Of a DNA stretch of 64,000 bases, positions 1 to 64,000 are shown piece by piece (positions within the stretch are counted from its first letter, which is position 1; each line of letters opens with the position of its first letter). The position numbers and the translations under genes were made by a program. The DNA lies in assembly GCA_963805085.1 (NCBI GenBank), contig CAWDTA010000004.1, positions 192,001 to 256,000 on the forward strand, written 5' to 3'. This DNA is from an uncultured Veillonellaceae bacterium. Its GTDB lineage: Bacteria > Bacillota > Negativicutes > JARBTT01. Below the pieces are notes generated by a model. The model did not search any database and was not told the DNA's origin. It saw only the letters and a list, made by a program, of their open reading frames with translations.

Positions 1-148
1 ATAAATTAATTTGTACGGTAATGTATACCAATAGCAAATTAAAACAAACAACCAACAATAACAAGCTCCATGCCGTCCATTTTTGCTTGGAAAACAAATA
101 GTCCCTACCTAATCGCCAAGCACTTCTTAAGACTACACCCCGTCGCAA
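1..148 (-). CDS. 5' part of a YddA/SbmA-BacA-like ABC transporter permease/ATPase (runs off the window edge)
   Basis: Hand translation from TTG at 148 after a GAGGTG RBS: MRRGVVLRSAWRLGRDYLFSKQKWTAWSLLLLVVCFNLLLVYITVQINL, which resembles the N-terminus of this family. Confidence 0.65.
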   Translation of the reverse strand, partial: MRRGVVLRSAWRLGRDYLFSKQKWTAWSLLLLVVCFNLLLVYITVQINL

Positions 149-260
149 AACCTATCACCTCTATACGTTATATTTCCATTTATTGATCGACATGACAAAA
201 ATTATTTTCAACGATAAAAAGAGGATTTAACTGCTTTTATCCCTAATTTTAAAATTAGAT

Positions 261-363
261 AGCAGAGTAAATATTTGTGCGTTAAGTGTCAGATGAACGG
301 GGAGTTGTCACTGAACGAAAAACTACGTTGGTAGTTTGCGGTACAAGTATTGCATCCCGCTGT
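261..363 (+). ncRNA. THF (tetrahydrofolate) riboswitch
   Basis: GCAGAGTA...TGCGTTAAGTG...GGGAGTTG...AACGAAA...TTGCGGTAC...GCATCCCGCTG matches the THF aptamer pattern; it lies directly upstream of folT. Confidence 0.9.
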
Positions 364-424
364 TACATAAGAGAGAACTCCTCTATATGTAGCAACGCAA
401 AATTATACTATGGAGGTGTCCTTA

Positions 425-943
425 ATGAATTATGTTAATGTAAAAAACATTGTTTTTACAGCAATCTTTATTTCTTTAACCGTCATTTTTACGCATGTTT
501 TTGCCATTCAAACTCCTTTTATCCGCATTAGTTTGGGATTTTTACCAGTAGCCTTGTTCGCAATGCTACTTGGTCCAATAAAAGGTGCTTGTATGGCAGC
601 GCTCTCCGATCTTCTCGGGTGCTTGGTTTTTTCTCCCGGCTTATACTTTCCGGGATTTACCGTAAGTTCTTTTCTCACTGGTTTGATTTATGGTTATTTT
701 TTCTATCACAAAAAAATAACCTTACAAAAAATCATCTTTGTTAACATCATTATATTTATATTAATCGATTTATTTTTAAATACCTTATGGCTATGTACCT
801 TATATCAAAAAGCCGCACAAGCTTTCTTCATCAGTAGGCTCATCAAAGGCTTAATCCTTTTGCCAATTCAAATTACTATACTTTATACTGTTTATAAAGC
901 AATATACCATCACAAAATTTCCGGTCTGATCCATATGAAATAA
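425..943 (+). CDS. folT: Folate ECF transporter S component
   Basis: RISLGFLP, GP..G, YFPGFT..G.IYG motifs; hydrophobic; ATG at 425 follows GGAGG; THF riboswitch upstream. Confidence 0.88.
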   Translation: MNYVNVKNIVFTAIFISLTVIFTHVFAIQTPFIRISLGFLPVALFAMLLGPIKGACMAALSDLLGCLVFSPGLYFPGFTVSSFLTGLIYGYFFYHKKITLQKIIFVNIIIFILIDLFLNTLWLCTLYQKAAQAFFISRLIKGLILLPIQITILYTVYKAIYHHKISGLIHMK

Positions 944-1011
944 TATCTTTCCAACTCCCCCTAGATATCTTTTAAATTCTTAATCAAAATAAATACAAAG
1001 GAGAAAAGAGT

Positions 1012-1884
1012 ATGGCAAATTTCAGAGAAACTTTTTATCACAAATCATCTTTAAAAAATTTTTCTAAAGATGATATCGTCAAGGGTACTGTCATCAAAAT
1101 AAATCCCGCTTTAATCACTATTTTAGATACTATAGGTAAGCTTGAAAACATTGCCTATACCCAACAAAAAATACTCAATATTGTAAAAGATTTAATTCGT
1201 CATGGGAACATTCACACCTTACATATTGATATTAACTTTGCAGATTACCAACATTTCGGCATTCATCCACCCAGCATTAATTCTCATATTTTCACACCTG
1301 AATTTTTAGAAAAGCTTTATGAACTAGCGACTCCCCATAGTGTATTACTTAATGTACATTTGCTTACCAATCATATTGAAGAACATCTTTTAGCGATGAA
1401 GCACATAAGACTAGGTGCTGTTTGCTTTCAATTAGAAGTTATTAATACTCACAATAAATTAGCGAAAATAATTGACTTAATCTCTTCTATTGGTGCTTGT
1501 GTCAGCCCTGTCATTGAAACCATAGGCAGTGAAAATTTCAATCCACCAACGAAAGAAGATATCTTACAATTTCTTTCTCCTTTTTTTAACAAAATAGGAA
1601 TGCTAACTTTCCAATTACTAGCAACAGGCGCACGATCTAGCCACATTACGGACCAACACTTCGATAAAAATTCTATAGAATACATCAATTTTATTGGTAA
1701 GCAATTCCCTGGAACAATCCAAATTCAAGGTGGTATTACCACCAAAACAATTGGTACAGCAATAAATTTAGGTAGTGAATTTTTCGTATGTGGCACAGAA
1801 ATTTTTAATAATAAGGAAGGTTATTCCCCACACGAAGTCGTTGGTCAATTATTGGCAGCATCTCACCAAGCCTTAATAAAATAA
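1012..1884 (+). CDS. Divergent ribulose-phosphate 3-epimerase-like TIM-barrel protein
   Basis: LHIDI, NVHLL, IQIQGGIT and FVCGTEIF correspond to RPE HxD, DVHLM, IEVDGGI and VAGSAIF; AAGGAG RBS. Confidence 0.6.
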   Translation: MANFRETFYHKSSLKNFSKDDIVKGTVIKINPALITILDTIGKLENIAYTQQKILNIVKDLIRHGNIHTLHIDINFADYQHFGIHPPSINSHIFTPEFLEKLYELATPHSVLLNVHLLTNHIEEHLLAMKHIRLGAVCFQLEVINTHNKLAKIIDLISSIGACVSPVIETIGSENFNPPTKEDILQFLSPFFNKIGMLTFQLLATGARSSHITDQHFDKNSIEYINFIGKQFPGTIQIQGGITTKTIGTAINLGSEFFVCGTEIFNNKEGYSPHEVVGQLLAASHQALIK

Positions 1885-1900
1885 AATATGCTACAATTAT

Positions 1901-1938
1901 AAAAACAGCTGTTAGCAAAATGCTAACAGCTGTTTTTT
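1901..1938. terminator. Bidirectional intrinsic terminator
   Basis: AAAAACAGCTGTTAGCA-AAA-TGCTAACAGCTGTTTTT between convergent genes. Confidence 0.85.
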
Positions 1939-1975
1939 GGGGTTTATATCTATGTGATTTTATGGAAAAGCAATA

Positions 1976-3379
1976 TTATTTTAGTAAGTCGCTACCAGCG
2001 ATACCTGGATGTGTCATTTCTTCTGGGGAAAGAATATGATCCATTGCTTCTTTAGTTAATAAGCCTTTTTCAAGAATGATTTCACGAATTGGTCTGCCTG
2101 TAGCATATGCTTCTTTAGCAAGCATGGAGGAATTTTCATAACCGATATGTGGTAAAAGTGCAGTTACAATACCAACACTACGATCTAACCAATATGCGCA
2201 TTGTTCTTTATTGGCTTGTAAATTAACCATTAAGTTATCAACGAAATTATTCACTACATTTGTTAAATAACGCATGGAGTTAAATAAGTTAAAAGCAATA
2301 ACAGGTTCCATTACGTTTAATTCAAATTGTCCATTTTCTACACCTAAGCTAATTGTTACATCGTTACCAATAACTTGGTAGCAAGTTTGGTTAAGAACTT
2401 CAGCCATAACAGGATTTACTTTACCCGGCATAATAGAAGAACCAGGTTGACGTGCTGGCAATTTTAATTCGTTAAGCCCACAACGAGGACCGGAAGCCAT
2501 TAAGCGGAAATCATTTGCCATTTTGATTAATACCAAAGCAGTTACTTTTAAGCCAGAGGATACATCCGCAAAAGCATCTGTATTATTCGTAGCATCAATT
2601 AAGTTAGTTGCTGTTTCGAAGTGTTCACCAGTGATTTTGGATAATTGTTTTGCAACTTCTTTAATATATTCAGGTTCTGCATTTAAGCCAGTACCAACAG
2701 CAGTTGCTCCCATATTAATTGTATGAACGCCATCTACAGCAAATTCAATACGTTTAATACCACGACGAATGGATGAAGCATAAGAAGCCATTTCTTGCCC
2801 TAAAGTAATAGGCACTGCATCTTGTAAATGTGTACGACCCATTTTTAAAATATCTTTATATTCTAAAGCTTTTTTATCTAATTCATCTACTAAACGATTC
2901 AACGCTGCGATTAATGGTTTGCTTTTATGAATGACACATACTTTAATTCCTGTAGGGAAAGAGTCATTTGTAGATTGCGCCATGTTAGCATGGTTGTTTG
3001 GAGAAATGATATCATAACTACCTTTTGCTTCGCCGATAAGTTCAAGCGCTCTATTAACTAGAACTTCATTTGTATTCATATTAACGGAAGTACCTGCACC
3101 ACCTTGAATTGGGTCAACTGGAAATTGATCATGTAATTTACCAGCGATCACTTCATCAGCGGCTTTAACAAGTGCTTTACCGATTTTTTCTTCTAAACGA
3201 CCAGTTTTCATATTTGCAAGTGCTGCAGCTTTTTTAACAGTTGCCATCGCAATGATGAAATCTTTATCTAATTTTTCACCTGTAATACTAAAGTTTTCCA
3301 TTGCTCTTATTGTTTGTACTCCATAATATGCTGCGTCTGGTACTTCTAATTCACCTAAAAAATCATGTTCTAATCTCAT
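1976..3379 (-). CDS. aspA: Aspartate ammonia-lyase
   Basis: GSSIMPGKVNPV signature, KMGRTHLQDA, QGGAGTSVNMN. Confidence 0.92.
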   Translation of the reverse strand: MRLEHDFLGELEVPDAAYYGVQTIRAMENFSITGEKLDKDFIIAMATVKKAAALANMKTGRLEEKIGKALVKAADEVIAGKLHDQFPVDPIQGGAGTSVNMNTNEVLVNRALELIGEAKGSYDIISPNNHANMAQSTNDSFPTGIKVCVIHKSKPLIAALNRLVDELDKKALEYKDILKMGRTHLQDAVPITLGQEMASYASSIRRGIKRIEFAVDGVHTINMGATAVGTGLNAEPEYIKEVAKQLSKITGEHFETATNLIDATNNTDAFADVSSGLKVTALVLIKMANDFRLMASGPRCGLNELKLPARQPGSSIMPGKVNPVMAEVLNQTCYQVIGNDVTISLGVENGQFELNVMEPVIAFNLFNSMRYLTNVVNNFVDNLMVNLQANKEQCAYWLDRSVGIVTALLPHIGYENSSMLAKEAYATGRPIREIILEKGLLTKEAMDHILSPEEMTHPGIAGSDLLK

Positions 3380-3678
3380 TATTATTTCCCCCTAAAATAT
3401 TTCTTATTGTATTCGTTTTTGAATATTATGAATTTTATTGGCTATTTATATTGTTTATGTTTTCATTACCTTATGAACGTATTGTATCATGTATACAAAA
3501 TACATTCAAGTGGGATTTTAAAAATTTTTCATGAAATCATTATCTTTTTCTACTACATTTCCTAATAAAAGGCTTCACTATAGATAAAACAACTATCAAT
3601 TAAGACCAAATAAAGGTATAATGTTTAGCATAATTTAAAAATGAACATTATATTTTTATTAAAACATTGGAGGCTCAT

Positions 3679-4683
3679 ATGTGGTCAAAACATCAAACAT
3701 CTATCTTAGTAAGTTTTAGCTTTACGATACTATTTTCTATGTTCTGGTTTGTACAACCATTAGCAATCGTCATTTTTTGTTCTTTATTATTGACGATATT
3801 ACTAAATTCAATTGTCGATAAACTTGTAACAAAAAAAGTCCCCCGCATCATTGCAGCAATCGTTACACTATTTACTTTCCTTGCCTTGGTCATTTGGCTA
3901 CTGGTTGCGATCTCAAAAACTTTCATTCCGACATTTTCAAACTTTATTGCTGATATTCCTAGTATTGCAGAGAGTTTAAAAAACATTCCTTTACTCAATC
4001 TTCCGACGACTTTAACAACACAATTGGAAGATGCTTTCAAAGGATTTGCTAGTCTTAGTGTTACCACGCTTCGTTCTTCACTCGAAATTTTGATTAATAT
4101 TTTTAGTAAAGCAATGGACATGATCATGGTAATTTTCATTACTTTCTATCTTCTAAAAGACGGTAAAGAAATCAAAGAGTACTTAGCTAATTTATTTCCC
4201 CCAAAAGATAAGGCTAGAATACATAAACTATTTGATACTATTATTGGAGCTTTGATTAACTATGTCCGTGGTCAACTAGCAATTTGTGTCATCACTGGAT
4301 TTTTGGTTTTTACCTATTTTACAGTTTGCGATCTCCCCTATGCCTCAGTTTTTGCAGTCTTATCAGCAATTGGTGAATTGATCCCTGTTGTTGGACCAAC
4401 CATCGCTTCCCTTTCGGGTTCTTTATTCGCAGTAACCCAATTAACCTCACTCGGGCTGCAAACACTCTGCTTTTACATCATTTTAACGCAAGTCAATCAT
4501 AATATAGTTTATCCATATTTGATCGGCAAATCATTAAACCTCCATCCAATTGCCATCATGCTTGGCATATTATTTGGTGGACAAATCTTAGGAGCTCTTG
4601 GGATGTTTCTCGCTGTACCTTGTATGGTAATTATTAAAATAGTATTAGAAGATCTCTTTCATAATCACTCTACAACTATATAA
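3679..4683 (+). CDS. AI-2E family (PerM/YhhT-like) transporter
   Basis: YVRGQL, IPVVGP and LHPIAIMLGILFGG motifs; ATG at 3679 follows GGAGG. Confidence 0.85.
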   Translation: MWSKHQTSILVSFSFTILFSMFWFVQPLAIVIFCSLLLTILLNSIVDKLVTKKVPRIIAAIVTLFTFLALVIWLLVAISKTFIPTFSNFIADIPSIAESLKNIPLLNLPTTLTTQLEDAFKGFASLSVTTLRSSLEILINIFSKAMDMIMVIFITFYLLKDGKEIKEYLANLFPPKDKARIHKLFDTIIGALINYVRGQLAICVITGFLVFTYFTVCDLPYASVFAVLSAIGELIPVVGPTIASLSGSLFAVTQLTSLGLQTLCFYIILTQVNHNIVYPYLIGKSLNLHPIAIMLGILFGGQILGALGMFLAVPCMVIIKIVLEDLFHNHSTTI

Positions 4684-4729
4684 AACGAAGCTAAACTATA
4701 CTAAACTATAAAACAAACTGAAATAAAAG

Positions 4730-4778
4730 AAGAAGGCTATGGAATCATGAGATCACTCATAATTTCATAGCCTTCTTT
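4730..4778. terminator. Long hairpin terminator
   Basis: AAGAAGGCTATGGAATCATGAG-ATCA-CTCATAATTTCATAGCCTTCTT. Confidence 0.7.
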
Positions 4779-5201
4779 GGCTTTGTTTATATAGATATTA
4801 TTTATTTCTAACGTAATATAGCTAACCTGTTCTTTGTATACAAGTATACCATCGTCATTTTTAAATTACAAGATGCTTTTTATACTTTTTTTATAATTTT
4901 TCATGCTGTTTAACCTTAAATATATAAGTTAATGCAATAAATACTTATATATCACCAGTTTGGATAAGATTAAACCAAAGTAGATGAGTTGCAAAAGAAA
5001 TTTTTTCAAAAAAGGCAACATAGACGAATCTTAACTACAACCTAGCTTTGAAGGCTTTTTGTTTGACCGTAAGGAGTTTAACCTTATTGCGATCTTTGAG
5101 TCAGTACGCACTTGAGATTTGTCTTTTGCCGGCTTGTTATTTTTTCAGTGTAAATCATCTGCTATTTAAGCATAAAGCTATTTTTCCTAACTACCACCAA
5201 T

Positions 5202-5585
5202 TTAATCAATTTGTCTTTCGTATTCAGCTTTTCTTACTTCTTTCAACTTATTCTCTTGATCCACCATGACTACAGTTGGCGTGTAATGCGCAGCTTCTTC
5301 TTCCTCCATCATCGCATACGCCATGATAATAACAACATCTCCTGGCTGTGCAAGACGGGCCGCTGCACCATTTAAACAAATGACTCCTGAGTTTGGCGCA
5401 CCTTTAATCACATAAGTTTCGAGTCGTTCACCGTTATTGTTATTTACGACTTGCACACGTTCATTCGGTAAAATATTCGCCGCCTTTAGTAGCGTTTCAT
5501 CAATGGTGATACTGCCCATGTATCGCAAATTTGCTTCCGTTACTGTCGCGCAATGAATTTTTGCTTTTAATAAATTTAATAACAT
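5202..5585 (-). CDS. panD: Aspartate 1-decarboxylase
   Basis: [18 protein letters not shown] self-cleavage site, ICLNGAAAR. Confidence 0.95.
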
Positions 5586-5588
5586 TGC

Positions 5589-6443
5589 CTAACCTCCGAT
5601 TATTGCATTATCGATTAATCTCGTCGTACTAAAACGCACCGCGAGAGCCATGATTGCTTGATCTTTTACCGTTTCGATTTCTTCTAAATCTGGAAAGCTA
5701 TAAATTTCCACATAGTCAATATCAGCTAATGGCTCTGCTTGAATCTGTTTCGTAAGCAAGCTCTTTAAAACTGCCACGTTCTTTTCACCGTTTGTATAGG
5801 CTTCTTTCGCAGCTTTTAAACTAGCGGATAAAACTAAAGCCGCTTCTTTTTCAGCAGTCGATAAATACTTGTTACGAGAACTCAAGGCAAGTCCATTGTC
5901 ATCGCGGACAATTGGTACCATTTCGACTGCCACATTGATATTCAAATCGCGGACAAAACGCTTGATTACAACAACCTGTTGCGCATCTTTTTGCCCAAAG
6001 AAAGCGTGATCTGCTTCAGTGATATTAAATAATTTTGTAACTACAGTCGCTACCCCACGAAAATGTCCGGGCCTGCGTGCACCACAAAGTTTACTGGTAA
6101 TGTCACCATCCACGGTAACATAGGCAGTATAATTTTCAGGATACAATTCAACCGCTTCGGGATGAAACACAGCATCCACCCCAACTGATTCCAATTTTGC
6201 GCAGTCACTTTCAAATTCACGCGGATAGGCAGCAAAATCTTCATTCGGTCCAAACTGTGTTGGATTTACAAAGACACTGGCTATAACGATATCACATTTT
6301 TCTTTTGCCGCTTTCATCAATGTTATATGCCCCTTGTGTAATGCTCCCATCGTTGGTACAAGTCCAATTGTTTTACCTGTTTTTTTTAGCGATCTGACAA
6401 AGTTTTTCATTTCGGCAACGGTTTTGATTACTTTCATTTGCAT
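5589..6443 (-). CDS. panC: Pantoate--beta-alanine ligase
   Basis: VPTMGALHKGH, RPGHFRGV, FGQKDAQQ, GLALSSRN. Confidence 0.95.
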   Translation of the reverse strand: MQMKVIKTVAEMKNFVRSLKKTGKTIGLVPTMGALHKGHITLMKAAKEKCDIVIASVFVNPTQFGPNEDFAAYPREFESDCAKLESVGVDAVFHPEAVELYPENYTAYVTVDGDITSKLCGARRPGHFRGVATVVTKLFNITEADHAFFGQKDAQQVVVIKRFVRDLNINVAVEMVPIVRDDNGLALSSRNKYLSTAEKEAALVLSASLKAAKEAYTNGEKNVAVLKSLLTKQIQAEPLADIDYVEIYSFPDLEEIETVKDQAIMALAVRFSTTRLIDNAIIGG

Positions 6444-6549
6444 GATCTACACCTCAACACATGATTTATTTTAATTATGCACTATAGAGTGTGTTAAAAA
6501 AACACACAACCTTAAAATTCAAGAGATTGTTACAAGATGCCCAAATTCT

Positions 6550-7386
6550 CTAATATAATTTATCTAATACCTCCTCGGCAATCGAGAAGGTATGCTCCTT
6601 TGCAGGAAAAGTTCTTGCCATTACTTCCTGCTTATATTCCATGATTGCTTCGAGCATCAGTGCTTGTAAATTTGCAAATTTCTTAACAAATTTCGGCGTA
6701 AACTCCGAGTACATACCAAACATATCATTCACAACCAAAACTTGACCATCACAACCGTTACCAGCACCAATCCCAATTGTTGGTACTGCAATCATTTGCG
6801 TTATTTTTGCTGCCAATTTTTCTGGTACACATTCTAACACCACTGCAAAAACACCTGCTTCCACTAATAATTTTGCGTCATCAATCAGTTTTTTCGCGGT
6901 TTCTTCATCTTTACCTTGTACTTTAAAACCACCCAATTGATGAATGGATTGCGGTGTAAGACCTAAGTGCCCGACTACTGGAATTCCCGCTCGCACAATC
7001 GCTTTTACAGCCTCAACTATTTCAACCCCACCTTCAACTTTGACTGCTTGTGCCCCGGTTTCTTTTAGCAAACGTCCGGCATTTTGCAGTGCTTCTGTTA
7101 CTGAGACTTGGTAAGACATAAATGGCATATCAACAACAACCATCGTATTTTGGGTACCTCGGCAGACCGCCTTGGCATGATGAATCATATCCTCCATGGT
7201 AACTGGCAAGGTAGAATCATACCCTAAAACAACATTGCCTAAAGAATCGCCCACCAAAATCATATCAATCTGTGCGCTATCGAGCATTTTTGCCATCGCA
7301 TAATCATAAGCGGTAAGCATGGTAATGGGTATTCCTTTCACTTTTCTGTCCTTAATTACGGATACTGTCACACGTGTATTACTCAT
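6550..7386 (-). CDS. panB: 3-methyl-2-oxobutanoate hydroxymethyltransferase
   Basis: MLTAYDY, LVGDSLG, GHLGLTPQS, CDGQVLV. Confidence 0.95.
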   Translation of the reverse strand: MSNTRVTVSVIKDRKVKGIPITMLTAYDYAMAKMLDSAQIDMILVGDSLGNVVLGYDSTLPVTMEDMIHHAKAVCRGTQNTMVVVDMPFMSYQVSVTEALQNAGRLLKETGAQAVKVEGGVEIVEAVKAIVRAGIPVVGHLGLTPQSIHQLGGFKVQGKDEETAKKLIDDAKLLVEAGVFAVVLECVPEKLAAKITQMIAVPTIGIGAGNGCDGQVLVVNDMFGMYSEFTPKFVKKFANLQALMLEAIMEYKQEVMARTFPAKEHTFSIAEEVLDKLY

Positions 7387-7417
7387 TGTTTTTCCTCCAA
7401 TCGCCCAATAAAAATAT

Positions 7418-7449
7418 AAAAAGCCTTTCGGCAGACTTCACCGAAAGGC
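7418..7449 (-). terminator. Attenuator terminator in the panB leader
   Basis: Minus strand GCCTTTCGG-loop-CCGAAAGGC followed by TTTTT, between the pan motif and the panB RBS. Confidence 0.8.
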
Positions 7450-7471
7450 ATAACAATACTACTTTTACCTT

Positions 7472-7590
7472 CCGTCTTAGTCTTTAAGATCTAAGCGGAT
7501 AAATGAATTTTATTCAATTCCATTTCATCCAATGCTGTTAAGTTTCCATCGTGTAACTCTCTTCCAAGATGTTACCGAATTACTTAACAA
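7472..7590 (-). ncRNA. pan RNA motif (two tandem bulged-A stem-loops)
   Basis: Minus-strand TCGGTAACATCT..AGAGTTACACGA (7549-7578) and CCGCTTAGATCTTAAAGACTAAGACGG (7472-7498) upstream of panBCD. Confidence 0.8.
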
Positions 7591-7735
7591 CAGGATATTA
7601 CCACACTCTTTTCTAAAATACAAGAGTAAAATTAGCTGGCTATTTACTTATAGTATTCAGAAATCGTTCATATAACAGCAGTTCACCTACCACGATAGCT
7701 AACAAAATTTTTTATTCATACCAGTGAAGGCTGCT

Positions 7736-8923
7736 TTAAGTTCGCTTCTGCTTGTAGATATAACGATAAAATACAAGCAAACTAATACCAAATAGCAATA
7801 ACCCTGTAAAGATAAACACATACTGGATTCCCATCAACGCTGCTATCGCACCACCTAATAGCGGGCCAATCATCGCACCGATCTGATATGCTGTCGTCGC
7901 AAAACCAAATACCCGCCCGCGGAAACTAGCCTCGGTACAATTGACGATAGTTGCACTAATCGAAGGATTTACCCCAACAATAAAGCTTCCCACCAAAAAC
8001 TGTAATGCACCAAACCCAATAACCGTCTCCGGAAAGAATTGCAAGAAATTAAAAATACCTGCCCCGCCAAAGGCAAATACCATCGCTTTAAAGTAACCAC
8101 TTCGTTGTCCATATCGACCCCAAAACGGTGTAGAAATAGCCCCAGCGATACCACCTAAACTAAAGATAATCCCCGCAGTAAGTACAACCCCTTCCATATC
8201 CCCTTGCAACTGGGCAATATATAGGGTCATAACTGGTTGTAAAATCATCATTGCCAATTGGATCAGTAAGGTTAATCCCATCATCTCTACTAACAACGAG
8301 TTTTTTGCAGCATGTTTTATATCTTCCATCATACTGCTGCCAGCATGACGATCTTCCACTCGTGCTGGTTCTTTTACAAAGAAAACAACGACAACTGTAA
8401 CCAATAATAGACATATGCCTGCCACAAAAAATGAAGCACGCATGCCAAAAACATGTGCCAAAGAGCCCCCGAGCAACGGACCTAACACCCCACCGATAAT
8501 CTGCCCAGTCTGGATAATCCCAAGAGAAAAGCCCAATTGTTCTTTAGGTGCGCTCGAAGATACTATTGCTAAAGAAGCAGGTAAAAACCCATTGGCAAAC
8601 CCTTGTAAGATCCTTACTCCGAGCAATTCGACTGGGCTTGTTACAATACCACCTAAAAAATACACAATTGCCAAACCTAAGCCGGCACGGATGGCCATCA
8701 AACGTTTACCATTTTTATCAGCAAATTTCCCCCAAATAGGCGCCATAATCGCTCCAACAAAAAAGCTAATCGAAAAAACCGCCCCTGACCACATTGCAAC
8801 ATCTTGTTCAGTAACACCAAGTTCTAATAAATATACGGGTAAAAATGGAATGATCATAGTATAACTTGCCGAGGTCAGTACTACACTAACACACAATACC
8901 CATAAGTTGATACGCCAATTCAC
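7736..8923 (-). CDS. MFS transporter, DHA1/MdtG-like
   Basis: WGKFADKNGKR motif A, GPLLGG motif C, about 12 TM segments. Confidence 0.85.
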   Translation of the reverse strand: MNWRINLWVLCVSVVLTSASYTMIIPFLPVYLLELGVTEQDVAMWSGAVFSISFFVGAIMAPIWGKFADKNGKRLMAIRAGLGLAIVYFLGGIVTSPVELLGVRILQGFANGFLPASLAIVSSSAPKEQLGFSLGIIQTGQIIGGVLGPLLGGSLAHVFGMRASFFVAGICLLLVTVVVVFFVKEPARVEDRHAGSSMMEDIKHAAKNSLLVEMMGLTLLIQLAMMILQPVMTLYIAQLQGDMEGVVLTAGIIFSLGGIAGAISTPFWGRYGQRSGYFKAMVFAFGGAGIFNFLQFFPETVIGFGALQFLVGSFIVGVNPSISATIVNCTEASFRGRVFGFATTAYQIGAMIGPLLGGAIAALMGIQYVFIFTGLLLFGISLLVFYRYIYKQKRT

Positions 8924-8964
8924 AAAAAATACGCCTCCTGAAATAGTTCAACTATTACTTCTTC

Positions 8965-9879
8965 TTATAAACGATTATATTTATTTTGACGTTTAAATTT
9001 TGCTTTTAAATCAGCTAATCCACCAACTTGTGTAATCAGCATACCAAACATCATCAATAAGCAACCTAAAACTTCTTTTAAACCCATATATTCATTTAAA
9101 AATAAATATCCCGCTAACGCCCCAAACACCGATTCCATACTCATAATAATCGCCGCATGCGAAGGTTCGGCATATTTCTGTCCAACGATTTGTAACGTAA
9201 AGGCAACCCCTACAGATAGAAAACCACCGTATAAAATTGGCACTGCTGCACTAACAATGCTAGCCCAATCAATCGTTTCAATGGCAATCGCAACACTACT
9301 ACTCAGCAATGCACAAACAAAAAATTGATAAAATGCTAATTTTATCGAATCTACACTATTCGCATAATGATCAATAAATAAAATATGGATGGTCCAAATA
9401 AAAGCACAGATTAAAACGATGAAATCACCGTACTCCATTTGGAAGCCATTTTTTACACAAAGAAAATATAAACCACTAATAGATAAAGCTGCTCCGACCC
9501 ACGTATTTCCTGAAATATGCTGTTTTAAGAATACAGCAGCAAATGGCACTAAAATGATATATAAACAGGTAATAAACGCGGCTTTCCCTGCGGTCGTATA
9601 AATTATCCCAACCTGTTGGAACGAAACCGCCAAGAACATAATAACGCCCGCGATTGAGCCCACTTTTAGCACACTCACCGACTTTTGTTCCGCTTGATAA
9701 GGCTTTTTATCATTTCTAAAATAATACAGTACTGGCACCAGCGACAAGCAGCCCAGCATAAACCTTATTCCTGTATAAGCAAACGGTCCGATATATTCCA
9801 TGCCAGCCCGTTGTGCTACAAAGGCGGCACCCCAAATCATTGCTACAAATAGCAAGATTACATTTCCTCTCAAGCGCAA
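8965..9879 (-). CDS. DMT/EamA family transporter
   Basis: IWGAAFVAQ, AFITCLY and AAIIMSMESVFGA motifs. Confidence 0.85.
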   Translation of the reverse strand: MRLRGNVILLFVAMIWGAAFVAQRAGMEYIGPFAYTGIRFMLGCLSLVPVLYYFRNDKKPYQAEQKSVSVLKVGSIAGVIMFLAVSFQQVGIIYTTAGKAAFITCLYIILVPFAAVFLKQHISGNTWVGAALSISGLYFLCVKNGFQMEYGDFIVLICAFIWTIHILFIDHYANSVDSIKLAFYQFFVCALLSSSVAIAIETIDWASIVSAAVPILYGGFLSVGVAFTLQIVGQKYAEPSHAAIIMSMESVFGALAGYLFLNEYMGLKEVLGCLLMMFGMLITQVGGLADLKAKFKRQNKYNRL

Positions 9880-10174
9880 AATAAACCTTCTTTCTCACTA
9901 TATACCTACGAACATGATGTATATAAAAATTCATATCTTTTTTATAATACCATTTTTATCCGAACAAATACAATGAAAACAACCAATTATTCTTTAAAAA
10001 TACGGTTCTTTTTTATTGATAATAAGACTACTTTATAAACATACTATATACATTCACGTACCCCACTTACAATCTTATTATTTTTTTATTTACGATCACA
10101 TAGTAGAACACACAGAAAATACGTTAAATTACATTCTTATCAATAAAACATAAAAACATATTGGAGGATTCTGT

Positions 10175-11299
10175 ATGATTAATAAAAAACGTTTACTAGA
10201 TGAATTTCTAAACTTATTGAAAATCACTTGCTCCACGCGTAACGAGCGTGAGGTAGCAGATTTACTTAAATCTAAATTAACTGATCTGGGTTTAACGGTA
10301 ACCGAAGATGATACTGGCAGAAAAATCGATGGTAATACTGGCAATATCATAGGTTATTTAAAAGGTACTAAAGAAAATGCACCAAATTTATTTTTTAGTG
10401 CTCATATGGATTGTGTGGAACCTTGTGGAAACGTAAAACCGCAGATCAAAGACGGTGTCATCACTTCAGATGGAACTACGATTCTCGGCTCTGATGATAA
10501 AGCTGGAATCGCACCAATTTTAGAAGCACTGCACATTTTAAGAGAAGAAAATATCGAACATGGAGATATTCAAATCATTTTTACTGTTGCAGAAGAGGAC
10601 GGATTACTCGGTTCAAAAAATATTGACCCCAAAATCATTCAGGCTGATTTTGGTTATTGCTTAGATTCTAGTGGGCGTCCTGGTAAAATCATTATACAAG
10701 CGCCTGGTCAAGATGATATTCACGTGAAAGTTCATGGAAAATCAGCCCATGCAGGAATAGCACCAGAGGAGGGCATCAATGCCATTGTTGTTGCAGCCAA
10801 AGCAATTGCCAATATGAAGCAAGGTCGCTTAGACCACGAAACAACTGCAAATGTTGGTATTATTCAGGGCGGGAACGCAACAAATATCGTTCCTCCCTTG
10901 GCAAAAATAACTTGCGAGGCACGTAGCTGTGATGAAAAAAAATTAACAGCACAAACAAATTACATGGTAAATCTTTTTGAAACGATTGCTGAAGAAAATG
11001 GTGCTACGGTAGAAATCAAAGTAGAACACTGCTATCGACCTTATAGATTAAAACAAGATACGCTCGTTATTAAAACAGCGATTGCAGCGATGGAAAATGT
11101 AGGTTTAAAACCAAACTTAACGCCAACCGGAGGTGGTAGCGATGGAAATTTCTATAATGCTTATCATATTCCTTGCGCTGTACTTGGTGTCGGTATGACC
11201 AAAGTACATACAAAGGAAGAATCCATCTTTGAAGAAGACCTCTATCAGACAGCACAAATCATCCTTGAACTTATAAACTGCAGTATGACTGCAAAATAG
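10175..11299 (+). CDS. M20 family peptidase T-like metallohydrolase (YqjE-like)
   Basis: SAHMD, GSDDKAG, AEEDG, HAGIAPEEG, GGGSD and VHT metal-ligand motifs. Confidence 0.85.
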   Translation: MINKKRLLDEFLNLLKITCSTRNEREVADLLKSKLTDLGLTVTEDDTGRKIDGNTGNIIGYLKGTKENAPNLFFSAHMDCVEPCGNVKPQIKDGVITSDGTTILGSDDKAGIAPILEALHILREENIEHGDIQIIFTVAEEDGLLGSKNIDPKIIQADFGYCLDSSGRPGKIIIQAPGQDDIHVKVHGKSAHAGIAPEEGINAIVVAAKAIANMKQGRLDHETTANVGIIQGGNATNIVPPLAKITCEARSCDEKKLTAQTNYMVNLFETIAEENGATVEIKVEHCYRPYRLKQDTLVIKTAIAAMENVGLKPNLTPTGGGSDGNFYNAYHIPCAVLGVGMTKVHTKEESIFEEDLYQTAQIILELINCSMTAK

Positions 11300-11331
11300 A
11301 GTTACTCTACAAAGAATTTGCTTTGTAAAAT

Positions 11332-11375
11332 AAAAATAGAGTTGCTACGAACGATCTGTAGCAACTCTATTTTTT
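11332..11375. terminator. Bidirectional terminator
   Basis: AAAAATAGAGTTGCTAC..GTAGCAACTCTATTTTT between convergent genes. Confidence 0.8.
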
Positions 11376-12057
11376 ATCCCATCAACCGATACCCTACCCC
11401 TGATTCCGTAATGATATATTGTGGTTGGGTTGGATTTTTTTCTAATTTTCTTCTGATCTGACCAATATATACGCGAATATAATGCGTATCTTCATTGTAT
11501 TGATTGCCCCATACCGCTTTTAATAACTGTTTATGCGTTAACACCCTGCCTGCATTTTGCGCCATTACTTTGACAATATCATATTCTGTAGGTGTTAATT
11601 TAATTTCTTTATCTTCAACTGTAACTTTTCTTTTTACAATATCGACTGTCAATTTGCCACATTGAATAACGGCATCTTCTTCTTTTGCCACAGTCCTTCT
11701 CAAGCATACGCGCATTCTCGCTAATAACTCACCTGTACTGAATGGTTTTGTCACATAATCATCTGCCCCCAGATCCAGTGCATTAATCTTTTCTTGTTCT
11801 TGATCTCGAGCGGTTAATACAATAATTGGCGCGCTCGACCATTCGCGAATTTCTTTTACCACTAACTTACCATCCATATCTGGCAAACCTAAATCAACAA
11901 TCAATAAATCAGGTTTAAACATCGTTGCCCTGACAATTCCTTCGCTGCCTGATCCAACCTCTTCAACTTCGTAACCATGAGCATTCAATGCAACCCGAAG
12001 CAATCTACGGATTTGGGCTTCATCATCAACAACTAAGACTCTCATTCCATTCACCAT
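11374..12057 (-). CDS. kdpE: KDP operon response regulator
   Basis: OmpR-type REC plus wHTH (DLGLPDMDG, LTHKQLL.AVWG, ITESGVGYRL); follows kdpD. Confidence 0.92.
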   Translation of the reverse strand: MVNGMRVLVVDDEAQIRRLLRVALNAHGYEVEEVGSGSEGIVRATMFKPDLLIVDLGLPDMDGKLVVKEIREWSSAPIIVLTARDQEQEKINALDLGADDYVTKPFSTGELLARMRVCLRRTVAKEEDAVIQCGKLTVDIVKRKVTVEDKEIKLTPTEYDIVKVMAQNAGRVLTHKQLLKAVWGNQYNEDTHYIRVYIGQIRRKLEKNPTQPQYIITESGVGYRLMG

Positions 12058-12078
12058 ATTTTCCACCTACTAAAACTT

Positions 12079-14787
12079 TTATTCATATCGTTTTATTGGC
12101 AATGTAAAACAAATTACTGCTCCACCAGCACTCCGATTCATCGCATAGATTTTCCCTTTATGTGCCTCAATAATTCCTCTGCATATTGATAAGCCAAGTC
12201 CTGTTCCGGTAACTTTTTTGGGTTGCTCTACACGATAGAATTTATTGAAAATTTTTTCTAAATCTTCGGTAGGTATTCCGCTACCATGATCCATAATCGA
12301 TATTTCTATTTCATTATTCAGTTTTTTTGCACGAATCGTAATTTCCGCCTGATGTTCCGAGTACTTTATTGCATTATCAATCAGATTAACAAAAACTTGC
12401 TCAATTAAAACGCAGTCGGCCTTAATCAAAGGTAAATCTTGTTCAATATGTATCGTAAGCTGATTATTCTTAATAAGATCGCCCATCCGCCTCAATGTCG
12501 CACCAATGATATCTTCAATATCACACCAATCCGACTTAATCTCCATCATACCACTTTCCAGGCGAGCTGTATCTAACAAATTGCCAATCAATCGTTCCAT
12601 GCGAAGTGAGCTATCTTTTATATTATTGAGCAGTTCGGTCCTATCTTGTTTATTATATAAATGCTCTGCTTCTAATAAGGTAGAGACAGAACCCATAATC
12701 GCCGATAAAGGCGTTTTTAATTCATGAGAAATAGAGTTAAATAATGCCGTCCGTAATTTATCCGCTTCAATTAGCATATCCGTATGTCGTGCTTGTTCTG
12801 CCAAACTCACTCTTTCCATTGCCACGGCTGCAAGTCTGACCCAAGCATCAATCAAACGTCTCTCCGTCGGTGTTAATTTTTGCTGTGCTAAGTATACACC
12901 AAATACCCCAAACACCTGTTTCTGGCTATAAATTGGTACATATAAATAATTCCCGCCCGGTAAAGTATCCGTAGATCGGCCTGCAGGCTGTTTATTTTTA
13001 TAAACCCATGCAACCACTGCTGCCTCAGCATCACTGAGTGTCGTTACCACCGTTTTGTCATTTGATTTATTTAATTCTGGGTCAAAGTTAGTTTCATTTT
13101 CTATTTTTCCCTCTTCATTGGTAAGCAAAACAATAATCTTTCGTTCAATTGTTTCACCGGCTTGTCTAGCTAAACTTCGCGCTATTGCTTCTGTATCGAC
13201 GACAGCGGCAATATCACGACTAAACTCATAAACTGCTCTAGTACTTTTTTCTTGTTGCCTAGCTTGTTTGGTTTCCTTTTTTAAATCATTTGTCCGCCCG
13301 CCTATTAAAGCTGACAGCAGTAAAAAAATAACAAAACTCCATGCATACCGTATGTCCCCAATAGAAAAAGTCATGATTGGTTCGATGAAATAAAAATCTA
13401 ATGCCAAAATACCAGTGATTGCACTAAGATAAGATGGCCACTTGCCCCACCAAATTGCACTAAGTAATACAGGGAGAATATATAAAAATGCAATATTAAT
13501 CACTTCTAATTGTGTTTTGAACAACCAACCAACTATAGTAATCGTTGCAACCATAAGTAAACTTAGCCCAAAATGACTTGGACTATCCGTAGATTGGCTA
13601 CTTTTGGTTTTTACTACAGGTTCAGATTCCTTTTCCTTTGTCCCGCGAATCACATATACATTGATATTCCCACTGCGCCTGATGACATTATCCACTACAG
13701 ACCCACGGAAAAAATCCGAAAATTTACTATGATTTGGTTTACCGACAACAATCGCAGTAATATTTTGTTTACTCGCAATGTCTATCATTTCATCCACTAG
13801 ATTTTGTCCAACAATCGTTAATGTTTTCGCACCCAGCTCTTCTGCCAAACGCATGTTTTTTGCAATGCGATCGCGCTCTTTTTCTCCAATAGGAAAATGC
13901 ATTTTTTCCGCTTCAATATGTACAGCCAAAAGTTCCGAACGCAAGCCGGTTGCCAACCTGCTCGCCGCTCGAATTAACTGCGCTGAAAAAGGACTGCCAC
14001 TTACACATACCATAACTCTTCCAGAGGCGGGCCATGGACCTTCTATATAATGTTCACGCATATATTCTTCTAAATCTTTATCGACACGTTGTGCCGTAAA
14101 CCTAAGAGAAAGTTCCCTAAGCGCACTAATATTGCCCTGTCTAAAAAATTTTTTTGCCGCTCTTTCTGCTTGCGCTGGTATATAAATCTTACCATCGCGC
14201 AAGCGCTGCATTAAATTTTCCGGGGCAATATCAATTAATTGTACCGTATCAGCTTCTTCAATTACATAATCAGGCACTGTCTCTCTTACAATAACACCTG
14301 TAATTTGCGCAACAATATCATTTAGACTTTCAATATGTTGTACATTTAACGTCGTATATACATGTATCCCTGCTTCTAACAGTTCTTCTACATCTTGATA
14401 TCGCCTCACATGGCGAGAACCTGGCACATTCGTATGGGCGAGTTCATCCACTAAAACAATTTCTGGCTTTAACTTTAAGATTGCATCAGTGTCCATTTCT
14501 GCAAGCTCTTTATCACGATAATGAAGGATTGCAGGGGCTACTCTTGATAACCCCTCAACCATTTTTTCCGTTTCGCCCCGTCCATGTGTTTCAACCCAGC
14601 CAATAACAATATTTTTTTCTTCACCGATTTGCTCATGGGCCGTTTTAAGCATCGTAAAAGTTTTACCAACACCAGCAATTGCCCCTAAAAATACCGTTAG
14701 TTTACCACGGTTTTCTTTTTGAATTTTTTTTAACAATGCTTCTGGACTTGGGCGATTCGTCATTTGTTTCTCAGTGAACATAGACAT
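12079..14787 (-). CDS. kdpD: K+-sensing histidine kinase
   Basis: GVGKT KdpD domain, DELAHTN, USP, 4 TM, GAF, SISHELKTPL, HATPase. Confidence 0.95.
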   Translation of the reverse strand: MSMFTEKQMTNRPSPEALLKKIQKENRGKLTVFLGAIAGVGKTFTMLKTAHEQIGEEKNIVIGWVETHGRGETEKMVEGLSRVAPAILHYRDKELAEMDTDAILKLKPEIVLVDELAHTNVPGSRHVRRYQDVEELLEAGIHVYTTLNVQHIESLNDIVAQITGVIVRETVPDYVIEEADTVQLIDIAPENLMQRLRDGKIYIPAQAERAAKKFFRQGNISALRELSLRFTAQRVDKDLEEYMREHYIEGPWPASGRVMVCVSGSPFSAQLIRAASRLATGLRSELLAVHIEAEKMHFPIGEKERDRIAKNMRLAEELGAKTLTIVGQNLVDEMIDIASKQNITAIVVGKPNHSKFSDFFRGSVVDNVIRRSGNINVYVIRGTKEKESEPVVKTKSSQSTDSPSHFGLSLLMVATITIVGWLFKTQLEVINIAFLYILPVLLSAIWWGKWPSYLSAITGILALDFYFIEPIMTFSIGDIRYAWSFVIFLLLSALIGGRTNDLKKETKQARQQEKSTRAVYEFSRDIAAVVDTEAIARSLARQAGETIERKIIVLLTNEEGKIENETNFDPELNKSNDKTVVTTLSDAEAAVVAWVYKNKQPAGRSTDTLPGGNYLYVPIYSQKQVFGVFGVYLAQQKLTPTERRLIDAWVRLAAVAMERVSLAEQARHTDMLIEADKLRTALFNSISHELKTPLSAIMGSVSTLLEAEHLYNKQDRTELLNNIKDSSLRMERLIGNLLDTARLESGMMEIKSDWCDIEDIIGATLRRMGDLIKNNQLTIHIEQDLPLIKADCVLIEQVFVNLIDNAIKYSEHQAEITIRAKKLNNEIEISIMDHGSGIPTEDLEKIFNKFYRVEQPKKVTGTGLGLSICRGIIEAHKGKIYAMNRSAGGAVICFTLPIKRYE

Positions 14788-14798
14788 ACCCCTAACTT

Positions 14799-15377
14799 TT
14801 ATTTTGTTACTTCATCTAAAGCTAAGTTTAAGCTTACTACATTGACTCTTTTTTCACCTAAAAATCCGATTTGTGGATTTTCGGTATTCTTTTCAATTAA
14901 TGCGAGTGTTTGCTCTTCGGTAAGATTTCTTGCTTTTGCTACTCTTTGTACTTGTATTTGCGCAGCAGCAGCAGTTATATGAGGATCAAGACCACTACCA
15001 GAAGCCGTAACCAAATCACTAGGAACAATTGCATTTTCAGCTAAACCATTTTCAAGCCGTATTTGTTCGGCTCGCTCAGCAATGCTGGACAATAGCTTTT
15101 TACTCGTTGGACCTAAATTTGATCCAGCGGAGCCTGCCGCATCATAGCCATCATCACCAGCAACCGATGGCCGACCATGAAAATAACCATCACTAGAAAA
15201 ATTTTGTCCAATTAATTTTGACCCCACTAAATTTCCTTGCTTATAAATAAGCGAACCATTTGCTTGTTCAGGAAATATAACTTGCGCAACCCCTGTCATC
15301 CCCAAAGGATAGATCACGCCTAATACCACTGTCATTAGTATTAACATTCTAATCGCACTATTAACTTCTTTCAACAT
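14799..15377 (-). CDS. kdpC: K+-transporting ATPase subunit C
   Basis: QANGSL, YFHGRPS, SNLGPT, SGSGLDPHI, VNVVSLNLALD. Confidence 0.95.
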   Translation of the reverse strand: MLKEVNSAIRMLILMTVVLGVIYPLGMTGVAQVIFPEQANGSLIYKQGNLVGSKLIGQNFSSDGYFHGRPSVAGDDGYDAAGSAGSNLGPTSKKLLSSIAERAEQIRLENGLAENAIVPSDLVTASGSGLDPHITAAAAQIQVQRVAKARNLTEEQTLALIEKNTENPQIGFLGEKRVNVVSLNLALDEVTK

Positions 15378-15398
15378 TTATCTTCAACCTCCTTTTCA

Positions 15399-17432
15399 TC
15401 AGCCAACAATATTTAACGCTACTAAAATCATATCAATGATTTTAATGCCAATAAACGGTACAACTAATCCACCCAAGCCATAAATAAATAGATTTTGTCT
15501 TAGAATCGTTGCCGCACCAACAGGTTTATATTTAACACCTTTTAATGCCAAAGGGATTAAACCAATAATAATCAAAGCATTAAAAATCACTGCACTTAAA
15601 ATCGCACTGTCTGGTGTAGCCAGTTGCATAATATTAAATACGCCAAGTGCTGGATAAGTACTTACAAACATCGCTGGGATAATCGCAAAATATTTTGCTA
15701 CATCATTTGCAATACTAAATGTCGTCAGCGAACCACGTGTCATTAAAAGTTGTTTTCCTATTTCCACAATCTCAATTAATTTCGTTGGATTCGAGTCTAA
15801 GTCAACCATATTCCCAGCTTCTTTAGCGGCTTGTGTCCCGCTATTCATCGCTACCCCAACATCAGCTTGTGCTAATGCTGGTGCATCATTGGTACCATCG
15901 CCTGTCATCGCTACTAACATACCACGTTCTTGATAGTCACGAATCATTTTTAGTTTCGCTTCTGGCGTTGCTTCCGCAAGAAAATCATCCACCCCTGCTT
16001 CAGCCGCAATAGCAGCCGCTGTAAGTGGGTTATCACCAGTAATCATCACTGTTTTTATGCCCATTTGTCTTAATTCACGAAAACGTTCTTTAATCCCGCC
16101 TTTGACAATATCTTTTAAATGAATCGTACCAAGTACTTTTTCTCCCTTAGCTACCACAAGCGGTGTTCCACCACTTTTAGCAATGCGTTCACTGGCTTGC
16201 CGTACATCGGCTGGTAAAGTTCCACCTTTTTCTTTCGTATATCTTTCAATGGCATCCACTGAACCTTTACGGATTTGTAAATTTTCCATATTTACACCGC
16301 TCATGCGCGTTTGTGCAGTAAAAGGTACAAATTCAGCATGTAGTGCATTCAAATCACGTTCTCTTAATCCATACCGTTCTTTCGCTAATACAACAACACT
16401 CCGCCCTTCCGGGGTTTCATCCGCAAGTGAAGATAATTGGGCTATATCTGCCATTTCTTCTTCACTCACACCAACTGCCGGAATAAATTCGGTAGCCATT
16501 CTATTCCCTAATGTAATCGTACCAGTCTTATCTAATAAGAGTACATTGACATCACCAGCAGCTTCCACTGCTCTACCAGACATCGCTAGTACATTACGTT
16601 TAAGTAGTCGATCCATACCGGCGATACCAATCGAACTTAGCAAGCCACCAATCGTTGTGGGAATTAAACAAACAAGCAGTGCCATTAACATAGTAACCGA
16701 AATGGTCGTTCCCGAATAAATCGCAAACGGCTCAATCGTCACAACTGCCACTAAAAATATAATCGATAAGCTAACCAGTAAAATGGTCAATGCAATTTCA
16801 TTTGGGGTTTTTTGTCGTTTTGCCCCTTCGACTAAACTAATCATACGATCCAAAAAAGTTTCACCAGGGTTTGCCGTAACCTTGACTTTAATCCAGTCTG
16901 ATAATACTCTTGTACCACCAGTTACAGAGGATTTGTCTCCACCTGATTCACGAATGACCGGTGCTGATTCTCCCGTCACTGCACTTTCATCAACCGTTGC
17001 CATTCCTTCAATAATTTCACCATCACTCGGAATTAAGCTTCCGGCTTCAACCAATAATACATCACCTTTTCTTAGCGTATCACCATCTACCAGTTGCCAA
17101 GCTTCATTCACTAGTTTTTTTGCTTGTGTATGACTGCGTGTTGTTCTAAGGGATTGTGCCTGCGCTTTGCCACGCCCTTCAGCGATTGCTTCGGCAAAAT
17201 TAGCAAACAAAACCGTAAACCATAACCATAAACTGATTTGGCTCACAAGAAAAATCGACTGTGTACTACTGATTACTTCATGAATCGCTATATACGTCGT
17301 CAATATTGCTCCGATATAAACAATAAACATGACAGGACTTTTTATTTGAACGGCGGGATGGAGTTTTTTAAACGAATCGCCAATTGCCGCGGTTATTATT
17401 TTTGTATCAAGACTATTTTTTTGCGCATTCAT
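15399..17432 (-). CDS. kdpB: K+-transporting P-type ATPase subunit B
   Basis: [21 protein letters not shown]. Confidence 0.97.
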
Positions 17433-17447
17433 ATGCTGTACGCTCCT

Positions 17448-19154
17448 TTAAAATGTAATTCCTTGTAACATTAATACGTGTTCTACGATCGGCCCTAACG
17501 ATAATGCTGGTAAAAATGTCAATGCACCAACAATTAATATGATGCCAATGAGCAATACCACAAACGTTATACTCGTTGTTTCAAATGTACCTAAACTGAT
17601 CGGTGCTGTTTTCTTTTCGGCCATACTGCCAGCCACTGCCAACATCGGAATAATAACACCAAATCGTCCGAGTAACATCGAAGCTCCCAGCATCAAATCA
17701 TAAAATACTGTATTTGCAGTTAACCCTGCAAAAGCACTGCCATTATTCGCAGCTGCCGAAGTAAAGGCATATAAAATTTCACTAAGACCATGTGGACCGT
17801 CATTATTTAATCCAGCTAAACCAGCGTCAACTACTGAAGCGATTGCACTAAATAATAAAATCGTTACTGAGGGAATAAGTAAGGCAATCATTACCCATTT
17901 CATTTCTCTTGCTTCAATTTTTTTCCCCAGATATTCTGGCGTTCTGCCCACCATCAAGCCAACAATAAATACTGTTACCATGACGTATACCATCATGCCA
18001 TAAAAACCAGCGCCAACACCTCCAAAAACAATTTCACCGAGCATCATTTGTAGTAGTGGTACTAAGCCACCAAGTGGCGTTAAACTATCATGCATATTAT
18101 TTACTGCACCACAAGAAGCTGCCGTAGTAACCGTCGTAAATAAGGAAGAACCACCTAAGCCAAAGCGAACCTCTTTTCCTTCCATCGAAGTCGGTTCACT
18201 TATATTCATTTGAGCAATCATTGGATTGCCATTTAGCTCACTATAATAATTGGTACCAAGCATCATCACAAATAAAATAATCATTGCCCCTGCGATCGCA
18301 AAACCTTGCTTTTTATTTTCTGTCATGATACCAAACATAAAGACTAAACCTAATGGAATCACAAAGATTGCTAGCATTTGTACAAAATTAGTGAAAGGGG
18401 TAGGATTTTCAAATGGATGAGCAGAATTCGCATTAAAGAATCCACCACCATTGGTCCCTAACATTTTTATTGCTTCTTGAGAAGCTACTGGCCCCATCGC
18501 AATTGTTTGCTCTGCGCCTTCAACTGTTTGTACCGTCTGATACGCATCTAAATTTTGAATAACGCCTTGCTGTACAAATACAACAGTAAGTAAAATAGAA
18601 ATTGGCAATAGTATCCGCACCGTACAACGCACTAAATCACGCCAAAAGTTTCCGATAAGATTTGTTGTTTTCCGCGTTAAACCTCTGATAAAAGCAACCG
18701 CCACAGCACAACCTGTTGCTGCCGATAAAAAATTTTGGACAGTAAGTCCGACCATTTGGGTAAAATAACTTAAACTTGACTCACCGCTGTACGCTTGCCA
18801 ATTGGTATTGGTCATAAAACTTATGGCAGTATTTAATGCCAAATGCCACGTTTCTACAGCTGCAAAATTCTGCGGATTGAATGGTAAGAGCTGTTGCGTA
18901 AGCTGAACAATAAACACTAGCACTGTTCCCAACACATTAAACAAAATAAGAGCTACCGCATACTGCCGCCAATTCATCTCTTTGTTTTCATTAACACCAG
19001 CAAAACGATAAATTAACTTTTCTATTGGTAAAAATAATTTCCCTAGTTTTGGGTTTTCTCCATAAAATACTTTCGCCATGTAGTTCCCTAATGGGAAAGC
19101 CATCGCGATAAGCACTGCTATAAAAGTGACAAACAAAAAAATATCTGTAAACAT
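17448..19154 (-). CDS. kdpA: K+-transporting ATPase subunit A
   Basis: TNTNWQAYSGE, GTNGGGFF, EGKEVRFG, NNGSAFAG. Confidence 0.97.
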   Translation of the reverse strand: MFTDIFLFVTFIAVLIAMAFPLGNYMAKVFYGENPKLGKLFLPIEKLIYRFAGVNENKEMNWRQYAVALILFNVLGTVLVFIVQLTQQLLPFNPQNFAAVETWHLALNTAISFMTNTNWQAYSGESSLSYFTQMVGLTVQNFLSAATGCAVAVAFIRGLTRKTTNLIGNFWRDLVRCTVRILLPISILLTVVFVQQGVIQNLDAYQTVQTVEGAEQTIAMGPVASQEAIKMLGTNGGGFFNANSAHPFENPTPFTNFVQMLAIFVIPLGLVFMFGIMTENKKQGFAIAGAMIILFVMMLGTNYYSELNGNPMIAQMNISEPTSMEGKEVRFGLGGSSLFTTVTTAASCGAVNNMHDSLTPLGGLVPLLQMMLGEIVFGGVGAGFYGMMVYVMVTVFIVGLMVGRTPEYLGKKIEAREMKWVMIALLIPSVTILLFSAIASVVDAGLAGLNNDGPHGLSEILYAFTSAAANNGSAFAGLTANTVFYDLMLGASMLLGRFGVIIPMLAVAGSMAEKKTAPISLGTFETTSITFVVLLIGIILIVGALTFLPALSLGPIVEHVLMLQGITF

Positions 19155-19155
19155 G

Positions 19156-19242
19156 CTAAAATTCCTCCGGTTTCATTAAAACATAAACTAAATAAACGAA
19201 TATTCCTCCAGCCAAAATAGCGGCTAACCATAAATCATTCAC
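19156..19242 (-). CDS. kdpF: KdpF small subunit (28 aa; not in the ORF track)
   Basis: GTG start after AGGAGG; MNDLWLAAILAGGIFVYLVYVLMKPEEF has the YL.Y.L..PE.F signature; it stops 1 nt before the kdpA ATG. Confidence 0.9.
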   Translation of the reverse strand: MNDLWLAAILAGGIFVYLVYVLMKPEEF

Positions 19243-19323
19243 ACCAATTATCCTCCTCTCCACTTCGTGTCTACATTATAGATCCATTTACAGTAAAGAT
19301 GGCGTCAGTAATCAATCTATCGA

Positions 19324-19341
19324 TGTAAAGAAATTGTAAAG
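19324..19341 (-). promoter_or_regulatory. Putative KdpE binding site
   Basis: Minus-strand CTTTACA-N4-CTTTACA direct repeat (11-bp period) upstream of kdpF, similar to the E. coli KdpE box. Confidence 0.6.
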
Positions 19342-19415
19342 ATTTCTCACTCTATAGCTATTTTATTATTATTGACAAAACTTATTTAAAATAGTAAAAT
19401 AATTAGCATCGTTAA

Positions 19416-19430
19416 TTAACTAGTTAACTA
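19416..19430. promoter_or_regulatory. Putative MarR operator
   Basis: Overlapping palindromes TTAACTAGTTAA and TAGTTAACTA just upstream of the marR-like gene. Confidence 0.4.
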
Positions 19431-19467
19431 ATTATATAGTTTATTGTAAGGAGGAATTACAATTTTA

Positions 19468-19911
19468 ATGGATTCTGATCGTTTAGTTCATGTGTTACAT
19501 CAATCGGTCCGTAGTATTGGCAGCGGCTTAAATTTTATATTAGAACCGCACGGTATCTATAGCTCCGAATGGTCTATCATCACGACTTTATATCACAAAA
19601 AAAATATTTCACAAAAAGAATTAGCCCACTACCTAAGTATCGAACCTGCTGCTATTTCAAAAACAGTAGTTAAATTGGAGAAAAAGGGCTACATAGACCG
19701 TAAAGAAGGCCTAGATAAACGCGAAAAAATAGTTTTTCTCACTCTATTGGCTTTAGAGAAATATCCTACTTGGCAAAACCTTGTTGCCAAGCATCGCCAA
19801 GCACTACTGGCCAATACTACCCCTATAGAACAACAAACTTTGTATGATCTATTAACGAAAATTTATAAAAATGCCGAAAATTTCACACAGGTATTCAAAG
19901 GAGATGCATAA
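19468..19911 (+). CDS. MarR family regulator
   Basis: ISQKELA..LSIEPAAISKTVVKLEKKGYI.R...DKR wHTH. Confidence 0.88.
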   Translation: MDSDRLVHVLHQSVRSIGSGLNFILEPHGIYSSEWSIITTLYHKKNISQKELAHYLSIEPAAISKTVVKLEKKGYIDRKEGLDKREKIVFLTLLALEKYPTWQNLVAKHRQALLANTTPIEQQTLYDLLTKIYKNAENFTQVFKGDA

Positions 19912-21171
19912 ATGCAACCACTGATCAAAGAGGCACTTTGGACTAAAAATTACAATATCACTATACTCGCTATGCTATTAATTTTTGTCCCATATTCTTT
20001 ATATTTACCAATTTTACCGCTTTATATCGTTGAAGATTTACAAGGATCTATGCAAATAGCAGGTTTATCTAACGCCATCTTCTTGCTGGCTTCTGTATTA
20101 TTCCGTACCCAGACAGCCCGTCTTGAAAATGTGTTTGGTACAAAAATGACGATTAAAGCCAGCTGCTTTATGTTCTTAATTGCCAACGGCTTACTGATGT
20201 TTACCACAAATCTTTATGCTATTTTAGGTATTCGCTTTTTTGGTGGTATCTGCTTTGCCACCATCAATACATCCATTATGGCCCTCGGGTGTCAATTCGC
20301 TCCAGACTCGCGGAAAGGTGAAGGGATCTCTTATTTAACCACCGTTATTACCGCTGGATCTGCCATTGGTCCTTTTATCGGTCTTTATATTGCTCATGAG
20401 TTGAATTATAATGCAGTTTTTATTTTTTGCACTGTACTTACTTTTCTAGGCTTTATTTTATTACCATTTATTGATATGAACAGTGAAAAAAACGCTGAAA
20501 AATCATCACTTTACTCTTTTACCTTGCAAGATATTCTTGAAATGCCAGTCATACCAATTTGCATTGTTACCTTACTAACATCGATTGCTTATTCTGGCGT
20601 TCTTTCTTTTGTGGCTGTTTATGCAACTCAATTACACATTATCAATGCTAGTAGCTATTACTTTGTTGTAATGGCAATGTTCTCACTATTAATTCGCTTG
20701 GTTAGTGGTAAAATATTAGATCGCTTTGGTGCAAATATTGTACTTTATCCTTGCTTCCTGTTCCTTGCCATAGGACTATTAATTCTTTCCTATACGAGTG
20801 GTTTCTTTAGCATGATGGTATCTGCCGCTTTTATCGGTATTGGTTATGGCGTAATCGTGCCAACGATACAAACACTGGCAATCAAAGCTTCTTCACCAAA
20901 ACGTGTTAGCATTGTCACTGCAACCTATTTTACTTGCTTAGATTTGGGCCTTGCAATCGGCGCTTATCTCCTTGGTGCCATGGCGCCACTTTTGGGCTAT
21001 AGTATGATATATCTTATTTTAGTACCATTCACGCTTTGTATTCTTGTGTTATACTATTTTATCTACGGTCGCAATGCCAATGCTGTACATAAAACAAATT
21101 TATATCCAACAGCACAACCTCTAAAGCTCACCGACCTTAGTAATGAAACTCAAAAATCAGGCAACCTATAA
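19912..21171 (+). CDS. MFS transporter
   Basis: About 12 TM segments; GKILDRFG; paralogous to the partial MFS at the window end. Confidence 0.85.
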   Translation: MQPLIKEALWTKNYNITILAMLLIFVPYSLYLPILPLYIVEDLQGSMQIAGLSNAIFLLASVLFRTQTARLENVFGTKMTIKASCFMFLIANGLLMFTTNLYAILGIRFFGGICFATINTSIMALGCQFAPDSRKGEGISYLTTVITAGSAIGPFIGLYIAHELNYNAVFIFCTVLTFLGFILLPFIDMNSEKNAEKSSLYSFTLQDILEMPVIPICIVTLLTSIAYSGVLSFVAVYATQLHIINASSYYFVVMAMFSLLIRLVSGKILDRFGANIVLYPCFLFLAIGLLILSYTSGFFSMMVSAAFIGIGYGVIVPTIQTLAIKASSPKRVSIVTATYFTCLDLGLAIGAYLLGAMAPLLGYSMIYLILVPFTLCILVLYYFIYGRNANAVHKTNLYPTAQPLKLTDLSNETQKSGNL

Positions 21172-21178
21172 CGAATTC

Positions 21179-21221
21179 AAAAGGGAGCAACTGCACATGA
21201 GCATGCAGTTGCTCCCTTTTT
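21179..21221. terminator. Bidirectional terminator
   Basis: AAAAGGGAGCAACTGCA..TGCAGTTGCTCCCTTTTT. Confidence 0.85.
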
Positions 21222-21244
21222 GTATAAAAAAACTTATTGGCTCC

Positions 21245-22711
21245 TTACAACAAAGGAGCGATCAGTCGATATACACCTTCTTGCATTCTCGCTAGCCGCC
21301 CTCGCTTATTATAATCTTCTGCAGTAAATCGACTTGCTATCCTTAAGTCATTACGAAAAATATCTGCGCAACGTTTGCTGATGCCGTTACCGTACATAAA
21401 GGAATTTACTTCGAAGTTTAAGGCAAAGCTTCGCATATCCATATTTGCTGAACCAATCGATACAATTTCTTCATCAATTAATAGCATTTTTGCATGAAGA
21501 AAGCCCGGGTAAAAAAAAACTTCAATTCCATAAGAGAGCAGCTCACCTAGATAAGAAATTGTCACTTTATGGGCAATGATATTATCCGTTTTAGAGGGTG
21601 CCATGATGGCGATCTTTATTCCTGACATCGCCGCAATTTTTAATGCTTCTAAGAAACAATCATCTGGCACAAAATATGGTGTCTGAATATAAATATAGTT
21701 TTTTGCCGTATAAATTAACTTAACAAAATTCCATTTAATTTCTTCTTCCATCGTATCTGGGCCACTGGAGACGATCTGCATTTTTGTACTGCCCTGTTTC
21801 GTAAACTTTGGAAAGAAGCATTCGATATCATCAAATTGATTACGATAACGATAATGCGTTGCAAAATGCCAGTCATCAATAAATCTCATCTGCAATAAAT
21901 ACACGCTGCTTCCCATAATTCGAAGATGCGTGTCACGCCACGGAGCATTCTCTTGTAATAGGCCCATATATTCATCACCAATATTCATCCCCCCCAAATA
22001 ACCTATCTTACCATCAATCACAACAATTTTACGATGATTACGAAAATTAATTCTCAGATAATTGCCAACATTAATCGGAAAGAACCTTTCTACCTGAGCA
22101 CCACTATCAAGTAATGGTTGAAAGGTATTTACTGGTGTTAACATACAGCCGGCATGATCATAAAGGACTCTGACTTTTACCCCTGCCTTCGCCTTTCGAG
22201 CCAATACCTGAATAATCATCCTGCCAATCCTATCATTGCGAATGATAAAGTAAAGCATATGGATGCTAGTTTTAGCGTTTTCAATATCCTGAATCAATTG
22301 GCGATACTTATCCTTTGCCGTAATAAAAATATCAACATCATTGTCTGTTGTATAATGATTATTTCCTATATTAAGATTCAGGTTAACAAATTGTTGATAA
22401 TCTCTTTCAATCTGCACTTCCTCTTTAAATTTATTTGCCTCATCACGTAACTCGATTTTCCGCATGATTTTTTTCACATATTGATTATCATTATGTCGTT
22501 TATCATCCAATGTTTTCTTTTTTCGCATCAATACATTGCTACCAAAAAGTAAATATAACATAAAGCCTACAACTGGTAAAAAGGTCAGCGTCAAAATCCA
22601 GCTCAAAGCCAACGTCGGATTTTTTCGCTCAATACACAAGGTAAAAACAACAAATACAAAATTTGCCCCTATAATAAAGACCAACCATATGTTCATACTA
22701 AAAAGATCCAT
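21245..22711 (-). CDS. cls: Cardiolipin synthase
   Basis: Two HKD motifs (NHRKIVVIDG, LHAKMLLIDE) and two N-terminal TM helices. Confidence 0.9.
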   Translation of the reverse strand: MDLFSMNIWLVFIIGANFVFVVFTLCIERKNPTLALSWILTLTFLPVVGFMLYLLFGSNVLMRKKKTLDDKRHNDNQYVKKIMRKIELRDEANKFKEEVQIERDYQQFVNLNLNIGNNHYTTDNDVDIFITAKDKYRQLIQDIENAKTSIHMLYFIIRNDRIGRMIIQVLARKAKAGVKVRVLYDHAGCMLTPVNTFQPLLDSGAQVERFFPINVGNYLRINFRNHRKIVVIDGKIGYLGGMNIGDEYMGLLQENAPWRDTHLRIMGSSVYLLQMRFIDDWHFATHYRYRNQFDDIECFFPKFTKQGSTKMQIVSSGPDTMEEEIKWNFVKLIYTAKNYIYIQTPYFVPDDCFLEALKIAAMSGIKIAIMAPSKTDNIIAHKVTISYLGELLSYGIEVFFYPGFLHAKMLLIDEEIVSIGSANMDMRSFALNFEVNSFMYGNGISKRCADIFRNDLRIASRFTAEDYNKRGRLARMQEGVYRLIAPLL

Positions 22712-22833
22712 ACAGTACGCTCCAATCATCTAGCGTTGTGATTACACTCTTACTATACAACGTATCCGATTTTGCTTAAAATATGCAAAAAGATAGCACT
22801 ACTTCAATCAAGCTGAAATGAGTGCTATCCTTT

Positions 22834-23430
22834 TTAGTTTTCAATGCCAAGGCGTGCTTCTATCCCTTTGGTGTAATAATGTTTTACCTCTTGCATCTCA
22901 GTTACCAAATCAGCACAATCTATAATTTCTCGTGGTGCACCGCGCCCCGTTAATACAACCTCAACAGTTGCTAACTTACTCGCCAAAATATCTTGCACAT
23001 CAGGTAGTGAAATGAGTCCAAAGAATAGCGCCACATTGATTTCATCCAAAATAACGATATCGTACTGCCCACTTGTTACAGCTTCCTTCGCTCTAACAAT
23101 GCCTGTTTTCATCAAAGCTAAATAATCAGCTGGCGGCTTACCGGGTGGAAACACCACAATATCATCGCCCCATTTTGCTAGTTCAGCTTTACTGAGCATC
23201 CCTTCCTTGACGATAAAAAATGGCTTACCAGTCGTTTCTAAGGTTAGATTATCAGATAAATTTACTAAGATCATATGTTCGCTATATATCTTACTTTTCA
23301 TAAATTGCAAAAATAGAATTCTCTTTCCTGCCCCTAAGGCACGAATTGCGAGTCCGATTGCTGCCGTTGTTTTCCCCTTACCATTGCCTGTATAAACTTG
23401 AATATAGCCTTGCAAACGATTCACCTCCAC
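22834..23430 (-). CDS. cobO: Cob(I)alamin adenosyltransferase, CobO/BtuR type
   Basis: YTGNGKGKTTAA, LDEINVA, VLTGR, ADLVTEM..VKHYY..G..AR.GIE. Confidence 0.88.
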   Translation of the reverse strand: MEVNRLQGYIQVYTGNGKGKTTAAIGLAIRALGAGKRILFLQFMKSKIYSEHMILVNLSDNLTLETTGKPFFIVKEGMLSKAELAKWGDDIVVFPPGKPPADYLALMKTGIVRAKEAVTSGQYDIVILDEINVALFFGLISLPDVQDILASKLATVEVVLTGRGAPREIIDCADLVTEMQEVKHYYTKGIEARLGIEN

Positions 23431-23437
23431 TCATAAA

Positions 23438-24718
23438 TTAAAGAACTTGCATGACAAAGAATATAAAAAATCCTAGTAATGCGCCAACGATAGAACCATT
23501 CATTCGAATCCATGTCAGATCTTGATCTACTTTAGAATAAATGAGCTCATTGAGTTCTTCATCACTCAGTTCCTTCATCACTTCATTTACAATAACTCCA
23601 ATTAAAGCTTGCGCTTGCAGTACAATTCGGCCGACAAGATCATATAAATAGGCTTCAATTTCTTGATTTACGTCATCATCATTCTTTAAGATTGCTAAGC
23701 CCCGATCAATCTCATCTGTGACAAATTTTGCAATTGGTGATTGAAATGCGAGGTTACTTCCCATTTCTGTACTCGGGCAACGCTTACAAAGTTCCACCAT
23801 CCGTTCAATAAAGCTTGCCAATTCAGCCTGCAATGAAAGATTTTCTATAATACCAGTTTGCCAGACGTGTATCATGTTCTGCCAACTACTATCTACTAGT
23901 AATTCATCCATCGAATCTTTGATCTTCACAAATAACCATTGACGCAGTGGATTATCTTCATTCTCTAGGTCTTCAACAAATTTTAATAATTGTTCATCCA
24001 CTACCTCTGCCGCTTCTTCATAGTTGATGATATCTGTCTTTTGCGCAGCGAAAGCAACGAGTGCAAATAAAAGATTCTTACTTTGCTCTTCGACATAGCG
24101 TTCAATATAGTCAGAAATTTTTTGTTTGGTTTCTTCTCCTTTAAGTAAAATTTTCAGTTCGGCAAGAAGATAATTGAACAACTGTTCCTCTTTCTGATGA
24201 TCGATCGCCCATTGCCATAGATTCCTTGATAAATCTTCTAACGGAATTTTTTGCAAACTACCTTTTACCTCTTGTTCCAATTTAAGCGCAATTTCTTCAG
24301 CATCAATTTTCATCAACGATTGCTCGATAAATTCGATCATAAGACCAGAGAACAATTCTTTGCCTTGATTTTGTTCTACCCAAAGGAGTATCATATCCAC
24401 TAAACTTACTTTCTTTAATCTGATCATGAGTTTTTTCTTAGAAAAAAATTCATTTTGTACCATCGCCACACAAGCCTGAATCAGCATTTCACGCTTACGG
24501 GGAATAAGCTCTGTATGATAAGAAAAACCTAACGGTTTTTTAAATAAGGCGGTGACTGCAAACCAATCGGCAATTCCCCCAACCAAAGCAGCTTCCGTAC
24601 AAAAGAATGCGCCTTCGATAAACACACTATGCTGATACTGTATTTTTAAAAATAGCACTACGATAAATAATATGAAAATAGTGCCAAGTAGGCGATCTGC
24701 TTTATTGAATTGATTCAT
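23438..24718 (-). CDS. DUF445 family membrane protein
   Basis: GGIADWFAVTALFKKP and DLTWIRMNGSIVG. Confidence 0.85.
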   Translation of the reverse strand: MNQFNKADRLLGTIFILFIVVLFLKIQYQHSVFIEGAFFCTEAALVGGIADWFAVTALFKKPLGFSYHTELIPRKREMLIQACVAMVQNEFFSKKKLMIRLKKVSLVDMILLWVEQNQGKELFSGLMIEFIEQSLMKIDAEEIALKLEQEVKGSLQKIPLEDLSRNLWQWAIDHQKEEQLFNYLLAELKILLKGEETKQKISDYIERYVEEQSKNLLFALVAFAAQKTDIINYEEAAEVVDEQLLKFVEDLENEDNPLRQWLFVKIKDSMDELLVDSSWQNMIHVWQTGIIENLSLQAELASFIERMVELCKRCPSTEMGSNLAFQSPIAKFVTDEIDRGLAILKNDDDVNQEIEAYLYDLVGRIVLQAQALIGVIVNEVMKELSDEELNELIYSKVDQDLTWIRMNGSIVGALLGFFIFFVMQVL

Positions 24719-24719
24719 C

Positions 24720-25970
24720 TTAGCACCATACCCTTTCTGCTAGGTAAGTAATCACATATAGTAACATGCCTACTAAACCACCGATCAAAGAGCCATTAAT
24801 CCGGATCATTTGCAAATCATCGCCGACTCTATTTTCAATAAAGTTAACCAACGCCTCATTGGAAAATTCGTTTAATCGTTCTTGCATAATTTTCACAATC
24901 ATATCATGTTGCTCGGTAATAAATATCTCTAGATATGCTTTAATTTTTGTATCCACTATCGCCTGTACTCGGGTGCTTTTCTTTAATTCTACTACTTTTT
25001 CATCAATAAATTTATCAATATGACTTGGAGTAGCCAACGATTTATCGATAGCTACTGGCTGCAAAATTGTGTGAATATACGAGCTTACCTTCTCACCGAT
25101 ATTTAATTTTTCAGTAATTATTTTTTCTTGATAATATTTAATCAGCTCTTGAAAACTAAGATTAGCATCTAATGTTACAACCATCCCTTTTAAAGATCGT
25201 TTTAACTGTACCCGCAGTTTATGATCGCTTGCATGCAACGACTCTAGATATTTGATGATTTCTTTTTGTGCCATTGCCGCCAAACGATCCGAGGATATCG
25301 CAAAAACCATACTAGCTATTTGCCTGCGTTTGCTACTACCTTCATATTCTTCTTTAGCTTTTTCAATTAAGAAAGCTAGATTTTTCTTCATCTCTTCTTC
25401 ACGAATGATCAAAATTAACTCATCTAAAATAAAATTTACAATAGTTTCATCATAATGATGCTCAATTGACCAGATCAAACTCGTTTGCAGCACAGGAATT
25501 AAATTGATATCTTTTGCTCCATCTTTTACAACCCTTTCTACCAATACACCGATTGCTTGGCCATCCACATTATGTAATAGAGCTGTGCTAAGCTGCTGCG
25601 CTAATACCTTTACCTTTGTTTGCCCATTGTTTTCTTCCAAGTATTTGATAACCATTTCGCTCGTATCGTATTGCTGAACAACATTCATAATGTTCATCGG
25701 ATTTAATAAATCCTTACTCACAAAAACGATCATTTCATTAAAAATCCGTTGACGATTACGCGGAATAATTTCTGTTCGATAAACGATTCCTAATGGTCTA
25801 CGAAACAAAGCAGTAATCGCAAACCAATCCGCCAGACCGCCAATCATAGCTGCCAAAAAACCACTATAAATCAATCCTCCCCAAAAACTCGCATGATAGG
25901 GGTAGGTAAATAGACATCCAACCATACTAATTGTGAGTGCGACTGTTGCTTTATACTTTTTTGTAAGCAT
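24720..25970 (-). CDS. DUF445 family membrane protein
   Basis: GGLADWFAITALFRRP and DLQMIRINGSLIGG; likely start MLTKKYK at 25970. Confidence 0.85.
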   Translation of the reverse strand: MLTKKYKATVALTISMVGCLFTYPYHASFWGGLIYSGFLAAMIGGLADWFAITALFRRPLGIVYRTEIIPRNRQRIFNEMIVFVSKDLLNPMNIMNVVQQYDTSEMVIKYLEENNGQTKVKVLAQQLSTALLHNVDGQAIGVLVERVVKDGAKDINLIPVLQTSLIWSIEHHYDETIVNFILDELILIIREEEMKKNLAFLIEKAKEEYEGSSKRRQIASMVFAISSDRLAAMAQKEIIKYLESLHASDHKLRVQLKRSLKGMVVTLDANLSFQELIKYYQEKIITEKLNIGEKVSSYIHTILQPVAIDKSLATPSHIDKFIDEKVVELKKSTRVQAIVDTKIKAYLEIFITEQHDMIVKIMQERLNEFSNEALVNFIENRVGDDLQMIRINGSLIGGLVGMLLYVITYLAERVWC

Positions 25971-26058
25971 ATTATCACTTCCTGTAAAATAAAATATCCA
26001 TAATAGATTACTTCTATTATGGATATAGTTACTCCTACATAAAATCAACAAATTTTAT

Positions 26059-27300
26059 CTAAGCATTGAAATTTTTTTCATAAGATTCATTAAACTGTTC
26101 TTTTGTTAACTCTTTTTCCCAACACGCCACTACAATAGTAGCGACACAATTTCCTAATACATTACACAAGGTACGAATCATATCTAATATTCTATCAATA
26201 CCAAGAATAATGGCAATGCCATCGGCTGGTAAGCCAAATGCAGTAGCGGTTGCCGCAATAACAATAAAGGAAGCCCCGGGTACCCCAGCAATTCCTTTTG
26301 TCGATAACATCAAGCTTAGCATAATCAGCAATTGTTGTCCCAATGGAATATCGACACCATATATCTGGGCAATAAAGATCAGTGCTAAGGCACTGTACAA
26401 GGTAGAACCATCTAAATTAAAAGAATATCCCGTTGGGATAACAAAAGTTACAATATGCTTTGGTACGCCTACTTCTTCTAACCGTTGCATTACCAAAGGC
26501 AAAGCAGCTTCACTACTCGCTGTAGAAAAGGCTAGTATCAATGGTTCTCTAAGGGCTTTTATTAAATGGAATAAATTAATTTTAGTAATGATCGATGCAC
26601 AGATAATTAACACCAATAAAAACGCCGAAACAGCAACAACCAATGAAATAAATAATTTTCCTAACGGGATTAACATCGCTAAACCGAAATTACCGATCGT
26701 GTAAGAAATCATTGCGAAAATACCAATTGGTGCAAGTCTCATCACATAGTGCGTCACTTTAAACATAGCTTCGGCAATACTACGGCAAACATTGACAATA
26801 ATTTCTCCATCTTTACCAATATGTGCTACGCCAACGCCAAAAAAGCAAGTAAAGAAAATGATTTGTAGCATATCGGCTCGAACACAAGCATCCACAACAT
26901 TGGTAGGGATAATGTGAAGAATATATTCTACCATATCAATTGGTTTATTCGCTGCCATTTGTGTACTGCCATCTGCTGGTAACGGAATGTTCACCCCAAT
27001 ACCTGGTTCGATGAGATTCACAGTAAGCAGACCAATGGCAAGCGCCACTGTAGTTGCTATTTCAAACCAAATGATCGCTTTACCGCCCAAACGGCCTAAT
27101 TTTTTAAAATCACCGGTCCCAGCAATTCCCATAACTAAAGTAGTAAAGATCAATGGTACCACAATCATTTTTATCATGCGGATAAATGCGTCACCTAAAG
27201 GCTTTAGCTTCGCACCTATTTCTGGGAAAAAATATCCGAATAAGGCTCCCAAAACTAAGCCTAAAAAAATCTGTGCACTAAGGCCAAACTTTTTTTTCAT
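26059..27300 (-). CDS. Dicarboxylate/amino acid:cation symporter (DAACS, GltP/GltT-like), copy 1
   Basis: AFSTASSEA, GYSFNLDG, KGIAGVPG, DRILDM.RT..NV.GN. Confidence 0.9.
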   Translation of the reverse strand: MKKKFGLSAQIFLGLVLGALFGYFFPEIGAKLKPLGDAFIRMIKMIVVPLIFTTLVMGIAGTGDFKKLGRLGGKAIIWFEIATTVALAIGLLTVNLIEPGIGVNIPLPADGSTQMAANKPIDMVEYILHIIPTNVVDACVRADMLQIIFFTCFFGVGVAHIGKDGEIIVNVCRSIAEAMFKVTHYVMRLAPIGIFAMISYTIGNFGLAMLIPLGKLFISLVVAVSAFLLVLIICASIITKINLFHLIKALREPLILAFSTASSEAALPLVMQRLEEVGVPKHIVTFVIPTGYSFNLDGSTLYSALALIFIAQIYGVDIPLGQQLLIMLSLMLSTKGIAGVPGASFIVIAATATAFGLPADGIAIILGIDRILDMIRTLCNVLGNCVATIVVACWEKELTKEQFNESYEKNFNA

Positions 27301-27522
27301 ATTGTATCCTCCCAACATTACTTTAAAATATATTAATAGTTTCTTGTATTTTTATAGAAAAATACAATGGTATGTCTAATTTCATACGATTCATCATAAA
27401 TTATATATATATATTAAATACTTTTTCAGTGTTTTCTTTTATCATTATAGAAAAAAAGACCCTATTGATAACACTTTGGCTAAGCATCATCAATAGGGTT
27501 TCATCTTCACTAAAAATTCTAC

Positions 27523-28770
27523 TTAAGCGTTAAAATTCTTTTCATATGCATCGTTGAAAGCTTCGACCGTTAAATCTTTTTCCCAACGAGCTACCACTAC
27601 AGTAGCAATACAGTTACCAAAAACGTTACAACAAGTACGAACCATGTCTAAGATACGGTCAACGCCAAGAACAATTGCTACGCCATCGGCTGGTAAGCCA
27701 AACGCAGTAGCAGTAGCAGCTACAACAATAAAGCCTGCCCCTGGTACACCGGCAATTCCTTTGGTCGATAACATCAACGTTACCATCATTAATAACTGTT
27801 GGCCTAATGATAAATCTATTCCATAAATTTGCGCAATAAAAATTACCGTTAAAGAACTATATAAAGTCGAGCCATCTAAATTAAAAGAATATCCCGTCGG
27901 CATAACAAAAGTTACAATATTTTTAGGTACCCCCAGTTGTTCTAACCGTTGCATTGCGATTGGCAATGCAGCCTCACTACTAGCCGTAGAAAAGGCAAGT
28001 AATAAAGCTTCTTTTACGCCTTTTACAACATGAATAAAATTAATTCCGGTAATCATTGATGCACTGGCAAGCAGTATCGCTAAAAAGACTATGGTTGCCC
28101 CAATCAATGATAAAATCAATTTTCCTAGTGGAATCAACATACCAACGCCAAAACTACCTACCGTATAAGCAATCATAGCAAAAATACCAATTGGCGCTAA
28201 GCGCATTACATAATGTGTTACTTTAAACATTGCTTCAGCGATGCTACGGCAGAAATTTACGATAATCTCTGAATCCTTGCCGATATGTGCTACACCAACA
28301 CCAAAGAAACACGTAAAGAAGATAATTTGTAACATATCATTACGAGAACAAGCATCCACAATATTAGTTGGAATAATATGTAAAACATATTCTACCATGT
28401 CAATTGATTTTTTAGCAGTAGCAGCCGCTTGCGCACTTGCATCCGCTGGCACTGGGATGTTTACACCAACGCCTGGTTCTATAAGATTCACAGCAATAAG
28501 ACCTACTGCAAGAGCTACTGTAGTTGCGACCTCAAACCAAATAATTGCCTTACCACCTAGGCGACCTAATTTTTTAAAATCACCAGTGCCGGCAATCCCC
28601 ATTACCAATGTACTAAAAATTAATGGTACAACGATCATTTTAATCATACGGACGAAACCATCGCCAACTGGTTTTAACTTAGCACCTATTTCCGGAAAAA
28701 AATAACCAAATAATGCCCCAATAATCAACCCTAAAAGAATCTGTGTGCTAAGACCAATTTTTTTATTCAT
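27523..28770 (-). CDS. DAACS glutamate/aspartate symporter, copy 2
   Basis: Same motifs; closely similar tandem paralog of copy 1. Confidence 0.9.
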   Translation of the reverse strand: MNKKIGLSTQILLGLIIGALFGYFFPEIGAKLKPVGDGFVRMIKMIVVPLIFSTLVMGIAGTGDFKKLGRLGGKAIIWFEVATTVALAVGLIAVNLIEPGVGVNIPVPADASAQAAATAKKSIDMVEYVLHIIPTNIVDACSRNDMLQIIFFTCFFGVGVAHIGKDSEIIVNFCRSIAEAMFKVTHYVMRLAPIGIFAMIAYTVGSFGVGMLIPLGKLILSLIGATIVFLAILLASASMITGINFIHVVKGVKEALLLAFSTASSEAALPIAMQRLEQLGVPKNIVTFVMPTGYSFNLDGSTLYSSLTVIFIAQIYGIDLSLGQQLLMMVTLMLSTKGIAGVPGAGFIVVAATATAFGLPADGVAIVLGVDRILDMVRTCCNVFGNCIATVVVARWEKDLTVEAFNDAYEKNFNA

Positions 28771-29153
28771 TTTGCATCCCCCTAGTAGTATTTTTGTATT
28801 TTTTATACTTTATTTTTGGCTATTCTATTTGAGCAATTTAATTATAAATTACATCAATATAGAATTGGTCACTCAAGTTAATTATTATATAGATGACCAT
28901 ATATTTTGTCAATAAAATTACGTATGTATACAATATGTAATATACAATAATTATTATATCTCATATATTAATTATTGTATACATATAATCGCAATTTTTT
29001 AAATATTTAAAAATCATTTTATTGTACTTACGTATCACTAAATAGTATTGCAAAATTTCATCTAAACTAAAAAGACTTCCACAAAATAATTGCAGAAGTC
29101 TCCGACTGAGATTCAATAAGTTTATTTACAGCATCTCATTAATTTAGTTTATA

Positions 29154-29672
29154 TTATTCATGATGGTGATGTCCACCACAACAACCGCCACCATGCGTAT
29201 GACCTTGACTATGTCCACCACCACAGACATGACGAACTCCATTTTCTAGTTTGATTTTTTTCAAACTTTTGCATTTCGGACATTCAATTTCATAACCATG
29301 TTTACCACCTTCCTCGCAAGGTGGCACCTCCCATACATGTTGACATTCTTGACATTCAAATGTTCTGTTAGCCATTTTATAATTTCCCCCTTCTATTAAT
29401 ATGGTACGGCCTTCCACCAGAGCAACTGCAAACTTTTCTCTAGCAGACTGTAAAATTCGTTGAAACGTCGGTCGAGATAATCTCATCACCTCTGCCGCAC
29501 CAGCTTGATCTAGGCCTTGATAATCTTTTAAGCGTATTGCTTCAAATTCTTCGAAATGGATAACTACAGCAGCCTTGTCAGCACCAATATCACTGGAAAA
29601 TTTTCGGCATTCGGGTAAATCGTCAATCAATCCACAGCATCGTAATCTTGCCAACATTACCATTCCCTTCAT
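29154..29672 (-). CDS. DUF134 HTH protein with C-terminal Cys4 zinc-ribbon and His/Cys-rich tail
   Basis: EEFEAIRLKDYQGLDQ..AA..M.LSRPTFQRIL.SAR.K.A.ALVEG; CQEC..CPKC; HVCGGGHSQGHTHGGGCCGGHHHHE. Confidence 0.8.
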   Translation of the reverse strand: MKGMVMLARLRCCGLIDDLPECRKFSSDIGADKAAVVIHFEEFEAIRLKDYQGLDQAGAAEVMRLSRPTFQRILQSAREKFAVALVEGRTILIEGGNYKMANRTFECQECQHVWEVPPCEEGGKHGYEIECPKCKSLKKIKLENGVRHVCGGGHSQGHTHGGGCCGGHHHHE

Positions 29673-29673
29673 T

Positions 29674-29687
29674 TGAGCATATGCTCA
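29674..29687. promoter_or_regulatory. Palindromic operator upstream of the DUF134 gene
   Basis: Perfect 14-bp palindrome TGAGCATATGCTCA just downstream of a minus-strand TATACT -10. Confidence 0.55.
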
Positions 29688-29798
29688 TTATTAGTATATA
29701 CCGACTCTTTTACTTTTACAAGTAAATCTTATATAAATCTAAAAAAATGGGGGTTACTGCCGTTTTCATGGCGATAACTCCCATTCTTTTAGATTATT

Positions 29799-31022
29799 TT
29801 ATTTTTCTTTATGGATAATTTTCGCTACCTTCGGTGCTCGAATCACTGCCGTTCTAGGAATATCTGTACCTAGTAATGGCATGATATATTCTCTAAATTC
29901 TGAGGTTACATCATTGCCCTCTGCATTGATAAATTTATCTGGCATCGTTTGTGTAAGTCCGGCAACCTCCTGAATTGGTAATATAGTGTACTGAACGGCG
30001 TAATTACCAATACGTTCAATACAAACAGAACCTGATTTTCCCTGCCGAGCAGCAAATTGTACTGCTTTTTCGCCAACCTCACGTGCTTCATCTTGGTCAA
30101 CGTCAGATACATTTCCTAAGAAACAACGTTGGATATACCCAAACGTATCGGCACGTACTCTTTTAATATTTAATTTAGCCTTGATGGTCTCAGCAAGAAG
30201 ATTACCAAGCGCGCCATTGCCGGAAATATTAACATTGCCATGGGCATCTAATTCTAAACTTTTCATATGTTTCGTTACAATTGCGACGCCTTCTGCATCA
30301 ACAATGCCTTCTGAAACCGCAATCACACAACGACCTAATCGATCATAAACCCGTTTAACATCTGCTAAAAAAGTTTCCATATCAAAATGTCGTTCTGGTA
30401 AATAGATCAAATGCGGGCCATCACCAGGGAATTTTCTCGCCGCACTTGCCGATGCTGTTAAGAAGCCTGCATGTCTCCCCATGATAACCCCAACATAAAT
30501 ACCGCCGAGCGCTTTCATATCTAAATTGATACCAGAAAACGCCTGCATCACGAACCGAGCTGCTGAACCGTAACCTGGTGTATGGTCATTGCCCAGCAAA
30601 TCATTATCAATTGTTTTTGGTACGTGAATCGCGCGAAGAGCATATCCCTCTACTTCAGCGTATTCATTAACAATTCTTACCGTATCAGATGAATCATTGC
30701 CGCCAATATAGAAAAAATAACGAATTTCGTGCGCTTTTAGCACTTTAAAAATTTCACGACAATACGCTTTATCAGGTCTTACACGAGTTGATAATAACGC
30801 TGATGATGGAGTCATTGCTACATCATTTAAGTTACGAGTTGTTTCTTGTGTTAAGTCAACTAAATCTTCGTTGACGATACCTTCAACACCTCGAATTGCA
30901 CCATAAACCCGCGTAATTTCAGGGTGTCTTTTCGCTTCCTCAACAATACCAACCAAGCTTTGATTAATCACTGCAGTTGGGCCACCACCTTGAGCAACTA
31001 CCGCCTTACCTATTAAAGTCAT
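29799..31022 (-). CDS. 6-phosphofructokinase, probably PPi-dependent
   Basis: QGGGPTAVIN, GGNDS (Asp at the phosphoryl-donor position), PKTIDND, MGRHAG. Confidence 0.85.
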   Translation of the reverse strand: MTLIGKAVVAQGGGPTAVINQSLVGIVEEAKRHPEITRVYGAIRGVEGIVNEDLVDLTQETTRNLNDVAMTPSSALLSTRVRPDKAYCREIFKVLKAHEIRYFFYIGGNDSSDTVRIVNEYAEVEGYALRAIHVPKTIDNDLLGNDHTPGYGSAARFVMQAFSGINLDMKALGGIYVGVIMGRHAGFLTASASAARKFPGDGPHLIYLPERHFDMETFLADVKRVYDRLGRCVIAVSEGIVDAEGVAIVTKHMKSLELDAHGNVNISGNGALGNLLAETIKAKLNIKRVRADTFGYIQRCFLGNVSDVDQDEAREVGEKAVQFAARQGKSGSVCIERIGNYAVQYTILPIQEVAGLTQTMPDKFINAEGNDVTSEFREYIMPLLGTDIPRTAVIRAPKVAKIIHKEK

Positions 31023-31202
31023 TTTTGCCTCCTAAATATTTTATCATACTCATAAAAACTTTTGTGTTCTTATTATACTAATTTAACGCTGCAGTTTCTA
31101 GCCTTTTCTGGAGATTTTAACTAAATTATTTTTACAATTGTCTTTATATTTTGTAATTTCATCAAAGAGCCAACCCTTTCAAATTGAACGGTTGGCTCTT
31201 TA

Positions 31203-32525
31203 TTATCTACGTTTTCTATTTTTATCTTTTGTATTATTATTTTGTTCTTTACCTGTTGGCTTTGGTTTACGACGACTGCGATTATTCGATCCACCGTGTT
31301 TTGTCCCTTTGCGATTTGCATATTTACTCAAAGAAACTCTTTTTTCTTTTTTCGGCTCTAGGTCTTTTTCTTGCTCTGTTTTCACTCTAGCAACTTGTTC
31401 TTTGTTTGCTTTTACCGTTGCCTTTTGTCTATTAATACGATTCTTAATCCCTTGTTCAATGATACGGAGGAAATCATGTTGCCGTGCATTGACAAAGGTA
31501 ATCGCTTTCCCTTTTTCCCCAGCGCGACCGGTTCTACCGATACGGTGGATATAGCTTTCTACATCATGGGGAATGTCATAGTTAAACACATGGGTTACGC
31601 CTTCTACATCAAGACCACGTGCTGCAATATCAGTAGCAACTAAAATTTGCAATTTAGCCGTACTAAAACGACGCATGACTTGCGTCCGTTTCGCCTGCGT
31701 TAAATCACCATGCAATTCATCTACTAAGTAGCCACGTCTTGCAAGTTCTGTCGTTACTTCAGTTACGCGTTGCTTGGTATGACAAAATACCATAGCAAGA
31801 TATGGTTGGTATTCGTTAATCATCGCACAGAGCTGATCTAATTTCGTATCTTCGTTTGTATCAATGATCACTTGCTCAATTTCATCTAATGTAATATTTT
31901 CTGCTTGAATATGAATATCTTGTGGAGATTTCATATAATGATAGGAAAGTCCACGAATACGTTCGGGAATCGTTGCTGAGAAGAACATCGTTTGACGGTC
32001 ACCTGCTGTTTGTTTTAGCAAGGCTTCTACTTCTTCTAAAAATCCCATGTGAAGCATTTGATCCGCTTCATCGAGCACTACTTTGTTTACGCCAGCAAGA
32101 CTTAATCTTTCACGACGCAATAAATCTAAAATACGCCCTGGCGTTCCAATGATAATATGCGGTTTTTGTCCTAACTTTTGCACTTGCCGATCAACGGCTT
32201 GCCCACCATAAACAGTTAACGATCGTACACCAATACTAGCACCAATTTTTTGCGCTACCGAAGTTATCTGTAGTGCAAGTTCCCTCGTTGGCGTAACGAT
32301 TAGCGCTTGAACTACGGGAGCATTGACTTTGATTTTTTCCATGATCGGTAGTAAAAAAGCAAGTGTCTTTCCTGTACCAGTCTGTGCTTGCACGATAACA
32401 TCTTTCCCACTACGAATCACTGGTATTGCTACTTCTTGTACTGGTGTCGCTTCTATAATACCATTTTGTTTTAATACCAAACATAACTCTTCATTGATTT
32501 TAAGTTCTACAAACTTTTTCCCCAC
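31203..32525 (-). CDS. DEAD-box RNA helicase
   Basis: AQTGTGKT, PTRELA, TPGR, DEAD, SAT, ARGLD, HRIGRTGR; basic C-terminal tail. Confidence 0.95.
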   Translation of the reverse strand: MGKKFVELKINEELCLVLKQNGIIEATPVQEVAIPVIRSGKDVIVQAQTGTGKTLAFLLPIMEKIKVNAPVVQALIVTPTRELALQITSVAQKIGASIGVRSLTVYGGQAVDRQVQKLGQKPHIIIGTPGRILDLLRRERLSLAGVNKVVLDEADQMLHMGFLEEVEALLKQTAGDRQTMFFSATIPERIRGLSYHYMKSPQDIHIQAENITLDEIEQVIIDTNEDTKLDQLCAMINEYQPYLAMVFCHTKQRVTEVTTELARRGYLVDELHGDLTQAKRTQVMRRFSTAKLQILVATDIAARGLDVEGVTHVFNYDIPHDVESYIHRIGRTGRAGEKGKAITFVNARQHDFLRIIEQGIKNRINRQKATVKANKEQVARVKTEQEKDLEPKKEKRVSLSKYANRKGTKHGGSNNRSRRKPKPTGKEQNNNTKDKNRKRR

Positions 32526-32546
32526 TAAATGCACCTCTTATTTTTA

Positions 32547-32738
32547 TTATAATATTTCTTGTACTCTGCCAACAATGCCGCCTACCAAACGAACTTTAAT
32601 CCCCCGAGGATGAATTGCACTATTTGTTAAAAGGTCTTTTACAATCCCCTCTGTTAATTGTCCAGTCCGTTGATGCTCTTTCTGGACGATCTTCACTTTT
32701 GTCCCAGCCTTTATATTTTTTCTTTCTGTACCGTTCAT
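32547..32738 (-). CDS. YwbE family small protein
   Basis: V.IVQKEHQRTG.LTEG.VKDLLTNS..HPRGIKVRL..G.VGRVQ. Confidence 0.85.
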   Translation of the reverse strand: MNGTERKNIKAGTKVKIVQKEHQRTGQLTEGIVKDLLTNSAIHPRGIKVRLVGGIVGRVQEIL

Positions 32739-32900
32739 GATTAACCTCATTTTTTATTCATTCTATTTCTATTTTAGTTTAATTTTGCAAAAAAAACAAA
32801 TGAACTTCCAATAATACTCTTATATGATATTATTATAAGTAAAACGATATCATATAAGTAGTCACTTATATAAAATTAAAAATTGAAAGGATTCAATTGT

Positions 32901-33563
32901 ATGAATTTATTATTGGTAGAAGATGAAGTAAAGCTAAGTGAGTCTCTGACTGTATTAATCAGCCGTGCCGGTTACACCGTTGATACTGCTTTAGATGGCT
33001 TAAAAGCTTTAGAAAAAATTAGAAATAATGAGTATGCTGTAATTATTTTAGATCGAATGTTACCTTGTTTAGATGGACTATCTGTATTACAGCAAATGCG
33101 TAAAGAAAAAAACAATACACCGGTTTTATTCTTAACGGCGAAAGATTCACCTTCGGAGCGTGTTGCTGGTCTAGAAGCTGGGGCTGACGACTACTTAATC
33201 AAACCATTCTTTACCGAAGAATTACTAGCAAGAATCAAAGTATTAATTAAACGTGTAGAAAAGAAAGCACCTGAAGGCGTTATCGAAGTCGCAGGTATCA
33301 CGTTATATACACTGCATGGCGAAGTCATCAATGGCAAAGAAAAATTCCAGCTCACAGTAAAAGAAGCAGCTTTGCTGGCACTTTTAATGAGCAATAAAGG
33401 GCAAGTCATCACCAAAGAACGTATTATGGAAAAAATTTGGGGCTATGATAGTGAAACGAATATTGCGAATGTCGATCTCTACATCTATTATTTACGAAAA
33501 AAATTAAATATATCAAATATCAAAACTATCCGTGGCATTGGTTACTGTTTTGAGGAGGAGTAA
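32901..33563 (+). CDS. OmpR family response regulator
   Basis: LLVEDE, LDRMLP, FLTAK, GADDYLIKPF, LRKKL, TIRGIGY. Confidence 0.92.
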   Translation: MNLLLVEDEVKLSESLTVLISRAGYTVDTALDGLKALEKIRNNEYAVIILDRMLPCLDGLSVLQQMRKEKNNTPVLFLTAKDSPSERVAGLEAGADDYLIKPFFTEELLARIKVLIKRVEKKAPEGVIEVAGITLYTLHGEVINGKEKFQLTVKEAALLALLMSNKGQVITKERIMEKIWGYDSETNIANVDLYIYYLRKKLNISNIKTIRGIGYCFEEE

Positions 33564-33566
33564 CTG

Positions 33567-34829
33567 ATGTTTAAAAAACTTCGCCTAAAATTAACTCTAA
33601 TCAACGTAAGCGTAATCGTAACACTATTTATTATTTTAAGCATCAGTTTATATGCCCTCTTAAGAATGAGTTCTCAACAAGGCACGATTTTTATGCTACA
33701 AAAGATAAGTGATGATGTTAAATATGACGAGAATTTTGAATTTCCTGAACATAAGAAGCCAGAAAAACCACCTAGCGATTTTACTGGCTTCATGCCACCA
33801 CCAAAACCAAATTTCTTCTTTGTAAAAGTTGCAAATAATGGAACTGTCCTTATGCATTCTACTGGTATTACGGTTACCGACTCGCAACTTCCAGAATTAA
33901 TTCATATCACAGCAGCAAAAAAATTAGATATGGACACCATTAATTTTGAAACTATTCCATTTGCTTATTTGCGAACCTATTTACCAGAGGAAAACTGCAC
34001 ACTGCTTGTATTTAACGATAAATCTGAACAAGAAGAACATATGAATCAACTGATAACCCATCTCTTACTGGTAGGTCTAGTTTGTAGCTTACTTTCATTC
34101 TTCGCAAGCTTTTTCTTAGCGAAACACACGATCAAACCAATTCAAGCTTCACTAGAACAACAAAATAATTTTGTTTCTGATGCTTCTCACGAGCTTAGAA
34201 CGCCAATTACGATCATTCAGACGAATTTAGATATCATCAAAGGTGCGCCACCTCACGAAACAATTGCGGATAATGAAAAATGGCTGAACAATATCCAAGA
34301 TGAAACCACCTGCATGACCGAACTTATTAATTCCTTATTATTCTTAGCACGGGCTGATGCCAACCAGCAGCTAATGGAAAAAGAATATTTCCCATTAAAT
34401 CCGACAATCTTGGATGCCATTCACCCTTTTGAAGTTATAGCCAAAAGAAATAATATTACACTTACGACAGATATGAATGGCCAAGTTACGGCTTTAGGAG
34501 ACTCTATTCGCCTTAAGCAGGTTCTTACGATACTGATTGACAATGCCATTCGCCATACACCAAAGCACGGTAGCGTCGTTGCTGGCTGTCATACCAAAGA
34601 TGATGCCATCTATATTACCGTTACCGATACTGGTGAAGGTATCGCGAAAGAACACCAACACAAAATCTTTGATAGATTTTATCAGGTTGACGAATCTCGC
34701 CATAAAGGCGGTTCTGGACTGGGCTTATCGATTGCCCAGTGGATTATTGAACAACATGGTGGAATGATTGGTGTGAAAAGCACCGTAGGTAAAGGTACAA
34801 CTTTTACAATCAAATTACCAACAAAATAA
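33567..34829 (+). CDS. Sensor histidine kinase (2 TM, HisKA, HATPase)
   Basis: FVSDASHELRTP, DNAIRH, DTGEG, GSGLGL; Pro-rich extracytoplasmic segment. Confidence 0.92.
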   Translation: MFKKLRLKLTLINVSVIVTLFIILSISLYALLRMSSQQGTIFMLQKISDDVKYDENFEFPEHKKPEKPPSDFTGFMPPPKPNFFFVKVANNGTVLMHSTGITVTDSQLPELIHITAAKKLDMDTINFETIPFAYLRTYLPEENCTLLVFNDKSEQEEHMNQLITHLLLVGLVCSLLSFFASFFLAKHTIKPIQASLEQQNNFVSDASHELRTPITIIQTNLDIIKGAPPHETIADNEKWLNNIQDETTCMTELINSLLFLARADANQQLMEKEYFPLNPTILDAIHPFEVIAKRNNITLTTDMNGQVTALGDSIRLKQVLTILIDNAIRHTPKHGSVVAGCHTKDDAIYITVTDTGEGIAKEHQHKIFDRFYQVDESRHKGGSGLGLSIAQWIIEQHGGMIGVKSTVGKGTTFTIKLPTK

Positions 34830-34869
34830 AATGAGAATGGACTGTAAAAAAACAGTCCATTCTCATTTT
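34829..34869. terminator. Bidirectional terminator
   Basis: AAAATGAGAATGGACTG..CAGTCCATTCTCATTTT. Confidence 0.8.
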
Positions 34870-34929
34870 ATTTTCAACTATATAATATAAAATACTGCTT
34901 GATATAAAAAGTAATCATCCATCTGGAAA

Positions 34930-35280
34930 TTAAACATTGGCATCACTTTCTTTTGTTTGACTCGTAAGTTCTACAGAGTATGCATCACCATTTTTTTAGC
35001 TAGCTTACTTGTTTCATTGGTTTTTGCTTTACTGCTAGTCGTCGAACTTGTTGAGCTTGAATTTTGCGCTTCTGCAATTTGTTCATCAATTTTCTCGACC
35101 TGCTTTTCATAATTTTTAATCGCTGCTTTATTCTTTTCTGCATCAGCTTGTTTCAATTGATTAACTTGATTTTGTAATAACATCTTTTTTTTGCTGCAAT
35201 GCAGCAATTGTAGATTGAGCATCTGATGTAGAGCCACTCGTTGCAGAACTACTCGTTGAGGAAATAGTACCAATACTCAT
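34930..35280 (-). pseudogene. FlxA-like Ser-rich/coiled-coil gene broken by two compensating poly-A frameshifts
   Basis: ATG at 35280 after GAAGGA gives MSIGTISSTSS...AALQQK; shift at A8 (35185-35192) into ..MLLQNQVNQLKQ..IDEQIAEAQ..; shift at A7 (34991-34997) into GDAYSVELTSQ..*; AYSVEL is shared with the neighbouring paralog. Confidence 0.65.
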
Positions 35281-35476
35281 ATAAATTCCTTCTAATACAT
35301 TAATTTGATAAAACACCACAATATCTACTACTAAATAACATTTTCAGCTAAAAGTCATACAATTTCTACCATTATTATCTTCTACATTTCTTTTAAAAGA
35401 GTTTGAACATAAAAAATGTTAGAGATTGTAGCCTTTAAAGGAATACGATCTCTAACATTTTTTGATTTTCTAACTA

Positions 35477-35863
35477 TTAACATACCATATATGTAATTTC
35501 ACTATCGGCCGTATACCCAAACGGGCGATAAGTAAGTTGATCATTACTTAATTCAACGCTATAAGCCGGGCCAATCATTGTAACAATTTCACTAGCTGCT
35601 GTTGACTCATAACTTTTTGACTCGGTCGCTGAAGTTACTGATTTTACTTTTGAAATCTGATTGTCGACATCTTCAATTTGCTGTTTTAACGTAGAAATCG
35701 CAGCTGTATTATCTTTATCATCACTCGCTGCTAATTGATTCATGTGCTGTTGCATGGACGCCTTCCGTTTTTTTGAAGACATCAAGAGTACTTCCTTACT
35801 GTCTGTACTATAACTCTGATACGTGCTGTAACTACTAGTAGGTGAAACACTATTAATTTTCAT
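35477..35863 (-). CDS. FlxA-like Ser-rich/coiled-coil small protein
   Basis: M.I.SVS Ser-rich N-terminus, heptad segment ISTLKQQIEDVDNQISKV, GPAYSVELS. Confidence 0.6.
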   Translation of the reverse strand: MKINSVSPTSSYSTYQSYSTDSKEVLLMSSKKRKASMQQHMNQLAASDDKDNTAAISTLKQQIEDVDNQISKVKSVTSATESKSYESTAASEIVTMIGPAYSVELSNDQLTYRPFGYTADSEITYMVC

Positions 35864-35918
35864 GTTATAGCCCGCCTTTCAATCTAAACTATTTTAAAAT
35901 CGAATACTTATAGTACTT

Positions 35919-35973
35919 ATTATGCAACTCTTTTTTTTGAAATGACTTTGATTTTCCTTTGATTATTATTTGA
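35919..35973 (-). promoter_or_regulatory. Promoter with four TCAAA(G) direct repeats (11-bp period) 10 nt upstream of CATAAT
   Basis: Minus strand TCAAAT-N5-TCAAAG-N5-TCAAAG-N5-TCAAAA-N10-CATAAT. Confidence 0.6.
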
Positions 35974-36016
35974 TTTTTAAAATCAGGAATATACTCCTTG
36001 TCTTTGATCTATACAC

Positions 36017-36171
36017 GAAAAAATCAGGGCCTATGGATAGCCCTGATTTTTTCAGAATAAGAATAATTTGGGTGTGTGTGTGATGTTGTGAGTCTTTGGA
36101 CAACCGAGGTTGTCCTGTTCTAACTTGTGTGAGTTAGAAGTGTGTGTGTGAAATAAATGAGTCAATCTACA
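36017..36171 (-). ncRNA. Candidate CA-repeat small RNA (~155 nt)
   Basis: Own promoter (36178-36221), two (CA)5C tracts, two hairpins, strong terminator at 36017-36053, no ORF or RBS. Confidence 0.6.
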
Positions 36172-36177
36172 ATTATT

Positions 36178-36221
36178 ATTATGCTATACTTTTCTTTGAA
36201 AATCCTTTGATTTTCCTTTGT
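36178..36221 (-). promoter_or_regulatory. Promoter with three (T/A)CAAAG direct repeats 10 nt upstream of CATAAT
   Basis: Minus strand ACAAAG-N5-TCAAAG-N5-TCAAAG-N10-CATAAT. Confidence 0.6.
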
Positions 36222-36309
36222 CTTTCATTTATTTGTACATTTATTTTTCTTTTTTTACATTTAAAATACTTAATTCACGCACTATGATACCATCTTATTT
36301 AAATAGTTT

Positions 36310-38247
36310 TTATTTTGCCATTAATTGCGCTATTTTGTTGGCAAAGGCAATTGGATCTTCCGGCAAGATCCCTTCGATTAATAATGCTTGTGTATAAAGT
36401 AAATCGCAATAATCCTTGAACGTATCAGAAGTCGCATCTTGATTAAAAATCGCTTGCAAACGGCCAAACAATTCATGATGTGGATTAATTTCTAAAATAC
36501 GGCGCGCTTTAAACATTGGATTGTTTGCTTCAGCAAAAACTTGTTCCATCGATAAACTAATCCCATTGTTGTCACTGACTAGGCACACTGCACTAGCTTT
36601 TAAGCGATTACTAATTTTTACATCGGCAATTTTATTATCTAAGGTTTCTTTAATTGCTTTGATTAAACTTTCATTATCTTTAGCAATCGTTTCAGCTTCT
36701 TTCTTCACTTCTTGTGCTTCTACGTCATCTAATTCTAAATCACCACGACTAACTGAATGAAATTTCTTATCGCCATATTCGCGTAATGCTTCAATCGCAA
36801 ATTCATCGACAGTATCGAATAAGTATAATACTTCAATACCTTTTTCTCGTAACAATTCCATTTGTGGTAGACGATCAATGGTTGCAGGATCTTTCCCTGT
36901 TGCATAGTAGATTGCTTTTTGGCTTTCTGGCATACGTTCTTTATATTCTTTTAAGCTTGTTAAGCTAGAACCTTCTTTCGAAGAAGCAAATAGCAACAAG
37001 TCTTTTAATTTCGCACTATCTTGTGGGTTTGTATAAACACCAATTTTAAAGGATTTACCAAATTCACCCCAGAATTTTTCGTATTTTTCACGGTCTTTAT
37101 TGAGCATTTTTTCTAGTGTTTTTAAGACATTCTTTTCAAGGTTTTTACCAATTAATTTGAGTTCACGACTTTGTTGTAATAACTCACGAGAAATATTTAA
37201 AGAGAAATCTGGTGAATCCACAAGTCCACGAACAAATCTCAAGTAATCTGGTAATAATTCTTGACATTTTTCCATGATGAATACATGACGAGAGTAAAGT
37301 TGAATACCAGCACTGTACTCTGCATGATATAAATTATATGGTGCATGCGTTGGAATGAATAAAATGGTTGTATATTCTACTGTACCTTCTGCTTTTGAAT
37401 GGATAATTTCCATTGGTTCTTCCCATTCATGGAATAGATTTTTGTAAAATTCATTATATTCTTCTGGCTTAATATCGTTTTTATTTTTTGTCCAAAGTGG
37501 CTGCATCGAATTTAATATGCGTATTTCATTGCGTTTTATTTTCTCTGCACCTTCGATTGGTTTGCCTTCTTCATCTTTTTGTTCTTCTTCAACAATAAAA
37601 TTCATTTTGATTGGAAAACGCACATAGTCTGAATACTTTTTAATTAAACTTTCTAAGGTATAAGTTTGCAAGAAGTTTTCTTCGGCCTTTTCGCCAAAGA
37701 ATTCTGGTAATAATGTCAAAATAATTGTCGTTCCACGATCAGCTTTTTCCGTTTCTTCAATGCTATAGCTGCCATCTCCAGTAGATTCCCATTTAACCCC
37801 TTTGCTTTCGCCAGCTTTACGCGTAATCAGCGTTACTTTTTCTGCTACCATGAAAGCAGAATAAAAACCAACACCAAATTGACCGATCAATTCTTTATCA
37901 GAAACCGATTCTTTTTGTTCTTTTAACTTTTCTAAGAATGATTTTGTACCCGATTTTGCAATTGTACCAACATTTTCGATAACTTCATCGTAAGTCATCC
38001 CAATCCCATTATCAGAAATTGTTAACGTATGGCTTTCCTCATCAGGAACTAAGTAAATTTCAAAATCAGATTTACCTTCTAATAATTCTTGATTGGTAAT
38101 TGATTCGAAACGAATTTTATCAATTGCATCCGATGCATTGGATACCAATTCCCGTAAAAAGATCTCACGATTCGTATAAATTGAATGAACCATTAAGTCC
38201 AATAATTGTTTCGTTTCTGCTTGAAACTCGCGCATTTCTTTTGCCAT
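36310..38247 (-). CDS. htpG: Molecular chaperone Hsp90
   Basis: FLRELVSNASDA, DNGIGMT, GTIAKSG, IGQFGVGFYSAF, LEINPHH. Confidence 0.97.
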   Translation of the reverse strand: MAKEMREFQAETKQLLDLMVHSIYTNREIFLRELVSNASDAIDKIRFESITNQELLEGKSDFEIYLVPDEESHTLTISDNGIGMTYDEVIENVGTIAKSGTKSFLEKLKEQKESVSDKELIGQFGVGFYSAFMVAEKVTLITRKAGESKGVKWESTGDGSYSIEETEKADRGTTIILTLLPEFFGEKAEENFLQTYTLESLIKKYSDYVRFPIKMNFIVEEEQKDEEGKPIEGAEKIKRNEIRILNSMQPLWTKNKNDIKPEEYNEFYKNLFHEWEEPMEIIHSKAEGTVEYTTILFIPTHAPYNLYHAEYSAGIQLYSRHVFIMEKCQELLPDYLRFVRGLVDSPDFSLNISRELLQQSRELKLIGKNLEKNVLKTLEKMLNKDREKYEKFWGEFGKSFKIGVYTNPQDSAKLKDLLLFASSKEGSSLTSLKEYKERMPESQKAIYYATGKDPATIDRLPQMELLREKGIEVLYLFDTVDEFAIEALREYGDKKFHSVSRGDLELDDVEAQEVKKEAETIAKDNESLIKAIKETLDNKIADVKISNRLKASAVCLVSDNNGISLSMEQVFAEANNPMFKARRILEINPHHELFGRLQAIFNQDATSDTFKDYCDLLYTQALLIEGILPEDPIAFANKIAQLMAK

Positions 38248-38282
38248 TCTATAAACCCCTTTACCTTAGTTATTTTTCATTG

Positions 38283-38309
38283 TTAGCACTCTGTGTCTGT
38301 GAGTGCTAA
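38283..38309. promoter_or_regulatory. CIRCE element (HrcA operator)
   Basis: Perfect TTAGCACTC-N9-GAGTGCTAA upstream of htpG. Confidence 0.95.
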
Positions 38310-38386
38310 CCCTATTGATAATAATAACTCTATTTGGCATTTAAATCAATATCTACAAGGCTTTTTTGTATAAAATTTTATTAATC

Positions 38387-38632
38387 TTAATGGTCTGGGG
38401 ACGAAAAATTTTTACACGTTACGTTTTTAAGCCAACTCATATGCAATATAACATGAAGAAGTATTGCTATGGTCATGATATACCCAGTCCAAATATGCAT
38501 TTTTTTCACCATCATACCTATTTCCCTTGTGCTCGCAAGATGAAAATCAATGACATAACCCGTACTTAGACATCCCACGCCAGAAATTAACAAGATAATA
38601 TCCACCCAATAATTTTTCATTACTTTTGTCAT
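38387..38632 (-). CDS. DUF4405-like small membrane protein (His-ligand, cytochrome b-like helices)
   Basis: NYWVD..L.....STG...MHIWTG.....LHVILHMSWL; GGAGG RBS. Confidence 0.65.
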   Translation of the reverse strand: MTKVMKNYWVDIILLISGVGCLSTGYVIDFHLASTREIGMMVKKMHIWTGYIMTIAILLHVILHMSWLKNVTCKNFSSPDH

Positions 38633-38829
38633 ACTATTTCAATCCTCCAATATGTCTTTTAAAATTATAGTTAGAATATACCATTTATGTATGACAATTC
38701 AATGACAATATTTATATTTACGGGACTAAACATAACATTTATTTATGTTTATGCTATAATAGAACATTAATATGATAGTAATATTCTATTGCAAAAATTT
38801 AATCAATCATTTTTAGGAGGATACTTATT

Positions 38830-39069
38830 ATGCTAAAATCTATATCAAATTTTATTATAGGATTTGCCGTTTTTTTTATTATTTATTCCTTCATGAATAT
38901 GAATGCACTATCAACGAGTGAATTTTATATCAATATAGCGCTGGCCATTTCTTTCATTTGCACTAATATTTTTAACGTTATAAACTTTAACCGAGAAGGA
39001 ATGATCATCCTAAACACAATTACAATCATTTGCCTCTTGATTGCAATCATTTTATGGCTTATATCTTAG
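38830..39069 (+). CDS. Hypothetical small membrane protein (3 TM)
   Basis: AGGAGG RBS; hydrophobic 79-aa ORF. Confidence 0.6.
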   Translation: MLKSISNFIIGFAVFFIIYSFMNMNALSTSEFYINIALAISFICTNIFNVINFNREGMIILNTITIICLLIAIILWLIS

Positions 39070-39269
39070 CCCCTCCTTCTTCTATTTCAGAACAGTTTCC
39101 CAACTTCTACACAAGCCTTTAGCATTAAAATCTCGAATGAAAAAGTGGTATAAAATTAGCTTTCTGTTGCTATTTATACCACTTTTTTCGTTTATTTTTT
39201 ATTAATTTAATTCTATAATTTTGATATTTTATAAAACATTCTTAAGACAACTGCTTTGCGAGACAAACA

Positions 39270-41252
39270 TTAAACATTAAATTTATTTACTTCATTTTGT
39301 AAATCTTGTGCTAGTCTTGCCAAGGATTGACTGGCTGTAGTCATCTCATGCACAGAAGCCGACTGTTCTTCAGTTGCCGCCGAAACCGTTTGTGCTTCTT
39401 CTGAGGTTGCTTTACTAACTTGATGAATATTTTTCGTAGAATCATCAATTTGTTTCGCACCATCTGTAATCTTTTCTACTGAAACTTGGGCCAATTTCAC
39501 TCGATCATTAATCAAAATAACCATCTCATCAATTTCTTTAAAAATGTTACCAGCATTATTTACAATTTCGGCCCCATGTTTCACTTCATCGGTTCCATTA
39601 TGCATTGCATCAACTGCATGATCTGTGTCTACTTGAATTTGATGAATAAGTATCGCGATATGTTTTGCCGCTTCTTGTGACTGCTCAGCAAGCTTTCTCA
39701 CTTCTTCCGCTACAACTGCGAAACCTTTACCTTGTTCACCCGCCCGCGCCGCTTCAATTGCTGCATTTAATGCCAATAGATTAGTCTGCCCGGCAAGCCC
39801 AGAAATCGTATCTACAATTGCCCCGATTTCTTTCGAACGATCGCCCAATCCTTCCACTACTTGCGCGGAAACTCCAACGACAGATTCAATACTTTTCATT
39901 TGCTCTACAGCCTCTGCAACTGCTTGATTGCCTAAATTGGCTTTTGCTGCCGCACCAGACGCTTGTTCAACAACACGCTCTGTATTTGTTATCAGTTCTC
40001 TAATATTCTTACCAATACTTTCAACTTCTTGGGTTACTGTATCAATAGCCATCACTTGATTATCTGCCCCACCTGCTACATTCGTAATCGACTCAGCAAC
40101 CTGTAGAGATACTTGTGCCGATTGTTCCGCACTTGCCGTTAATTCCTCACTGGCTGCAGCAACTTGTTCAGCTGAATTGCTCACTTGTCTAATTAATGAT
40201 CCCAAAGATTTACGCATTTGAATCAAAGAATTATCAAGTCTGCCAATTTCATCATTACGATCTTGTATTTTCCGTTCAGTTTCTCTAAAATCACCATTTG
40301 CAAGTCTTTCTGAAAGCTCGGTCATTATTTGCATAGCATTTGTAATCTTCAAAATAGCCCACAAAATAATACCACCAAGCAATAACGCTATGATAAATGT
40401 ACCAATCGCAAAAAAGATTGCCATTTCATGAACCCCTGCAAACATTTCATTATAGTCCATGGATATACCAAGAACCCAACCACTATTGCCAACTGATACA
40501 CCACCGATGATTTTCTCTGTACCTTCAAACTCAATTGTTTGTACTACGTCTTCTCCTTTAGAAACACGGTCAAAAAAATCAGCTAAAATTGCATTATCAA
40601 CATTTTTAATATTGTCTTCACTTTTAAATTTAGGATGGGTAATAAACGAACCGTTTCTTGCTACCAAGAAAGCATACCCTGTGTTACCAACTTTAAACTC
40701 TTGTACTTTCTTTAATAGTTCTGTTAAATTTACATCATCACAAATCGAACCTTTTAAATTACCATCACTATTCATAATACGCTGACCGAGACTTACGACC
40801 ATACTATTATCCGAACCACTTTTATATACTTCTGTATATAATGGTTTATCTTCCTTAATACTGTTTTTATACCAATCTCTTTGCCTTACATCAACACCTG
40901 GCGGATAAGTCGTATTGTTACTAATTGCATATGTACCATCTTCTAAGCCAATCGTAATATTTAATGTCGTTTTACTTGCACCATCTTTAGTTAAATGAGT
41001 TAAAGTTTTAATTTCATCTAGGGTCAAATTTTGTTTACCGATCAGCACTGTTAAATGCTTAATTTGACTTTCTTCTTGTCTTAACTCATTATTTAATTGT
41101 TCACTATATGAATGCAACATATTACGATTTGTTTCTATAATTTGTGCTTCCATTTGATTTTTAGAAGTGTAATATCCGTAAAAACTCAACAAACTTACGA
41201 ATACTAAAACTGGAGCTAAAATCATGATTAACATCTTTGTTTTTAAATTCAT
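39270..41252 (-). CDS. Methyl-accepting chemotaxis protein (dCache sensor, HAMP)
   Basis: RQRDWYK..YTEVY Cache motif, [44 protein letters not shown]. Confidence 0.93.
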
Positions 41253-41495
41253 ATTTACGCCCTTTCTTTTGAATACAATATACATAATTAAAAATACATA
41301 ATTTAATATTATACTATATATCAAAATTTGTCTATAAAGATTAATTTTGTAAATATTTATAATGAACTATTATAGATACCTTATCATACCATCTTCGCAT
41401 TCAAATCAATCAAAAAAAAGCTAGATTGACATTAATGCCAATCTAGCCTTTTACTTACCCTACCAACTAATTTAGAAAACAATCTATGAGTACAT

Positions 41496-42041
41496 TTATT
41501 TTGTTTTAAAACTCATTAAACCTAGTTGATATGGGTTAATTCTATCTCTAAAAATGGCTTTATTTGCAGTTAACGCAACCACATATTTTTTGCCGTTTTT
41601 TCCTCTAATATAGGTTTTCGCCATATCTTCAGTTTGAGCAATTGTATAAACTGCTGGTTGTCCTTCTACTTTAACAATCGCTGCTATTCCATTTTCCGCT
41701 ACGATTGCTTTTAGCACTTGATCCACTTGTTCTTTAGTTAATTTAGTTAAATCCGGAATATTTTCATCTGTAAATGCATCGGTCATGATAATCCAACCGC
41801 AATTCACTTCCATGCCTTCATTTTCAAAAACTAGCATAACTCCTTTATTGCCACCTGGTTGTCTTGATAAATCAATCTCTCCAACTGGTTTTTCTGGGCA
41901 TTCAATGGAAAAGCCATAAGTATCACTTGTATACGTATAAGCTGCTGCTTCTGTAACATTTGGTACAACTATAAGTACGGCTGCCAATACCGTTGCCATA
42001 GCAATTTTACGCACTGCTTTGAAAAGATTTTTTTTCATCAT
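41496..42041 (-). CDS. Exported hypothetical protein
   Basis: Signal peptide ending TEA-A; YTSDTYGFSIECP; GGAGG RBS. Confidence 0.7.
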   Translation of the reverse strand: MMKKNLFKAVRKIAMATVLAAVLIVVPNVTEAAAYTYTSDTYGFSIECPEKPVGEIDLSRQPGGNKGVMLVFENEGMEVNCGWIIMTDAFTDENIPDLTKLTKEQVDQVLKAIVAENGIAAIVKVEGQPAVYTIAQTEDMAKTYIRGKNGKKYVVALTANKAIFRDRINPYQLGLMSFKTK

Positions 42042-42162
42042 TTTTATCCTCCAAAAATTCATTATCACATGTATCATTATATAATATTCAAATAGAAATA
42101 ACTAGTAAAAATGCCCTTGGCAAGAAGTAGCCAAGAGCATTTTTATCATAAATTATGTTATA

Positions 42163-45100
42163 TTACATTAATTCATTCACATTTTTCGGTTGTTTTTTTA
42201 TTTTTCTAGTACCAAATTTATCTGAAATTTTTTCTACTACCACAAACATAACTGGGATGAGGTAAATCCCCATAACGGTCGCTACAATCATACCACCAAC
42301 CACGGCAGTCCCCATTGCATTACGCGCACCAGCACCAGCACCAGTTGCCACTGCAAGTGGTAAACAACCGATAATAAACGCAAGTGATGTCATGATAATT
42401 GGGCGAAGACGAAGTTTTGCCGCTTCTACAGCTGCTTCTACTACTTCCATGCCTCTATCAACACGAACTTTTGCATACTCTACGATTAGAATTGCATTTT
42501 TCGCTGCCAAACCAATCAACATAACCAGACCGATTTGCATATATACACTATTAGCTAAATCACGTGCATACTCTGACAATAAAGCTCCAAAAACACCTGT
42601 TGGTATACAAAGCAGAACTGCGTAAGGCACTGTCCAACTTTCGTAAAGTGCTGCCAAACATAAGAATACAAATAAAATCGCTAAACCGAAAATAACCATC
42701 GTTCTACTACTAGCTTTTTGTTCTTCACGACTTTGCCCAGACCATTCATATTTAAAGCCCTCTGGCAATGATTCTTTAGCAACTTCTTGCATTGCGGCTA
42801 AAGCCTGCCCTGAACTATAACCATTCGCCGCCGAGCCATTAATTTGAATGCTACGTAAAGCATTGAAACGCGAAATATTTGCTGCAGCCGTTGTTGTTTT
42901 TGGTTTCAGCAAAGTATCAAGAGGGATTAACGCCCCAGTAGAAGATTTTACATATAGGAAACGTATCGTATCAGCTTCATTACGAAAACCACTATCCGCT
43001 TCCAATACTACTTTGTAAGTGCGCCCAAAACGATTAAAATCATTCACTTGCGAGCCACCAAAGTTTACTTGAAGCGCTGTAAATACATCGTCAAGCGCTA
43101 CACCGAGATTTTTAACTTTTTCACGGTCAACTTCAAATTCAACATTTGGTGAATTAATTGCAAATGTCGAATAGGCTTTTGAAATTTCTGGACGTTGATT
43201 CGCTGCAGCTACGAATTTTTTCGTAATTGTATCAAGTTCTTCATCCGTATGCCCCGACACATCTTGAAGCATCATTGTAAAACCACCGATCATACCAAGA
43301 CCAGGAAGCGATGGTGGATTGATTGGTATAATTGTAGCATTGGTAATCGCTGCTGTGTTTTTCATTATCATACCAATTTCTGCATTAATTTGCGTTTCTG
43401 GTGTAGTCCTTTCGCCCCAACTGTCAAGACTAATAAAAATAACCCCAGCATTCGATTTTGTTGCATTAGATAACAAATCTATACCACTAATTTCCATAGT
43501 ATTTTTTACACCAGGTTGTTGATGAATTGCATCAGCTACTTGTTTTATGGTTTCTTTTGTTCTATTTAAACTAGTACCTTCTGGTAAAGAAACCGCCGCA
43601 ATCAAGTAGCCTTGATCTTCATCAGGAACAAATGTTGATGGTACCAATTTGAATAAAGTAACAGTACCAATTACAATAAGCAATAAAAATAAACAAGCAT
43701 ATTTTGCATGGTGAATAATAGTTTTTACAATCTCACCATAAGTATTCGTATTTTTTTCAAACCATGCATTAAATTTATCAAAGAAACGTCCTAACCAGCC
43801 TTGATGTGCATTTGGAACATGCGGTTTTAAGATCATCGCACAAAGTGCCGGTGTTAAAGATAACGCCACAAACGCCGATAATGCCATCGATACAGCAATT
43901 GTTAACGCAAACTGTTTGTATAAAATCCCGGTCATGCCACCAAAGAATGCAACTGGAATAAATACACATGCAAGCACGAATGCAATTGCTACAACCGGAC
44001 CGGATACTTCATCCATCGCAAGTTTCGTTGCTTCTTTTGGATCAAGCCCTCTATAACGCATATTATGCTCTACTGCTTCAATAACAACAATCGCATCATC
44101 CACTACTAACCCGATTGCCAGAACCATCGCAAACAAAGTTAACGTATTAATGGAGAAGCCAAGTACTGAAAATGCGCCAAAAGTTGCAACCAACGATACT
44201 GGAATTGCCAGCATCGGAATCAACGTTGCCCGCCAACTTTGTAAGAATAAAAATACTACGAGTAATACGAGTAACAATGCCTCGGCAAACGTCTGTACTA
44301 CCTCAATGATAGATTCACGAACATATTCCGTATTATCTATAATTGGCTCTAGCTTCATATCTGGTGGAAAGCTTAATGAGGCTTCATCAAGTACTTTCTT
44401 AACTGCATTAACAGTTTGTAAAGCATTCGCATCATTTGTTAATTGAACACCAAAACCAACCGAATTCATACCATTTATTTTACTTCCAACCGTATTTGCT
44501 TTTGGTCCTGTTTCGACACGAGCAATATCTTTTAAGTAAATGAAGGAACCATTAGTTTTAGCACTAATGATAACATTTTCAAAGTCTTCAACTGTAGTAA
44601 GACGTCCTTTTACTTTACCAGTATATTGGAATTCTTGACCAGCAGGTGCTGGCATTTGACCAATCGTTCCAGCTGGCGCTTGAATATTTTGTTCTGTAAG
44701 TGCTGAAGATACATCGGCAACCGTTAAGCCAAGCTCTGCCATTTTATCTGGATTAATCCAGATGCGCATGGAAAAATCAGAACCATAGATATTGACATCC
44801 CCAACACCGTTAACACGTTTGATTGCATCAATGAGATAAACATCCGCATAATTTTTTAAGAATGTATTGTCATATGTCCCATTGGGAGAATATAACGCTA
44901 CCATGTACGCCATATCGGAAGAAGCTTTTTTAGTCGTAACACCAACTGATTGTACGGAAGATGGTAAGCTTGCATTCGCCTGTGCCACGTTGTTTTGCGT
45001 TTTAACAGCAGCCATATCACCATTTGTATCAGCATCGAATGTAACAGATAAGCTATATTTCCCACTATCATCACTGTTACTGCTCATATAATCCATACCC

Positions 45101-45318
45101 TGAACACCATTGACTTGTTGTTCAATAACTTGGGCTACTGTCTGGTTAACAACATCAGCACTCGCACCTGTATAAGAAGTACTAACGCTAACTGTTGCTG
45201 GCTGAATTTGCGGATATTGTGCAATTGGCAAGTTTACCGCGGAGATTGTACCTAAAAGCACCATCATTAACGATACTACAATCGCAAAGATCGGCCTTTC
45301 AATAAAAAATTTTGCCAC
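42163..45318 (-). CDS. RND efflux permease (HAE1, AcrB/BepE-like)
   Basis: FFIERPIFA, GLVVDDAIVV.E, GLAAKNAILIVE, RLRPIIMTSLAF. Confidence 0.95.
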   Translation of the reverse strand: MAKFFIERPIFAIVVSLMMVLLGTISAVNLPIAQYPQIQPATVSVSTSYTGASADVVNQTVAQVIEQQVNGVQGMDYMSSNSDDSGKYSLSVTFDADTNGDMAAVKTQNNVAQANASLPSSVQSVGVTTKKASSDMAYMVALYSPNGTYDNTFLKNYADVYLIDAIKRVNGVGDVNIYGSDFSMRIWINPDKMAELGLTVADVSSALTEQNIQAPAGTIGQMPAPAGQEFQYTGKVKGRLTTVEDFENVIISAKTNGSFIYLKDIARVETGPKANTVGSKINGMNSVGFGVQLTNDANALQTVNAVKKVLDEASLSFPPDMKLEPIIDNTEYVRESIIEVVQTFAEALLLVLLVVFLFLQSWRATLIPMLAIPVSLVATFGAFSVLGFSINTLTLFAMVLAIGLVVDDAIVVIEAVEHNMRYRGLDPKEATKLAMDEVSGPVVAIAFVLACVFIPVAFFGGMTGILYKQFALTIAVSMALSAFVALSLTPALCAMILKPHVPNAHQGWLGRFFDKFNAWFEKNTNTYGEIVKTIIHHAKYACLFLLLIVIGTVTLFKLVPSTFVPDEDQGYLIAAVSLPEGTSLNRTKETIKQVADAIHQQPGVKNTMEISGIDLLSNATKSNAGVIFISLDSWGERTTPETQINAEIGMIMKNTAAITNATIIPINPPSLPGLGMIGGFTMMLQDVSGHTDEELDTITKKFVAAANQRPEISKAYSTFAINSPNVEFEVDREKVKNLGVALDDVFTALQVNFGGSQVNDFNRFGRTYKVVLEADSGFRNEADTIRFLYVKSSTGALIPLDTLLKPKTTTAAANISRFNALRSIQINGSAANGYSSGQALAAMQEVAKESLPEGFKYEWSGQSREEQKASSRTMVIFGLAILFVFLCLAALYESWTVPYAVLLCIPTGVFGALLSEYARDLANSVYMQIGLVMLIGLAAKNAILIVEYAKVRVDRGMEVVEAAVEAAKLRLRPIIMTSLAFIIGCLPLAVATGAGAGARNAMGTAVVGGMIVATVMGIYLIPVMFVVVEKISDKFGTRKIKKQPKNVNELM

Positions 45319-45333
45319 TTAATTTACGCCCCC

Positions 45334-46506
45334 TTATGAGTTGAAGGACAATTGCAACTCTTCTGGAGTTACCTCTGTCACATCAAGGGCTATACCACTT
45401 TGAATCTTTGTTAACCCCTCAACAACAACCTTATCTGCTGCTGTTACACCAGATTTAACGATATAATAACTACCCACTTTTGAACCAAGTTTTACTTCAC
45501 GTGATTCAGCTTTATTATCTTCACCAACAACAATTACAAATGTTTTTTCCAACAATTGTTGAACTGCACGTTGCGGAATCAAAATCGCTCCCGGAACCGT
45601 TTCACCAGTAATTCTCACACGACCAAACATTCCTGGTATGAGAACACCATCGGGATTACCAAAGGAGGCTTTGAAACTTAATGTACCAGTTACTGTACCG
45701 CTACTATTAGAAAGTGATCTATCTTGCTGCTCAACTTTCCCCAGTACAGAATAGGATGAACCATTACTTAAAGTTAAAGCAACATTGTTCCCCCAGCCAT
45801 TGGCAATTCCGCCTTGATTACTTGCTGCTAATTCCAGATATTCATTTTCACTCATACTAAATTGAACAAACACCGGATCAGCCGAAGACACCGTTGCAAG
45901 AGTTGTAGAACCTGCTGTTACATAAGTACCAACACTAAGATCATTAACATCTAAACGACCATCAACTGGAGAAACAATAACAGTATCAGCTAAATCATCG
46001 GCGGCTTTTTTCACATTCGCACGATTATAGTCTACTGTTGCTGCATTTTCTCTTTCTGTAGCTTGTTGTGCAGTTAACGTTTGTACTGCAAGTGCGTCAT
46101 TGGCAACTAATTGCTCATAACGCTCTCTATCTAGCTGCGCATTGCTTAATGTCGCTTTTGATTGGGCTAAAGTTGCCTGTGCAGAATTTAACGCACTCTC
46201 ATATTGACGTTGATCAATTTTAAAAAGAGGCTGCCCTTTATGTACTACGTCACCACCATTGACTAATTTTTCTACGATATTCCCAGATACTCGTGTTTGA
46301 ATTTTCACTTCATTCTTCGCTTGTACTTGACCTGCGTATTCATAAGACATAGGAGTATCTCTTTGAATTACTGGCATCGCTTTTACTGCAACGGCTCCAC
46401 CGCCCTGCATTGCTTGTTGCTTATTCCCACATCCAACTGTCGTTGCTAACATGCTTATAGCAATCAAGCTAAAGCAACAAGCTTTCATTTTTTTTGCTGA
46501 AAACAC
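45334..46506 (-). CDS. RND periplasmic adaptor (AcrA-like lipoprotein)
   Basis: Lipobox TVGC, hairpin/lipoyl segments, L.PGMF, IPQRAV. Confidence 0.92.
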   Translation of the reverse strand: MFSAKKMKACCFSLIAISMLATTVGCGNKQQAMQGGGAVAVKAMPVIQRDTPMSYEYAGQVQAKNEVKIQTRVSGNIVEKLVNGGDVVHKGQPLFKIDQRQYESALNSAQATLAQSKATLSNAQLDRERYEQLVANDALAVQTLTAQQATERENAATVDYNRANVKKAADDLADTVIVSPVDGRLDVNDLSVGTYVTAGSTTLATVSSADPVFVQFSMSENEYLELAASNQGGIANGWGNNVALTLSNGSSYSVLGKVEQQDRSLSNSSGTVTGTLSFKASFGNPDGVLIPGMFGRVRITGETVPGAILIPQRAVQQLLEKTFVIVVGEDNKAESREVKLGSKVGSYYIVKSGVTAADKVVVEGLTKIQSGIALDVTEVTPEELQLSFNS

Positions 46507-46612
46507 TATTTTCTATTCCTCCTTCATATTTAAAACCCATAAAATCACATACCTCGCTCAAAATATTAAGCAAGACATGTGATTTCTCACAAGTTTTAAT
46601 TAACTCATTTTT

Positions 46613-46636
46613 AATAGTAAATAGTTATTTACTATT
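46613..46636. promoter_or_regulatory. Putative MarR operator between the divergent RND operon and marR
   Basis: Perfect 11-2-11 inverted repeat AATAGTAAATA-GT-TATTTACTATT. Confidence 0.6.
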
Positions 46637-46715
46637 CATGAATATTATAGTATATTATTGTTATATGTTTGTCAATCTATTTTTACCGAAGAAAGGAGAA
46701 TCCATTTTAATCATT

Positions 46716-47147
46716 ATGGATAAGATTATAAGAAGATCTCTAGCAAAAGGTATCGCTGAAAGCTTTACCGTCTTCCATCAGAAGTTTGTCCGGGAACTGC
46801 CTTTTACTGTTCCCGCCAATCATTGCCTTACCTTGGTGATTCTACATGACCATGGAACACAAACTATTTCTGAACTATCAGAAAGATTACTAATTTCAAA
46901 ACAACAAATGTCTCCTATCATTGATAAGTTATGTAAAACAGGCCTTGTCAAACGTGAACAAGATCCTAAGGATAGACGAAATAGTAATATTACCATTTTG
47001 CCAGCTGGCTATGCTATTTTAGAAAAGCATCATCAAACCATGATTGATATATTAGATAGAAAATTAGAATCTCTTGAAGATATTGATATAATAGAATTTC
47101 AAAAAGCGTTAAAAGTTTGTTTTGGAATTTTCCACAAAATTTCCTAA
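46716..47147 (+). CDS. MarR family regulator
   Basis: TISELSERLLISKQQMSPIIDKL..GLVKR..DPKDRR; start corrected to the ATG after AAGGAG. Confidence 0.88.
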   Translation: MDKIIRRSLAKGIAESFTVFHQKFVRELPFTVPANHCLTLVILHDHGTQTISELSERLLISKQQMSPIIDKLCKTGLVKREQDPKDRRNSNITILPAGYAILEKHHQTMIDILDRKLESLEDIDIIEFQKALKVCFGIFHKIS

Positions 47148-47242
47148 AGAAAAATCATTTTGTTAATTTTTCTTTCCTTAATTAATGGAATAAATCAACT
47201 ACATATAAATCACACACATTTGTATTACCGCCACAAACATTA

Positions 47243-47349
47243 TTGACATATGAAATGTAATGGTGTAGACTACTTTTTAAGTCATTTATTCGACTTTTAT
47301 GTGTGCCTATCAGCCAAGATAACCACTTGTTATCTTGGCTGTCATTTTT
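47243..47349 (+). promoter_or_regulatory. SigA promoter plus structured leader with a terminator-like hairpin
   Basis: TTGACA-17-TAGACT (47243-47271); hairpin CAGCCAAGATAAC-CACTT-GTTATCTTGGCTG followed by TCATTTTT before the RBS. Confidence 0.55.
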
Positions 47350-47381
47350 CATTATTAGAATACATAGGAGGTTTTTCTATT

Positions 47382-48341
47382 ATGAGTAAAAACAGATTGG
47401 TTATTGTTGGCGTAGGTAATGTTGGTTCTGCGGTATTAAATCGTGCGATTGCCTTTGAATTGGTTTCTGAAATCGTACTGATTGATAGTAATGAAAAAAA
47501 AGCAATTGGTGAAGCATTAGATGCAGAGCATTCCACCCCATGTAATTACAGTGCAAATATTCGTGTGCGTGCTGGTAGTTATGAAGATTGTAAAGATGCA
47601 CGTCTGATCATCATCGCAGCGGGTACAGGTACAATTAACGGTAAATTAATTCAAGATAGATTATTACTGGCTGAATATAGCCTTGGTATTATCAAGGAAG
47701 TTATGAAAGGGATCACAAGCTATACAAGAGATGTTCCTATTATTATGATTACGAACCCACTTGATGTCACGACTTACTTAGCTGCTAATTTCTTTGACTA
47801 TCCTAAATATAAATTATTTGGCACAGGTACGACACTTGAAACACATCGTTTCAAGAGAATCGTTGCCAACCATTACAATGTCGATGCTAAAGATGTGCAA
47901 GGTTATATGCTAGGTGAACACGGTAACTCCGCTTTCCCTGCTTGGAGTACATTATCCATCGGTGGCATGCGTGCTGATCGCTTAGATGAATACTTTAGCC
48001 CAAGCAATCCACTTGATCGCAGCTTTGTTGAAGAAGAAGTTGTCAAAACAGCATTTGATGTATTACATTTTAAAGGATACACCAACTATGGCATCGCAAT
48101 GGGTGCGTGTCGTCTTGCCAAAGCAGTGTTATGGAATGAACGCAGTGTATTACCAGTTTCCACTACACTCAAAGGCGCTTATGGCTTAAGCGATGTTTCC
48201 CTTAGTCTACCTGCCATCATCACCGAAGAAGGTGTCGAAAGAGTACTGCAAATTCCACTTTCTGATCAAGAGTTAGAAAAATTACAGTTTAGTGCAAACA
48301 GTATTAAAGCAGTGTTAACATCTAATAATCTAATTAAATAG
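47382..48341 (+). CDS. L-lactate/2-hydroxyacid dehydrogenase family protein (atypical substrate loop)
   Basis: GVGNVG, ITNPLD, GTTLETHRF, GEHGNS, KGYTNYG; ATG at 47382 follows AGGAGG. Confidence 0.85.
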   Translation: MSKNRLVIVGVGNVGSAVLNRAIAFELVSEIVLIDSNEKKAIGEALDAEHSTPCNYSANIRVRAGSYEDCKDARLIIIAAGTGTINGKLIQDRLLLAEYSLGIIKEVMKGITSYTRDVPIIMITNPLDVTTYLAANFFDYPKYKLFGTGTTLETHRFKRIVANHYNVDAKDVQGYMLGEHGNSAFPAWSTLSIGGMRADRLDEYFSPSNPLDRSFVEEEVVKTAFDVLHFKGYTNYGIAMGACRLAKAVLWNERSVLPVSTTLKGAYGLSDVSLSLPAIITEEGVERVLQIPLSDQELEKLQFSANSIKAVLTSNNLIK

Positions 48342-48356
48342 TAAAGGTTGATTCAG

Positions 48357-49529
48357 ATGAGAAATTTTACTTCCTTAAAAGCAGCGCAATTTACCGAATC
48401 GGTTATTCGTGAAATGTCACGCGTCGCAAATGCAAACAAAGCAGTTAACTTAGCACAAGGGTTTCCTGATTTTCCCGCACCAGATGCGCTAAAAATTGCT
48501 GCTGCTAAAGCAATTTTTAATGACCACAACCAATATGCCATCACTTGGGGTACTAAGGAACTTCGTGATGCTCTCGTTGGCAAAATTGAACGCGACTACA
48601 ATACAACCCTTGACCCCGAAAAACAAATCACGGTTTGCTGCGGAGCGACGGAAGGTATGATTGCCACATTACTTGCGACCATTAATCCTGGCGATGAAGT
48701 AATCATCTTTGAACCATTCTATGAAAATTATGGCGCCGATGTCATCCTTTGCGGAGCAACTCCTCGTTACATAACGTTAGAAGCACCAAATTATGTACTT
48801 GATAAAGAAAAACTAGCAAGTCTTTTCAATGAAAAAACTCGGGCAATTATTTTAAATACACCTAACAATCCAACTGGTAAAGTATTTACCTTAGGAGAAA
48901 CACAATTTATCGCTGATCTTTGCCAACAATACGATGCTTTAGCCATCAGCGATGAAATTTACGAACATATTGTATTCGATGGTACGAAACATATTCCGAT
49001 TTGGACGCTACCAAATATGTTTGAACGATCGATTGCCGTCAATAGTGTTTCTAAAACGTATAGTGTAACTGGTTGGCGGATTGGCTTTGTTACAGCTTCA
49101 CCTGAACTTACAGCATCTATCCGCAAGGTACATGATTTCCTAACGGTCGGGGCAGCAGCTCCGCTTCAAATGGCAATTGCCGAAGCTTTTAATTTCGGTC
49201 AAGATTATTATGATCAGCTCAGTGCCTTTTACTTAGAGCGCCGCGACTTTATGCTTAAGGTGTTAAATGATGTTGGCTTTCAATGTATTGTTCCCCATGG
49301 CGCTTATTACATCATGGCCGATATCACGAACTTTGGCTACGAAGATGATGTTGACTTTGCTTTTTACCTAGCTGAAAAAATTGGCGTAGCGGTAGTTCCC
49401 GGCTCGACTTTTTATCGCGCTAATATGCCTGACGGCAAAAAATATGTCCGCTTCTGCTTTTGTAAAGAATATACAACACTCCAAGCAGCTGCTGGTCGTT
49501 TAGCTAAATTAAAAGGTTATAAAAAATAA
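48357..49529 (+). CDS. PLP-dependent class I aminotransferase (YbdL/kynurenine aminotransferase-like)
   Basis: NLAQGFPDF, NTPNNPTGK, DEIYEH, SVSKTYSVTGWRIG. Confidence 0.88.
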   Translation: MRNFTSLKAAQFTESVIREMSRVANANKAVNLAQGFPDFPAPDALKIAAAKAIFNDHNQYAITWGTKELRDALVGKIERDYNTTLDPEKQITVCCGATEGMIATLLATINPGDEVIIFEPFYENYGADVILCGATPRYITLEAPNYVLDKEKLASLFNEKTRAIILNTPNNPTGKVFTLGETQFIADLCQQYDALAISDEIYEHIVFDGTKHIPIWTLPNMFERSIAVNSVSKTYSVTGWRIGFVTASPELTASIRKVHDFLTVGAAAPLQMAIAEAFNFGQDYYDQLSAFYLERRDFMLKVLNDVGFQCIVPHGAYYIMADITNFGYEDDVDFAFYLAEKIGVAVVPGSTFYRANMPDGKKYVRFCFCKEYTTLQAAAGRLAKLKGYKK

Positions 49530-49577
49530 AGACAAATGCCTAGCGAGTTTTATCTCTGCTAAGCATTTGTTTTCTTT

Positions 49578-49940
49578 TTATATGCCATCACCGTACAGCC
49601 CTTGTAAATCTTCAAAACGATGTTTTTCTAACTTTTCAATTTGTGCCACTTTATAATCCTTAATATTGATACTGATTTGCCCAAACTTAATATCTTTTAA
49701 ATAGCAATTTAACTTCTTACGTAAATTTTCATGAATCTGCTTGTTTGATAAAGTTCTTTTTTCTTTCTTTTTGCTGATGCTGGCAGCATCCAAACGAAAT
49801 TTTTCTGTTTTTTCAAATTGAATAAGACGTCCATCTTGAACTGTCAAAATTACCGTACCATAGCCTGTATCTATCACTTCATCTTCAATCAAAGTCCAAG
49901 CTTCTCCCGATATGATCAATGCAATCTCACCACCAAACAC
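49578..49940 (-). CDS. Tandem YezD/DUF2292 (OscA-like) domain protein with C-terminal YGDGI
   Basis: Two copies of the [YF]G.[VI].[LI].[VI].D.+[LV].Q.EK.EK.R[LF] pattern; own promoter TTGAAA-17-TAGTAT (50000-50028); the true start may be TTG at 49919. Confidence 0.75.
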   Translation of the reverse strand: MFGGEIALIISGEAWTLIEDEVIDTGYGTVILTVQDGRLIQFEKTEKFRLDAASISKKKEKRTLSNKQIHENLRKKLNCYLKDIKFGQISINIKDYKVAQIEKLEKHRFEDLQGLYGDGI

Positions 49941-50046
49941 TTCGTTTTTAAATTACATAGAAAGTTCCCGTAAAATGTTCCTTTTTTACATTTATAGGTA
50001 TACTATCATATAAAGCCATTTTTTTCAATTGGATCTATCAATGATT

Positions 50047-50910
50047 CTATAATGCGGTTTTTAACTTTTCGGTAAACTCCGCCCAACCAATACGCTCAAG
50101 CATCGTATAGAAACGTTCTTTCTTTTTGCCATTGGCTGCAAAATAGTCAAGTGTGATATCGATTACTTTATAAACCTCTTCAACACTAAATACTATTGGT
50201 ATAATTTTCTTACCAATAGCGATGGTATTGCCAAATAAACCGCCAAAATAAATTACAAATCCTTCTCGCCCTGTCCAGGACTTTCTCGGACAAATCTTAA
50301 CGCATTTGCCGCATTGTACACATTTATTTTCATTATAGTTTAATGTTTTTTTATTTTTATTTACGCGAATTGCTTTTCCTGGGCAGACTTTTACACAAGC
50401 GCTACAATAAACACAGTCGTCTTCCGACCACGCTGGCTGTAATCCACCTTTAATACCAATATCATTGATATCAGCTTTCAGGCAATTATTTCTACAGCCA
50501 GTAACACCAATTTTGATCTTATGTGGCAACTCACGACCATAACAACGTTTGTCAATTTCATCGGCAAGTGCTATCGTGTCAACATGCCCATGCTGACAAA
50601 CAGCATTTCCTTGACAGGCCGTTACCGTTCTAACTCTTGACCCACATACGCCAATTTGAACTTCACCATCTGCTAGTGCAGCTTTAAAAGCTTCGATATC
50701 TTCCAATTTGATATAGGGTATTTCCACGCTTTGTCTGGAAGTAATATGCACATAACCTTTGCCATATTTTTCAGCCGCTTCACTGATGGTCTGCAACTGC
50801 TTAGCAGTAATTTGTCCGCCGATCACCCTCAATCTTACCGAAAAATGATCTGCCTGATTTTGTAACATAAATCCATTGCTTTTTAAATTTTTATAATCAA
50901 CTTGTACCAT
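50047..50910 (-). CDS. Siroheme sulfite/nitrite reductase-like protein with a 2x[4Fe-4S] ferredoxin insert (AsrC/Dsr-like)
   Basis: VHITSRQSVE, ACQGNAVC, KIKIGVTGCRNNC, two CxxCxxCxxxCP motifs, KKERF..MLERIG. Confidence 0.85.
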   Translation of the reverse strand: MVQVDYKNLKSNGFMLQNQADHFSVRLRVIGGQITAKQLQTISEAAEKYGKGYVHITSRQSVEIPYIKLEDIEAFKAALADGEVQIGVCGSRVRTVTACQGNAVCQHGHVDTIALADEIDKRCYGRELPHKIKIGVTGCRNNCLKADINDIGIKGGLQPAWSEDDCVYCSACVKVCPGKAIRVNKNKKTLNYNENKCVQCGKCVKICPRKSWTGREGFVIYFGGLFGNTIAIGKKIIPIVFSVEEVYKVIDITLDYFAANGKKKERFYTMLERIGWAEFTEKLKTAL

Positions 50911-50952
50911 AAAAATTCTCCTTTATCTTATATTTTCAAAAACGCCAACACC

Positions 50953-51012
50953 AAAAAGGCAAAAGAGACAGAATTACACCTGTTATCTTTTGCCTTCAGT
51001 TATCTGATCAGC
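50953..51012 (-). promoter_or_regulatory. Leader element 1: 21-nt hairpin overlapping an intrinsic terminator
   Basis: GCTGATCAGATAACTGAAGGC, then AAAAGA..TCTTTTGCCTTTTT; promoter TTGACA-17-TAAATT at 51039-51067. Confidence 0.7.
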
Positions 51013-51246
51013 TAAATATTGAATTTACTATTTCATCTAATTTACTAGTTTTTTATTGATTTGTCAATATAAAGATTACATTTCACCTTACTTCTTTATG
51101 AAAAATTCTATTCTATATTGTTTTGACTATATAGTAAAATACATTTGTAGTTAATCCAACAACACTTGCGGTTATATTAAAAGGCAATTGTACAAGCTCG
51201 GTGCTTTCATTAATATTGCTGACAATCATCCAATTTTAGAAATAAC

Positions 51247-51305
51247 AAAAGGCAAAAAATATAAGGTCATTTCTTATATCTTCTGCCTTCAGCTTTCCGA
51301 TCAGC
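51247..51305 (-). promoter_or_regulatory. Leader element 2: 21-nt hairpin overlapping an intrinsic terminator
   Basis: GCTGATCGGAAAGCTGAAGGC, then AGAAGATATAAG..CTTATATTTTTTGCCTTTTG. Confidence 0.7.
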
Positions 51306-51395
51306 TAAATATTAAATTGGTTATCTTAAATTACGTTAAATATAATTCCGTTCATGAGAGCTAACTATCATTTAGTGATTTCGTTAAAGCAAATT

Positions 51396-51473
51396 TTATT
51401 TAGGTGCAATAGCAGTCACAAAAGTAAGCACCAATAATATTGCCATAATTCCATAATTTGTCTTTTGATTCAT
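51396..51473 (-). pseudogene. 25-aa signal-peptide-like ORF, probably the remnant of a deleted exported protein gene
   Basis: AAGGAGG RBS then MNQKTNYGIMAILLVLTFVTAIAPK*, directly after leader element 3. Confidence 0.45.
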
Positions 51474-51495
51474 AAGAAATACCCTCCTTGATAAT

Positions 51496-51556
51496 AAAAA
51501 GACAAAAGTAATAGATTCTAAAATCTATTGCCTTTGCCTTTAGATTTCTAATCAGC
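51496..51556 (-). promoter_or_regulatory. Leader element 3: 21-nt hairpin overlapping an intrinsic terminator
   Basis: GCTGATTAGAAATCTAAAGGC, then AAAGGCAATAGATT..AATCTATTACTTTTGTCTTTTT; consensus TTGACA-17-TATAAT at 51583-51611. Confidence 0.7.
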
Positions 51557-51854
51557 AAACCGCACTGTTTATTGATTTTTATATTATAATCCATTTTCAT
51601 AATTTTGTCAAGTATTTTTATAATTCAAGTGTGTGAATGATATACGATAATGTCCTATTATACAGTTTTTGATTATGTCCCAATCCACATGATATACTGT
51701 AGCCTTATTCAGAAAATATAGAATGTTACAGTTTTTTATTTATCTATTGTTTTTTTCCTTTTTTGTGTTAATATTATTGATTATACAATTAACTATATTT
51801 GGAATAAATATTAGTTAATACGTCATTAACAATATTAATAAGGAGGATTTTCTT

Positions 51855-52708
51855 ATGCAAATTTTAAGCAAAAACTTCCTATATATTCATTTGGTCGTTT
51901 TATTCTTTGCATTTTCTAGTTTATTTGGTGAGCTAATAACGTTACCAGCTCTTGCCATAATATTGGGTAGAGTCTTTTTTTCTTCGGCATTCCTATTTAT
52001 ATTCTCTCAATATAATAAAGAAACATTACGGTTTTCCAAGCGGATTAATCATGCCTATCTTGCTTTAATGGGGATTATCCTAGTGATTCATTGGGCAACA
52101 TTCTTTCAATCAGTGCAGCTGTCTACAGTCGCCATTGGCCTGCTGACGTTTTCCATCTTTCCTTTACTCGTACCTTATATGGAAAACTTCTTTTTAAAGA
52201 AAAGCTCAAACTCTCTGATATTATCATGGCAAACATCATGTTCTGCGGTATTTTATTGATATTACCAAACTTTGAAATACCCAATGCCACCATCCAAGGA
52301 ATACTTTACGGTTCTATCGCTGGTTTTACTTATGCAAATTTATCCTTGATTAACCGTAAATGTGTAAAAGAGTATTGTAGCCTCGTGATCTCGCTCTATG
52401 AGCAGGCAGTGGCAACGACATTTCTACTACCATTTCTTTTTATTGAAACACCTAAATTTACAATAAATGATATTTTATTACTCATGATTTTAGGTACAAT
52501 TTTGACAGGTATTGCACATGCATTATTTATTCATGGCTGGAAAAGTATTTGCGCTAAAACATCAGGTATGGTCACTTATTTTGAACCCATTTACGGAATC
52601 ATCATTGCTACAATGACGATTCAAGCAATTCCTACTGTTAATGAGATGTTTGGTGCCGTTATCATACTAAGCACTGTACTCTATCATTCCTTTAATCAAA
52701 GAGCTTAA
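51855..52708 (+). pseudogene. EamA/DMT transporter split by a 1-nt frameshift
   Basis: N-terminal half ..PYMENF joins C-terminal half FKEKLKLSD.. if the T5 run at 52191-52195 were T6. Confidence 0.7.
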
Positions 52709-52725
52709 GATTCGTTATTAAACGC

Positions 52726-52766
52726 AAAAATTCCGTAGTGTATGTTCGGCACTACGGAATTTTTTT
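52726..52766. terminator. Bidirectional terminator
   Basis: AAAAATTCCGTAGTG..CACTACGGAATTTTTTT. Confidence 0.8.
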
Positions 52767-53396
52767 ATTTAAGCATAAGTCACAAACTAAATTAAAATAA
52801 CAAAATTGTACAAAAAGCCAACACATAGTGTAGGCTCACTTGAATCTTGACTTTTTGTATCTTCGTTGGTGTATTTTATCGAATTATTCGAAACAAACAA
52901 AGCATTAGCAATCATTAATTGCAATTATTTTTTATTAATCAATATTTATAGTTTACCTATTAGGAGTGGTTTTGTCAATAAACAAAAGTGTTTTTTTATG
53001 TATTTTTCTTGAACACTTTACCTATGAAATTTCAATAACTCTTTACTAAACATTACAATGGTAAGAAAAGTAAAAAAAAGCTAGCAAATCTGCTAGCTTT
53101 TATTTTGGGTTGTTTTTATGGAAACCTGAGCTACAAATTAAAGCGTACAAGGCAAGTACGCTATGTATTTCAGGAATATCAAAAATTTATTTATTGGATA
53201 TTTAGATTATTATTATTTATTAGCGCCTATCTATTAAATAACTTATATTAATAGATTAATACTTATATGCAAGTTTGTCAACAACTAATTATAATAATAG
53301 TTAATGGTTTTATCTAGTAGTAATTAGTTTTATTAATTGTAATACTTATACTAAATAAGCTATTTAATAAAAATTATACAACATAAAAAACTATTT

Positions 53397-54806
53397 TTAC
53401 CAAAGTCCAAGTACTTTCCACCATGCACCGCCAATACCTAACCAAATTACTACGTTAAGAGTAGTAAGAATGAAACCAAGTTTCCACCATTCACCTTGTG
53501 TTACATAGCCTGCACCGAATATGATCGGACCTGCAGCGCCACCGAAGTGTGTTAACGGAATCATAATGTTAGATAAAAATGCAAATGCTAAAGCTGCAAG
53601 AAGTGGTGGTGCGCCTGCGGCTACCGAAATTGCAAGGAATGCCGCGTACATTGCACTGATATGTGCTGTAACGCTTGCGAAGCCATAATGCGCATATACA
53701 TAGACAATGATTAATATAGAAAATGCAGCAATCCAAGATAAGCCTGCGGCTGCGATTATTACACCTGCTGATTTAGCAATCCAAGCGATAAAACCTGATT
53801 TTTCAAGAGCAGTTGCCAATGCAATCAGTGCCCCCATCCAGAACATTGTATCCCAAGCGCCTTTTTCTTGGAGAATGTCTTGCCATGTGAGTGCATTAAA
53901 AACAACCATAACACAGACAGCCATCATTGCTACAACAGTTGCATTTATATGTGTAATATCAGAAGTTGCCCAGAGAACCAATGCACCAACGAATACACAA
54001 GCAACAATTTTTTCAATGGTTGTCATCGGTCCCATGATTCCAAGCTCTTTTTCCGCCAAACCTTTTGCATCTGGCATCGCTTTGATTTCCGGTGGATACA
54101 GTTTGTAAAGAACATATGGCATAACTAGAAGCGAAATCACCCCTGGAACAAAAGCCGCAACAGCCCAAGAATTCCAAGTTAATTGCACACCGATTGTTTT
54201 TGCTGCAAGCTCTGCAGAAAGTGGATTACCAGCCATTGCAGTTAAGAACATTGCGCAAGTGATTGCATTTGCATGGTATTCAACCTGCATGATATAAGCA
54301 CCAAACTTACGAGCAGTAGGCCCAGGTTCAGAGCCTAATGCAGATGAAAGACTTTTTATAATCGGGAATATAATCCCACCGGCACGCGCTGCACTGGAAG
54401 GTGTTGCTGGAGAAATAACGAAATCACTCAAGGTGATTGCATAGCCAAGTGTTAAGGAAGATCTACCAATTAATTTAATAATAACGAAAGCAATTCTTCT
54501 ACCAAGACCGCTCTTGATAAAGCCACGAGCAAATAAAAAAGCACAAATGATAAGCCAAATCGTACTATTACCAAAGCCAGCAAGTGCTTCATCTAGCTTC
54601 AATGTATTAGAAAATGCCGAGAAGGTAACAGAAATTAATGCAATTGCTCCGATTGGCAATGGTTGTAAAATAAAGCCTAGAATTGTTGCAGCAAAGATTG
54701 CAAATAAATGCCACGCTGTTACTTTTAACCCTTCTGGCACGGGACAGAACCAAAGGATGATACCAAACGCAAGCACTATTGCTGCATTACGAGTGTTTTT
54801 ATTCAT
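53397..54806 (-). CDS. DASS family di/tricarboxylate transporter (CitT/TtdT-like)
   Basis: KSGLGRRIA, TPSSAARAGG, FLTAMAGNPL, FASVTAH, WWKVLGLW. Confidence 0.9.
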   Translation of the reverse strand: MNKNTRNAAIVLAFGIILWFCPVPEGLKVTAWHLFAIFAATILGFILQPLPIGAIALISVTFSAFSNTLKLDEALAGFGNSTIWLIICAFLFARGFIKSGLGRRIAFVIIKLIGRSSLTLGYAITLSDFVISPATPSSAARAGGIIFPIIKSLSSALGSEPGPTARKFGAYIMQVEYHANAITCAMFLTAMAGNPLSAELAAKTIGVQLTWNSWAVAAFVPGVISLLVMPYVLYKLYPPEIKAMPDAKGLAEKELGIMGPMTTIEKIVACVFVGALVLWATSDITHINATVVAMMAVCVMVVFNALTWQDILQEKGAWDTMFWMGALIALATALEKSGFIAWIAKSAGVIIAAAGLSWIAAFSILIIVYVYAHYGFASVTAHISAMYAAFLAISVAAGAPPLLAALAFAFLSNIMIPLTHFGGAAGPIIFGAGYVTQGEWWKLGFILTTLNVVIWLGIGGAWWKVLGLW

Positions 54807-54928
54807 ACTATTCGCACCTTTCATCTCTGACTACTGAAAGGTGTCAATATTATGCAATAAGCGATGGAGCGAACCCCACCGCCTATTGTAATATAACCTA
54901 ACAGTTGTCTTCCACTGTTTCTTCATTG

Positions 54929-56278
54929 TTATTTTGCGTTGTATTTTTCAAGGACACGATCAGCAAATTGTGGAGCATACCCTATATAGTTATGAGGATC
55001 AATCATCGATGCAATTTCTTCGTCAGTGAAAGCTTCACGGACTTTTGGTTCTGCTTTTAACGCCACATCCATAAATTCTTCTTCTTCGTATGCTTTCATA
55101 CAAGTTCTGTAAACAATATCATGCGCAGTCATACGACCTAATTTAGGTGCTAAGTGCATCATTACGCATTCGCTCATCATGATACCTCTTAATTTATTTA
55201 AGTTATTTTCCATGTGTTTAGGGTAAACGATTAAGTTTTCTAATACATCCATAGATTTTTCAAGAGCAGCACCTAATAAGTGACAAGCACGAGGAATCGC
55301 TTCCCATTCACTAATGAAACAGCCCCAATCACGTTCATTTTCACTTACCATTGATTCAACAACAGCAGGAGCAATGCTTCTTACATTACGGCAAAGAGCG
55401 ATAATATTTTCAACAACTTGAGGATTGCGTTTATGAGGCATTGTGGAGGAACCAACTTTCCCCATGAAAAACGGTTCTTCTAATTCAATAATTTCAGTTC
55501 TTTGTAACGAAAGAATCTCACTTGCAATTTTACCGATTGTACCAGCGACGATTGCAAGTGTGCTAGCAAATTCAGCTTGGTTATCACGTGCTACATGCCA
55601 AGAAATAGTTGGAACGTTTAATTCTAGTATTTCCATCATTCTAGCTTGAACTTCAAGACCTTTTTCAGGATGAGATGCTAAAGTGCCAACAGCACCAGAC
55701 ATTTGACCAACAAATACTCTATCTTTCATCGCTTCCATACGTTCGATGTTTCTACCAATTTCATCAGCCCATATAGCAACTTTGTAGCCAAGAGTGATCG
55801 GTAATGCATGGATTACATGCGTACGACCACACATGATTGTATCTCTGTGCTCTTTCACTAATTTAAGCACTGATTTTTGACAAATTTTCAATTGATCAAG
55901 TACTATATAATATGCATCTCTCATTTGAAGAACAAGACCAGTATCTACAATATCTTGGCTAGTTGCGCCCCAGTGAACATATTCACCTGCATTATCATCT
56001 AAGACAACTTTAAAAGCTTTCAATAAAGGAACGATTGTTATTGAACTTTTATAATATTCACCGATTTGTGGTATATCTAGCAATTCAGCGTTTGCTTTTT
56101 TATTGATTTCGTCAGCTTTTGCTTTCGGAATAATCCCTAGTTCTCCTTGCGCTTTTGCAAGTGCTGCTTCTGTATCTAACCATTTTTGAGCGACATTTTT
56201 ATCACTAAAAACCTCTCTCATTTTTTCTGTACTAAATAAACAACCAAAAATTTCACTGTCGATAGCTGTTGATGCCAT
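54929..56278 (-). CDS. Fumarase/aspartase superfamily lyase (adenylosuccinate lyase/PcaB-like)
   Basis: VHWGATSQDI.D, GRTH, GAVGT, GSSTMPHKRNP, ERDW. Confidence 0.85.
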   Translation of the reverse strand: MASTAIDSEIFGCLFSTEKMREVFSDKNVAQKWLDTEAALAKAQGELGIIPKAKADEINKKANAELLDIPQIGEYYKSSITIVPLLKAFKVVLDDNAGEYVHWGATSQDIVDTGLVLQMRDAYYIVLDQLKICQKSVLKLVKEHRDTIMCGRTHVIHALPITLGYKVAIWADEIGRNIERMEAMKDRVFVGQMSGAVGTLASHPEKGLEVQARMMEILELNVPTISWHVARDNQAEFASTLAIVAGTIGKIASEILSLQRTEIIELEEPFFMGKVGSSTMPHKRNPQVVENIIALCRNVRSIAPAVVESMVSENERDWGCFISEWEAIPRACHLLGAALEKSMDVLENLIVYPKHMENNLNKLRGIMMSECVMMHLAPKLGRMTAHDIVYRTCMKAYEEEEFMDVALKAEPKVREAFTDEEIASMIDPHNYIGYAPQFADRVLEKYNAK

Positions 56279-56653
56279 AAAAAAAAATCCCCTCTCAATG
56301 TGAATATTCTTATTATTTTAACTACTCGGATGTGCGCACATCCGAGTTAAGGATTAACCTTGCCCTTATACTATCATAGGTAAAATTAATAGTTAAATAT
56401 CTATAGGTTATTATTTAATAAGTTAACCTTATTTACATATAAATACAGCTTTTAGTAGTGTTATTAGGCACTTTCAATAAGTTCTATTTATTAATCATCT
56501 ATATTGGTATAGACACTTATGTTATTTATAATTTTAACTTATCTTTTAATAACTTTTCACTATCTACCATTCATATTTGGCATAGTAAACGAATGACTTT
56601 CTATGCTACACTTTGAGTATGGATTATATTATAAACAGTAGGAGTTGCACATA

Positions 56654-57526
56654 ATGGAATTAAGACAACTAGAATACTTTCTTATGGTAAGCAAAGTAAA
56701 CAGTTTTACGCGAGCAGCCGAACGATTATACGTTTCGCAACCAGCCGTTACGAATGCAATTCGCAGTCTCGAAGAAGAACTTGGTATTCAATTATTTGAC
56801 CGTAGCCAAAAGCAAGCATTATTAACTACAGAAGGACAAGTATTTTACAATCACGTTGAGAATGTAATGCATGGTGTCTCCAAAACCATATCGGAGATTA
56901 ATGAACTGAAAAATTTAAATACTGGAATTCTAAAGCTTGGTATTACACCATTAGCAGGCGTTACGCCAATTCCGCAACTACTTGCGAAATTTAGAAGAAC
57001 ATATCCAAATATCCAAATATCTTTTATAGAAGAAAATGTATCTGTTATTCAAAAATCACTGATTGAGGATAAAGTTGATTTAGGCATAATTATAAATGGT
57101 GAAACTAGCAGCCTCCTAGAAACTTCTATATTAGGTACAGACGAATTGGTAGTGTGTTGTTCAAAAAATCATAGATTTAGCAACCTTACATCCATTGATT
57201 TATCTGAATTAGTCGAAGAACCGCTTATCTTACTCAGTCATGGTTGCTTACTTCGAAAGCTAATCATCACTGAATTTGAGCGTATCAATACGTTGCCACA
57301 AATAACATTTGAATCAAATCATATTCAAACAATAAAAAGTTTAGTTGCTTGTGATATCGGGCTATCCGTTATTCCTCGTGACTTATGTGAAAAAGATTCT
57401 AATCTGATTGCTATCCCTTTAAAAGAGCCTATATATATTACAATTTCTATTGCTCAAAAGAAAAATAAATATCTCTCCCATGCAGCTCAAGCAATGTTGC
57501 ATTTAATTTCTAATATCAATCAATAA
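56654..57526 (+). CDS. LysR family regulator, divergent from the lyase-DASS operon
   Basis: LRQLEYF..SFTRAAERLYVSQPAVT..IRSLEEELG.QLF.R. Confidence 0.92.
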   Translation: MELRQLEYFLMVSKVNSFTRAAERLYVSQPAVTNAIRSLEEELGIQLFDRSQKQALLTTEGQVFYNHVENVMHGVSKTISEINELKNLNTGILKLGITPLAGVTPIPQLLAKFRRTYPNIQISFIEENVSVIQKSLIEDKVDLGIIINGETSSLLETSILGTDELVVCCSKNHRFSNLTSIDLSELVEEPLILLSHGCLLRKLIITEFERINTLPQITFESNHIQTIKSLVACDIGLSVIPRDLCEKDSNLIAIPLKEPIYITISIAQKKNKYLSHAAQAMLHLISNINQ

Positions 57527-57661
57527 ATCACTTGAACAATATATCAGTTATATAATTGATTGCAAAAATTAAACATCAAATTTATTATGATTAGAATGAT
57601 TCAATCGATATGAACTTTACGAATCAATATCGATTTGAAATACGAAAGGAACTTAACAATC

Positions 57662-58573
57662 ATGAATCTAAAAATTGCAGCAGTCGGCAGTAGTCCGCTG
57701 ATCGCAGGAGAAATTCTCGATGCCACTAAGTTCATTATTGGCGATGAAATTAATATCAAGACTTATTCGACCTATGAAATACAAGATGATACCGTAGCAG
57801 ATATCTATATATGCGCAAAATCGCAATTGAACTCATTAAAAAAAGTAATTTCATCTAACAAAATCGTACTTTTAGAATTAATTCCAACCTCAAAGTTTTT
57901 TATAGCCGTTGCTCGGATTCCACAAGGTGAAACAATCTACATATTTAATAATCAATTGGAATACACAACAACACTTGGCAACTATTGCGAAAACCTTGGT
58001 ATTAATGGTGTACATTTCTTACCAATTGCTTATGAAGAGATGCCTAATGAAGAAGTATTTGCTCGATTAAAAGAAGCACACTATATTATTGGTGTTGATA
58101 AATTTGTCGGTAATAAAGTATTAAAATCAGCAAAATACGCCCCTTATCTCCGTGATGATGTAAACATTATAGAAGGTACACGCGTTGCATCCGTTCATTC
58201 TGCTTGTGCACTATTACAATGTCTTGCAACCAACTTCCACAGATCTATTGAAAATAGCGTATCCGCTATTACTACAAAACTAAAAAATCCCCCTACCCAT
58301 TCCAAGCAGGAAATCGACAGGATTCATAATGAAGTTACTAAACTAGTATTTTATAGTAATAAAGTTATGGATATCATTCAAAATGCCGTAATAAAATCTG
58401 TAGTTAATCACATTTCACCAGATATTGCCATTTTTGATAAAACAGCCGAAGAATATCCAACCTTCAACACGCAACACACTACAAATCACCCAATTTGTAA
58501 TTCCTTAGAATCCATAACTAATCTAAATAATACCCTTCTCCTAATTGCAAAAAAATTAGCAAAATTAAATTAA
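57662..58573 (+). CDS. Hypothetical protein
   Basis: Long ORF with AAAGGA RBS and a downstream terminator; no family recognised. Confidence 0.6.
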   Translation: MNLKIAAVGSSPLIAGEILDATKFIIGDEINIKTYSTYEIQDDTVADIYICAKSQLNSLKKVISSNKIVLLELIPTSKFFIAVARIPQGETIYIFNNQLEYTTTLGNYCENLGINGVHFLPIAYEEMPNEEVFARLKEAHYIIGVDKFVGNKVLKSAKYAPYLRDDVNIIEGTRVASVHSACALLQCLATNFHRSIENSVSAITTKLKNPPTHSKQEIDRIHNEVTKLVFYSNKVMDIIQNAVIKSVVNHISPDIAIFDKTAEEYPTFNTQHTTNHPICNSLESITNLNNTLLLIAKKLAKLN

Positions 58574-58647
58574 TCTACAAAAAAATCCGCTTTGCAAATT
58601 TACAAAGCGGATTTTTCAACTCTATATTTTTTTATTGGCTTACAATA

Positions 58648-59343
58648 TTAAAGATATACATTCATTAAATTAAAACACAATGTAACGACTTGTGGTGCAA
58701 TAAAGGTCGTTACAATTCCCATGAAAATCATAGCTAGACTGGCAATTACGCCTTCTACATTACCTAATTCATAGGCTTTAGCAGTTCCCGTTCCATGTGC
58801 TGAAACACCATAAAGCATACCTTTGGTTACAGGACTTTTAATTGGTATATATTTCAGCATTATTGTGGTAACAATCGTACCAATCAGTGCTGTGCAAATC
58901 ACAAATACCGCGGTAATCGATGGATTCCCACCGAGAATTTTAGAAACACTCATTGCAAGCGGTGTTGTAATCGAACGCGGTGCAAGACTAGCAACAAGTT
59001 CAGAATTGATTCCTAAAAAGCTTGCAATCACCATGGAAGTAACAATCGCGACAATTGCTCCACCAGTAACGCTAACCGTAAGTTCCATCAGATATTTCTT
59101 TACTGTTTTACGATACTTATACATAGGGACTGCCAATGCAACGGTTGCCGGTTGTAGCATCAGCGTCAGCCAATGACCACCTTGATCATAGGATTCATAA
59201 GGAACATGAAAGCTTAATAATAAAGCTATAATAGCAATTGGACAAACAATCAACGGTGAAAAGAGCATATTATGGCTTTTTTGATATACTTTCTTAGCCA
59301 TAAAATAAATTGTCAAAGTCAATACTAGATAAAAGAGCATCAT
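58648..59343 (-). CDS. LrgB/CidB family membrane protein
   Basis: PATVALAVP.Y, LAPRSITTP.A, G.SAHGTGT; ATGA overlap with the cidA-like gene. Confidence 0.9.
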   Translation of the reverse strand: MMLFYLVLTLTIYFMAKKVYQKSHNMLFSPLIVCPIAIIALLLSFHVPYESYDQGGHWLTLMLQPATVALAVPMYKYRKTVKKYLMELTVSVTGGAIVAIVTSMVIASFLGINSELVASLAPRSITTPLAMSVSKILGGNPSITAVFVICTALIGTIVTTIMLKYIPIKSPVTKGMLYGVSAHGTGTAKAYELGNVEGVIASLAMIFMGIVTTFIAPQVVTLCFNLMNVYL

Positions 59344-59711
59344 GATGCATTCCTGCTTTCGCGAAACCGAACGATAAATTCGGTAACAATACCGACAAAT
59401 ACTACAACCAAACAAATGCTAGCACCAATGACAAATAACAGTTGTGCCCAATCATTCTTTAATGCATCTTGGAATTGAATAACACCAATGGCTGATGGAA
59501 TGAAAAATAAAAGCATTTCGGCAATCAAAAAGTTTGCCCCTAATTCAATTTTTTCCAATGGCAGCCACTTTTGTTTAATAACAACAAATAACAATAATAT
59601 CCCTAAAATACTGCCCGGAATCCCAATATTTAAAGCACTAGATAGCACATTACCAGCAAAACTAATTGCACATAGACCTAAAATTTGAATTAAAATACTT
59701 ACGATTTTCAT
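59340..59711 (-). CDS. CidA/LrgA family membrane protein
   Basis: IPGSILG..LL, GANFLIAEMLLFFIPSAIG. Confidence 0.9.
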   Translation of the reverse strand: MKIVSILIQILGLCAISFAGNVLSSALNIGIPGSILGILLLFVVIKQKWLPLEKIELGANFLIAEMLLFFIPSAIGVIQFQDALKNDWAQLLFVIGASICLVVVFVGIVTEFIVRFRESRNAS

Positions 59712-59953
59712 TTTTATCATCCTTCGCTCTGCTCACATTTACAAGTTAACACTTTTTAAAGTTATATTTCATGTAGTTATCGTCGAACATCAATTATTTT
59801 TATTAATAATATCATTGCTTTTGATATTAATAATTTATTTATCATCTTTATGTTTCATAGTTTACTACAATTAGCAGGAATAATAAAATACTTGTTATAT
59901 ATATATAGTATGCGTTTAAGTTATATCAAATTTTAAAATGAGGTGTTCAAAAA

Positions 59954-60853
59954 ATGGATATTTTACATTTAACCTATTTTATCGAAGTGGCTAGGCGAAA
60001 AAGTTTTACGAAGGCCTCACAATTATTGCACGTCAGTCAACCTTCTATTAGCAAAGTAATTAAAACACTTGAAAACGAATTGGGTGTAACATTATTTGAA
60101 CGCCTTGGCCGTGAAATAGAACTTACCGATATTGGTCATGCTGTATTTAAACGTGCCCAAAGTGTCGTTAGTGAATTCCATGATTTATCTAACGAAATTC
60201 ACGATGTTGTTAGCATTAAACATGGTGAAATTACTATTGGACTACCACCAATGGTAGGTTCACGTTTTTTTCCTAGCATTATTGGTAAGTTTAAAAAAAC
60301 ATATCCGCAAGTAATGCTAAAGTTGATTGAAGTGGGGTCCAAGCAAGTGGAGCTAGATGTGAAAAATGGTCTACTTGATATTGGTGTAATCGCACTACCA
60401 CTGACAGAAAGTGATATTGAAAGTTTTACTTTTGTAAAGGAAGAATTAAAAGTTGTGCTACGCCGAGATCATCCGCTGGCAAATTCTGAGAAGTTAAGCT
60501 TAGATAAATTGCGTGATGAAGATTTCATTCTTTATAGTAATGATTTTTCCCTTAATGGTCTTATCTATAAAGAATGCCAAAAAAACAACTTTTCTCCGAC
60601 TATTGTCTGCCAAAGTTCTCAGTGGGATTTTATCGCGGAAACTGTCGATGCCGGCTTGGGTATCGCCTTACTTCCTGAAACTATTTGTAAAGAACTTGAC
60701 CCGAAACGGTTACTTAGTATCCCACTTTACAATGCTTTAATTCCTTGGAATTTGGCCATTATCTGGAAAAAAAATAAATACCAATCATTTGCTACCCGCG
60801 AGTGGCTAAAACTCTGCAAAAAGAATTTTAAACCTCAATACACAGAACTATAA
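59954..60853 (+). CDS. LysR family regulator (CidR-like)
   Basis: SFTKAS..LHVSQPSISK.IK.LE.ELG; GLPPMVG, SSQWDFI; divergent from cidAB. Confidence 0.88.
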   Translation: MDILHLTYFIEVARRKSFTKASQLLHVSQPSISKVIKTLENELGVTLFERLGREIELTDIGHAVFKRAQSVVSEFHDLSNEIHDVVSIKHGEITIGLPPMVGSRFFPSIIGKFKKTYPQVMLKLIEVGSKQVELDVKNGLLDIGVIALPLTESDIESFTFVKEELKVVLRRDHPLANSEKLSLDKLRDEDFILYSNDFSLNGLIYKECQKNNFSPTIVCQSSQWDFIAETVDAGLGIALLPETICKELDPKRLLSIPLYNALIPWNLAIIWKKNKYQSFATREWLKLCKKNFKPQYTEL

Positions 60854-61025
60854 AAAAAAATGTCTGTTGTAAATCATTCTTACAACAGACATTTTTAATC
60901 GGAATAAAGAAAAAAAGCATTTTTATTTTTATGCTTTACCTCATTATAAATAAAGTTTAAGCTAAAAAACTCTAACCGAAAGAGCTACCCTAACCTTGAT
61001 ATGTAGTCCTTTTGATTTGATGAAA

Positions 61026-61928
61026 CTATTGATGTATAAATTCTTGAAATGCCGGTGATTTTGTATACTCTTTAATAAAACTTACAAAATTTTGTCCAGC
61101 CTGGGATAAGCATTTATTACTACTCCATATAAGTAAAATACTCACAATCATTGCTGGCACAATTGGCACTACAGAAAAACTAGTTTCACCATGCGTTACC
61201 AAATTAGGCAATACAGAAATTCCTGACTTATTAGCTACCAGTTGCTTAATCGTTTTCAGTTGTGCCGTACAAAGCACTGTATCTGGGTAGAAGCCATTTT
61301 CCGCACAACGTGCATAAATTTCTTTATACTGATGCGTATTGGGATGTTGTAAAACAAATTTTTCATTTTTGAGCTCGCTAAAATGAACTGACGTTTTATT
61401 TCTAAGTGAATGCTCATTATTAACACACAAACACATGTGATCTTGCATGATGAGTTGACTATTTTTCATGCTCTTATCGTCACCTAAGATAATTCCCAAA
61501 TCAAGCTCGCCCTCTTCTAGCTTCGTTTGTACTTTTATTGATGAAACGTATTCCATAATACGTAATTCAATATTAGGATATAGCATTTTGAACTTAGCAA
61601 AAATGTCTGGAAATAGATACCCTTCAATCATCGGTGGAATTCCAAGTTTTAGCTCACCTTGTTCATTCTTTTGAAACTTGCGCATATGATGAATAGCATC
61701 TTCTACTGCACAAACAATTTTTTCTGCATGCACTAAAAATGCCTGACCTTCCGGTGTTAGTACGATATGTTTTTGACTACGATCGATTAGTATTACCTTA
61801 AGTTCCGCTTCCAATGTTTTAATCGCCTTGGTTACTGATGGCTGCGACACATGTAACAACTCTGCAGCCCGTGTAAAATTTTCAAGTTTACTAATCATAC
61901 AAAAATATTCAAGTTGTCGAAATTCCAT
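61026..61928 (-). CDS. LysR family regulator, divergent from malic enzyme
   Basis: MEFRQLEYF..NFTRAAELLHVSQPSVT HTH. Confidence 0.9.
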   Translation of the reverse strand: MEFRQLEYFCMISKLENFTRAAELLHVSQPSVTKAIKTLEAELKVILIDRSQKHIVLTPEGQAFLVHAEKIVCAVEDAIHHMRKFQKNEQGELKLGIPPMIEGYLFPDIFAKFKMLYPNIELRIMEYVSSIKVQTKLEEGELDLGIILGDDKSMKNSQLIMQDHMCLCVNNEHSLRNKTSVHFSELKNEKFVLQHPNTHQYKEIYARCAENGFYPDTVLCTAQLKTIKQLVANKSGISVLPNLVTHGETSFSVVPIVPAMIVSILLIWSSNKCLSQAGQNFVSFIKEYTKSPAFQEFIHQ

Positions 61929-62304
61929 TGTTCCACCTTCTCATGAATCCAGAAATATATAACCTTAGTAATCGTTTTTTATACTAAAAGACGATTACTA
62001 ATAATCATTGATTTTATTGTAACATTATTGGATATACTCTACTACTAAAATTTACAAACGATTCAATATTTGCTTCTACTATATGATAGGTATAAGAGCT
62101 AGTATAAAAATTACCAAAATCATTTAGTGACTCATCATTATTTTTTCATTTTTGGGAAACATAAAAACTGTCATCATCAAAAAAATATTCAAAAACTATA
62201 ACATATATTTGATGCACTGTATAAATATATGTTATAGTTCATGTAATGAATCATAATTATCAGAAGATTCATTAAAGTATTTTTTATATAAGGAGATAAC
62301 AATT

Positions 62305-63522
62305 ATGACAAACATAAACAAAGAACGAGTAGACTTATTTAAAAGCAAATTATCTATACGTTGTACTATTCCATTGGAAAACAACTACGACCTAAGTCGT
62401 GCGTATACTCCAGGTGTTGCGGAGCCCTGCAAAAAAATAAAATTAGATAAAGATTTATCTTTTGAATATACCAATCGAGGTAATATGATTGCCGTTGTTT
62501 CCGATGGAACACGGGTACTCGGGCTTGGCGATATTGGGCCTGAAGCAGCCATGCCTGTTATGGAAGGAAAATCTGTATTATTTAAAGCTTTTGCTGATGT
62601 TGATGCCATTCCAATCTGCTTAGATACCAAAGATCCTGGCGAAATCATTAAAATTGTAAGAGCATTGCAACCTTCTTTTGCTGGTATCAACTTAGAAGAT
62701 TTTTCATCACCAAAATGTTATGAAATCGAAAACAGCTTAAAGGAACAAATGGATATTCCCGTATTTCATGATGATCAGCATGGTACGGCAATTGCCTGTT
62801 GTTCTGCACTTATCGGGGCTCTACGTCTTGTCAAAAAAGAAATTAAAGATGTCAAAATAGTAGTCAATGGAGCCGGTGCCGCTGGTACTGCAATTGCACA
62901 ATTAATCTTGCATATCGGTGCAAAAAATATGATTGTTTGTAATAGTAAAGGCTCTATTTATGCTGGGCAACCTGGACTAAATAGAGTACAAGAAAAATTA
63001 GCACAACTTACAGGTGTGGCAAGACAAATTCCATTCAAAGATGCTGTAAGTAATGCTGATGTATTACTTGGAGTTTCTGCACCAGGTGTATTTACAGCAG
63101 AAATCATTAAAAGTATGAATAAAGATGCTATTGTTTTTGCTATGGCTAATCCTGTTCCCGAGTGTGATTATAGTGAAGCAAAAGCTGCTGGAGCTAAAGT
63201 CGTTGGCACTGGACGCTCTGACTTTCCTAATCAAGTGAACAATGTAAAAGTCTTTCCCGGCGTATTCCGTGGAGCAATTGATGTTCGTGCTAAAGCAATT
63301 AATGAAGAAATGAAAGTGGCTGCTGTTTATGCACTTGCAAATTTAATTCATGATGATGAGTTAACGGAAGAATACATTACACCTGATGCTTTTGACCCTA
63401 GAGTAGCACCAGCTGTTGCCGCTGCCGTTGCAAAAGCCGCAATGGATACTAGGGTTGCAAGAATCTATATAGATTCTGAGGAGATTCGTAAAAATACTGA
63501 AGAACGTGTAGCGAAAAATTAA
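62305..63522 (+). CDS. NAD(P)-dependent malic enzyme
   Basis: AYTPGVAEPC, VLGLGDIG, INLEDF, FHDDQHGT, GAGAAG, FAMANP, GRSDFPNQVNN. Confidence 0.93.
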   Translation: MTNINKERVDLFKSKLSIRCTIPLENNYDLSRAYTPGVAEPCKKIKLDKDLSFEYTNRGNMIAVVSDGTRVLGLGDIGPEAAMPVMEGKSVLFKAFADVDAIPICLDTKDPGEIIKIVRALQPSFAGINLEDFSSPKCYEIENSLKEQMDIPVFHDDQHGTAIACCSALIGALRLVKKEIKDVKIVVNGAGAAGTAIAQLILHIGAKNMIVCNSKGSIYAGQPGLNRVQEKLAQLTGVARQIPFKDAVSNADVLLGVSAPGVFTAEIIKSMNKDAIVFAMANPVPECDYSEAKAAGAKVVGTGRSDFPNQVNNVKVFPGVFRGAIDVRAKAINEEMKVAAVYALANLIHDDELTEEYITPDAFDPRVAPAVAAAVAKAAMDTRVARIYIDSEEIRKNTEERVAKN

Positions 63523-63622
63523 AACAAAAAGGATTGACTGCAACACGCATATCAATCCTTTTTAGTTTTAACGAGATTATTAATATATAAATGCCTGAAA
63601 TGACGACGATTTTGTATACTTT

Positions 63623-64000
63623 TTATAACTCTTTTCTATATTTAGATTTAGAATTTTTATTATGTATTCGTACTAGGCAATAATACAGCAAAGTGGTCAA
63701 GACTATTACACCTGCGGATGCCAAGTACATAAACCGATACCCTAGCTGTCCAGCTGCCAAACTTAAGATGAAAGATCCTATTCCGACACTGACATCCAAT
63801 GCTAAAAAATAAGTAGCTGTAGCAACCCCGGCTCGTACACTTGGAGAATGTTGAATTGCTAATGTTTGAAAAGCAGGACTGAGTGCACCAAAACCAATTC
63901 CGACGATTGCGGCTGAGATTAATAAACCTTGTAAATCTTGTATATAGCTTAGAAAAATCAGACCTAGTATAAATAAAAAAAATCCTGGATATATAACGTA
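63623..64000 (-). CDS. 3' end of an MFS transporter (runs off the window edge)
   Basis: Hand translation YVIYPGFFLFILG..GIGFGALSPAFQTLAI..RAGVATATYFLALD.., similar to 19912..21171. Confidence 0.8.
   Translation of the reverse strand, partial: YVIYPGFFLFILGLIFLSYIQDLQGLLISAAIVGIGFGALSPAFQTLAIQHSPSVRAGVATATYFLALDVSVGIGSFILSLAAGQLGYRFMYLASAGVIVLTTLLYYCLVRIHNKNSKSKYRKEL

Follow-up and report, generated by a model that had tools for sequence, protein, structure and literature searches.

An intergenic stretch with CA-rich repeats, located downstream of the Hsp90 gene htpG of an uncultured Veillonellaceae bacterium, raises the question whether it encodes a small RNA (sRNA) and, if so, how this RNA may be switched on and how it may act. 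The window, namely the whole stretch of DNA that was analysed, comprises 64,000 nucleotides (contig CAWDTA010000004.1, positions 192,001 to 256,000 of the forward strand). Coordinates without a genome or contig name refer to this window, and the features of the locus are listed in Table 1. An earlier note on this DNA had proposed an sRNA on the minus strand, and this call is supported by a conserved promoter of its own, a covarying terminator, the lack of a conserved ORF, and the conservation of both sequence and synteny. The preferred reading, to which a probability of about one half is given, is that of an independently transcribed, trans-acting base-pairing sRNA of approximately 153 nt, activated by the OmpR-family response regulator (RR) encoded nearby.

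All elements listed in the earlier note for the minus strand (GACUCA modules, two hairpins, and a terminator) were retrieved. In the first module, GACUCA (36163-36158) is followed by six nucleotides and UCACACACACAC (tract at 36150-36140). In the second one, GACUCA (36094-36089) is followed by five nucleotides and again UCACACACACAC (36082-36072), and the strand containing it reads GACUCA-N5-U(CA)5C-CCAAAUUAUUCUUAUUCU. This strand (36054-36094) was unpaired in the minimum free energy (MFE), centroid, and consensus folds. The terminator is preceded by the A/U-rich stretch AAAUUAUUCUUAUUCU. The MFE of the RNA amounted to -44.7 kcal/mol versus -20.7 ± 3.4 kcal/mol for shuffled sequences (z = -7.15), none of the 200 shuffles being as stable. 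As had been claimed, the unit is not an ORF: it contains no AUG (36018-36170, minus strand), and its sole open frame, starting from UUG, was broken in all five other homologues. The rarity of pure CA tracts in the window was confirmed to a moderate degree only. Indeed, CACACACA occurred five times versus 1.47 times expected, with four overlapping matches inside the two CA tracts and one at position 47211; as 4 out of 100 shuffles reached five matches, the CA composition is only mildly unusual. A permissive scan of positions 34500-37500 against Rfam 15, which covers GcvB, RsaE, and 6S, yielded 12 weak matches, none of them near the gathering score and none on the strand of the RNA within 36018-36170.

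Table 1. Position and strand of the features of the htpG-RNA-two-component system locus in the window
Feature	Position	Strand	Remarks
OmpR-family response regulator (RR)	32901..33563	plus	Pfam Response_reg and Trans_reg_C; convergent with the RNA
Sensor histidine kinase (HK), partner of the RR	33567..34829	plus	Pfam HisKA and HATPase_c
Second small ORF, paralogue of orf128	34971..35280	minus	Split over two frames at an A-run
P3, degenerate third promoter copy before the second small ORF	35374..35406	minus	TCAAAC-N5-TAAAAG-N10-GATAAT
orf128	35477..35863	minus	Small Ser/Thr-rich protein with coiled-coil-like repeats
P2, paralogous promoter of orf128	35919..35962	minus	TCAAAG-N5-TCAAAG-N5-TCAAAA-N10-CATAAT
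Candidate small RNA	36018..36170	minus	Approximately 153 nt, non-coding
Intrinsic terminator	36018..36052	minus	Stem of approximately 15 bp, A-run before, U-run (six U) after
G-poor single strand	36054..36094	minus	GACUCA-CAACAU-(CA)5-CCCAAAUUAUUCUUAUUCU
Hairpin 2	36098..36115	minus	GGACAAC-[CUCG]-GUUGUCC
Hairpin 1	36118..36139	minus	8 bp, UUCUAACU-[CACACA]-AGUUAGAA, loop CACACA
5' single-stranded module 1	36140..36163	minus	GACUCA-N6-U(CA)5C
-10 hexamer CATAAT	36178..36183	minus	10 nt past the last repeat
Three hexamer repeats, putative RR site	36194..36221	minus	11-nt period
htpG (Hsp90), upstream gene	36310..38247	minus	Pfam HSP90, E = 6e-131

Homologues were found downstream of htpG, as the earlier note had suggested to look for them, in 4 of 151 genomes of the class and on four metagenome contigs, and they are syntenic. 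A covariance model built from six sequences, namely the source genome (G000), three other genomes (G001, G004, and G019), and two metagenome contigs (L127 and L132), recognised the RNA in these four genomes and on all four metagenome contigs, and BLASTN or pattern searches retrieved it in 4 of 401 genomes of the class. The two further contigs are L136, on which the locus is cut off and hence incomplete, and L138, the RNA of which is identical to that of G019. With BLASTN, G001, a member of the same genus, is 89% identical over 421 nt. G004 is 79% identical across the promoter and the RNA body, its flanks being without alignment. In the case of G019, BLAST matches the promoter and the 5' end and the covariance model the full length. 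As the order of G000, as sampled, consists of G000 and G001 only, G004 and G019 lie outside this order. The gene order htpG, RNA, and, in convergent orientation, histidine kinase and OmpR-type RR was the same in the four genomes and, as far as the flanks extend, on L127, L132, and L138; the HK gene was syntenic in every homologous locus with enough flanking sequence. The RNA is the sole unit between htpG and the HK gene in G004 (gap of 348 nt) and G019 (283 nt), indicating that it is not the leader of a downstream gene.

Several other matches were discarded. The BLASTN search over the 401 genomes gave matches in 25 genomes at E <= 0.01, those outside the four genomes mentioned above spanning 19-70 nt (the longest in L021 and L027); in eight such loci, it was mostly the A/T-rich repeats that were matched, with no -10 box at the proper distance. 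Matches of the covariance model in G068 and G107 were rejected, as they were not syntenic, and a weak match on contig L132 (L132:8502-8664) consists of a terminator and the last part of a coding region. A pattern scan of genome contigs returned 82 stretches. One of these (L120) is the same locus in a sister species, three (L101, L110, and L121) are treated below, and the other 78 look like chance matches, judged by the sequence around each match. A pattern scan of metagenomes returned 12 stretches, comprising the four homologues and eight unrelated ones.

The consensus fold of the six homologues retains hairpin 1, hairpin 2, and the terminator. Of the 35 pairs in the whole structure, seven showed changes on both sides, six of them in the terminator (6/15) and one in hairpin 1. 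Furthermore, 95.4% of the alignment cells pair, compared with 35-55% when the partners are slid by one to three columns, and none of 500 column shuffles reached the observed covariation score, a figure that is inflated by the kinship of the sequences. In hairpin 1, one U-A pair becomes C-G in G004 and U-G in L132. The stem of hairpin 2 is invariant and its loop varies (CUCG, UUCG, UUUA, and CUUA). In G019, both hairpins are replaced by a single unrelated one. Among the unpaired parts, conservation is highest at the 5' end (GUAGAnnnACnCAUUUA) and in the pre-terminator stretch CACACA(C/U)CC-A-UU-UCUUAUUC, the core of which, CACACA(C/U)CC...UCUUAUUC, is kept in all six homologues. CA runs of at least 5 nt number three in G000, L127, and L132, two in G001 and G004, and one in G019. 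Tract 1 is deleted in G001, a member of the same genus, and G004 and G019 lack the CACACA of the loop. Tract 2, by contrast, is always present, as (CA)5 in G000, (CA)4 in L127 and L132, and (CA)3 in G004. The three equivalent CACACA sites of a CsrB-like sponge, as envisaged in the earlier note, are thus not maintained, the pre-terminator tract being the only one kept in 6/6. Neither do the tracts behave as neutral microsatellites devoid of conserved hairpins, the outcome that would have spoken against a function, since the hairpins and tract 2 itself persist, the latter varying by one to two units.

The layout from promoter to terminator proposed before held for the terminator; the promoter was found too, but it is best read as three hexamers plus CATAAT rather than as a plain sigma-70 -35/-10 pair. 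The hexamers are ACAAAG (36221-36216), TCAAAG (36210-36205), and TCAAAG (36199-36194), all on the minus strand, and no good -35 box is present. Transcription is predicted to start at about 36171-36170, at a conserved UGUAG; this start is uncertain by approximately 3 nt, since a consensus promoter scan picks AATAAT, 3 nt downstream of CATAAT, instead. The two proximal hexamers are invariant and their spacing is constant in the six sequences of the covariance model; in L136, the upstream one of these two hexamers reads TCAAAT. The terminator ends approximately 160 nt past the -10 box, likewise in G001, G004, and G019. Among the 401 genomes of the class, TCAAAG-N5-TCAAAG-N11-ATAAT was found seven times versus once for the reversed control, four of the seven matches being the RNA promoter. 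The shorter pattern TCAAAG-N5-TCAAAG occurs twice in both G000 and G001, in both genomes at the RNA locus only, once in G004 (at the RNA), and twice in G019 (at the RNA and at one other site). In a relaxed scan of the whole G000 genome, the best three sites were the RNA promoter (P1), P2, and P3, all at the locus, and two more sites (C3:148587 and C2:2082351) tied with P3. The former (C3:148587-148700, plus strand) reads ACAAAG-N5-TCAAAG-N10-TACAAT and is located 78 nt upstream of a gene for a TolC-like outer-membrane protein, which may be a further member of the P1-P3 regulon.

The neighbouring two-component system is the candidate regulator of this promoter. OmpR-family regulators usually bind direct repeats one helical turn apart, and the hexamers, starting at 36221, 36210, and 36199, are direct repeats with a period of approximately 11 bp in the -35 region, as is typical of promoters dependent on this family. 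The RR, for which no NCBIfam equivalog reached the cut-off, is co-inherited with its HK and the RNA, its identity to that of G000 being 97% (G001), 89% (G004), and 74% (G019). The same promoter design occurs on a Bacillota contig (L101, 1277-1309, minus strand), directly before an RR-HK operon of which the RR is 43% identical. In the recognition-helix region, all six RRs associated with the repeats, including those of the window and L101, read LYIYYLRKK, whereas Y[IV]H[YNH]LR[KR]K is found there in six RR homologues of 50-60% identity, the flanks of which contain no such repeats. This association between helix and TCAAAG repeats is suggestive only, five of the six RRs with the motif being closely related to one another. 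We infer binding of the RR at the RNA promoter from its proximity, the geometry of the repeats, and a single independent case. TCAAAG repeats were absent from the promoter of the RR gene itself. HK homologues in other families (43-48% identity) were rejected as orthologous modules, their RRs being only 50-60% identical, and no TCAAAG repeats were found within approximately 1.5 kb of them.

Other occurrences of the repeats were observed outside the locus. On a Selenomonadales contig (L110, reverse complement, approximately position 975), the same promoter is followed by a gene for a small secreted protein. On a Selenomonadaceae metagenome contig (L121:4892-5050, plus strand), TCAAAG-N5-TCAAAG-N10-TATAAT precedes a G-poor unit of approximately 115 nt that folds into one hairpin and a strong terminator (z = -4.8). 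It contains no credible coding frame, the one frame of at least 70 amino acids starting upstream of the promoter, and it was not recognised by the covariance model of the htpG-linked RNA. This unit may represent another, second kind of sRNA with a promoter of this class. In G124 (L030; C1:1475987-1476011), a TCAAAG-N5-TCAAAG pair with no -10 box at the proper distance is located approximately 0.8 kb from a 42%-identical HK homologue of another family, and isolated repeat pairs resembling it occur in G006, G393, and G031.

Approximately 35 nt before the start of htpG, the gene upstream of the RNA, there is a perfect inverted repeat, TTAGCACTC-N9-GAGTGCTAA (38283-38309, minus strand), which we take to be a CIRCE/HrcA operator; accordingly, htpG would be a class I heat-shock gene. 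Between the htpG stop codon and the RNA promoter (36226-36309) no terminator-like site was found, an arrangement also seen in sRNAs of the 3'-UTR type, and the corresponding spacers of G004 and G019 are 20-40 nt long without a GC-rich hairpin. In G004, the hexamer repeats begin approximately 20 nt past the htpG stop codon. The RNA terminator thus probably also ends htpG transcripts.

Downstream of the RNA, the two small ORFs carry the promoters P2 and P3. The product of orf128 has no Pfam or NCBIfam match, and homologues of it were found in G001 and L127. A FlxA-like identity of orf128 (protein atlas lead, 0.91) and of orf100 was not retained, being without Pfam support (E = 0.85 or no match). 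In the second small ORF, the ATG frame encodes MSIGTISSTSS...LQQKKDVITKSS* and the paralogue-like C-terminal part lies in another frame; this split could be due to slippage, to an error in the assembly, or to the ORF being a pseudogene. Just before P3, orf128 ends in a strong AT-rich hairpin that carries a U-run (AAAAAAUGUUAGAGAU...AUCUCUAACAUUUUUU; 35410-35470, minus strand), and the weak Rfam matches of the miRNA or snoRNA type are due to this hairpin.

Four other explanations of the element were weighed against a base-pairing sRNA. Its ACNCA...CACACA modules may bind a protein that is titrated when the two-component system is on, candidates being Hfq of the Gram-positive type, the distal face of which accepts alternating A-N repeats, ribosomal protein S1, or some other protein that binds CA-rich RNA. 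Hfq occurs in the clade. Two ACUCA...(CA)n modules and the CACACA loop are present in G000, L127, and L132, and a degenerate arrangement of two modules (ACNCA, 6-8 nt, CA-rich) is discernible in each of the six homologues; that no base-pairing targets stand out fits this explanation too. ACA- and CA-rich elements are known as protein- and ribosome-binding enhancers of translation (PMC3879156). Yet, sponges normally keep their repeated motif, whereas the CA runs drop here from three to two and one, and conservation is highest in non-repeated sequence, namely the 5' end and UCUUAUUC. Two or three sites also mean a low valency, and the fact that two of the three CA sites are poorly conserved weakens a protein-binding role for the CA modules. 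A sponge of the CsrB type is excluded by motif, because the single GGA (AGGACAACC) lies within the stem of hairpin 2. A protein-titrating RNA is judged unlikely. This applies as well to the bolder variant, held to be improbable, in which the CA repeats, instead of acting as a seed, form a tunable platform that loads the distal face of a Firmicute-type Hfq hexamer or another protein with a preference for CA-rich RNA, such as S1; if true, a single RNA would allow the two-component system to reprogramme the pool of the chaperone or of ribosomes, lineages could tune the valency by (CA)n slippage, and didermic Firmicutes would possess a sponge based on a new class of motif.

Alternatively, the element might mainly serve htpG as a structured 3' UTR and terminator by which its mRNA is stabilised or processed, the repeats acting, for instance, as an RR roadblock or read-through silencer. 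The terminator-free stretch between the htpG stop codon and the element and the closeness of the repeats to htpG in G004 fit this explanation, and the CIRCE-like operator implies that read-through transcripts are to be expected under heat stress. However, both the UGUAG start region and the -10 box are conserved with exactly the same spacing, and the same promoter precedes two protein genes (P2 and P3) and other units in L101, L110, and L121; moreover, a terminator needs no long conserved single strands. A purely 3'-UTR role is accordingly given a low probability. The promoter could also be read by an alternative sigma factor, such as the forespore factor sigma-G, which would make the RNA a sporulation-stage sRNA. 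GAATT-N17-CATAATA resembles the sigma-G consensus of B. subtilis, CATAATA is conserved in three of the four genomes with a G(A/G)ATT pentamer 17 nt upstream, and Spo0A is present in G001, G004, and G019. This is less likely because the candidate -35 pentamer, located between the hexamers, varies (GGATT, GGGTT, and GAATT; GTCAT and GTAAT for P2), whereas the TCAAAG hexamers do not; in addition, three repeats with an 11-nt period are not a sigma feature, so that a sporulation sigma factor is considered very unlikely. Lastly, the element could be a spacer without function, in which the CA tracts are neutral microsatellites and the hairpins arose by chance, consistent with the differences of one to two units in CA tract 2 among the homologues and with the modest excess of CACACACA in the window. 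This is barely credible in view of an element that is conserved beyond the order of G000 while adjacent spacer DNA does not align, with a covarying terminator and a conserved promoter.

With a base-pairing sRNA as the preferred reading, the following mechanism is proposed. The phosphorylated RR, encoded approximately 1.2 kb away in the convergent RR-HK operon, would bind the three hexamers and activate the RNA, and the same RR would co-activate the two small ORFs that carry copies of the RNA promoter. The sequence of the RNA is probably also the 3' UTR of the heat-inducible htpG mRNA, with a shared terminator, because no terminator separates the two. The RNA would base-pair via the conserved G-free strand CACACA(C/U)CC...UCUUAUUC adjoining the terminator, with CACACACCC and UCUUAUUC as candidate pairing stretches. 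Hfq possibly assists; its gene was found in G001, G004, and G019, and not in the 83% complete assembly of G000. Target prediction, one of the checks named in the earlier note, gave nothing above shuffled controls: an RNAduplex scan of approximately 11,650 crude translation-start regions reached -27 kcal/mol at best, compared with -27 to -29 kcal/mol for three shuffled seeds. Likewise, no perfect 9-nt complement of the core occurred at a credible start codon. The suggestion that the CA sequences are a seed for GU-rich targets is conceivable for the one universally kept tract, but complementary sites are not enriched; the genome has 43 (UG)>=4 sites, including two that are antisense to the RNA, and these do not cluster at start codons. 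Duplexes with the start regions of the local RR, HK, and htpG genes involve only implausible long-range pairings, and a 16-bp complement (one G-U pair) to the 5' tract, 76 nt upstream of an AgrC-like kinase gene (C2:1044521-1044545, plus strand), is at chance level (BLAST E = 2.7), and this tract is missing in G001; these candidates were rejected.

Among known systems, the csRNA/CiaRH pair of streptococci is the closest design, and its working logic appears to be the same. The csRNAs are 51-202 nt long and contain an unpaired region between stem-loops as well as an intrinsic terminator (PMC3091779). Their promoters contain a direct hexamer repeat, N5 apart and ending 10 nt before the -10 box, that is bound by the OmpR-family regulator CiaR and reads NTTAAG-N5-TTTAAG, the third base of the hexamer being an invariable T (PMC3091779). 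The hexamer-N5-hexamer-N10-(-10) spacing is identical to that of the RNA promoter described here, in which the distance from the repeat to the -10 box is likewise 10 nt, with a terminator no more than 250 nt further on. The hexamers differ, (A/T)CAAAG-N5-TCAAAG having A as third base unlike the CiaR repeat, and so do the recognition helices, NVDLYIYYLRKKL in the window RR versus VVEVYVSKVRKKL in CiaR (PMC3091779). Also in contrast with the csRNAs, the RNA contains no CCUCC-type anti-Shine-Dalgarno sequence, only CCC/UCC beside the CA tract, and it is present in one copy per genome, fixed beside htpG and the two-component system, in a host belonging to the Negativicutes. A CAU triplet, a possible anti-AUG, occurs in 6/6 homologues.

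Other two-component-dependent RNAs share single features. OmrA/OmrB, which depend on OmpR, and other such sRNAs of Proteobacteria act by base-pairing with a conserved single-stranded seed and have an Hfq-type 3' end. The RNA resembles them in its inferred OmpR-family drive, its conserved single strand, and its A/U-rich stretch plus terminator, but it shows no sequence or Rfam similarity, and its candidate seed is CA/C-rich and adjoins the terminator. RoxS/RsaE, a Firmicute sRNA under control of ResDE/SrrAB, pairs with G-rich ribosome-binding sites through C-rich unpaired motifs; these motifs (CCCC/UCCC) differ from the (CA)n-CCC of the RNA, which has another synteny and no Rfam match. Sponges such as CsrB, RsmY, RsmZ, and CrcZ carry 6-22 GGA or A-rich motifs conserved as a set, often under two-component control. 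The RNA is also non-coding with repeated short single-stranded motifs, but it differs from CsrB and the Rsm RNAs in lacking multiple GGA motifs and in conserving one of its three CA sites only; CsrA is encoded in the G000 genome. Finally, 3'-UTR sRNAs of the DapZ/MicL type have their own promoter and share the terminator of the upstream gene, whereas the RNA promoter is located after the htpG stop codon instead of inside the coding sequence.

A full-text literature search returned no sRNA described in Selenomonadales or the wider Negativicutes, although supplementary files could hold lists of unnamed sRNAs. The RNA is rated as a new sRNA family of a known kind, namely that of the two-component-controlled sRNAs. 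The locus represents a compact signal-to-RNA module, consisting of a sensor kinase, its regulator, a near-unique promoter motif, one sRNA, and sometimes two small proteins, and since the motif is near-unique, the regulon is directly testable. It further indicates that a promoter design of the csRNA type recurs outside the streptococci with a different hexamer. The combination of promoter motif and terminator offers a recipe for finding further such sRNAs, one of which the L121 unit looks like. The position of the RNA behind a CIRCE-controlled htpG gene suggests that the heat-shock response is connected with envelope stress or another stress that is sensed.

Follow-up and report, generated by a model that had tools for sequence, protein, structure and literature searches.

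A terminator-overlapping hairpin linked to yezD genes suggests RNA-level control of sulfur genes in Firmicutes

Why should a gene for a sulfite-reductase-like protein be preceded by three intrinsic terminators, each of which begins with the same small hairpin? This arrangement is found within a 64,000-nucleotide stretch of DNA (hereafter the window) from an uncultured Veillonellaceae bacterium, where the gene is followed by one for YezD, a small protein of the DUF2292 family. A preliminary description of this locus proposed that YezD domains act on the leader RNAs as antiterminators, that CysK controls them, and that the whole forms a sulfur-sensing system. Our analysis partly supports this interpretation, and all of its suggested checks that lend themselves to computation turned out favorably. 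We give roughly even chances to a mechanism in which YezD is an RNA-binding antiterminator that opens the leader terminators, with gating by CysK in Negativicutes.

All genes of the locus lie on the minus strand. The siroheme sulfite-reductase-like protein (50047..50910; 287 amino acids) matches PF03460 (NIR_SIR_ferr; 2.2e-22) and PF01077 (NIR_SIR; 9.2e-32), as well as Fer4 families that correspond to an inserted 2x[4Fe-4S] ferredoxin module, as in the AsrC/Dsr-like small type. Its scores against TIGR02912 (sulfite reductase subunit C, the best NCBIfam match; 165.7 bits) and the dsrB model (115.9 bits) lie below the cut-offs of 324.1 and 341.5, and judging from its domain make-up the protein is of the siroheme sulfite/nitrite reductase type. 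The yezD gene lies 106 nt further downstream and begins either at a GTG (49578..49940) or at a TTG with a better Shine-Dalgarno sequence (49578..49919), to yield a product of 113-120 amino acids. As the preliminary description had stated, this product is a tandem protein: PF10055 (DUF2292) is matched in two stretches (71.4 bits, cut-off 22; E 4.6e-20), accompanied by a basic linker and a C-terminus that reads ...LQGLYGDGI. A whole-genome scan found both domains, and this is the sole DUF2292 gene in the genome. The 106-nt gap holds a weak promoter-like site (50000..50028, minus strand; TTGAAA-17-TAGTAT with TG), a possible promoter whose 9/12 hexamer matches are not above the shuffled background. 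Between yezD and a convergent aminotransferase gene, a hairpin with T/A runs on both sides (49520..49577) is probably a two-way terminator as read from the sequence; it was not among the calls of a terminator scan.

Upstream of the reductase-like gene, on the same strand, lie three leader units in which a 21-nt motif (GCUGA-hairpin-AAGGC) continues into a terminator hairpin and then a U tract. The motif occupies 51556-51536 (GCUGAUUAGAAAUCUAAAGGC) in the distal unit (copy 3; 51493..51556), 51305-51285 (GCUGAUCGGAAAGCUGAAGGC) in the middle unit (copy 2; 51243..51305), and 51012-50992 (GCUGAUCAGAUAACUGAAGGC) in the proximal unit (copy 1; 50950..51012), which is approximately 40 nt ahead of the reductase start. 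R1, a covariance model built from motif copies, scores these three at 60.0, 55.3 and 63.7 bits, respectively, the last being the best score in the genome. The pattern GCTGATYRGAWANCTRAAGGCA matches the 64-kb window at 51012-50991, 51305-51284 and 51556-51535, and nowhere else even when three mismatches are allowed; dinucleotide shuffles predict 0.01 matches, and three were reached in 0/100 shuffles. For copies 1, 2 and 3, the fold z-scores are -2.6, -4.3 and -3.8, and the terminator energies are -17.7, -18.7 and -15.7 kcal/mol (tails UUUUGGUGU, UUUGUUAUU and UUUUAUUAU). These values bear out the earlier report of three copies of a conserved hairpin that each overlap an intrinsic terminator. 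A simple terminator scan flagged copy 2 alone among them because the loops of copies 1 and 3 exceed the limit of that scan.

A sigma-70-type promoter sequence, TTGACA-17-TATAAT (51583..51611, minus strand), precedes the distal copy with 12/12 hexamer matches, an assignment made by consensus match only. A second promoter-like site, TTGACA-17-TAAATT (51039..51067, minus strand; 10/12 matches), precedes the proximal copy, and the 30 nt ahead of that motif copy are nearly identical to those ahead of the copy at G000:C2:1022369. The leader units have the make-up of attenuators: a terminator hairpin with its U tract stands between the promoter and the gene, and an alternative structure shares nucleotides with the terminator. 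Between copies 3 and 2 there is also a small hydrophobic ORF of 25 amino acids (51400..51477, minus strand; MNQKTNYGIMAILLVLTFVTAIAPK) with AAGGAGGG 7 nt ahead of its ATG. No Pfam family matched it, and its start recurs with one codon changed in a genome of the same genus (G001, locus L009).

The motif consists of two helices, the outer P0 (G1C2U3 with G19G20C21) and the 4-bp P1, together with an invariant G4A5/A18 internal loop and an A-rich loop of variable length (4-9 nt). Each 21-mer has this P0+P1 hairpin as its minimum-energy fold (-5.0, -4.5 and -3.1 kcal/mol for copies 1, 2 and 3). Its 3′ strand, A17-C21, doubles as the foot of the terminator that follows. When A17-C21 are withdrawn, only -7 to -8 kcal/mol of terminator stem is left, and this stem ends 4 nt from the U tract. 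Among 53 distinct cores, P1 covaries at N7-N16 (CG 36, UA 14, UG 3) and at N8-N15 (AU 34, GC 16), with UA 47 and CG 5 at N6-N17. In Clostridia, P0 covaries as well: N1-N21 is paired in 15/15 instances adjacent to yezD (AU 9, GC 5, UA 1). An A-C mismatch at this position in four Negativicutes copies speaks against an antiterminator function. Of 46 distinct motif instances, 41 are followed by a hairpin and then by at least four U residues within the next 8 nt. Because the 3′ strand of a covarying two-helix hairpin forms the terminator foot, we assign the motif as an antiterminator hairpin, and covariation thus supports the RNA form that had been proposed for it.

How widely is this hairpin used? 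The genome under study carries six copies (R1 55-64 bits). The pattern is found in 79/401 genomes of the class Negativicutes, with up to 11 copies per genome, whereas the reversed pattern matched four of the same 401 genomes, once each. A looser pattern, YYGATN10AAGGY, was dropped as too noisy (60-80 matches per strand versus 30-50 for its reversed control). As a covariance-model search had been expected to reveal, the motif stands ahead of sulfur genes, including cysK, metY-type, ssuA, sulfite-reductase and cystine/methionine-transporter genes. A census of the first downstream proteins (n=27) yielded Cys_Met_Meta_PP (4), PALP/CysK-like (3), NIR_SIR (2) and SsuA-like (2) proteins; BPD_transp_1 (3), URO-D/MtaA-like (3), SBP_bac_3 (2) and SDF (1) proteins; and one each of class I aminotransferase, Cons_hypoth698, tandem DUF2292, hydrolase and chemoreceptor, with none in two cases. 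The motif is therefore real and regulon-like. A reading of promoter, motif and terminator as small-RNA genes was set aside since the units always lie directly ahead of co-oriented genes.

Rfam 15 returned nothing at gathering score for window positions 49000-53000, where the best match over a leader copy was a microRNA model (21.1 bits, gathering 63), and nothing at the motif sites of four other loci with motif copies. A literature search for a riboswitch or antiterminator of this kind turned up only a one-sentence mention in PMC2965389. That element is probably the same as ours, given that in Domibacillus both ssuBACD and the small gene yezD have the motif upstream. On this element PMC2965389 offers the one sentence and a supplementary alignment, which may be of the same motif, and the sentence names no structure, protein partner or wider distribution.

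What do the loci with differing downstream genes have in common? The sole constant is the pair formed by yezD and the motif. A word-indexed protein search found only four relatives, and an exhaustive representative search was therefore used; related loci were searched with an 11-row alignment. In 37/80 yezD loci from many genera, the yezD match is followed on its own strand by an R1 match that begins within 0-200 nt, and in two more loci the two matches overlap. Nine further loci carry motif variants missed by R1 directly after the yezD stop codon. In Bacilli (151 genomes sampled), 41 genomes carry the motif, 56 carry DUF2292 and 37 carry both, and the four matches in genomes with the motif only are weak (27-30 bits). 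Thirteen Bacilli genomes have the motif at a distance of 45-135 nt behind yezD. Whole-genome scans place the best motif match of a 6.1-Mb Neobacillus genome and the sole match of a Lachnospiraceae genome behind yezD. Among 201 Clostridia genomes, 11 have DUF2292, and the motif follows 8/11 of these genes irrespective of which gene lies beyond it. In Negativicutes, DUF2292 is present in 74/79 pattern-positive genomes; the other five comprise two false positives and three genomes that are 95, 90 and 58% complete. The expected co-occurrence of the motif with DUF2292 genes thus holds in three classes of Firmicutes, and the loci read showed no other gene that accompanies the motif. These counts overstate independence because genomes within a class are related.

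Several observations run against an antiterminator role. DUF2292 is more widespread than the motif (130/401 Negativicutes genomes versus 79 with the pattern), and it occurs in 19/110 motif-negative Bacilli genomes. In Paenibacillus, yezD runs directly into cysT with no motif between them. In the window itself, yezD sits behind the target gene rather than ahead of a motif. In addition, R1 found no convincing match in two Selenomonadaceae-type genomes whose tandem YezD carries the tail (best E 0.03 and 0.007).

The genes that follow the yezD-motif pair vary from sbp-cysTWA, ssuBACD, metNIQ, cysK and metY to genes for DUF4430 or secreted proteins. The last of these lie behind a distant YezD-like subfamily that is followed by the same motif, which means that sulfur sensing in the strict sense does not describe the module and that the earlier proposal needs correction on this point.

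We propose that the three leader units function as protein-dependent transcription attenuators. Left to itself, the hairpin would lose to the stronger terminator, and transcription would stop ahead of the sulfite-reductase-like gene. If YezD, as a small RNA-binding antiterminator of the DUF2292/OscA family, were to clamp the hairpin, the terminator would lose its last five pairs beside the U tract and RNA polymerase would read through. In this organism the sulfur regulon served by YezD would comprise five operons or more, whereas in Bacilli and Clostridia the protein would usually act on one or two terminators that directly follow its gene.

This proposal has precedents. In BglG-type operons, a terminator, the regulator gene, a second terminator and the structural genes follow in that order, a layout matched by motif-yezD-motif-sbp in Domibacillus. 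The RAT hairpins recognized by BglG, SacY and LicT (E. coli bgl and B. subtilis sac/lic; PMC5393181 and PMC3575810 for LicT/RAT) are, like our motif, short imperfect hairpins with internal loops that overlap the 5′ foot of a terminator. They need their protein to win, as may be true of the motif and YezD, and the proteins are gated by a metabolic or transport protein, as YezD might be by analogy. The systems differ in that BglG and LicT have CAT and PRD domains, whereas the YezD domain is predicted to be a helix and beta-hairpin of ~37-50 amino acids with DUF2292 only; the RNA consensus differs; and the gate is PTS phosphorylation rather than the proposed docking of a tail into CysK. HutP of Bacillus subtilis is encoded by the first gene of hut, a small regulator directly ahead of the terminator that it opens, much like the usual yezD-motif-target order in Bacilli and Clostridia. 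The HutP hexamer requires histidine and recognizes UAG repeats. YezD, for which no ligand has been described, is unrelated to HutP in sequence. The constancy of the yezD-motif pair resembles the hutP-terminator and bglG-t2 layouts.

Might the RNA sense a metabolite by itself? The hairpin could itself be a tiny riboswitch whose ligand might be, for instance, O-acetylserine, sulfide or a related thiol compound, with YezD as a co-regulated protein of sulfur metabolism that makes no contact with the RNA. The sequence conservation of the unpaired G4, A5 and A18 would fit such a function, as would the use of different expression platforms (terminators in Firmicutes, and in one Verrucomicrobia locus, L166, a hairpin judged by eye to sequester the ribosome binding site) at the head of a metabolic regulon, and small terminator-embedded riboswitches such as the thiS/HMP-PP class exist (PMC6429828). 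However, a binding pocket would find little room in a hairpin of 21 nt whose loop varies from 4 to 9 nt, and a riboswitch would leave unexplained why yezD lies directly 5′ of the motif in three classes even as the genes beyond the motif vary. Nor would it account for the non-sulfur genes that follow the motif and the distant YezD-like subfamily, or for the near-constant presence of yezD in motif-positive genomes (37/41 in Bacilli, the four exceptions being weak matches). We therefore regard this explanation as unlikely.

The antiterminator proposal requires YezD to contact RNA, and its structure offers little guidance. At E <= 0.01 a Pfam scan finds DUF2292 only, with no CAT or PRD domain. The AlphaFold2 model (pLDDT 83.9) predicts a helix and a long beta-hairpin for each domain and a low-confidence tail that appears disordered. 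Foldseek against the PDB returned nothing at E <= 0.001, and the best Z in a wide VIA-align search (4.7) is inside the background range. Because the predicted fold lacks a significant solved relative, no RNA-binding fold backs the proposed YezD-RNA contact. A sequence search of the PDB gave only weak matches, which align residues 50-112 with staphylococcal superantigen-like beta-grasp domains (best E 0.0033) and are probably due to chance, and tblastn confirmed no relative on viral contigs.

YezD might instead be a CysK-binding or sulfate-uptake accessory protein that acts off RNA, while another protein binds the motif. The lack of a known RNA-binding fold and the many genomes with yezD but no motif are consistent with this idea. 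So is OscA: in Pseudomonas corrugata its gene is co-transcribed with sbp, and the protein is required in the response to sulfur starvation and chromate (PMC2996968, citing Viti et al. 2009). The position of yezD directly ahead of sbp-cysTWA in Bacilli resembles this oscA-sbp unit. OscA (NF033785, sulfur starvation response protein) belongs to the same Pfam family as the window YezD, which differs in being a tandem with a tail. Only domain 2 aligns with NF033785, at 45.5 bits against a cut-off of 85, and by this score the window protein is a relative of OscA rather than an equivalog. The literature that we found gives no mechanism for OscA, and a full-text search found none that addresses DUF2292 function. 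An accessory role nevertheless leaves unexplained the tight spacing of yezD and motif, which overlaps the stop codon in four Clostridia loci, and the persistence of the pair with unrelated downstream genes, and the loci read offer no other gene as a companion of the motif. On balance an accessory function seems rather improbable.

If YezD is an antiterminator, then how might it sense sulfur status? The preliminary description had pointed to the likeness of its tail to peptides that dock into CysK, and this likeness is upheld. The window tail is identical to the C-terminal pentapeptide of Salmonella CysE, YGDGI, which binds CysK with a KD of 11.8 uM (PMC9547175), even though YezD is not an acetyltransferase. 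By sequence, the tail resembles the CysK-docking type, in that a free C-terminal Ile ends a short flexible stretch similar to a known CysK ligand. The tail G[DEA]GI is kept in 71/84 family representatives at 30-46% identity, and at loci with two single-domain yezD genes it is found on the second gene only (8/8). The order yezD-motif-cysK occurs in 5/8 Negativicutes regions from five families, and the other three have a motif-preceded cysK within 3 kb. The CysE of this genome ends in VKSL and lacks the Ile tail.

A predicted CysK + YezD complex received a score of 0.54, a weak value, versus 0.00 for the best of three controls. Its runs agree in at least 75% of contacts, with a partner pLDDT of at least 76. 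The mark used was reached by 58/80 solved complexes and 2/110 mismatched pairs, but among those that passed, scores of 0.60 or less were held by only 7 of the 80 solved complexes and by both mismatched pairs. The score may also reflect likeness to solved CysK-peptide complexes. Its reliance on tail identity, synteny and this one weak model score speaks against a firm claim of CysK binding by YezD, which we treat as possible. In Negativicutes YezD is made as a tandem or from a pair of genes, with G-[D/E]-G-I at the end of the second domain, and this tail would dock into the CysK active site as that of CysE does. At low O-acetylserine YezD would be held by CysK; when sulfide is short, O-acetylserine would accumulate and displace the tail, freeing YezD to antiterminate.

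YezD of Bacilli and Clostridia is a single-domain, tail-less protein encoded directly ahead of the motif. Because these proteins lack the tail and are still paired with the motif, the CysK link appears to be a lineage-specific addition of Negativicutes rather than the general mechanism of the family. Thus, the earlier notion of a CysK-linked YezD fits the conserved tail in Negativicutes and does not extend to the yezD-motif pairing itself, which is independent of CysK.

CysK also senses O-acetylserine for sulfur-gene control in the CymR-CysK system of Bacillus subtilis and Staphylococcus aureus, where it activates the regulator instead of sequestering it. The sensing chemistry would be the same for YezD, with the difference that CymR acts on promoter DNA and the YezD motif acts on RNA at terminators. 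By this precedent, the YezD-CysK complex could be the RNA-binding species, or YezD binding could favor termination. The same linkage and tail data fit such an opposite logic, and our data leave the sign unfixed. We nevertheless think it improbable because the conserved, covarying P0+P1 hairpin competes with the terminator foot, such that a protein that recognizes it should stabilize it and hence antiterminate, and because in Bacilli and Clostridia, where YezD lacks the tail, the protein must do without CysK. A CymR-like Rrf2 gene lies divergent from cysK in this genome (105.2 bits; CymR equivalog cut-off 195), and this regulator could alone carry the CysK signal.

The closeness of the two elements in Clostridia, where the first nucleotide of the motif lies 5 nt short of the stop codon's end in 4/15 instances and 1-15 nt past it in several others, would also suit translation-coupled attenuation, in which yezD serves as a leader ORF and the ribosome finishing it covers the start of the hairpin. 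This is very improbable, given that no yezD precedes the motif in the window or at the other copies in this genome, that the gap in Bacilli is 45-135 nt, and that YezD is conserved in sequence and fold far beyond the needs of a leader peptide. A DNA operator for a transcription factor such as a CymR-like Rrf2 protein, as might be suggested by the palindromic CTGATCAG in leader copy 1 and by the Rrf2 genes that adjoin yezD in Bacilli, was rejected as scarcely credible on the grounds of covariation, whose compensatory changes preserve pairing and not sequence, and of strict strand bias (88/91 R1 matches on the yezD strand, with the motif co-oriented with the downstream gene), and the motif lies downstream of promoters, always in register with the terminator.

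Beyond this locus, we suggest with some reserve, and at somewhat less than even chances, that DUF2292/YezD/OscA proteins are widespread and so far unrecognized miniature RNA-binding antiterminators, each with a 21-nt hairpin absent from databases, and that the tandem of Negativicutes with its CysE-mimicking tail turns the CysK active site into an O-acetylserine/sulfide sensor for RNA-level control of a sulfur regulon. If true, a family with a phenotype only (OscA: sulfur starvation and chromate resistance) would gain a mechanism, and the hairpin would be a new cis-regulatory RNA, not in Rfam 15, for cysteine, methionine, sulfonate and sulfite genes in three classes of Firmicutes. Sulfur-regulated termination occurs in Bacillus ssu-type leaders, and the motif and YezD may explain it. 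YezD would likewise join CysE, CymR and CdiA toxins as a fourth class of CysK client, one that acts on RNA and provides an RNA counterpart of CymR-CysK. The small size of the system (a 50-113-amino-acid protein and a 21-nt RNA) should make it easy to test and suited to structural work, and it might serve as a compact antitermination switch.

The S-box (SAM-I) riboswitch regulon of Firmicutes similarly controls many Met/Cys genes through terminators in leader RNAs. It differs in that motif sites hold no SAM aptamer and the motif is five times smaller. In Pelosinus, a SAM riboswitch (L126, 6512-6614; 91.4 bits) heads an operon that ends in yezD.

Three copies of a 22-nt pattern, GCTGATYRGAWANCTRAAGGCA, lie upstream of the sulfite reductase-like gene (51012-50991, 51305-51284 and 51556-51535; copies 1 to 3, from proximal to distal), and no further match occurs in the window even when three mismatches are allowed (0.01 expected). 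Each copy is directly continued by a hairpin and a U tract. Sequence matching places a perfect sigma-70 promoter before the distal copy and a promoter-like site (10/12) before the proximal copy, both on the minus strand. Between copies 3 and 2 lies a minus-strand ORF of 25 codons (MNQKTNYGIMAILLVLTFVTAIAPK, 51400-51477) that would encode a hydrophobic peptide and is preceded by a strong Shine-Dalgarno sequence; its start recurs, with one codon changed, in a genome of the same genus (G001, locus L009).

Every gene that matters here is encoded on the minus strand. The reductase-like protein (287 aa, 50910..50047) combines a ferredoxin-like half domain with the 4Fe-4S/siroheme domain of sulfite and nitrite reductases, and a Pfam scan reveals an inserted two-cluster ferredoxin module. 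Its nearest model is anaerobic sulfite reductase subunit C, although the score of 165.7 bits is far under the cut-off of 324.1. After a gap of 106 nt follows the gene for the tandem YezD protein (113-120 aa, 49940 or 49919..49578), which carries two DUF2292 stretches and the C-terminus LQGLYGDGI. Among named proteins it is closest to a YezD family protein of Anaerosinus massiliensis/Massilibacillus (85% identity), and the same locus is present in a Massilibacillus MAG at 97% identity. A whole-genome scan of G000, the genome of the window, found no second DUF2292 gene. Thus, the arrangement first noticed by eye, with a YGDGI-tailed tandem YezD behind a reductase gene headed by three hairpin-terminator leaders, is correct in all details. 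Divergent from the leader, an EamA-type transporter gene (51855-52708, plus strand) is split into two overlapping ORFs of 134 and 205 aa; a frameshift, an error of assembly or decay to a pseudogene could explain this.

The 21-nt RNA element is numbered G1 C2 U3 G4 A5 U6 C7 A8 G9, loop, C14 U15 G16 A17 A18 G19 G20 C21. Helix P1 pairs nucleotides 6-9 with 14-17 and covaries among 53 distinct cores: N7-N16 is CG in 36, UA in 14 and UG in 3; N8-N15 is AU in 34 and GC in 16; and N6-N17 is UA in 47 and CG in 5. Covariation of P1 is also seen in the f25 variant (CUGACCGG...CCGGAGGC). In the same cores the loop is A-rich and ranges from 4 to 9 nt. Helix P0 pairs nucleotides 1-3 with 19-21 and shows no two-sided change in Negativicutes, where A1 stands opposite C21 in four copies. 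Among 15 yezD-adjacent instances from Clostridia, N1-N21 is Watson-Crick despite change in every one (AU 9, GC 5, UA 1), and N2-N20 is CG in 13, UG in one and UA in one. The internal-loop nucleotides G4, A5 and A18 are essentially invariant.

P0, the loop and P1 constitute the minimum-energy fold of each window 21-mer (-5.0, -4.5 and -3.1 kcal/mol). The terminators are far stronger (-17.7, -18.7 and -15.7 kcal/mol) and use A17/A18-C21 as their 5′ foot. If the five foot nucleotides are kept in the hairpin, the residual stem is calculated at -7 to -8 kcal/mol and stops 4 nt short of the U tract, so that termination should be lost by the established rules of intrinsic termination. This anatomy, in which a hairpin shares nucleotides with the 5′ foot of a terminator, is that of a protein- or ligand-stabilised antiterminator of RAT type.

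A covariance model, R1, was built from 34 instances of the motif. In G000 it identifies six copies at 55-64 bits, three of which form the window leader, along with a weaker seventh candidate (G000:C2:1540058, 24.8 bits). One of the other copies precedes genes for an MtaA/URO-D-like methyltransferase and an amino-acid-binding protein, and another precedes those for an SsuA-family sulfonate-binding protein (272.5 bits) and its ABC ATPase. The remaining copy (L005, G000:C2:1022369-1022390, plus strand) lies between two methyl-accepting chemoreceptor genes and has a U-C mismatch within P1, and its A1 faces C21. Its 30 upstream nucleotides are near-identical to those preceding copy 1 in the window, suggestive of a recent duplication; this copy may either terminate the first receptor gene or serve as leader of the second.

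Across the class, the strict pattern with one mismatch allowed occurs in 79 of 401 genomes, with up to 11 copies per genome, and a reversed-pattern control yields one match in each of four genomes. R1 also recovers copies whose 5-nt loops put them outside the pattern. Of 46 distinct instances, 41 run into a terminator with a U tail, and three of the five that do not are simply false positives within genes. For 27 instances we scanned the protein encoded first downstream, omitting near-duplicate or same-genus rows (L007, L009 (two rows), L022, L027, L038 and L040). As the preliminary description anticipated, the covariance model places the motif before sulfur genes: the leading group of products is sulfur enzymes, with four Cys/Met PLP enzymes, three CysK-like proteins, two sulfite reductases and two SsuA-like proteins. 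Transporters come next, namely two SBP_bac_3 proteins, one SDF symporter and three permeases. The remainder comprises three URO-D/MtaA-like proteins; one each of class I aminotransferase, YeiH-like protein, tandem DUF2292 protein, hydrolase and chemoreceptor; and two spurious short ORFs. We consider it very likely that these leaders are genuine sulfur-responsive attenuators.

The principal new result is that the motif is linked to yezD itself. When one genome per species was searched for relatives of the tandem protein, 80 loci emerged, in Negativicutes, Bacilli (Neobacillus, Mesobacillus, Domibacillus, Thermoactinomyces and Paenibacillus), Clostridia (Lachnospiraceae, Ruminococcus), Verrucomicrobia, Planctomycetes and others. 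Over these loci (1.04 Mb), R1 gives 98 matches, or 91 without reverse-strand shadows of the same terminators, and 88 of the 91 share the yezD strand. At 37 of these 80 loci an R1 match starts 0-200 nt behind the yezD match; two more have one where the tblastn match overruns the stop, and eight have one at most 350 nt upstream of yezD. Among viral contigs, tblastn confirmed no relative.

Nine more loci that lack an R1 match show, on reading of the sequence, clear motif variants after the yezD stop. They are three from Lachnospiraceae (L157, L186, L187), three in which the motif overlaps the TGA stop (L188, L190, L197), L199, L139 and L166. At L139 (after 8324) and at G121:C66:1381-1400, the variant GCUGAUGAG-UCAA-CUGAAGGC stands directly behind a tailed yezD, and sequence reading finds no recognisable terminator between it and metY. 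In a Verrucomicrobia MAG (L166, ~6270-6330), GCUGACCGG-UUAA-CCGGAAG, which receives no R1 score, lies ~75 nt after yezD and leads into a hairpin that holds, in its 3′ arm, the AAGGA ribosome-binding site of the following gene. By its sequence, this arrangement may be a form of the switch that acts on translation.

Whole-genome searches with R1 return to the same places: the best match of a 6.1-Mb Neobacillus genome, the sole match of a Lachnospiraceae genome, the best Thermoactinomyces match and all four Domibacillus matches lie at a yezD or yezD/ssu locus. In an even sample of 151 Bacilli genomes, 41 carry the motif, 56 carry DUF2292 and 37 carry both; the four motif-only genomes score weakest (27.4-30.5 bits). 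The motif lies 45-135 nt behind yezD in 13 of these genomes and ~290 nt before it in one. Only 11 of 201 sampled Clostridia genomes encode DUF2292, and the motif lies within ~40 nt after eight of these 11 genes. In Negativicutes, DUF2292 is present in 74 of 79 pattern-positive genomes; of the five others, two are false positives and three are 95, 90 and 58% complete. These counts are inflated by kinship of the genomes, but the co-occurrence proposed from the window nonetheless recurs in three classes, Bacilli, Clostridia and Negativicutes.

The genes behind the yezD-motif pair vary. They are sbp-cysTWA in Neobacillus, Mesobacillus and Domibacillus, and ssuA in Thermoactinomyces. Lachnospiraceae have metNIQ-like ABC genes at this place, other Clostridia a gene for a cystathionine-type enzyme or an ABC permease, and Negativicutes either cysK or metY. 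In three Clostridia (L218, L219 and L220, in G667, G575 and G585), a distant YezD-like subfamily (…IIQDK.PIRIEE.KKSIKL; PF10055 E 1e-4 to 2e-5) has the same hairpin and terminator behind its gene, followed by genes for large secreted proteins, one with DUF4430 domains and others unannotated, and not by sulfur functions. A metabolite riboswitch is hard to reconcile with a constant yezD-motif pair ahead of changing cargo. Such a fixed regulator-plus-site pair is the signature of antitermination modules of the hutP or bglG type.

An exhaustive search shows that G[D/E/A]GI ends 71 of 84 YezD representatives (clusters at 50% identity; GDGI 45, GEGI 24, GAGI 2). At all eight loci that split the two domains between neighbouring genes, only the second gene bears the tail. 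The window tail is identical to the C-terminal pentapeptide of Salmonella CysE, YGDGI, for which PMC9547175 (Table 3 and text) gives a CysK-binding KD of 11.8 uM. Eight regions were taken from five Negativicutes families; in five of them (L113-L117) the order is met/cys conversion genes, yezD, motif/terminator, cysK; in the other three (L118, L120, L121) a motif-preceded cysK lies at most 3 kb from yezD. The cysK of G000 is away from the yezD locus (G000:C2:242706-243608). Divergent from it is a CymR-like Rrf2 gene (L081 2653-3099, plus strand), whose product ends in a C-terminal Ile (LMYFI) and scores 105 bits, under the CymR equivalog cut-off of 195. The housekeeping CysE (L085 1252-1998) ends VKSL, without the usual Ile tail.

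AlphaFold2 predicts one helix and a long beta-hairpin per YezD domain (pLDDT 83.9, pTM 0.73), with a low-confidence tail. Complex prediction of CysK with YezD, the one direct test of binding and run on alignments made for this analysis, returned weak support, with a score of 0.54 against 0.00 for the best control. Of 80 solved complexes 58 reach the mark, as do 2 of 110 mismatched pairs, but scores of 0.60 or under are found in only 7 of the 80 solved complexes and in both passing mismatches. Contact agreement between runs is at least 75% and partner pLDDT at least 76. The pass may come from likeness, because CysK-peptide complexes have already been solved.

We hypothesize that YezD would clamp the hairpin to cause antitermination, with the tandem protein, or a pair of single-domain proteins, forming a pseudo-dimer. 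In Negativicutes, CysK would gate YezD through the tail, and O-acetylserine would be the releasing signal. In the window, yezD follows the very genes that its product would open, so that this locus would form a positive feedback loop. In Pelosinus propionicus, a SAM riboswitch (L126 6512-6614, 91.4 bits) heads an operon ending in yezD, followed by the motif and cysK, which suggests a relay from SAM to cysteine synthesis. YezD proteins are mostly basic (median pI 8.9; pI >8 in 46 of 66), which is compatible with RNA binding and no proof of it. Two results speak against the model. Structure searches with the predicted YezD fold found no recognisable RNA-binding fold, and YezD has a wider distribution than the motif, as shown by the GEGI-tailed tandem of Selenomonas/Mitsuokella type, which has a plain terminator only, and by Paenibacillus, where yezD is fused to cysT.

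We infer both the sign of the effect and each of the binding steps. That YezD acts at the motif RNA is reasonably probable, and for the full YezD-CysK antitermination model we see even chances. The mechanism advanced in the preliminary description is the best-supported explanation once its scope is corrected. CysK gating, favoured in Negativicutes by the tail and by cysK synteny, is lineage-specific, since YezD proteins of Bacilli and Clostridia are single-domain, lack this tail and end in short basic stretches or right after EKHRL; moreover, the module extends beyond sulfur genes.

Rfam 15 contains no family that matches the element, either in the window or at four other loci, and a term search of the Breaker-laboratory surveys returned no mention of it. 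The sulfonate element of PMC2965389 may be this motif. The motif is thus a real finding, absent from Rfam and only hinted at in print. As we read it, the system is protein-mediated antitermination in a new form, joining a new protein family to a new RNA element, and with so small a protein and RNA it is directly testable. DUF2292-like stretches, one to six per protein, also occur in giant proteins of the representative library (P0012, 3464 aa; P0049, 1569 aa, six stretches; P0085, 2974 aa), with E values of 9.5e-13 to 2.8e-4.

What the first reader, a model, noticed from the sequence alone, without database searches (positions are those of the whole stretch)
49578..49940. Tandem YezD/DUF2292 protein ending in the CysE-type CysK-binding peptide YGDGI
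Seen: two DUF2292-like repeats (YGTVILTVQDGRLIQFEKTEKFRL and FGQISINIKDYKVAQIEKLEKHRF) followed by a short tail, EDLQGLYGDGI-COOH. Known: E. coli CysE ends in ..FEYGDGI, and its terminal Ile occupies the CysK active site. Typical YezD/OscA proteins are small single-domain proteins. Inference: this is a single-chain pseudo-dimer and a new CysK-associated protein.
Basis: partly seen in the sequence, partly recalled or inferred. Interest (0 to 1): 0.85.

Follow-up and report, generated by a model that had tools for sequence, protein, structure and literature searches.

The report
Tandem YezD protein with CysE-like tail
A small two-domain protein of unknown function ends in the same five residues that serine acetyltransferase uses to plug the cysteine synthase CysK, and its relatives usually sit beside cysK, so it is probably a new CysK-docking partner in sulfur metabolism.

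Summary
Window 49578..49940 (-) encodes a 120-aa protein (113 aa if it starts at the TTG at 49919). It has two DUF2292 repeats and ends in ...EDLQGLYGDGI. E. coli K-12 CysE ends in ...FEYGDGI.

The tail is not chance. 71 of 85 representative homologues end in G-x-G-I, as do 61 of 63 loci from the same class. In this genome only 2 of 12,764 ORFs end that way.

Gene context points to CysK. 32 of 67 homologue matches lie within 2 kb of cysK, covering 28 of 41 genomes and 13 of 18 families. Tail-less single-domain forms in Clostridia lie directly downstream of cysK in 21 of 55 loci. The free pentapeptide YGDGI binds Salmonella CysK (review table).

Complex prediction gave only weak support: 0.52 against a best control of 0.00. 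In this genome the gene lies beside a small sulfite-reductase-like gene, and the only cysK is on another contig.

Best reading: a CysK active-site-docking accessory protein of the sulfur-limitation response. Binding itself has not been shown. I found no paper describing this link.

The parts
49578..49940 (-). CDS of the tandem DUF2292 (YezD-family) protein. It is 120 aa from the GTG at 49940; the stop codon is 49578-49580.
49917..49919 (-). Alternative and probably true start codon, TTG (codon 8), giving 113 aa. SD-like GGTGGTGAG lies 6 nt upstream.
   Evidence: Homologue P0003 starts at the equivalent residue.
49791..49907 (-). First DUF2292 unit, residues 12-50: helix 12-24 and beta-hairpin 27-35/38-47.
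49743..49790 (-). Lys-rich linker, residues 51-66. It includes a modelled helix at 52-61, has lower model confidence and is poorly conserved.
49614..49742 (-). Second DUF2292 unit, residues 67-109: helix 67-81 and beta-hairpin 86-94/97-105.
49581..49613 (-). C-terminal tail EDLQGLYGDGI, residues 110-120. G117 and G119 are invariant and I120 is at least 90% conserved in alignment A1. The last five residues are identical to those of E. coli CysE.
   Evidence: Mean model pLDDT is 63 for residues 111-120.
49515..49577 (-). Hairpin followed by a U-run directly after the stop codon: a probable intrinsic terminator, shared with the convergent aminotransferase gene.
   Evidence: -23 kcal/mol, z -7.84, 0 of 200 shuffles fold as well. 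The consensus scan did not flag it.
50000..50028 (-). Promoter-like site TTGAAA-17-TAGTAT with a TG extension, in the 106-nt spacer upstream of the gene. It is a consensus match only.
   Evidence: 9 of 12 positions match. Sites of this quality are as frequent in shuffled sequence.
50047..50910 (-). Upstream same-strand gene: a 287-aa small sulfite/nitrite-reductase-like protein (NIR_SIR_ferr, NIR_SIR and two 4Fe-4S motifs). It is a possible operon partner.
   Evidence: TIGR02912 sulfite reductase subunit C scores 165.7 bits, below its cut-off of 324.1.

Best explanation
The gene encodes a single-chain pseudo-dimer of two DUF2292 (YezD/OscA-type) units. Each unit is a helix plus a beta-hairpin. 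A flexible C-terminal tail ends in Y-G-D-G-I-COOH. I propose that the tail inserts into the active-site cleft of this organism's only detected O-acetylserine sulfhydrylase, CysK (contig C2), as the C-terminal Ile tail of serine acetyltransferase CysE does. The Ile carboxylate would sit on the TSGNT loop and Gln where the substrate carboxylate binds. Binding would occlude the active site and should be reversed by O-acetylserine. The protein would therefore act as a CysK-docking accessory or regulator of the sulfur-limitation response. It would be made together with sulfide-producing or sulfur-salvage enzymes, here a small sulfite-reductase-like protein.

Shown here: the domain architecture, the tail and its conservation, the gene-order link to cysK, and the presence of a canonical CysK.

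Taken from the literature: the mechanism of CysE/CymR/CdiA-CT tail insertion, and the binding of the free YGDGI pentapeptide to Salmonella CysK.

Inferred: that this protein binds its own CysK, that binding is inhibitory and sensitive to O-acetylserine, and the physiological purpose.
For: 1. Architecture. Pfam DUF2292 matches twice. The AF2 model has mean pLDDT 83.7 and pTM 0.73, with two equivalent helix plus hairpin units and a low-confidence tail.

2. Tail conservation. 71 of 85 representative homologues (50%-identity clusters, E <= 1e-3) end in G-x-G-I and 69 in G-[DE]-G-I. Among the 71 proteins of 95-160 aa, 63 end in G-x-G-I. In 63 loci of the same class, 61 end in G-[DE]-G-I at 27-47% identity. 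In alignment A1 the only invariant residues are G28, G87, G117 and G119, I120 is at least 90% conserved, and mean column identity is 36%.

3. Split forms. Ten of 63 loci have two adjacent ORFs, and only the second-domain ORF carries the tail. That is one tail per dimer.

4. Gene order. 32 of 67 homologue matches lie within 2 kb of a cysK match, all on the same strand. This covers 28 of 41 genomes and 13 of 18 families with a match. CysK is the commonest neighbour, in 30 of 63 loci. My rough chance expectation is about 0.3% per gene.

5. The DUF2292-cysK pairing recurs in other phyla. 21 of 55 short single-domain ORFs lie 1-98 bp downstream of cysK.

6. Tail identity. E. coli CysE ends in YGDGI. 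A review table lists the YGDGI pentapeptide binding StCysK with KD 11.8 uM and StCysM with KD 4922 uM (PMC9547175, passages). The C-terminal Ile is the critical anchor for CysE, and CdiA-CT and EGL-9 use the same trick (PMC5562914, passages). So does CymR (bioRxiv 10.1101/2024.09.19.614015, passages).

7. Target. The genome has one CysK above the TIGR01139 cut-off, at 464 bits. T74, S75, G76, N77, T78, Q147 and F148 are invariant in 23 CysK sequences.

8. Family biology. B. subtilis yezD is repressed by CymR and Spx (PMC3479203, passage). oscA is a sulfur-starvation and chromate-response gene (PMC2996968, passage).

9. Complex prediction: weak support. The score was 0.52 and the best of 3 controls 0.00. 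The mark was reached by 58 of 80 solved complexes and 2 of 110 mismatched pairs. At 0.60 or under it was reached by only 7 of those 80 solved complexes and by both mismatches that passed. The runs agree in at least 94% of contacts and the partner pLDDT is at least 70. My own alignments were used, so the counts hold only roughly.
Against: No binding has been measured, and the complex prediction returned no contacts. Its pass is in the weak band. CysK-peptide complexes have been solved, so the pass may reflect likeness rather than binding by this copy.

In this genome the gene is not next to cysK, which lies on another contig. Its close orthologues in G001 and G004 are not next to cysK either.

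In the second sample only 3 of 18 tailed tandem loci had cysK within the 4 kb fetched on each side, and none of the 8 Selenomonas loci did.

Tail-less single-domain forms are also cysK-linked, so co-regulation or a tail-independent function of the domain could explain the gene order.

DUF2292-adjacent CysKs do not form a dedicated clade: the adjacency label needs 8 changes on a 52-row tree.

14 of 85 representatives lack the tail.

Many CysE proteins of this class end in KS[LVI] (17 of 30), which might still bind CysK.

Related genomes are not independent samples.
Confidence: 0.6

Rival explanations
1. Docking is real but the direction is reversed. CysK acts as the sensor and the DUF2292 pseudo-dimer is the effector, as in CymR-CysK, EGL-9-CYSL-1 or CdiA-CT-CysK. 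CysK would hold or activate the small protein when O-acetylserine is low and release it when O-acetylserine rises. The freed or bound DUF2292 body would then act on another target, such as a promoter, an RNA or an enzyme of sulfur salvage.
For: It rests on the same tail and gene-order evidence. Known non-CysE partners use CysK in this way (passages in PMC5562914, and in bioRxiv 10.1101/2024.09.19.614015). The DUF2292 body is itself conserved (Q35, Q41 and R108 are nearly invariant). It is also cysK-linked without a tail, which suggests the body has a function of its own. Copies sit beside many different sulfur-salvage systems: NifH/NifB/NifDK-like genes, LarE-like genes and MetQ/SsuA-type transporters.
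Against: No DNA- or RNA-binding fold was recognised; the best Foldseek match to the PDB has E 0.096. No target is known. Nothing here distinguishes this reading from simple inhibition of CysK.
Confidence: 0.2
2. The protein is a generic sulfur-starvation small protein (OscA/YezD-like) that is only co-regulated with cysK. The conserved tail would serve another purpose, such as a contact with another partner, stability or oligomerisation. Its identity with the enterobacterial CysE tail would be coincidence.
For: Tail-less forms are just as tightly linked to cysK, in 21 of 55 loci. The window gene and its closest orthologues are not next to cysK. Only 3 of 18 tandem loci in the second sample have cysK nearby. 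The complex score is in the weak band.
Against: The last four residues are the most conserved part of a protein with 36% mean column identity. The motif is very rare in the proteome, at 2 of 12,764 ORFs. The exact pentapeptide has measured affinity for a CysK. The tail is modelled as unstructured rather than packed on the body.
Confidence: 0.15
3. The tail docks into the neighbouring small sulfite-reductase-like protein, or into another recurrent neighbour such as the cystathionine-gamma-lyase-like PLP enzyme or the LarE-like sulfur transferase, and not into CysK.
For: In the window the sulfite-reductase-like gene is immediately upstream on the same strand. NIR_SIR genes recur in 4 of 63 loci, Cys_Met_Meta_PP genes in 17 of 63 within 2 kb, and LarE-like genes in 10 of 63.
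Against: Each of these neighbours is rarer than cysK, which is present in 30 of 63 loci. I found no precedent for C-terminal Ile docking in those families. The control in which CysK was replaced by an unrelated protein scored 0.00, although no neighbour was tested as a partner.
Confidence: 0.05

Closest known systems
C-terminal tail of serine acetyltransferase CysE in the cysteine synthase complex (E. coli and Salmonella)
   Same: The last five residues, YGDGI, are identical. The C-terminal Ile carries a free carboxylate, and the tail is predicted to be flexible. The pentapeptide has a measured KD for StCysK.
   Different: The body is unrelated: there is no hexapeptide or SATase domain, and only DUF2292 matches. 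It is a 113-120 aa monomeric pseudo-dimer, not a hexameric enzyme. This organism's own CysE ends in ...NVKSL and carries a long helical extension.
Other CysK 'moonlighting' partners that insert a C-terminal Ile: CymR (Bacillus/Staphylococcus), CdiA-CT of E. coli 536, and EGL-9 with CYSL-1
   Same: Unrelated proteins have each acquired a C-terminal Ile tail that occupies the CysK active site (passages). This protein would be a further independent case.
   Different: The body belongs to a different family with no known activity. No experiment has been done. Here the partner gene is often in the same operon as cysK.
Single-domain YezD (B. subtilis) and OscA (Pseudomonas), Pfam DUF2292
   Same: Same Pfam domain and the same sulfur-limitation context. 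Single-domain forms in Clostridia lie directly downstream of cysK.
   Different: This protein has two domains in one chain plus the G-[DE]-G-I tail. The single-domain forms examined end soon after the EK.R motif, without a tail. It scores 45.2 bits on the OscA equivalog model, below the cut-off of 85.

Membership tests
Pfam PF10055 DUF2292 (YezD family) | Match to the family HMM above the gathering score | tested here: met
   71.4 bits against a cut-off of 22, E 4.6e-20, in two stretches. Both stretches were also found by the genome scan.
NCBIfam NF033785 sulfur starvation response protein OscA (equivalog) | Score above the curated equivalog cut-off | tested here: not met
   45.2 bits against a cut-off of 85. 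It is related to OscA but is not an OscA equivalog.
CysK active-site-docking partners (CysE-type tail) | C-terminal Ile as the last residue, preceded by a short flexible peptide | tested here: met
   The protein ends in YGDGI. Mean pLDDT of residues 111-120 is 63, with no regular secondary structure after residue 110.
CysK active-site-docking partners (CysE-type tail) | Tail conserved among homologues under selection | tested here: met
   71 of 85 representatives and 61 of 63 class loci carry it. G117 and G119 are invariant.
CysK active-site-docking partners (CysE-type tail) | A CysK-type (not only CysM-type) O-acetylserine sulfhydrylase with an intact substrate-carboxylate loop in the same genome | tested here: met
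   One match above the TIGR01139 cut-off, at 464 bits; the CysM models fall below their cut-offs. TSGNT and QF are invariant.
CysK active-site-docking partners (CysE-type tail) | Physical, Ile-dependent binding to CysK that is reversed by O-acetylserine | not testable with these tools
   The only result is a weak-support complex prediction: 0.52 against a best control of 0.00, with no contacts given.
Serine acetyltransferase CysE | SATase N-domain and left-handed beta-helix hexapeptide domain | tested here: not met
   Pfam finds only DUF2292. The genome's CysE is a separate gene on C4.
ThiS/MoaD/CysO-type sulfur carriers | Beta-grasp fold and a C-terminal Gly-Gly | tested here: not met
   The protein ends in Gly-Ile. 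The model is two helix plus hairpin units. There is no Pfam match to ThiS/MoaD.

The most novel reading that the evidence does not exclude
The whole DUF2292 family (YezD, OscA and their relatives, from Bacillota to Planctomycetota) consists of dedicated CysK partner proteins. In Negativicutes the dimer became a single chain and acquired a CysE-mimic tail. That tail would take over the role of active-site plug and O-acetylserine/sulfide sensor from CysE, which in this class mostly lacks the terminal Ile (4 of 30 end in Ile). The result would be a cysteine-synthase-like regulatory complex built from a non-enzyme.
Probability: 0.25. Interest if true: 0.8.

Novelty: new variant of a known kind. 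Interest (0 to 1): 0.65.

Why it matters
DUF2292/YezD/OscA is a widespread family of small proteins. It is induced by sulfur limitation and linked to chromate resistance, and it has no known mechanism. A conserved CysE-type tail together with recurrent cysK adjacency gives the family a concrete, cheaply testable partner.

If confirmed, it would add a fifth, independently evolved user of the CysK active-site docking trick. It would also show how bacteria whose CysE lacks the canonical Ile tail may still regulate CysK. CysK-partner interfaces are being pursued as targets for antibiotic adjuvants, so a natural high-conservation ligand family is also useful as a source of peptide scaffolds.

Tried and rejected
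PDB sequence search found no solved DUF2292 structure. Its only hits, at E 0.003 or weaker, were chance matches to staphylococcal superantigen-like proteins.

Foldseek against the PDB gave no match at E <= 0.001; the best was 0.096. The fold therefore gave no functional lead. The two VIA-align libraries were not on the machine.

The Atlas look-up returned only 'YezD family', 'DUF2292' and 'uncharacterized' clusters, each with a score of 0.89.

The search for homologous proteins with near lengths found only 3 close relatives. With 'shorter' lengths it found none. The word index is too coarse for this family, and the exhaustive search was needed.

An Rfam scan of 44000-56000 at E <= 0.1 found no riboswitch or T-box. 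Its single hit, Ysr283 at 54110-54293, scored below the gathering threshold.

I asked whether cysK genes next to DUF2292 genes form a dedicated paralogue clade. They do not: the label needs 8 changes on a 52-row tree. The window's CysK groups with non-adjacent CysKs.

I considered a ThiS/MoaD-like sulfur carrier with a processed C-terminus, prompted by the LarE-like PP-loop neighbours. I rejected it because there is no Gly-Gly end, no beta-grasp fold and no conserved Cys.

I considered a leader peptide for attenuation, the 66-aa Cys-rich ORF at 51400-51600 (-). Its ATG lies upstream of the likely transcription start of the perfect promoter at 51611..51583. I did not pursue it.

Literature searches for 'DUF2292' (2 papers) and for YezD/OscA/CysK (6 papers) found no paper describing a DUF2292-CysK interaction or the tail. 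Searches were too loosely worded and gave nothing useful. Supplementary files were not consulted. Supplements of the B. subtilis regulon papers may list yezD data that I did not see.

Rows dropped:
- For alignment A1 I used 59 of the 88 proteins held. I left out three giant proteins, proteins shorter than 95 aa, several of 137-150 aa, and the tail-less P0052, P0055, P0067, P0071, P0076, P0081 and P0082. Tail counts therefore come from all 85 hits and not from A1.
- For the distance table I used the 89 cysK rows above the cut-off plus two truncated rows at contig ends. I dropped the other below-cut-off rows.

Full report
**The feature**

Window 49578..49940 (-) is an open frame of 120 aa from a GTG. 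An in-frame TAA lies four codons upstream of the GTG. An SD-like GGTGGTGAG lies 6 nt before a TTG at codon 8 (49919). The 84%-identical NCBI-annotated homologue P0003 ('YezD family protein', Anaerosinus massiliensis) starts at the equivalent residue. The protein is therefore probably 113 aa.

A strong hairpin with a U-run follows the stop codon directly: -23 kcal/mol, z -7.84, and 0 of 200 shuffles fold as well.

Pfam DUF2292 matches twice, at 71.4 bits against a cut-off of 22. The NCBIfam OscA equivalog matches below its cut-off, 45.2 against 85. It is the only DUF2292 gene found in this assembly, which has 5 contigs, 4.21 Mb and 83% completeness. The closest named contig is a Massilibacillus sp. 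MAG at 98% identity. The class is Negativicutes, judging from the titles of related records.

**Structure**

An AlphaFold2 model was built on a 59-row alignment. It has mean pLDDT 83.7 and pTM 0.73. It shows two equivalent units:
- unit 1: helix 12-24 and hairpin 27-35/38-47;
- unit 2: helix 67-81 and hairpin 86-94/97-105.

The units are joined by a less confident Lys-rich linker and followed by a tail without regular structure. Block pLDDT is 87 for residues 101-110 and 63 for residues 111-120.

Ten of 63 related loci encode the two units as separate adjacent ORFs. In three of them a single in-frame TGA separates the units. Only the second ORF carries the tail. No solved structure resembles the model by sequence or by Foldseek, whose best E is 0.096.

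**Is the tail meaningful?**

The exhaustive HMMER search of 1.84 billion representatives gave 85 hits at E <= 1e-3.
- 71 of the 85 end in G-x-G-I and 69 in G-[DE]-G-I.
- Of the 71 hits that are 95-160 aa long, 63 end in G-x-G-I.
- The 14 exceptions are three giant multidomain proteins, three short tail-less single domains, and eight others, one of which ends in GDGL.

In 61 genomes of the same class, 41 have a homologue. I fetched 62 loci and added the window's own. In 61 of these 63 loci the full-length or second-domain ORF ends in G-[DE]-G-I. The two exceptions end in GEGL and SEGI.

In alignment A1 the only invariant residues are G28, G87, G117 and G119. I120 is at least 90% conserved, against a mean column identity of 36%. 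A1 omitted most tail-less sequences, so the counts above are the fair ones.

In this genome 2 of 12,764 ORFs of 50 aa or more end in G-x-G-I.

The consensus tail is G-[LMVI]-[YDFH]-G-[DE]-G-I-COOH.

**Link to CysK by gene order**

I searched the same 61 genomes with the cysK model and compared coordinates.
- 32 of 67 DUF2292 matches lie within 2 kb of a cysK, all 32 on the same strand. Most have cysK immediately downstream.
- This covers 28 of the 41 genomes with a match and 13 of the 18 families with a match.
- In the ORF-cluster analysis of the 63 loci, CysK is the commonest neighbour, in 30 of 63 within 2 kb on the same strand.
- The next commonest are a cystathionine-gamma-lyase-like PLP enzyme (17), a LarE-like PP-loop sulfur transferase (10) and MetQ-type lipoproteins (8). 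NifH/NifB/NifDK-like genes, SsuA-type binding proteins and NIR_SIR proteins (3; 4 within 6 kb) also recur.

With about two cysK genes per genome of roughly 3.5 Mb, I estimate a chance rate near 0.3% per gene. This is my own arithmetic, and related genomes are not independent.

**A second, partly overlapping sample**

This sample came from named genome contigs.
- It held 18 tailed tandem loci: Massilibacillus, Propionispira, Pelosinus, Selenomonas, Sporomusaceae, Veillonellaceae, 'Bacillota' MAGs and one Anaerotignum-labelled MAG.
- Only 3 of the 18 had cysK within the 4 kb fetched on each side. None of the 8 Selenomonas loci did.
- It also held 55 short single-domain ORFs without a tail, from Lachnospiraceae, Ruminococcus, Butyrivibrio, Clostridium, Paenibacillus, Thermoactinomyces, Planctomycetota, Kuenenia and Chloroflexota.
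- 21 of these 55 lie 1-98 bp (in one case overlapping by 3 bp) downstream of cysK on the same strand.

The DUF2292-cysK pairing is therefore broader than the tail. This raises the prior that the family works with CysK. It also means that gene order alone cannot prove tail docking.

**Link to CysK by the motif**

E. coli K-12 CysE ends in ...FEYGDGI, so the last five residues are identical.

Passages read in PMC5562914 state three things. [quoted passage not shown] The C-terminal Ile is critical. CdiA-CT and EGL-9 use the same device.

Passages of bioRxiv 10.1101/2024.09.19.614015 show the same for S. aureus CymR and CysE decapeptides. The Ile carboxylate bonds to T73, N76, T77 and Q145.

A table in the review PMC9547175 lists the pentapeptide YGDGI binding Salmonella CysK with KD 11.8 uM and CysM with KD 4922 uM.

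This genome has one CysK above the TIGR01139 cut-off, at 464 bits. In 23 CysK sequences of the class, T74, S75, G76, N77, T78, Q147 and F148 are invariant.

The organism's own CysE is a form with a long helical C-terminal extension and ends in ...NVKSL. Among 30 relatives the CysE ends in Ile in 4, in Leu or Val in 13, and in polar residues in 13. In this class the DUF2292 protein therefore resembles the textbook CysK ligand more than CysE does.

**Complex prediction**

I submitted CysK (alignment A2) with residues 68-120 of the protein (alignment A1), and the result was weak support.
- The score was 0.52 and the best of 3 controls was 0.00.
- The mark was reached by 58 of 80 solved complexes and 2 of 110 mismatched pairs.
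- At 0.60 or under it was reached by only 7 of those 80 and by both mismatches that passed.
- The runs agree in at least 94% of contacts and the partner pLDDT is at least 70.
- My own alignments were used, so these counts hold only roughly.
- No contacts were returned.

CysK-peptide complexes have been solved, so the pass may reflect likeness only.

**Local context in the window**

The gene is not next to cysK. Upstream on the same strand, 106 nt away, is a 287-aa NIR_SIR_ferr/NIR_SIR/2x[4Fe-4S] protein. It resembles sulfite reductase subunit C and DsrA/B but scores below their cut-offs.

Further upstream are an EamA-family transporter, split in the window, and a Na+/sulfate-symporter-family gene.

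Convergent with the gene are a methionine-aminotransferase-like gene, an L-LDH-family gene and a MarR regulator. The aminotransferase cluster recurs in 18 of 63 loci within 6 kb.

The same-genus genome G001 has the same arrangement. It also has a second DUF2292 copy 2.2 kb from a divergent cysK on the opposite strand. The window's assembly is 83% complete and may lack such a copy.

**Family biology from the literature**

B. subtilis yezD is repressed by CymR and Spx (PMC3479203, one passage). P. corrugata oscA is needed for chromate resistance and is co-transcribed with sbp under sulfur stress (PMC2996968, passage citing Viti et al. 2009).

Searches for DUF2292 and for YezD/OscA/CysK found no description of a CysK interaction or of the tail. 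Within the library searched, the idea is not in print.

**Verdict**

Binding and its consequence remain inferred.

I put about 0.6 on active-site docking to CysK. The direction is open: inhibitor or plug, against CysK acting as a sensor for a DUF2292 effector. Plain co-regulation without docking is the main rival.

It is a new variant of a known kind: an unrelated small-protein family that has adopted the CysE-type CysK-docking tail.

Noticed in passing
L176, L187, L189, L190, L194, L198-L200, L202, L204, L207, L209, L211, L213, L217, L220-L222, L224, L225, L233 (positions): Single-domain, tail-less DUF2292 ORFs of 48-61 aa lie 1-98 bp (one overlapping by 3 bp) downstream of cysK on the same strand. 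This holds in 21 of 55 short-form loci, from Lachnospiraceae, Ruminococcus, Clostridium and one Planctomycetaceae MAG. A cysK-yezD gene pair therefore exists well outside the Negativicutes.
   Followed up: partly
L083 4586-4966, L087 5998-6417, L090 3690-4070: In genomes G002 and G024 the two DUF2292 domains are separated by a single in-frame TGA. In G010, G031, G054, G044, G016 and G013 they are two adjacent ORFs. Six of those N-domain ORFs end in ...LC. I did not test whether the TGA is a stop, a read-through site or selenocysteine.
   Followed up: no
G000:C4:125563-126045 (L007) and L125-L154: CysE of this class carries a long coiled-coil-like C-terminal extension. Only 4 of 30 relatives end in Ile, 13 end in Leu or Val (mostly ...KS[LV]) and 13 end in polar residues. 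The window genome's CysE ends in ...NVKSL. The canonical Ile-dependent cysteine synthase complex may be altered in Negativicutes.
   Followed up: partly
window 51855-52708 (+): An EamA-family transporter appears split into two overlapping ORFs of 134 and 205 aa. The same-genus MAG has a single 284-aa ORF (L063 3223-4077, Pfam EamA). This could be a frameshift, a pseudogene or an assembly error.
   Followed up: partly
window 51583-51611 (-) and 51248-51290 (-): A perfect TTGACA-17-TATAAT lies about 670 nt upstream of the sulfite-reductase-like gene, with a terminator-like hairpin between them. This suggests a long regulated leader. No Rfam family matched at E <= 0.1.
   Followed up: partly
P0017 (3464 aa), P0048 (1569 aa), P0070 (2974 aa): Three very large proteins contain DUF2292-like stretches (2, 5 and 4 matched stretches). 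I did not examine their architecture.
   Followed up: no
L080, L099, L100, L104, L106, L082, L084, L089 and others: Second and third copies of the tailed tandem gene in relatives sit beside nitrogenase-like gene sets (NifH above cut-off, NifB above cut-off, NifD/K-like) and SsuA-type ABC transporters. They look like sulfur-salvage clusters and not nitrogen-fixation clusters.
   Followed up: partly
L065, L070, L083, L096, L098, L101, L107, L108, L110, L109: A LarE-family ATP-dependent sulfur transferase (TIGR00268, 322.5 bits against a cut-off of 150) is a recurrent immediate neighbour of the tandem DUF2292 gene, in 10 of 63 loci.
   Followed up: partly
window 54110-54293 (+): There is a sub-threshold Rfam match to Ysr283 (36.9 bits against a gathering score of 58, E 2.3e-7). 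It lies antisense within the Na+/sulfate-symporter-family gene and is probably not meaningful.
   Followed up: no

Follow-up and report, generated by a model that had tools for sequence, protein, structure and literature searches.

Results

Hairpins, promoters and terminators at the locus

The window analysed here (the whole 64-kb stretch of DNA) contains, all on the minus strand, three 21-nt hairpins at 50992-51012 (copy 1), 51285-51305 (copy 2) and 51536-51556 (copy 3), together with a small hydrophobic ORF of 24 codons plus stop, preceded by a strong Shine-Dalgarno sequence (51397-51474, the first gene after copy 3), a regulated gene for a small sulfite/nitrite-reductase-type protein with a ferredoxin insert (50047-50910; NIR_SIR, NIR_SIR_ferr, Fer4) and a gene for a 120-aa tandem DUF2292 (YezD-family, PF10055) protein with the C-terminus Tyr-Gly-Asp-Gly-Ile (49578-49940). 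The coordinates and sequences of the hairpins, first proposed in a sequence-only reading of this DNA, were confirmed by a pattern search, which gave these three minus-strand matches and no others in the window, and none in 100 dinucleotide-preserving shuffles. No Pfam family was found for the 24-codon ORF; a similar ORF of 25 codons occupies the same place in another genome (G004).

Copy 3 is preceded by promoter P3 (TTGACA-17 nt-TATAAT, 51583-51611, 12 of 12 consensus matches) and copy 1 by promoter P1 (TTGACA-17 nt-TAAATT, 51039-51067, 10 of 12), both on the minus strand, and in both leaders the -10 element ends 26 nt before the hairpin, exactly the equal spacing that the initial reading had described. 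No good separate promoter precedes copy 2 (the best candidate reaches 9 of 12), and its transcription probably starts at P3.

Folded alone, each 21-mer has as its minimum-free-energy (MFE) structure a 3-bp outer stem and a 4-bp inner stem capped by a loop of 4 nt, the two stems being separated by an asymmetric internal loop with two 5' bases and one 3' base. The inner stem is UCAG/CUGA in copy 1 (the commonest form; MFE -5.0 kcal/mol), UCGG/CUGA with one G-U pair in copy 2 (-4.5 kcal/mol) and UUAG/CUAA in copy 3 (-3.1 kcal/mol).

Downstream of each hairpin come a long terminator stem-loop and a U-run, and in all three copies the 5' arm of the terminator starts at motif position 16, giving a six-base overlap with the hairpin. 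The AGGC at the 3' end of the hairpin is indeed common to the terminator arm, as had been claimed, and the sharing extends to six bases rather than only the last four. Terminator 1 (50949-50997, minus strand; stem 50955-50997 plus U-run) folds at -21.6 kcal/mol vs. -16.5 kcal/mol with the hairpin enforced; the corresponding values are -23.8 vs. -14.5 kcal/mol for terminator 2 (51240-51290, minus strand; 18-bp stem 51248-51290 plus U-run) and -19.6 vs. -13.0 kcal/mol for terminator 3 (51491-51541, minus strand; stem 51498-51541 plus U-run), i.e., the terminator fold beats the enforced hairpin by 5-9 kcal/mol in the three window copies. The six shared bases and these fold energies bear out the proposal that the two structures are mutually exclusive, and each copy is very probably the antiterminator hairpin of a transcription attenuator.

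Distribution and covariation of the hairpin

The genome from which the window derives has five clear copies of the hairpin. A covariance model detected it in 42 of 61 Negativicutes genomes, reaching up to 27 copies per genome in some (relatives of Sporomusa and Pelosinus), and in 21 of 121 sampled Bacillales genomes, three of the Bacillales model matches (L255, L256 and L263) being judged false by eye as having no stem or no terminator. An exact-pattern scan also produced matches in Heliobacterium and Syntrophomonas. Among 173 loosely defined hairpin instances, a complementary arm and a T-run are found within 75 nt in 148, a good promoter in 136 (its -10 element most often ending 17-30 nt upstream), and the loop comprises 4 nt in 157 and 5 nt in 16 instances. 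The hairpin is the only conserved part of these leaders; the terminator sequences differ freely among loci.

A pattern with free stem positions gave 188 matches in 61 related genomes, as compared with 7 for the reversed pattern. Both free stem positions are paired in 79 of 90 distinct pattern matches (30 loci from the pattern scan and 60 regions picked from 10 genomes by copy number and spread over families, irrespective of pairing), and every one of the 11 matches without pairing is also without a terminator. This is the unbiased count; the 99.5% of paired cells in our alignment is circular, the alignment having been prefiltered for a paired inner stem. The pair types observed are C-G, U-A and U-G at one free stem position and A-U, G-C, C-G and G-U at the next. 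In the outer stem, the changes C2->U and U3->C keep pairing with G20 and G19, respectively, and the commonest outer pair is the U-G pair U3-G19. The covariation of the inner stem suggested by the three window copies is thus present among homologs, in the form of both compensatory changes and wobble pairs.

These data bear directly on a reading in which the motif serves as an inverted-repeat DNA operator, recognised by a transcription factor such as a CymR/Rrf2 protein, and simply adjoins terminators. The inner stem is an inverted repeat, and CymR-like genes are present in these genomes and even follow the hairpin in some Bacilli. An operator, however, is hard to reconcile with bases that change while pairing stays, or with wobble pairs of either order (G-U or U-G), the dominant U3-G19 among them, that form on the sense strand only. 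As this dominant outer pair would be an A-C mismatch on the opposite strand, the hairpin structure is confined to the transcribed strand. The site, moreover, always lies downstream of the -10 element, in the orientation of the gene and with six bases in common with the terminator arm, and we regard the operator reading as highly improbable.

The sulfur regulon downstream of the hairpins

The genes that follow the hairpins form a regulon for cysteine, methionine and sulfur uptake. It includes cysK, ABC transporters for cystine, methionine, sulfonate and sulfate, OAH sulfhydrylase and cystathionine lyases, as well as sulfite reductase, MtaA-type methyltransferases, nitrogenase-like proteins, a RuBisCO-like protein, rhodanese, TauE, TauD and SsuD/E-like proteins. 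The sulfur-acquisition regulon of this kind headed by the hairpin is large in Negativicutes and smaller in Bacilli, in many of which the hairpin precedes genes for sulfate and sulfonate uptake. In the genome of the window, cysK is without a hairpin and adjoins instead a CymR-like gene, the product of which ends in Ile; the missing hairpin at cysK counts against the explanation preferred below.

Association with YezD/DUF2292

The ORF at 49578-49940 matches PF10055 in two stretches (E 4.6e-20, 71.4 bits vs. a gathering cut-off of 22). Its relatives were gathered by a full HMMER search, a word-index protein search having given only 3 close relatives. Among Negativicutes genomes, PF10055 is encoded by 39 of the 42 that are hairpin-positive vs. 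3 of the 19 that are hairpin-negative, and a YezD-like gene is found in 20 of 21 model-positive vs. 30 of 100 model-negative genomes of the Bacillales sample, counts to be read with the provisos that related genomes are non-independent samples and that both features could track sulfur-assimilation capacity. The co-occurrence is far tighter than that of cysK, which is found in 59 of the 61 Negativicutes genomes. Among 136 hairpin instances, YezD is the commonest family directly upstream (12 ORFs in 11 loci), and other regulator-like families show no enrichment beside the hairpin. Of 20 Bacillales genomes that have no more than 1-2 hairpins, 9 have a YezD gene at most 1 kb away from one of them, and YezD is often itself regulated by the hairpin. 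The correspondence has exceptions: one genome (G043, 95% complete) has a strong hairpin and no DUF2292, three (G033, G037 and G046) have DUF2292 with no hairpin found, and eight hairpin-positive Bacillales genomes are without the YezD subtype that is usually hairpin-linked.

The predicted fold of the tandem DUF2292 protein consists of a helix and a beta-hairpin, twice. A Foldseek search of the PDB yielded no solved structure similar to the model at E <=0.001, and the ESM Atlas gave no named cluster or usable match for the fold. In a PDB sequence search, staphylococcal superantigen-like proteins came up with a weak and probably spurious similarity (best E 0.0033).

The suggestion that YezD may bind the hairpin, made originally for this locus from its letters, acquires substantial comparative support. 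YezD/DUF2292 is the leading candidate binder, although RNA binding, judged from genome comparisons, has at best an even chance of being correct. The principal rival is a protein-dependent antiterminator with another binder, YezD being merely a conserved member of the regulon, e.g., a regulator or partner of CysK with no role on RNA. The YezD gene follows an S-box riboswitch in some Bacilli, and YezD is described as repressed by CymR and Spx in B. subtilis (PMC3479203, in the portion available), which is as expected of a sulfur-response effector; such control would suit a plain member of the regulon no less than its regulator. The absence of a recognisable RNA-binding fold from the structure searches above, the hairpin without DUF2292 in G043 and the eight Bacillales genomes without the usual subtype point the same way. 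Against another binder stand the lack of any other enriched regulator-like family beside the hairpins, the location of the three CAT_RBD and two ANTAR genes of the genome far from all five copies, and a co-occurrence of DUF2292 with the hairpin that is much tighter than that of cysK and repeats in a second class. We consider this rival unlikely, but the most serious of those weighed here.

A third reading would dispense with a protein altogether. The invariant bases of the hairpin cluster in and around the internal loop and at the loop-closing pair of the hairpin, the loop so closed being variable, a pattern consistent with a very small riboswitch, the purine-rich internal loop of which would bind a metabolite reporting sulfur status (e.g., O-acetylserine, cysteine or sulfide/sulfite) and thereby stabilise the antiterminator. 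That the element works with very different downstream genes in distant classes, and that the leaders have no room for anything else, is likewise in its favour. On the other hand, we know of no validated aptamer as small as 21-22 nt with 7 pairs, conservation stops at the hairpin and does not extend to the terminators, the hairpin must overcome the deficit of 5-9 kcal/mol, and the tight co-occurrence with one small protein family would be left unexplained. A riboswitch appears correspondingly improbable, more so than another protein binder.

A possible link to CysK

In 30 of 42 genomes, cysK and a DUF2292 gene are no more than about 3 kb apart, and in at least 14 genomes a hairpin is situated between the two. 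All nine aligned tandem DUF2292 proteins have the C-terminus Gly-Asp/Glu-Gly-Ile; among 95 tandem-size representatives, 70 end in Ile, most of these 70 with the same Gly-Asp/Glu-Gly-Ile motif. Confidence in the tandem model is lowest at the tail (mean pLDDT 50 over the last 10 residues). A conserved C-terminal Ile on a flexible tail is what tandem DUF2292 has in common with the CysK-docking proteins CysE, CymR and CdiA-CT, which, according to the available text of two sources (bioRxiv 10.1101/2024.09.19.614015; PMC4961446), bind CysK by placing this residue in the active site in competition with O-acetylserine. The CysE proteins of five Negativicutes genomes do not end in Ile.

Structure prediction of a complex between CysK and the adjacent tandem DUF2292 protein lends weak support to such docking, with a score of 0.43 vs. 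0.00 for the best of 3 controls, a range (<=0.60) that includes only 7 of 80 solved complexes and both of the mismatched pairs that passed. Of the 80 solved complexes, 58 reach the pass mark, as do 2 of 110 mismatched pairs. Agreement between runs extends to at least 59% of contacts, and the pLDDT of the partner is 69 or higher. As complexes of CysK with tail peptides have already been solved, the pass may reflect likeness only. Since the Bacillales YezD proteins are single-domain and have no Ile tail, gating by CysK cannot be general.

Discussion

The preferred interpretation of these observations is a switch acting on transcription termination. The leader transcript would start about 10-20 nt upstream of the hairpin, and the 21-nt hairpin would form first; its six 3' bases would then be required by the far more stable terminator. 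With no factor bound, the terminator would win and the sulfur genes would stay off, whereas a factor clamping the hairpin would remove the G+C-rich base of the terminator beside the U-run and permit read-through by RNA polymerase. We infer that such a factor is needed, and the chances are about even that the element is a RAT-like antiterminator, off by default and dependent on a trans-acting factor, with YezD/DUF2292, here the product of 49578-49940 in this same operon, as the leading candidate. For the tandem form, we propose that at low O-acetylserine (sulfur sufficiency) the Ile tail occupies the active site of CysK and keeps YezD inactive, and that accumulation of O-acetylserine upon sulfur limitation would free YezD to bind the hairpin. 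The complete proposal, in which DUF2292 is a new RNA-binding antiterminator family targeting the 21-nt hairpin, its tandem form is gated by an Ile tail in CysK, and CysK with O-acetylserine is the sensor of a Bacillota-wide attenuation regulon, has in our estimate somewhat less than an even chance.

The resemblance to the RAT sites of BglG, LicT and SacY, drawn in the sequence-only reading, holds for the mechanism and fails for family membership. As in RAT sites, where a bound CAT-PRD protein prevents termination, the leader contains a short, internally looped hairpin whose 3' side is the 5' arm of the terminator. The RAT hairpin, however, has about 29 nt, two internal loops and the RAT consensus, whereas the hairpin described here has 21-22 nt, one asymmetric internal loop and an unrelated conserved sequence, precedes sulfur genes rather than sugar PTS operons, and has no CAT/PRD regulator nearby. 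The choice between terminator and antiterminator by a metabolite-sensing RNA-binding protein, as exerted by TRAP, HutP, PyrR and the ANTAR proteins (EutV, NasR), is of the same kind as proposed here, but neither a repeated triplet array nor a pair of hexaloop hairpins is present. In ANTAR targets, two hairpins follow one another, each with a loop of six nucleotides, and the second overlaps the terminator; here a single hairpin has a loop of 4 or 5 nt.

Current accounts of sulfur-gene control in Firmicutes invoke S-box riboswitches, T-boxes and CymR. The S-box (SAM-I) and cysteine T-box leaders share with the hairpin both the gene set (cysK, metY, transporters and, in Bacilli, yezD) and the output, i.e., termination control; they are, however, aptamers or tRNA-binding leaders of 100-250 nt, and the whole sensor here has 21 nt. 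Rfam detects no SAM-I element at the hairpin sites, the two SAM-I elements of the genome being elsewhere. The CymR-CysK pair of Bacillus and Staphylococcus is, as far as the accessible sources describe it, a close precedent for the proposed sensing step, with the C-terminal Ile tail of a sulfur regulator in the CysK active site and O-acetylserine as the signal. CymR, however, is a DNA-binding Rrf2 repressor of promoters; at the present locus the tail belongs to a tandem DUF2292 protein, and what is conserved in cis is an RNA hairpin competing with a terminator.

The hairpin switch is apparently previously undescribed. As anticipated, it belongs to no named Rfam family: a cmscan of 49000-53500 against Rfam 15 (E up to 10) matched none, the only rows being chance-level miRNA/sRNA hits over copy 3 (about 20-21 bits vs. 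gathering cut-offs of 47-63). No description of the hairpin, or of an RNA role for YezD, was found in searches of openly accessible full-text articles, and the available text of Brewer et al. 2021 (PMC8632094) reports no sulfur motif. An unnamed attenuator or premature terminator that, in bacilli, a sulfonate ABC operon shares with a small gene of unknown function (Naville and Gautheret, 2010, PMC2965389) is possibly the same element; the passage that deals with it gives no structure, name, regulon or factor.

If the proposal is correct, the element would add a fourth layer, widespread and very compact, to the control of sulfur metabolism in Firmicutes, and would provide a testable function for the uncharacterised small-protein family DUF2292/YezD and a new moonlighting partner for CysK. 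One enzyme, CysK, would then set both the initiation and the termination of sulfur genes, the CymR-like protein of this genome being Ile-tailed as well. The element may also explain the control of B. subtilis ssu at termination in addition to initiation, the ssu leader having reportedly been placed under termination control by van der Ploeg and colleagues in 2001. A 21-nt module with its protein partner could, finally, be a handy synthetic regulatory part.

Competition between hairpin and terminator

A pattern search of the whole 64 kb returned exactly three matches to the 21-nt motif, all on the minus strand (copy 1, 50992-51012; copy 2, 51285-51305; copy 3, 51536-51556), and none in 100 shuffles of the window, thus confirming the three hairpins reported by a sequence-only reading of this DNA. 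Folded alone, the 21-mers share one minimum-energy structure (-5.0, -4.5 and -3.1 kcal/mol for copies 1, 2 and 3, respectively), comprising an outer stem of three pairs (positions 1-3 with 19-21), an asymmetric internal loop of two bases vs. one, and an inner stem of four pairs (positions 6-9 with 14-17) carrying a 4-nt loop. Each copy is followed by a terminator stem of 12-18 bp and a U-run, the 5' arm of the terminator starting at motif position 16 in all three cases. In computed folds of the three leaders, the terminator (-21.6, -23.8 and -19.6 kcal/mol) is more stable than the enforced hairpin (-16.5, -14.5 and -13.0 kcal/mol) by 5-9 kcal/mol, and termination is therefore the predicted default state. 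The proposed competition of the two structures is thereby supported computationally. The equal promoter spacing of copies 1 and 3 is confirmed, both hairpins lying 26 nt from the -10 hexamer of their TTGACA-17 promoters. Downstream of copy 1 are genes for a small sulfite-reductase-type protein and for a tandem DUF2292/YezD protein (49578-49940, minus strand; 120 aa).

Two additional features of this region were observed. A 24-codon hydrophobic ORF (51397-51474, minus strand) lies 3' of copy 3 and 5' of copy 2; an ORF of this kind (24-25 codons, strong Shine-Dalgarno sequence) comes after the first hairpin-terminator both here and in a related genome, G004 (L069:1584-1661, plus strand). Its central hydrophobic stretch is kept despite amino-acid changes, and it probably encodes a genuine small membrane peptide that belongs to the sulfur regulon. 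Divergent from P3, the promoter of copy 3 (51583-51611, minus strand), two overlapping ORFs in different frames (51855-52708, plus strand; 134 and 205 aa) together resemble one EamA/DMT transporter, which may reflect a frameshift, a pseudogene or an assembly error.

Evidence for an RNA structure

Comparison across fetched loci shows that the hairpin is an RNA structure, as judged from sequence patterns. Both free stem positions pair in 79 of 90 distinct pattern matches, upholding the suggested inner-stem covariation; the 11 non-pairing matches are all coding-sequence-like and devoid of a terminator. Pairs at one free position are C-G (57), U-A (22) and U-G (2), and at the next A-U (62), G-C (10), C-G (5), U-A (5) and G-U (1), while outer-stem changes of C2 to U and U3 to C retain pairing with G20 and G19. 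Conserved bases are concentrated at the internal loop and the pairs on either side of it, and at the pair closing the terminal loop, with loop and terminator sequences free to vary. An alternative reading as a DNA operator fails to explain several of these features: the predominant U3-G19 wobble and other G-U pairs, which are mismatches on the opposite strand; the orientation toward the downstream gene in all instances; the position 3' of a promoter, with the -10 most often ending 17-30 nt upstream; and the overlap of the 3' end with the terminator arm, seen in 148 of 173 instances under a loose definition.

Distribution of the hairpin

The hairpin is a conserved element and no local repeat. 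The genome of the window contains five clear copies, the two outside the window preceding a URO-D/MtaA-like methyltransferase gene with an amino-acid-binding protein gene, and a sulfonate-type ABC transporter. A diverged hairpin elsewhere in this genome (G000:C2:1540062-1540082, plus strand), upstream of a gene for a 535-aa ABC substrate-binding protein, has a different yet fully pairing outer stem and shares no more than one or two bases with its terminator; this is a possible sixth copy. With four stem and two loop positions left free, the pattern gave 188 matches in 61 genomes of the same class (vs. 7 for the reversed pattern). A covariance model built from 78 instances matches 42 of these 61 genomes (a maximum of 27 hits per genome) and additionally finds 5-nt-loop variants missed by the pattern. 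A recurrent near-match inside conserved coding sequence (L044, L060, L086, L015 and L033), with unpaired stem positions and no terminator, is useful as a false positive for calibrating motif scans.

The commonest exact variant was also searched across bacteria and archaea, with each species represented by a single genome. The matches listed include Negativicutes (Sporomusa, Pelosinus, Anaeroarcus, Massilibacillus) and other Bacillota (Peribacillus, Fictibacillus, Niallia, Neobacillus, Lysinibacillus, Domibacillus, Halalkalibacter, Brevibacillus, Ectobacillus, Heliobacterium, Syntrophomonas); among them, the few from other phyla were set aside as chance coding-sequence matches or questionable bins. 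In Bacillales, 21 of 121 sampled genomes are model-positive, each carrying one or two copies; for two of these genomes the hits were judged false.

A sulfur regulon

The genes 3' of the hairpin form a set devoted to sulfur acquisition and cysteine/methionine metabolism. They include cysK; ABC transporters for cystine, methionine (NlpA), sulfonate and sulfate (Sbp/CysT); OAH sulfhydrylase, cystathionine lyases, PatB C-S lyase and sulfite reductases; MtaA/CmuA-type methyltransferases with corrinoid proteins; nitrogenase-like NifH/NifD homologues with DUF2325, and a RuBisCO-like protein; rhodanese, ThiS/ThiF, TauE, TauD and SsuD/SsuE-like enzymes; and YezD genes themselves. In genus g11 (L010 and L064), a hairpin-terminator precedes DUF2325, NifH-like and NifD-like genes, which may encode a nitrogenase-like sulfur-salvage reductase. 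At three Bacillales loci (L252, L257 and L241), the operon behind the hairpin-terminator encodes first an Rrf2-family regulator and then a YezD with a single domain; the regulator of L252 and L257 has no Ile tail and carries three clustered cysteines, which suggests an Fe-S type.

Mechanism and relation to known systems

The leaders contain a hairpin and a terminator, with space for nothing else, and given the energy deficit of the hairpin, something would have to hold it. From established knowledge of intrinsic terminators, loss of the six G+C-rich base pairs adjoining the U-run should abolish termination. With the conserved bases placed as described above, we read the element as a putative protein-binding antiterminator of the RAT kind. 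The hairpin is very probably a sulfur-responsive antiterminator. Its anticipated likeness to RAT/LicT sites holds for the mechanism but not for membership, as the defining features of RAT, and likewise of ANTAR targets, are absent. No Rfam 15 family matches it, and no description was found in the full-text literature searched. The closest regulatory logic is that of CymR-CysK, which, however, acts on DNA. A passage in a 2010 survey of premature terminators mentions an unnamed attenuator, its structure not given there, that an unknown gene in bacilli shares with a sulfonate ABC operon (PMC2965389); this may be the same element. Overall, the original observation is confirmed and its interpretation supported; attenuation as a principle is already familiar, and for the motif, its regulon, and the putative protein and sensor, the literature searched gave no earlier description.

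YezD as a candidate factor

As the partner of the hairpin, YezD, with CysK/O-acetylserine as the signal in Negativicutes, has in our estimate close to an even chance. DUF2292/YezD (PF10055) is encoded in 39 of 42 hairpin-positive vs. 3 of 19 hairpin-negative Negativicutes genomes, and in 20 of 21 model-positive vs. 30 of 100 model-negative Bacillales genomes, counts that cover related, not independent, genomes and are not to be read as probabilities; cysK is present in 59 of the 61 Negativicutes. Two of the three hairpin-positive genomes lacking DUF2292 have merely marginal model hits, and the third (G043) is 95% complete. YezD is also the commonest family encoded directly 5' of the hairpin (12 ORFs at 11 loci among 136 instances), is often the first hairpin-regulated gene, and in 9 of the 20 Bacillales genomes that carry only one or two hairpins is found no farther than 1 kb from one of them.

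Several observations weigh against this assignment. No likeness of YezD to RNA-binding proteins was found by fold or sequence; in Bacillales, YezD has a single domain and no Ile tail; eight hairpin-positive Bacillales genomes encode only the subtype that is not usually hairpin-linked; and the cysK of the window's own genome has no hairpin. YezD in Bacilli is also placed behind S-box riboswitches, and B. subtilis YezD is repressed by CymR and Spx (PMC3479203), so that YezD behaves as an ordinary sulfur-response gene would. At L230, L231 and L232 (Bacillales), a second YezD subtype was seen by eye 3' of an apparent S-box (SAM-I) leader.

CysK and the isoleucine tail

As read from coordinates, cysK has a DUF2292 gene no more than about 3 kb away in 30 of 42 Negativicutes genomes. 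The order DUF2292, hairpin-terminator, cysK occurs in at least 14 genomes. Anaerosinus massiliensis (Negativicutes) encodes the nearest named relative of the YezD protein in this window. All nine aligned tandem DUF2292 proteins end in Gly-Asp/Glu-Gly-Ile, and a search of 1.84 billion proteins yielded 95 tandem-size representatives, 70 of them with a terminal Ile, in almost every case as part of this tail. The modeled tandem protein has a helix-plus-beta-hairpin repeat (mean pLDDT 69), with the tail as its low-confidence end. CysE, CymR and the CdiA-CT toxin are described as docking on CysK by placing their C-terminal Ile in its active site, where it competes with O-acetylserine (bioRxiv 10.1101/2024.09.19.614015, PMC4961446).

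Complex prediction weakly supports docking of tandem DUF2292 on CysK: the neighboring pair scored 0.43 (best of three controls, 0.00), passing a mark that 58 of 80 solved complexes, but also 2 of 110 mismatched pairs, attain; scores of 0.60 or less occur in only 7 of the 80 and in both mismatches that passed. The runs share at least 59% of contacts, with partner pLDDT of at least 69; since peptide-CysK complexes have already been solved, the pass may reflect likeness only.

CysE lacks a C-terminal Ile in five Negativicutes genomes (L266-L270: G027, G004, G032, G039 and the window's own, G000), where the classical CysE-CysK complex may be absent. Divergent from cysK in G000, a CymR-like Rrf2 protein of 148 aa (G000:C2:243858-244304, plus strand, outside the window) has an aromatic-rich tail ending in Ile, resembling the tail by which S. 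aureus CymR binds CysK; in this organism there may be competition for CysK between two distinct proteins with an Ile tail.
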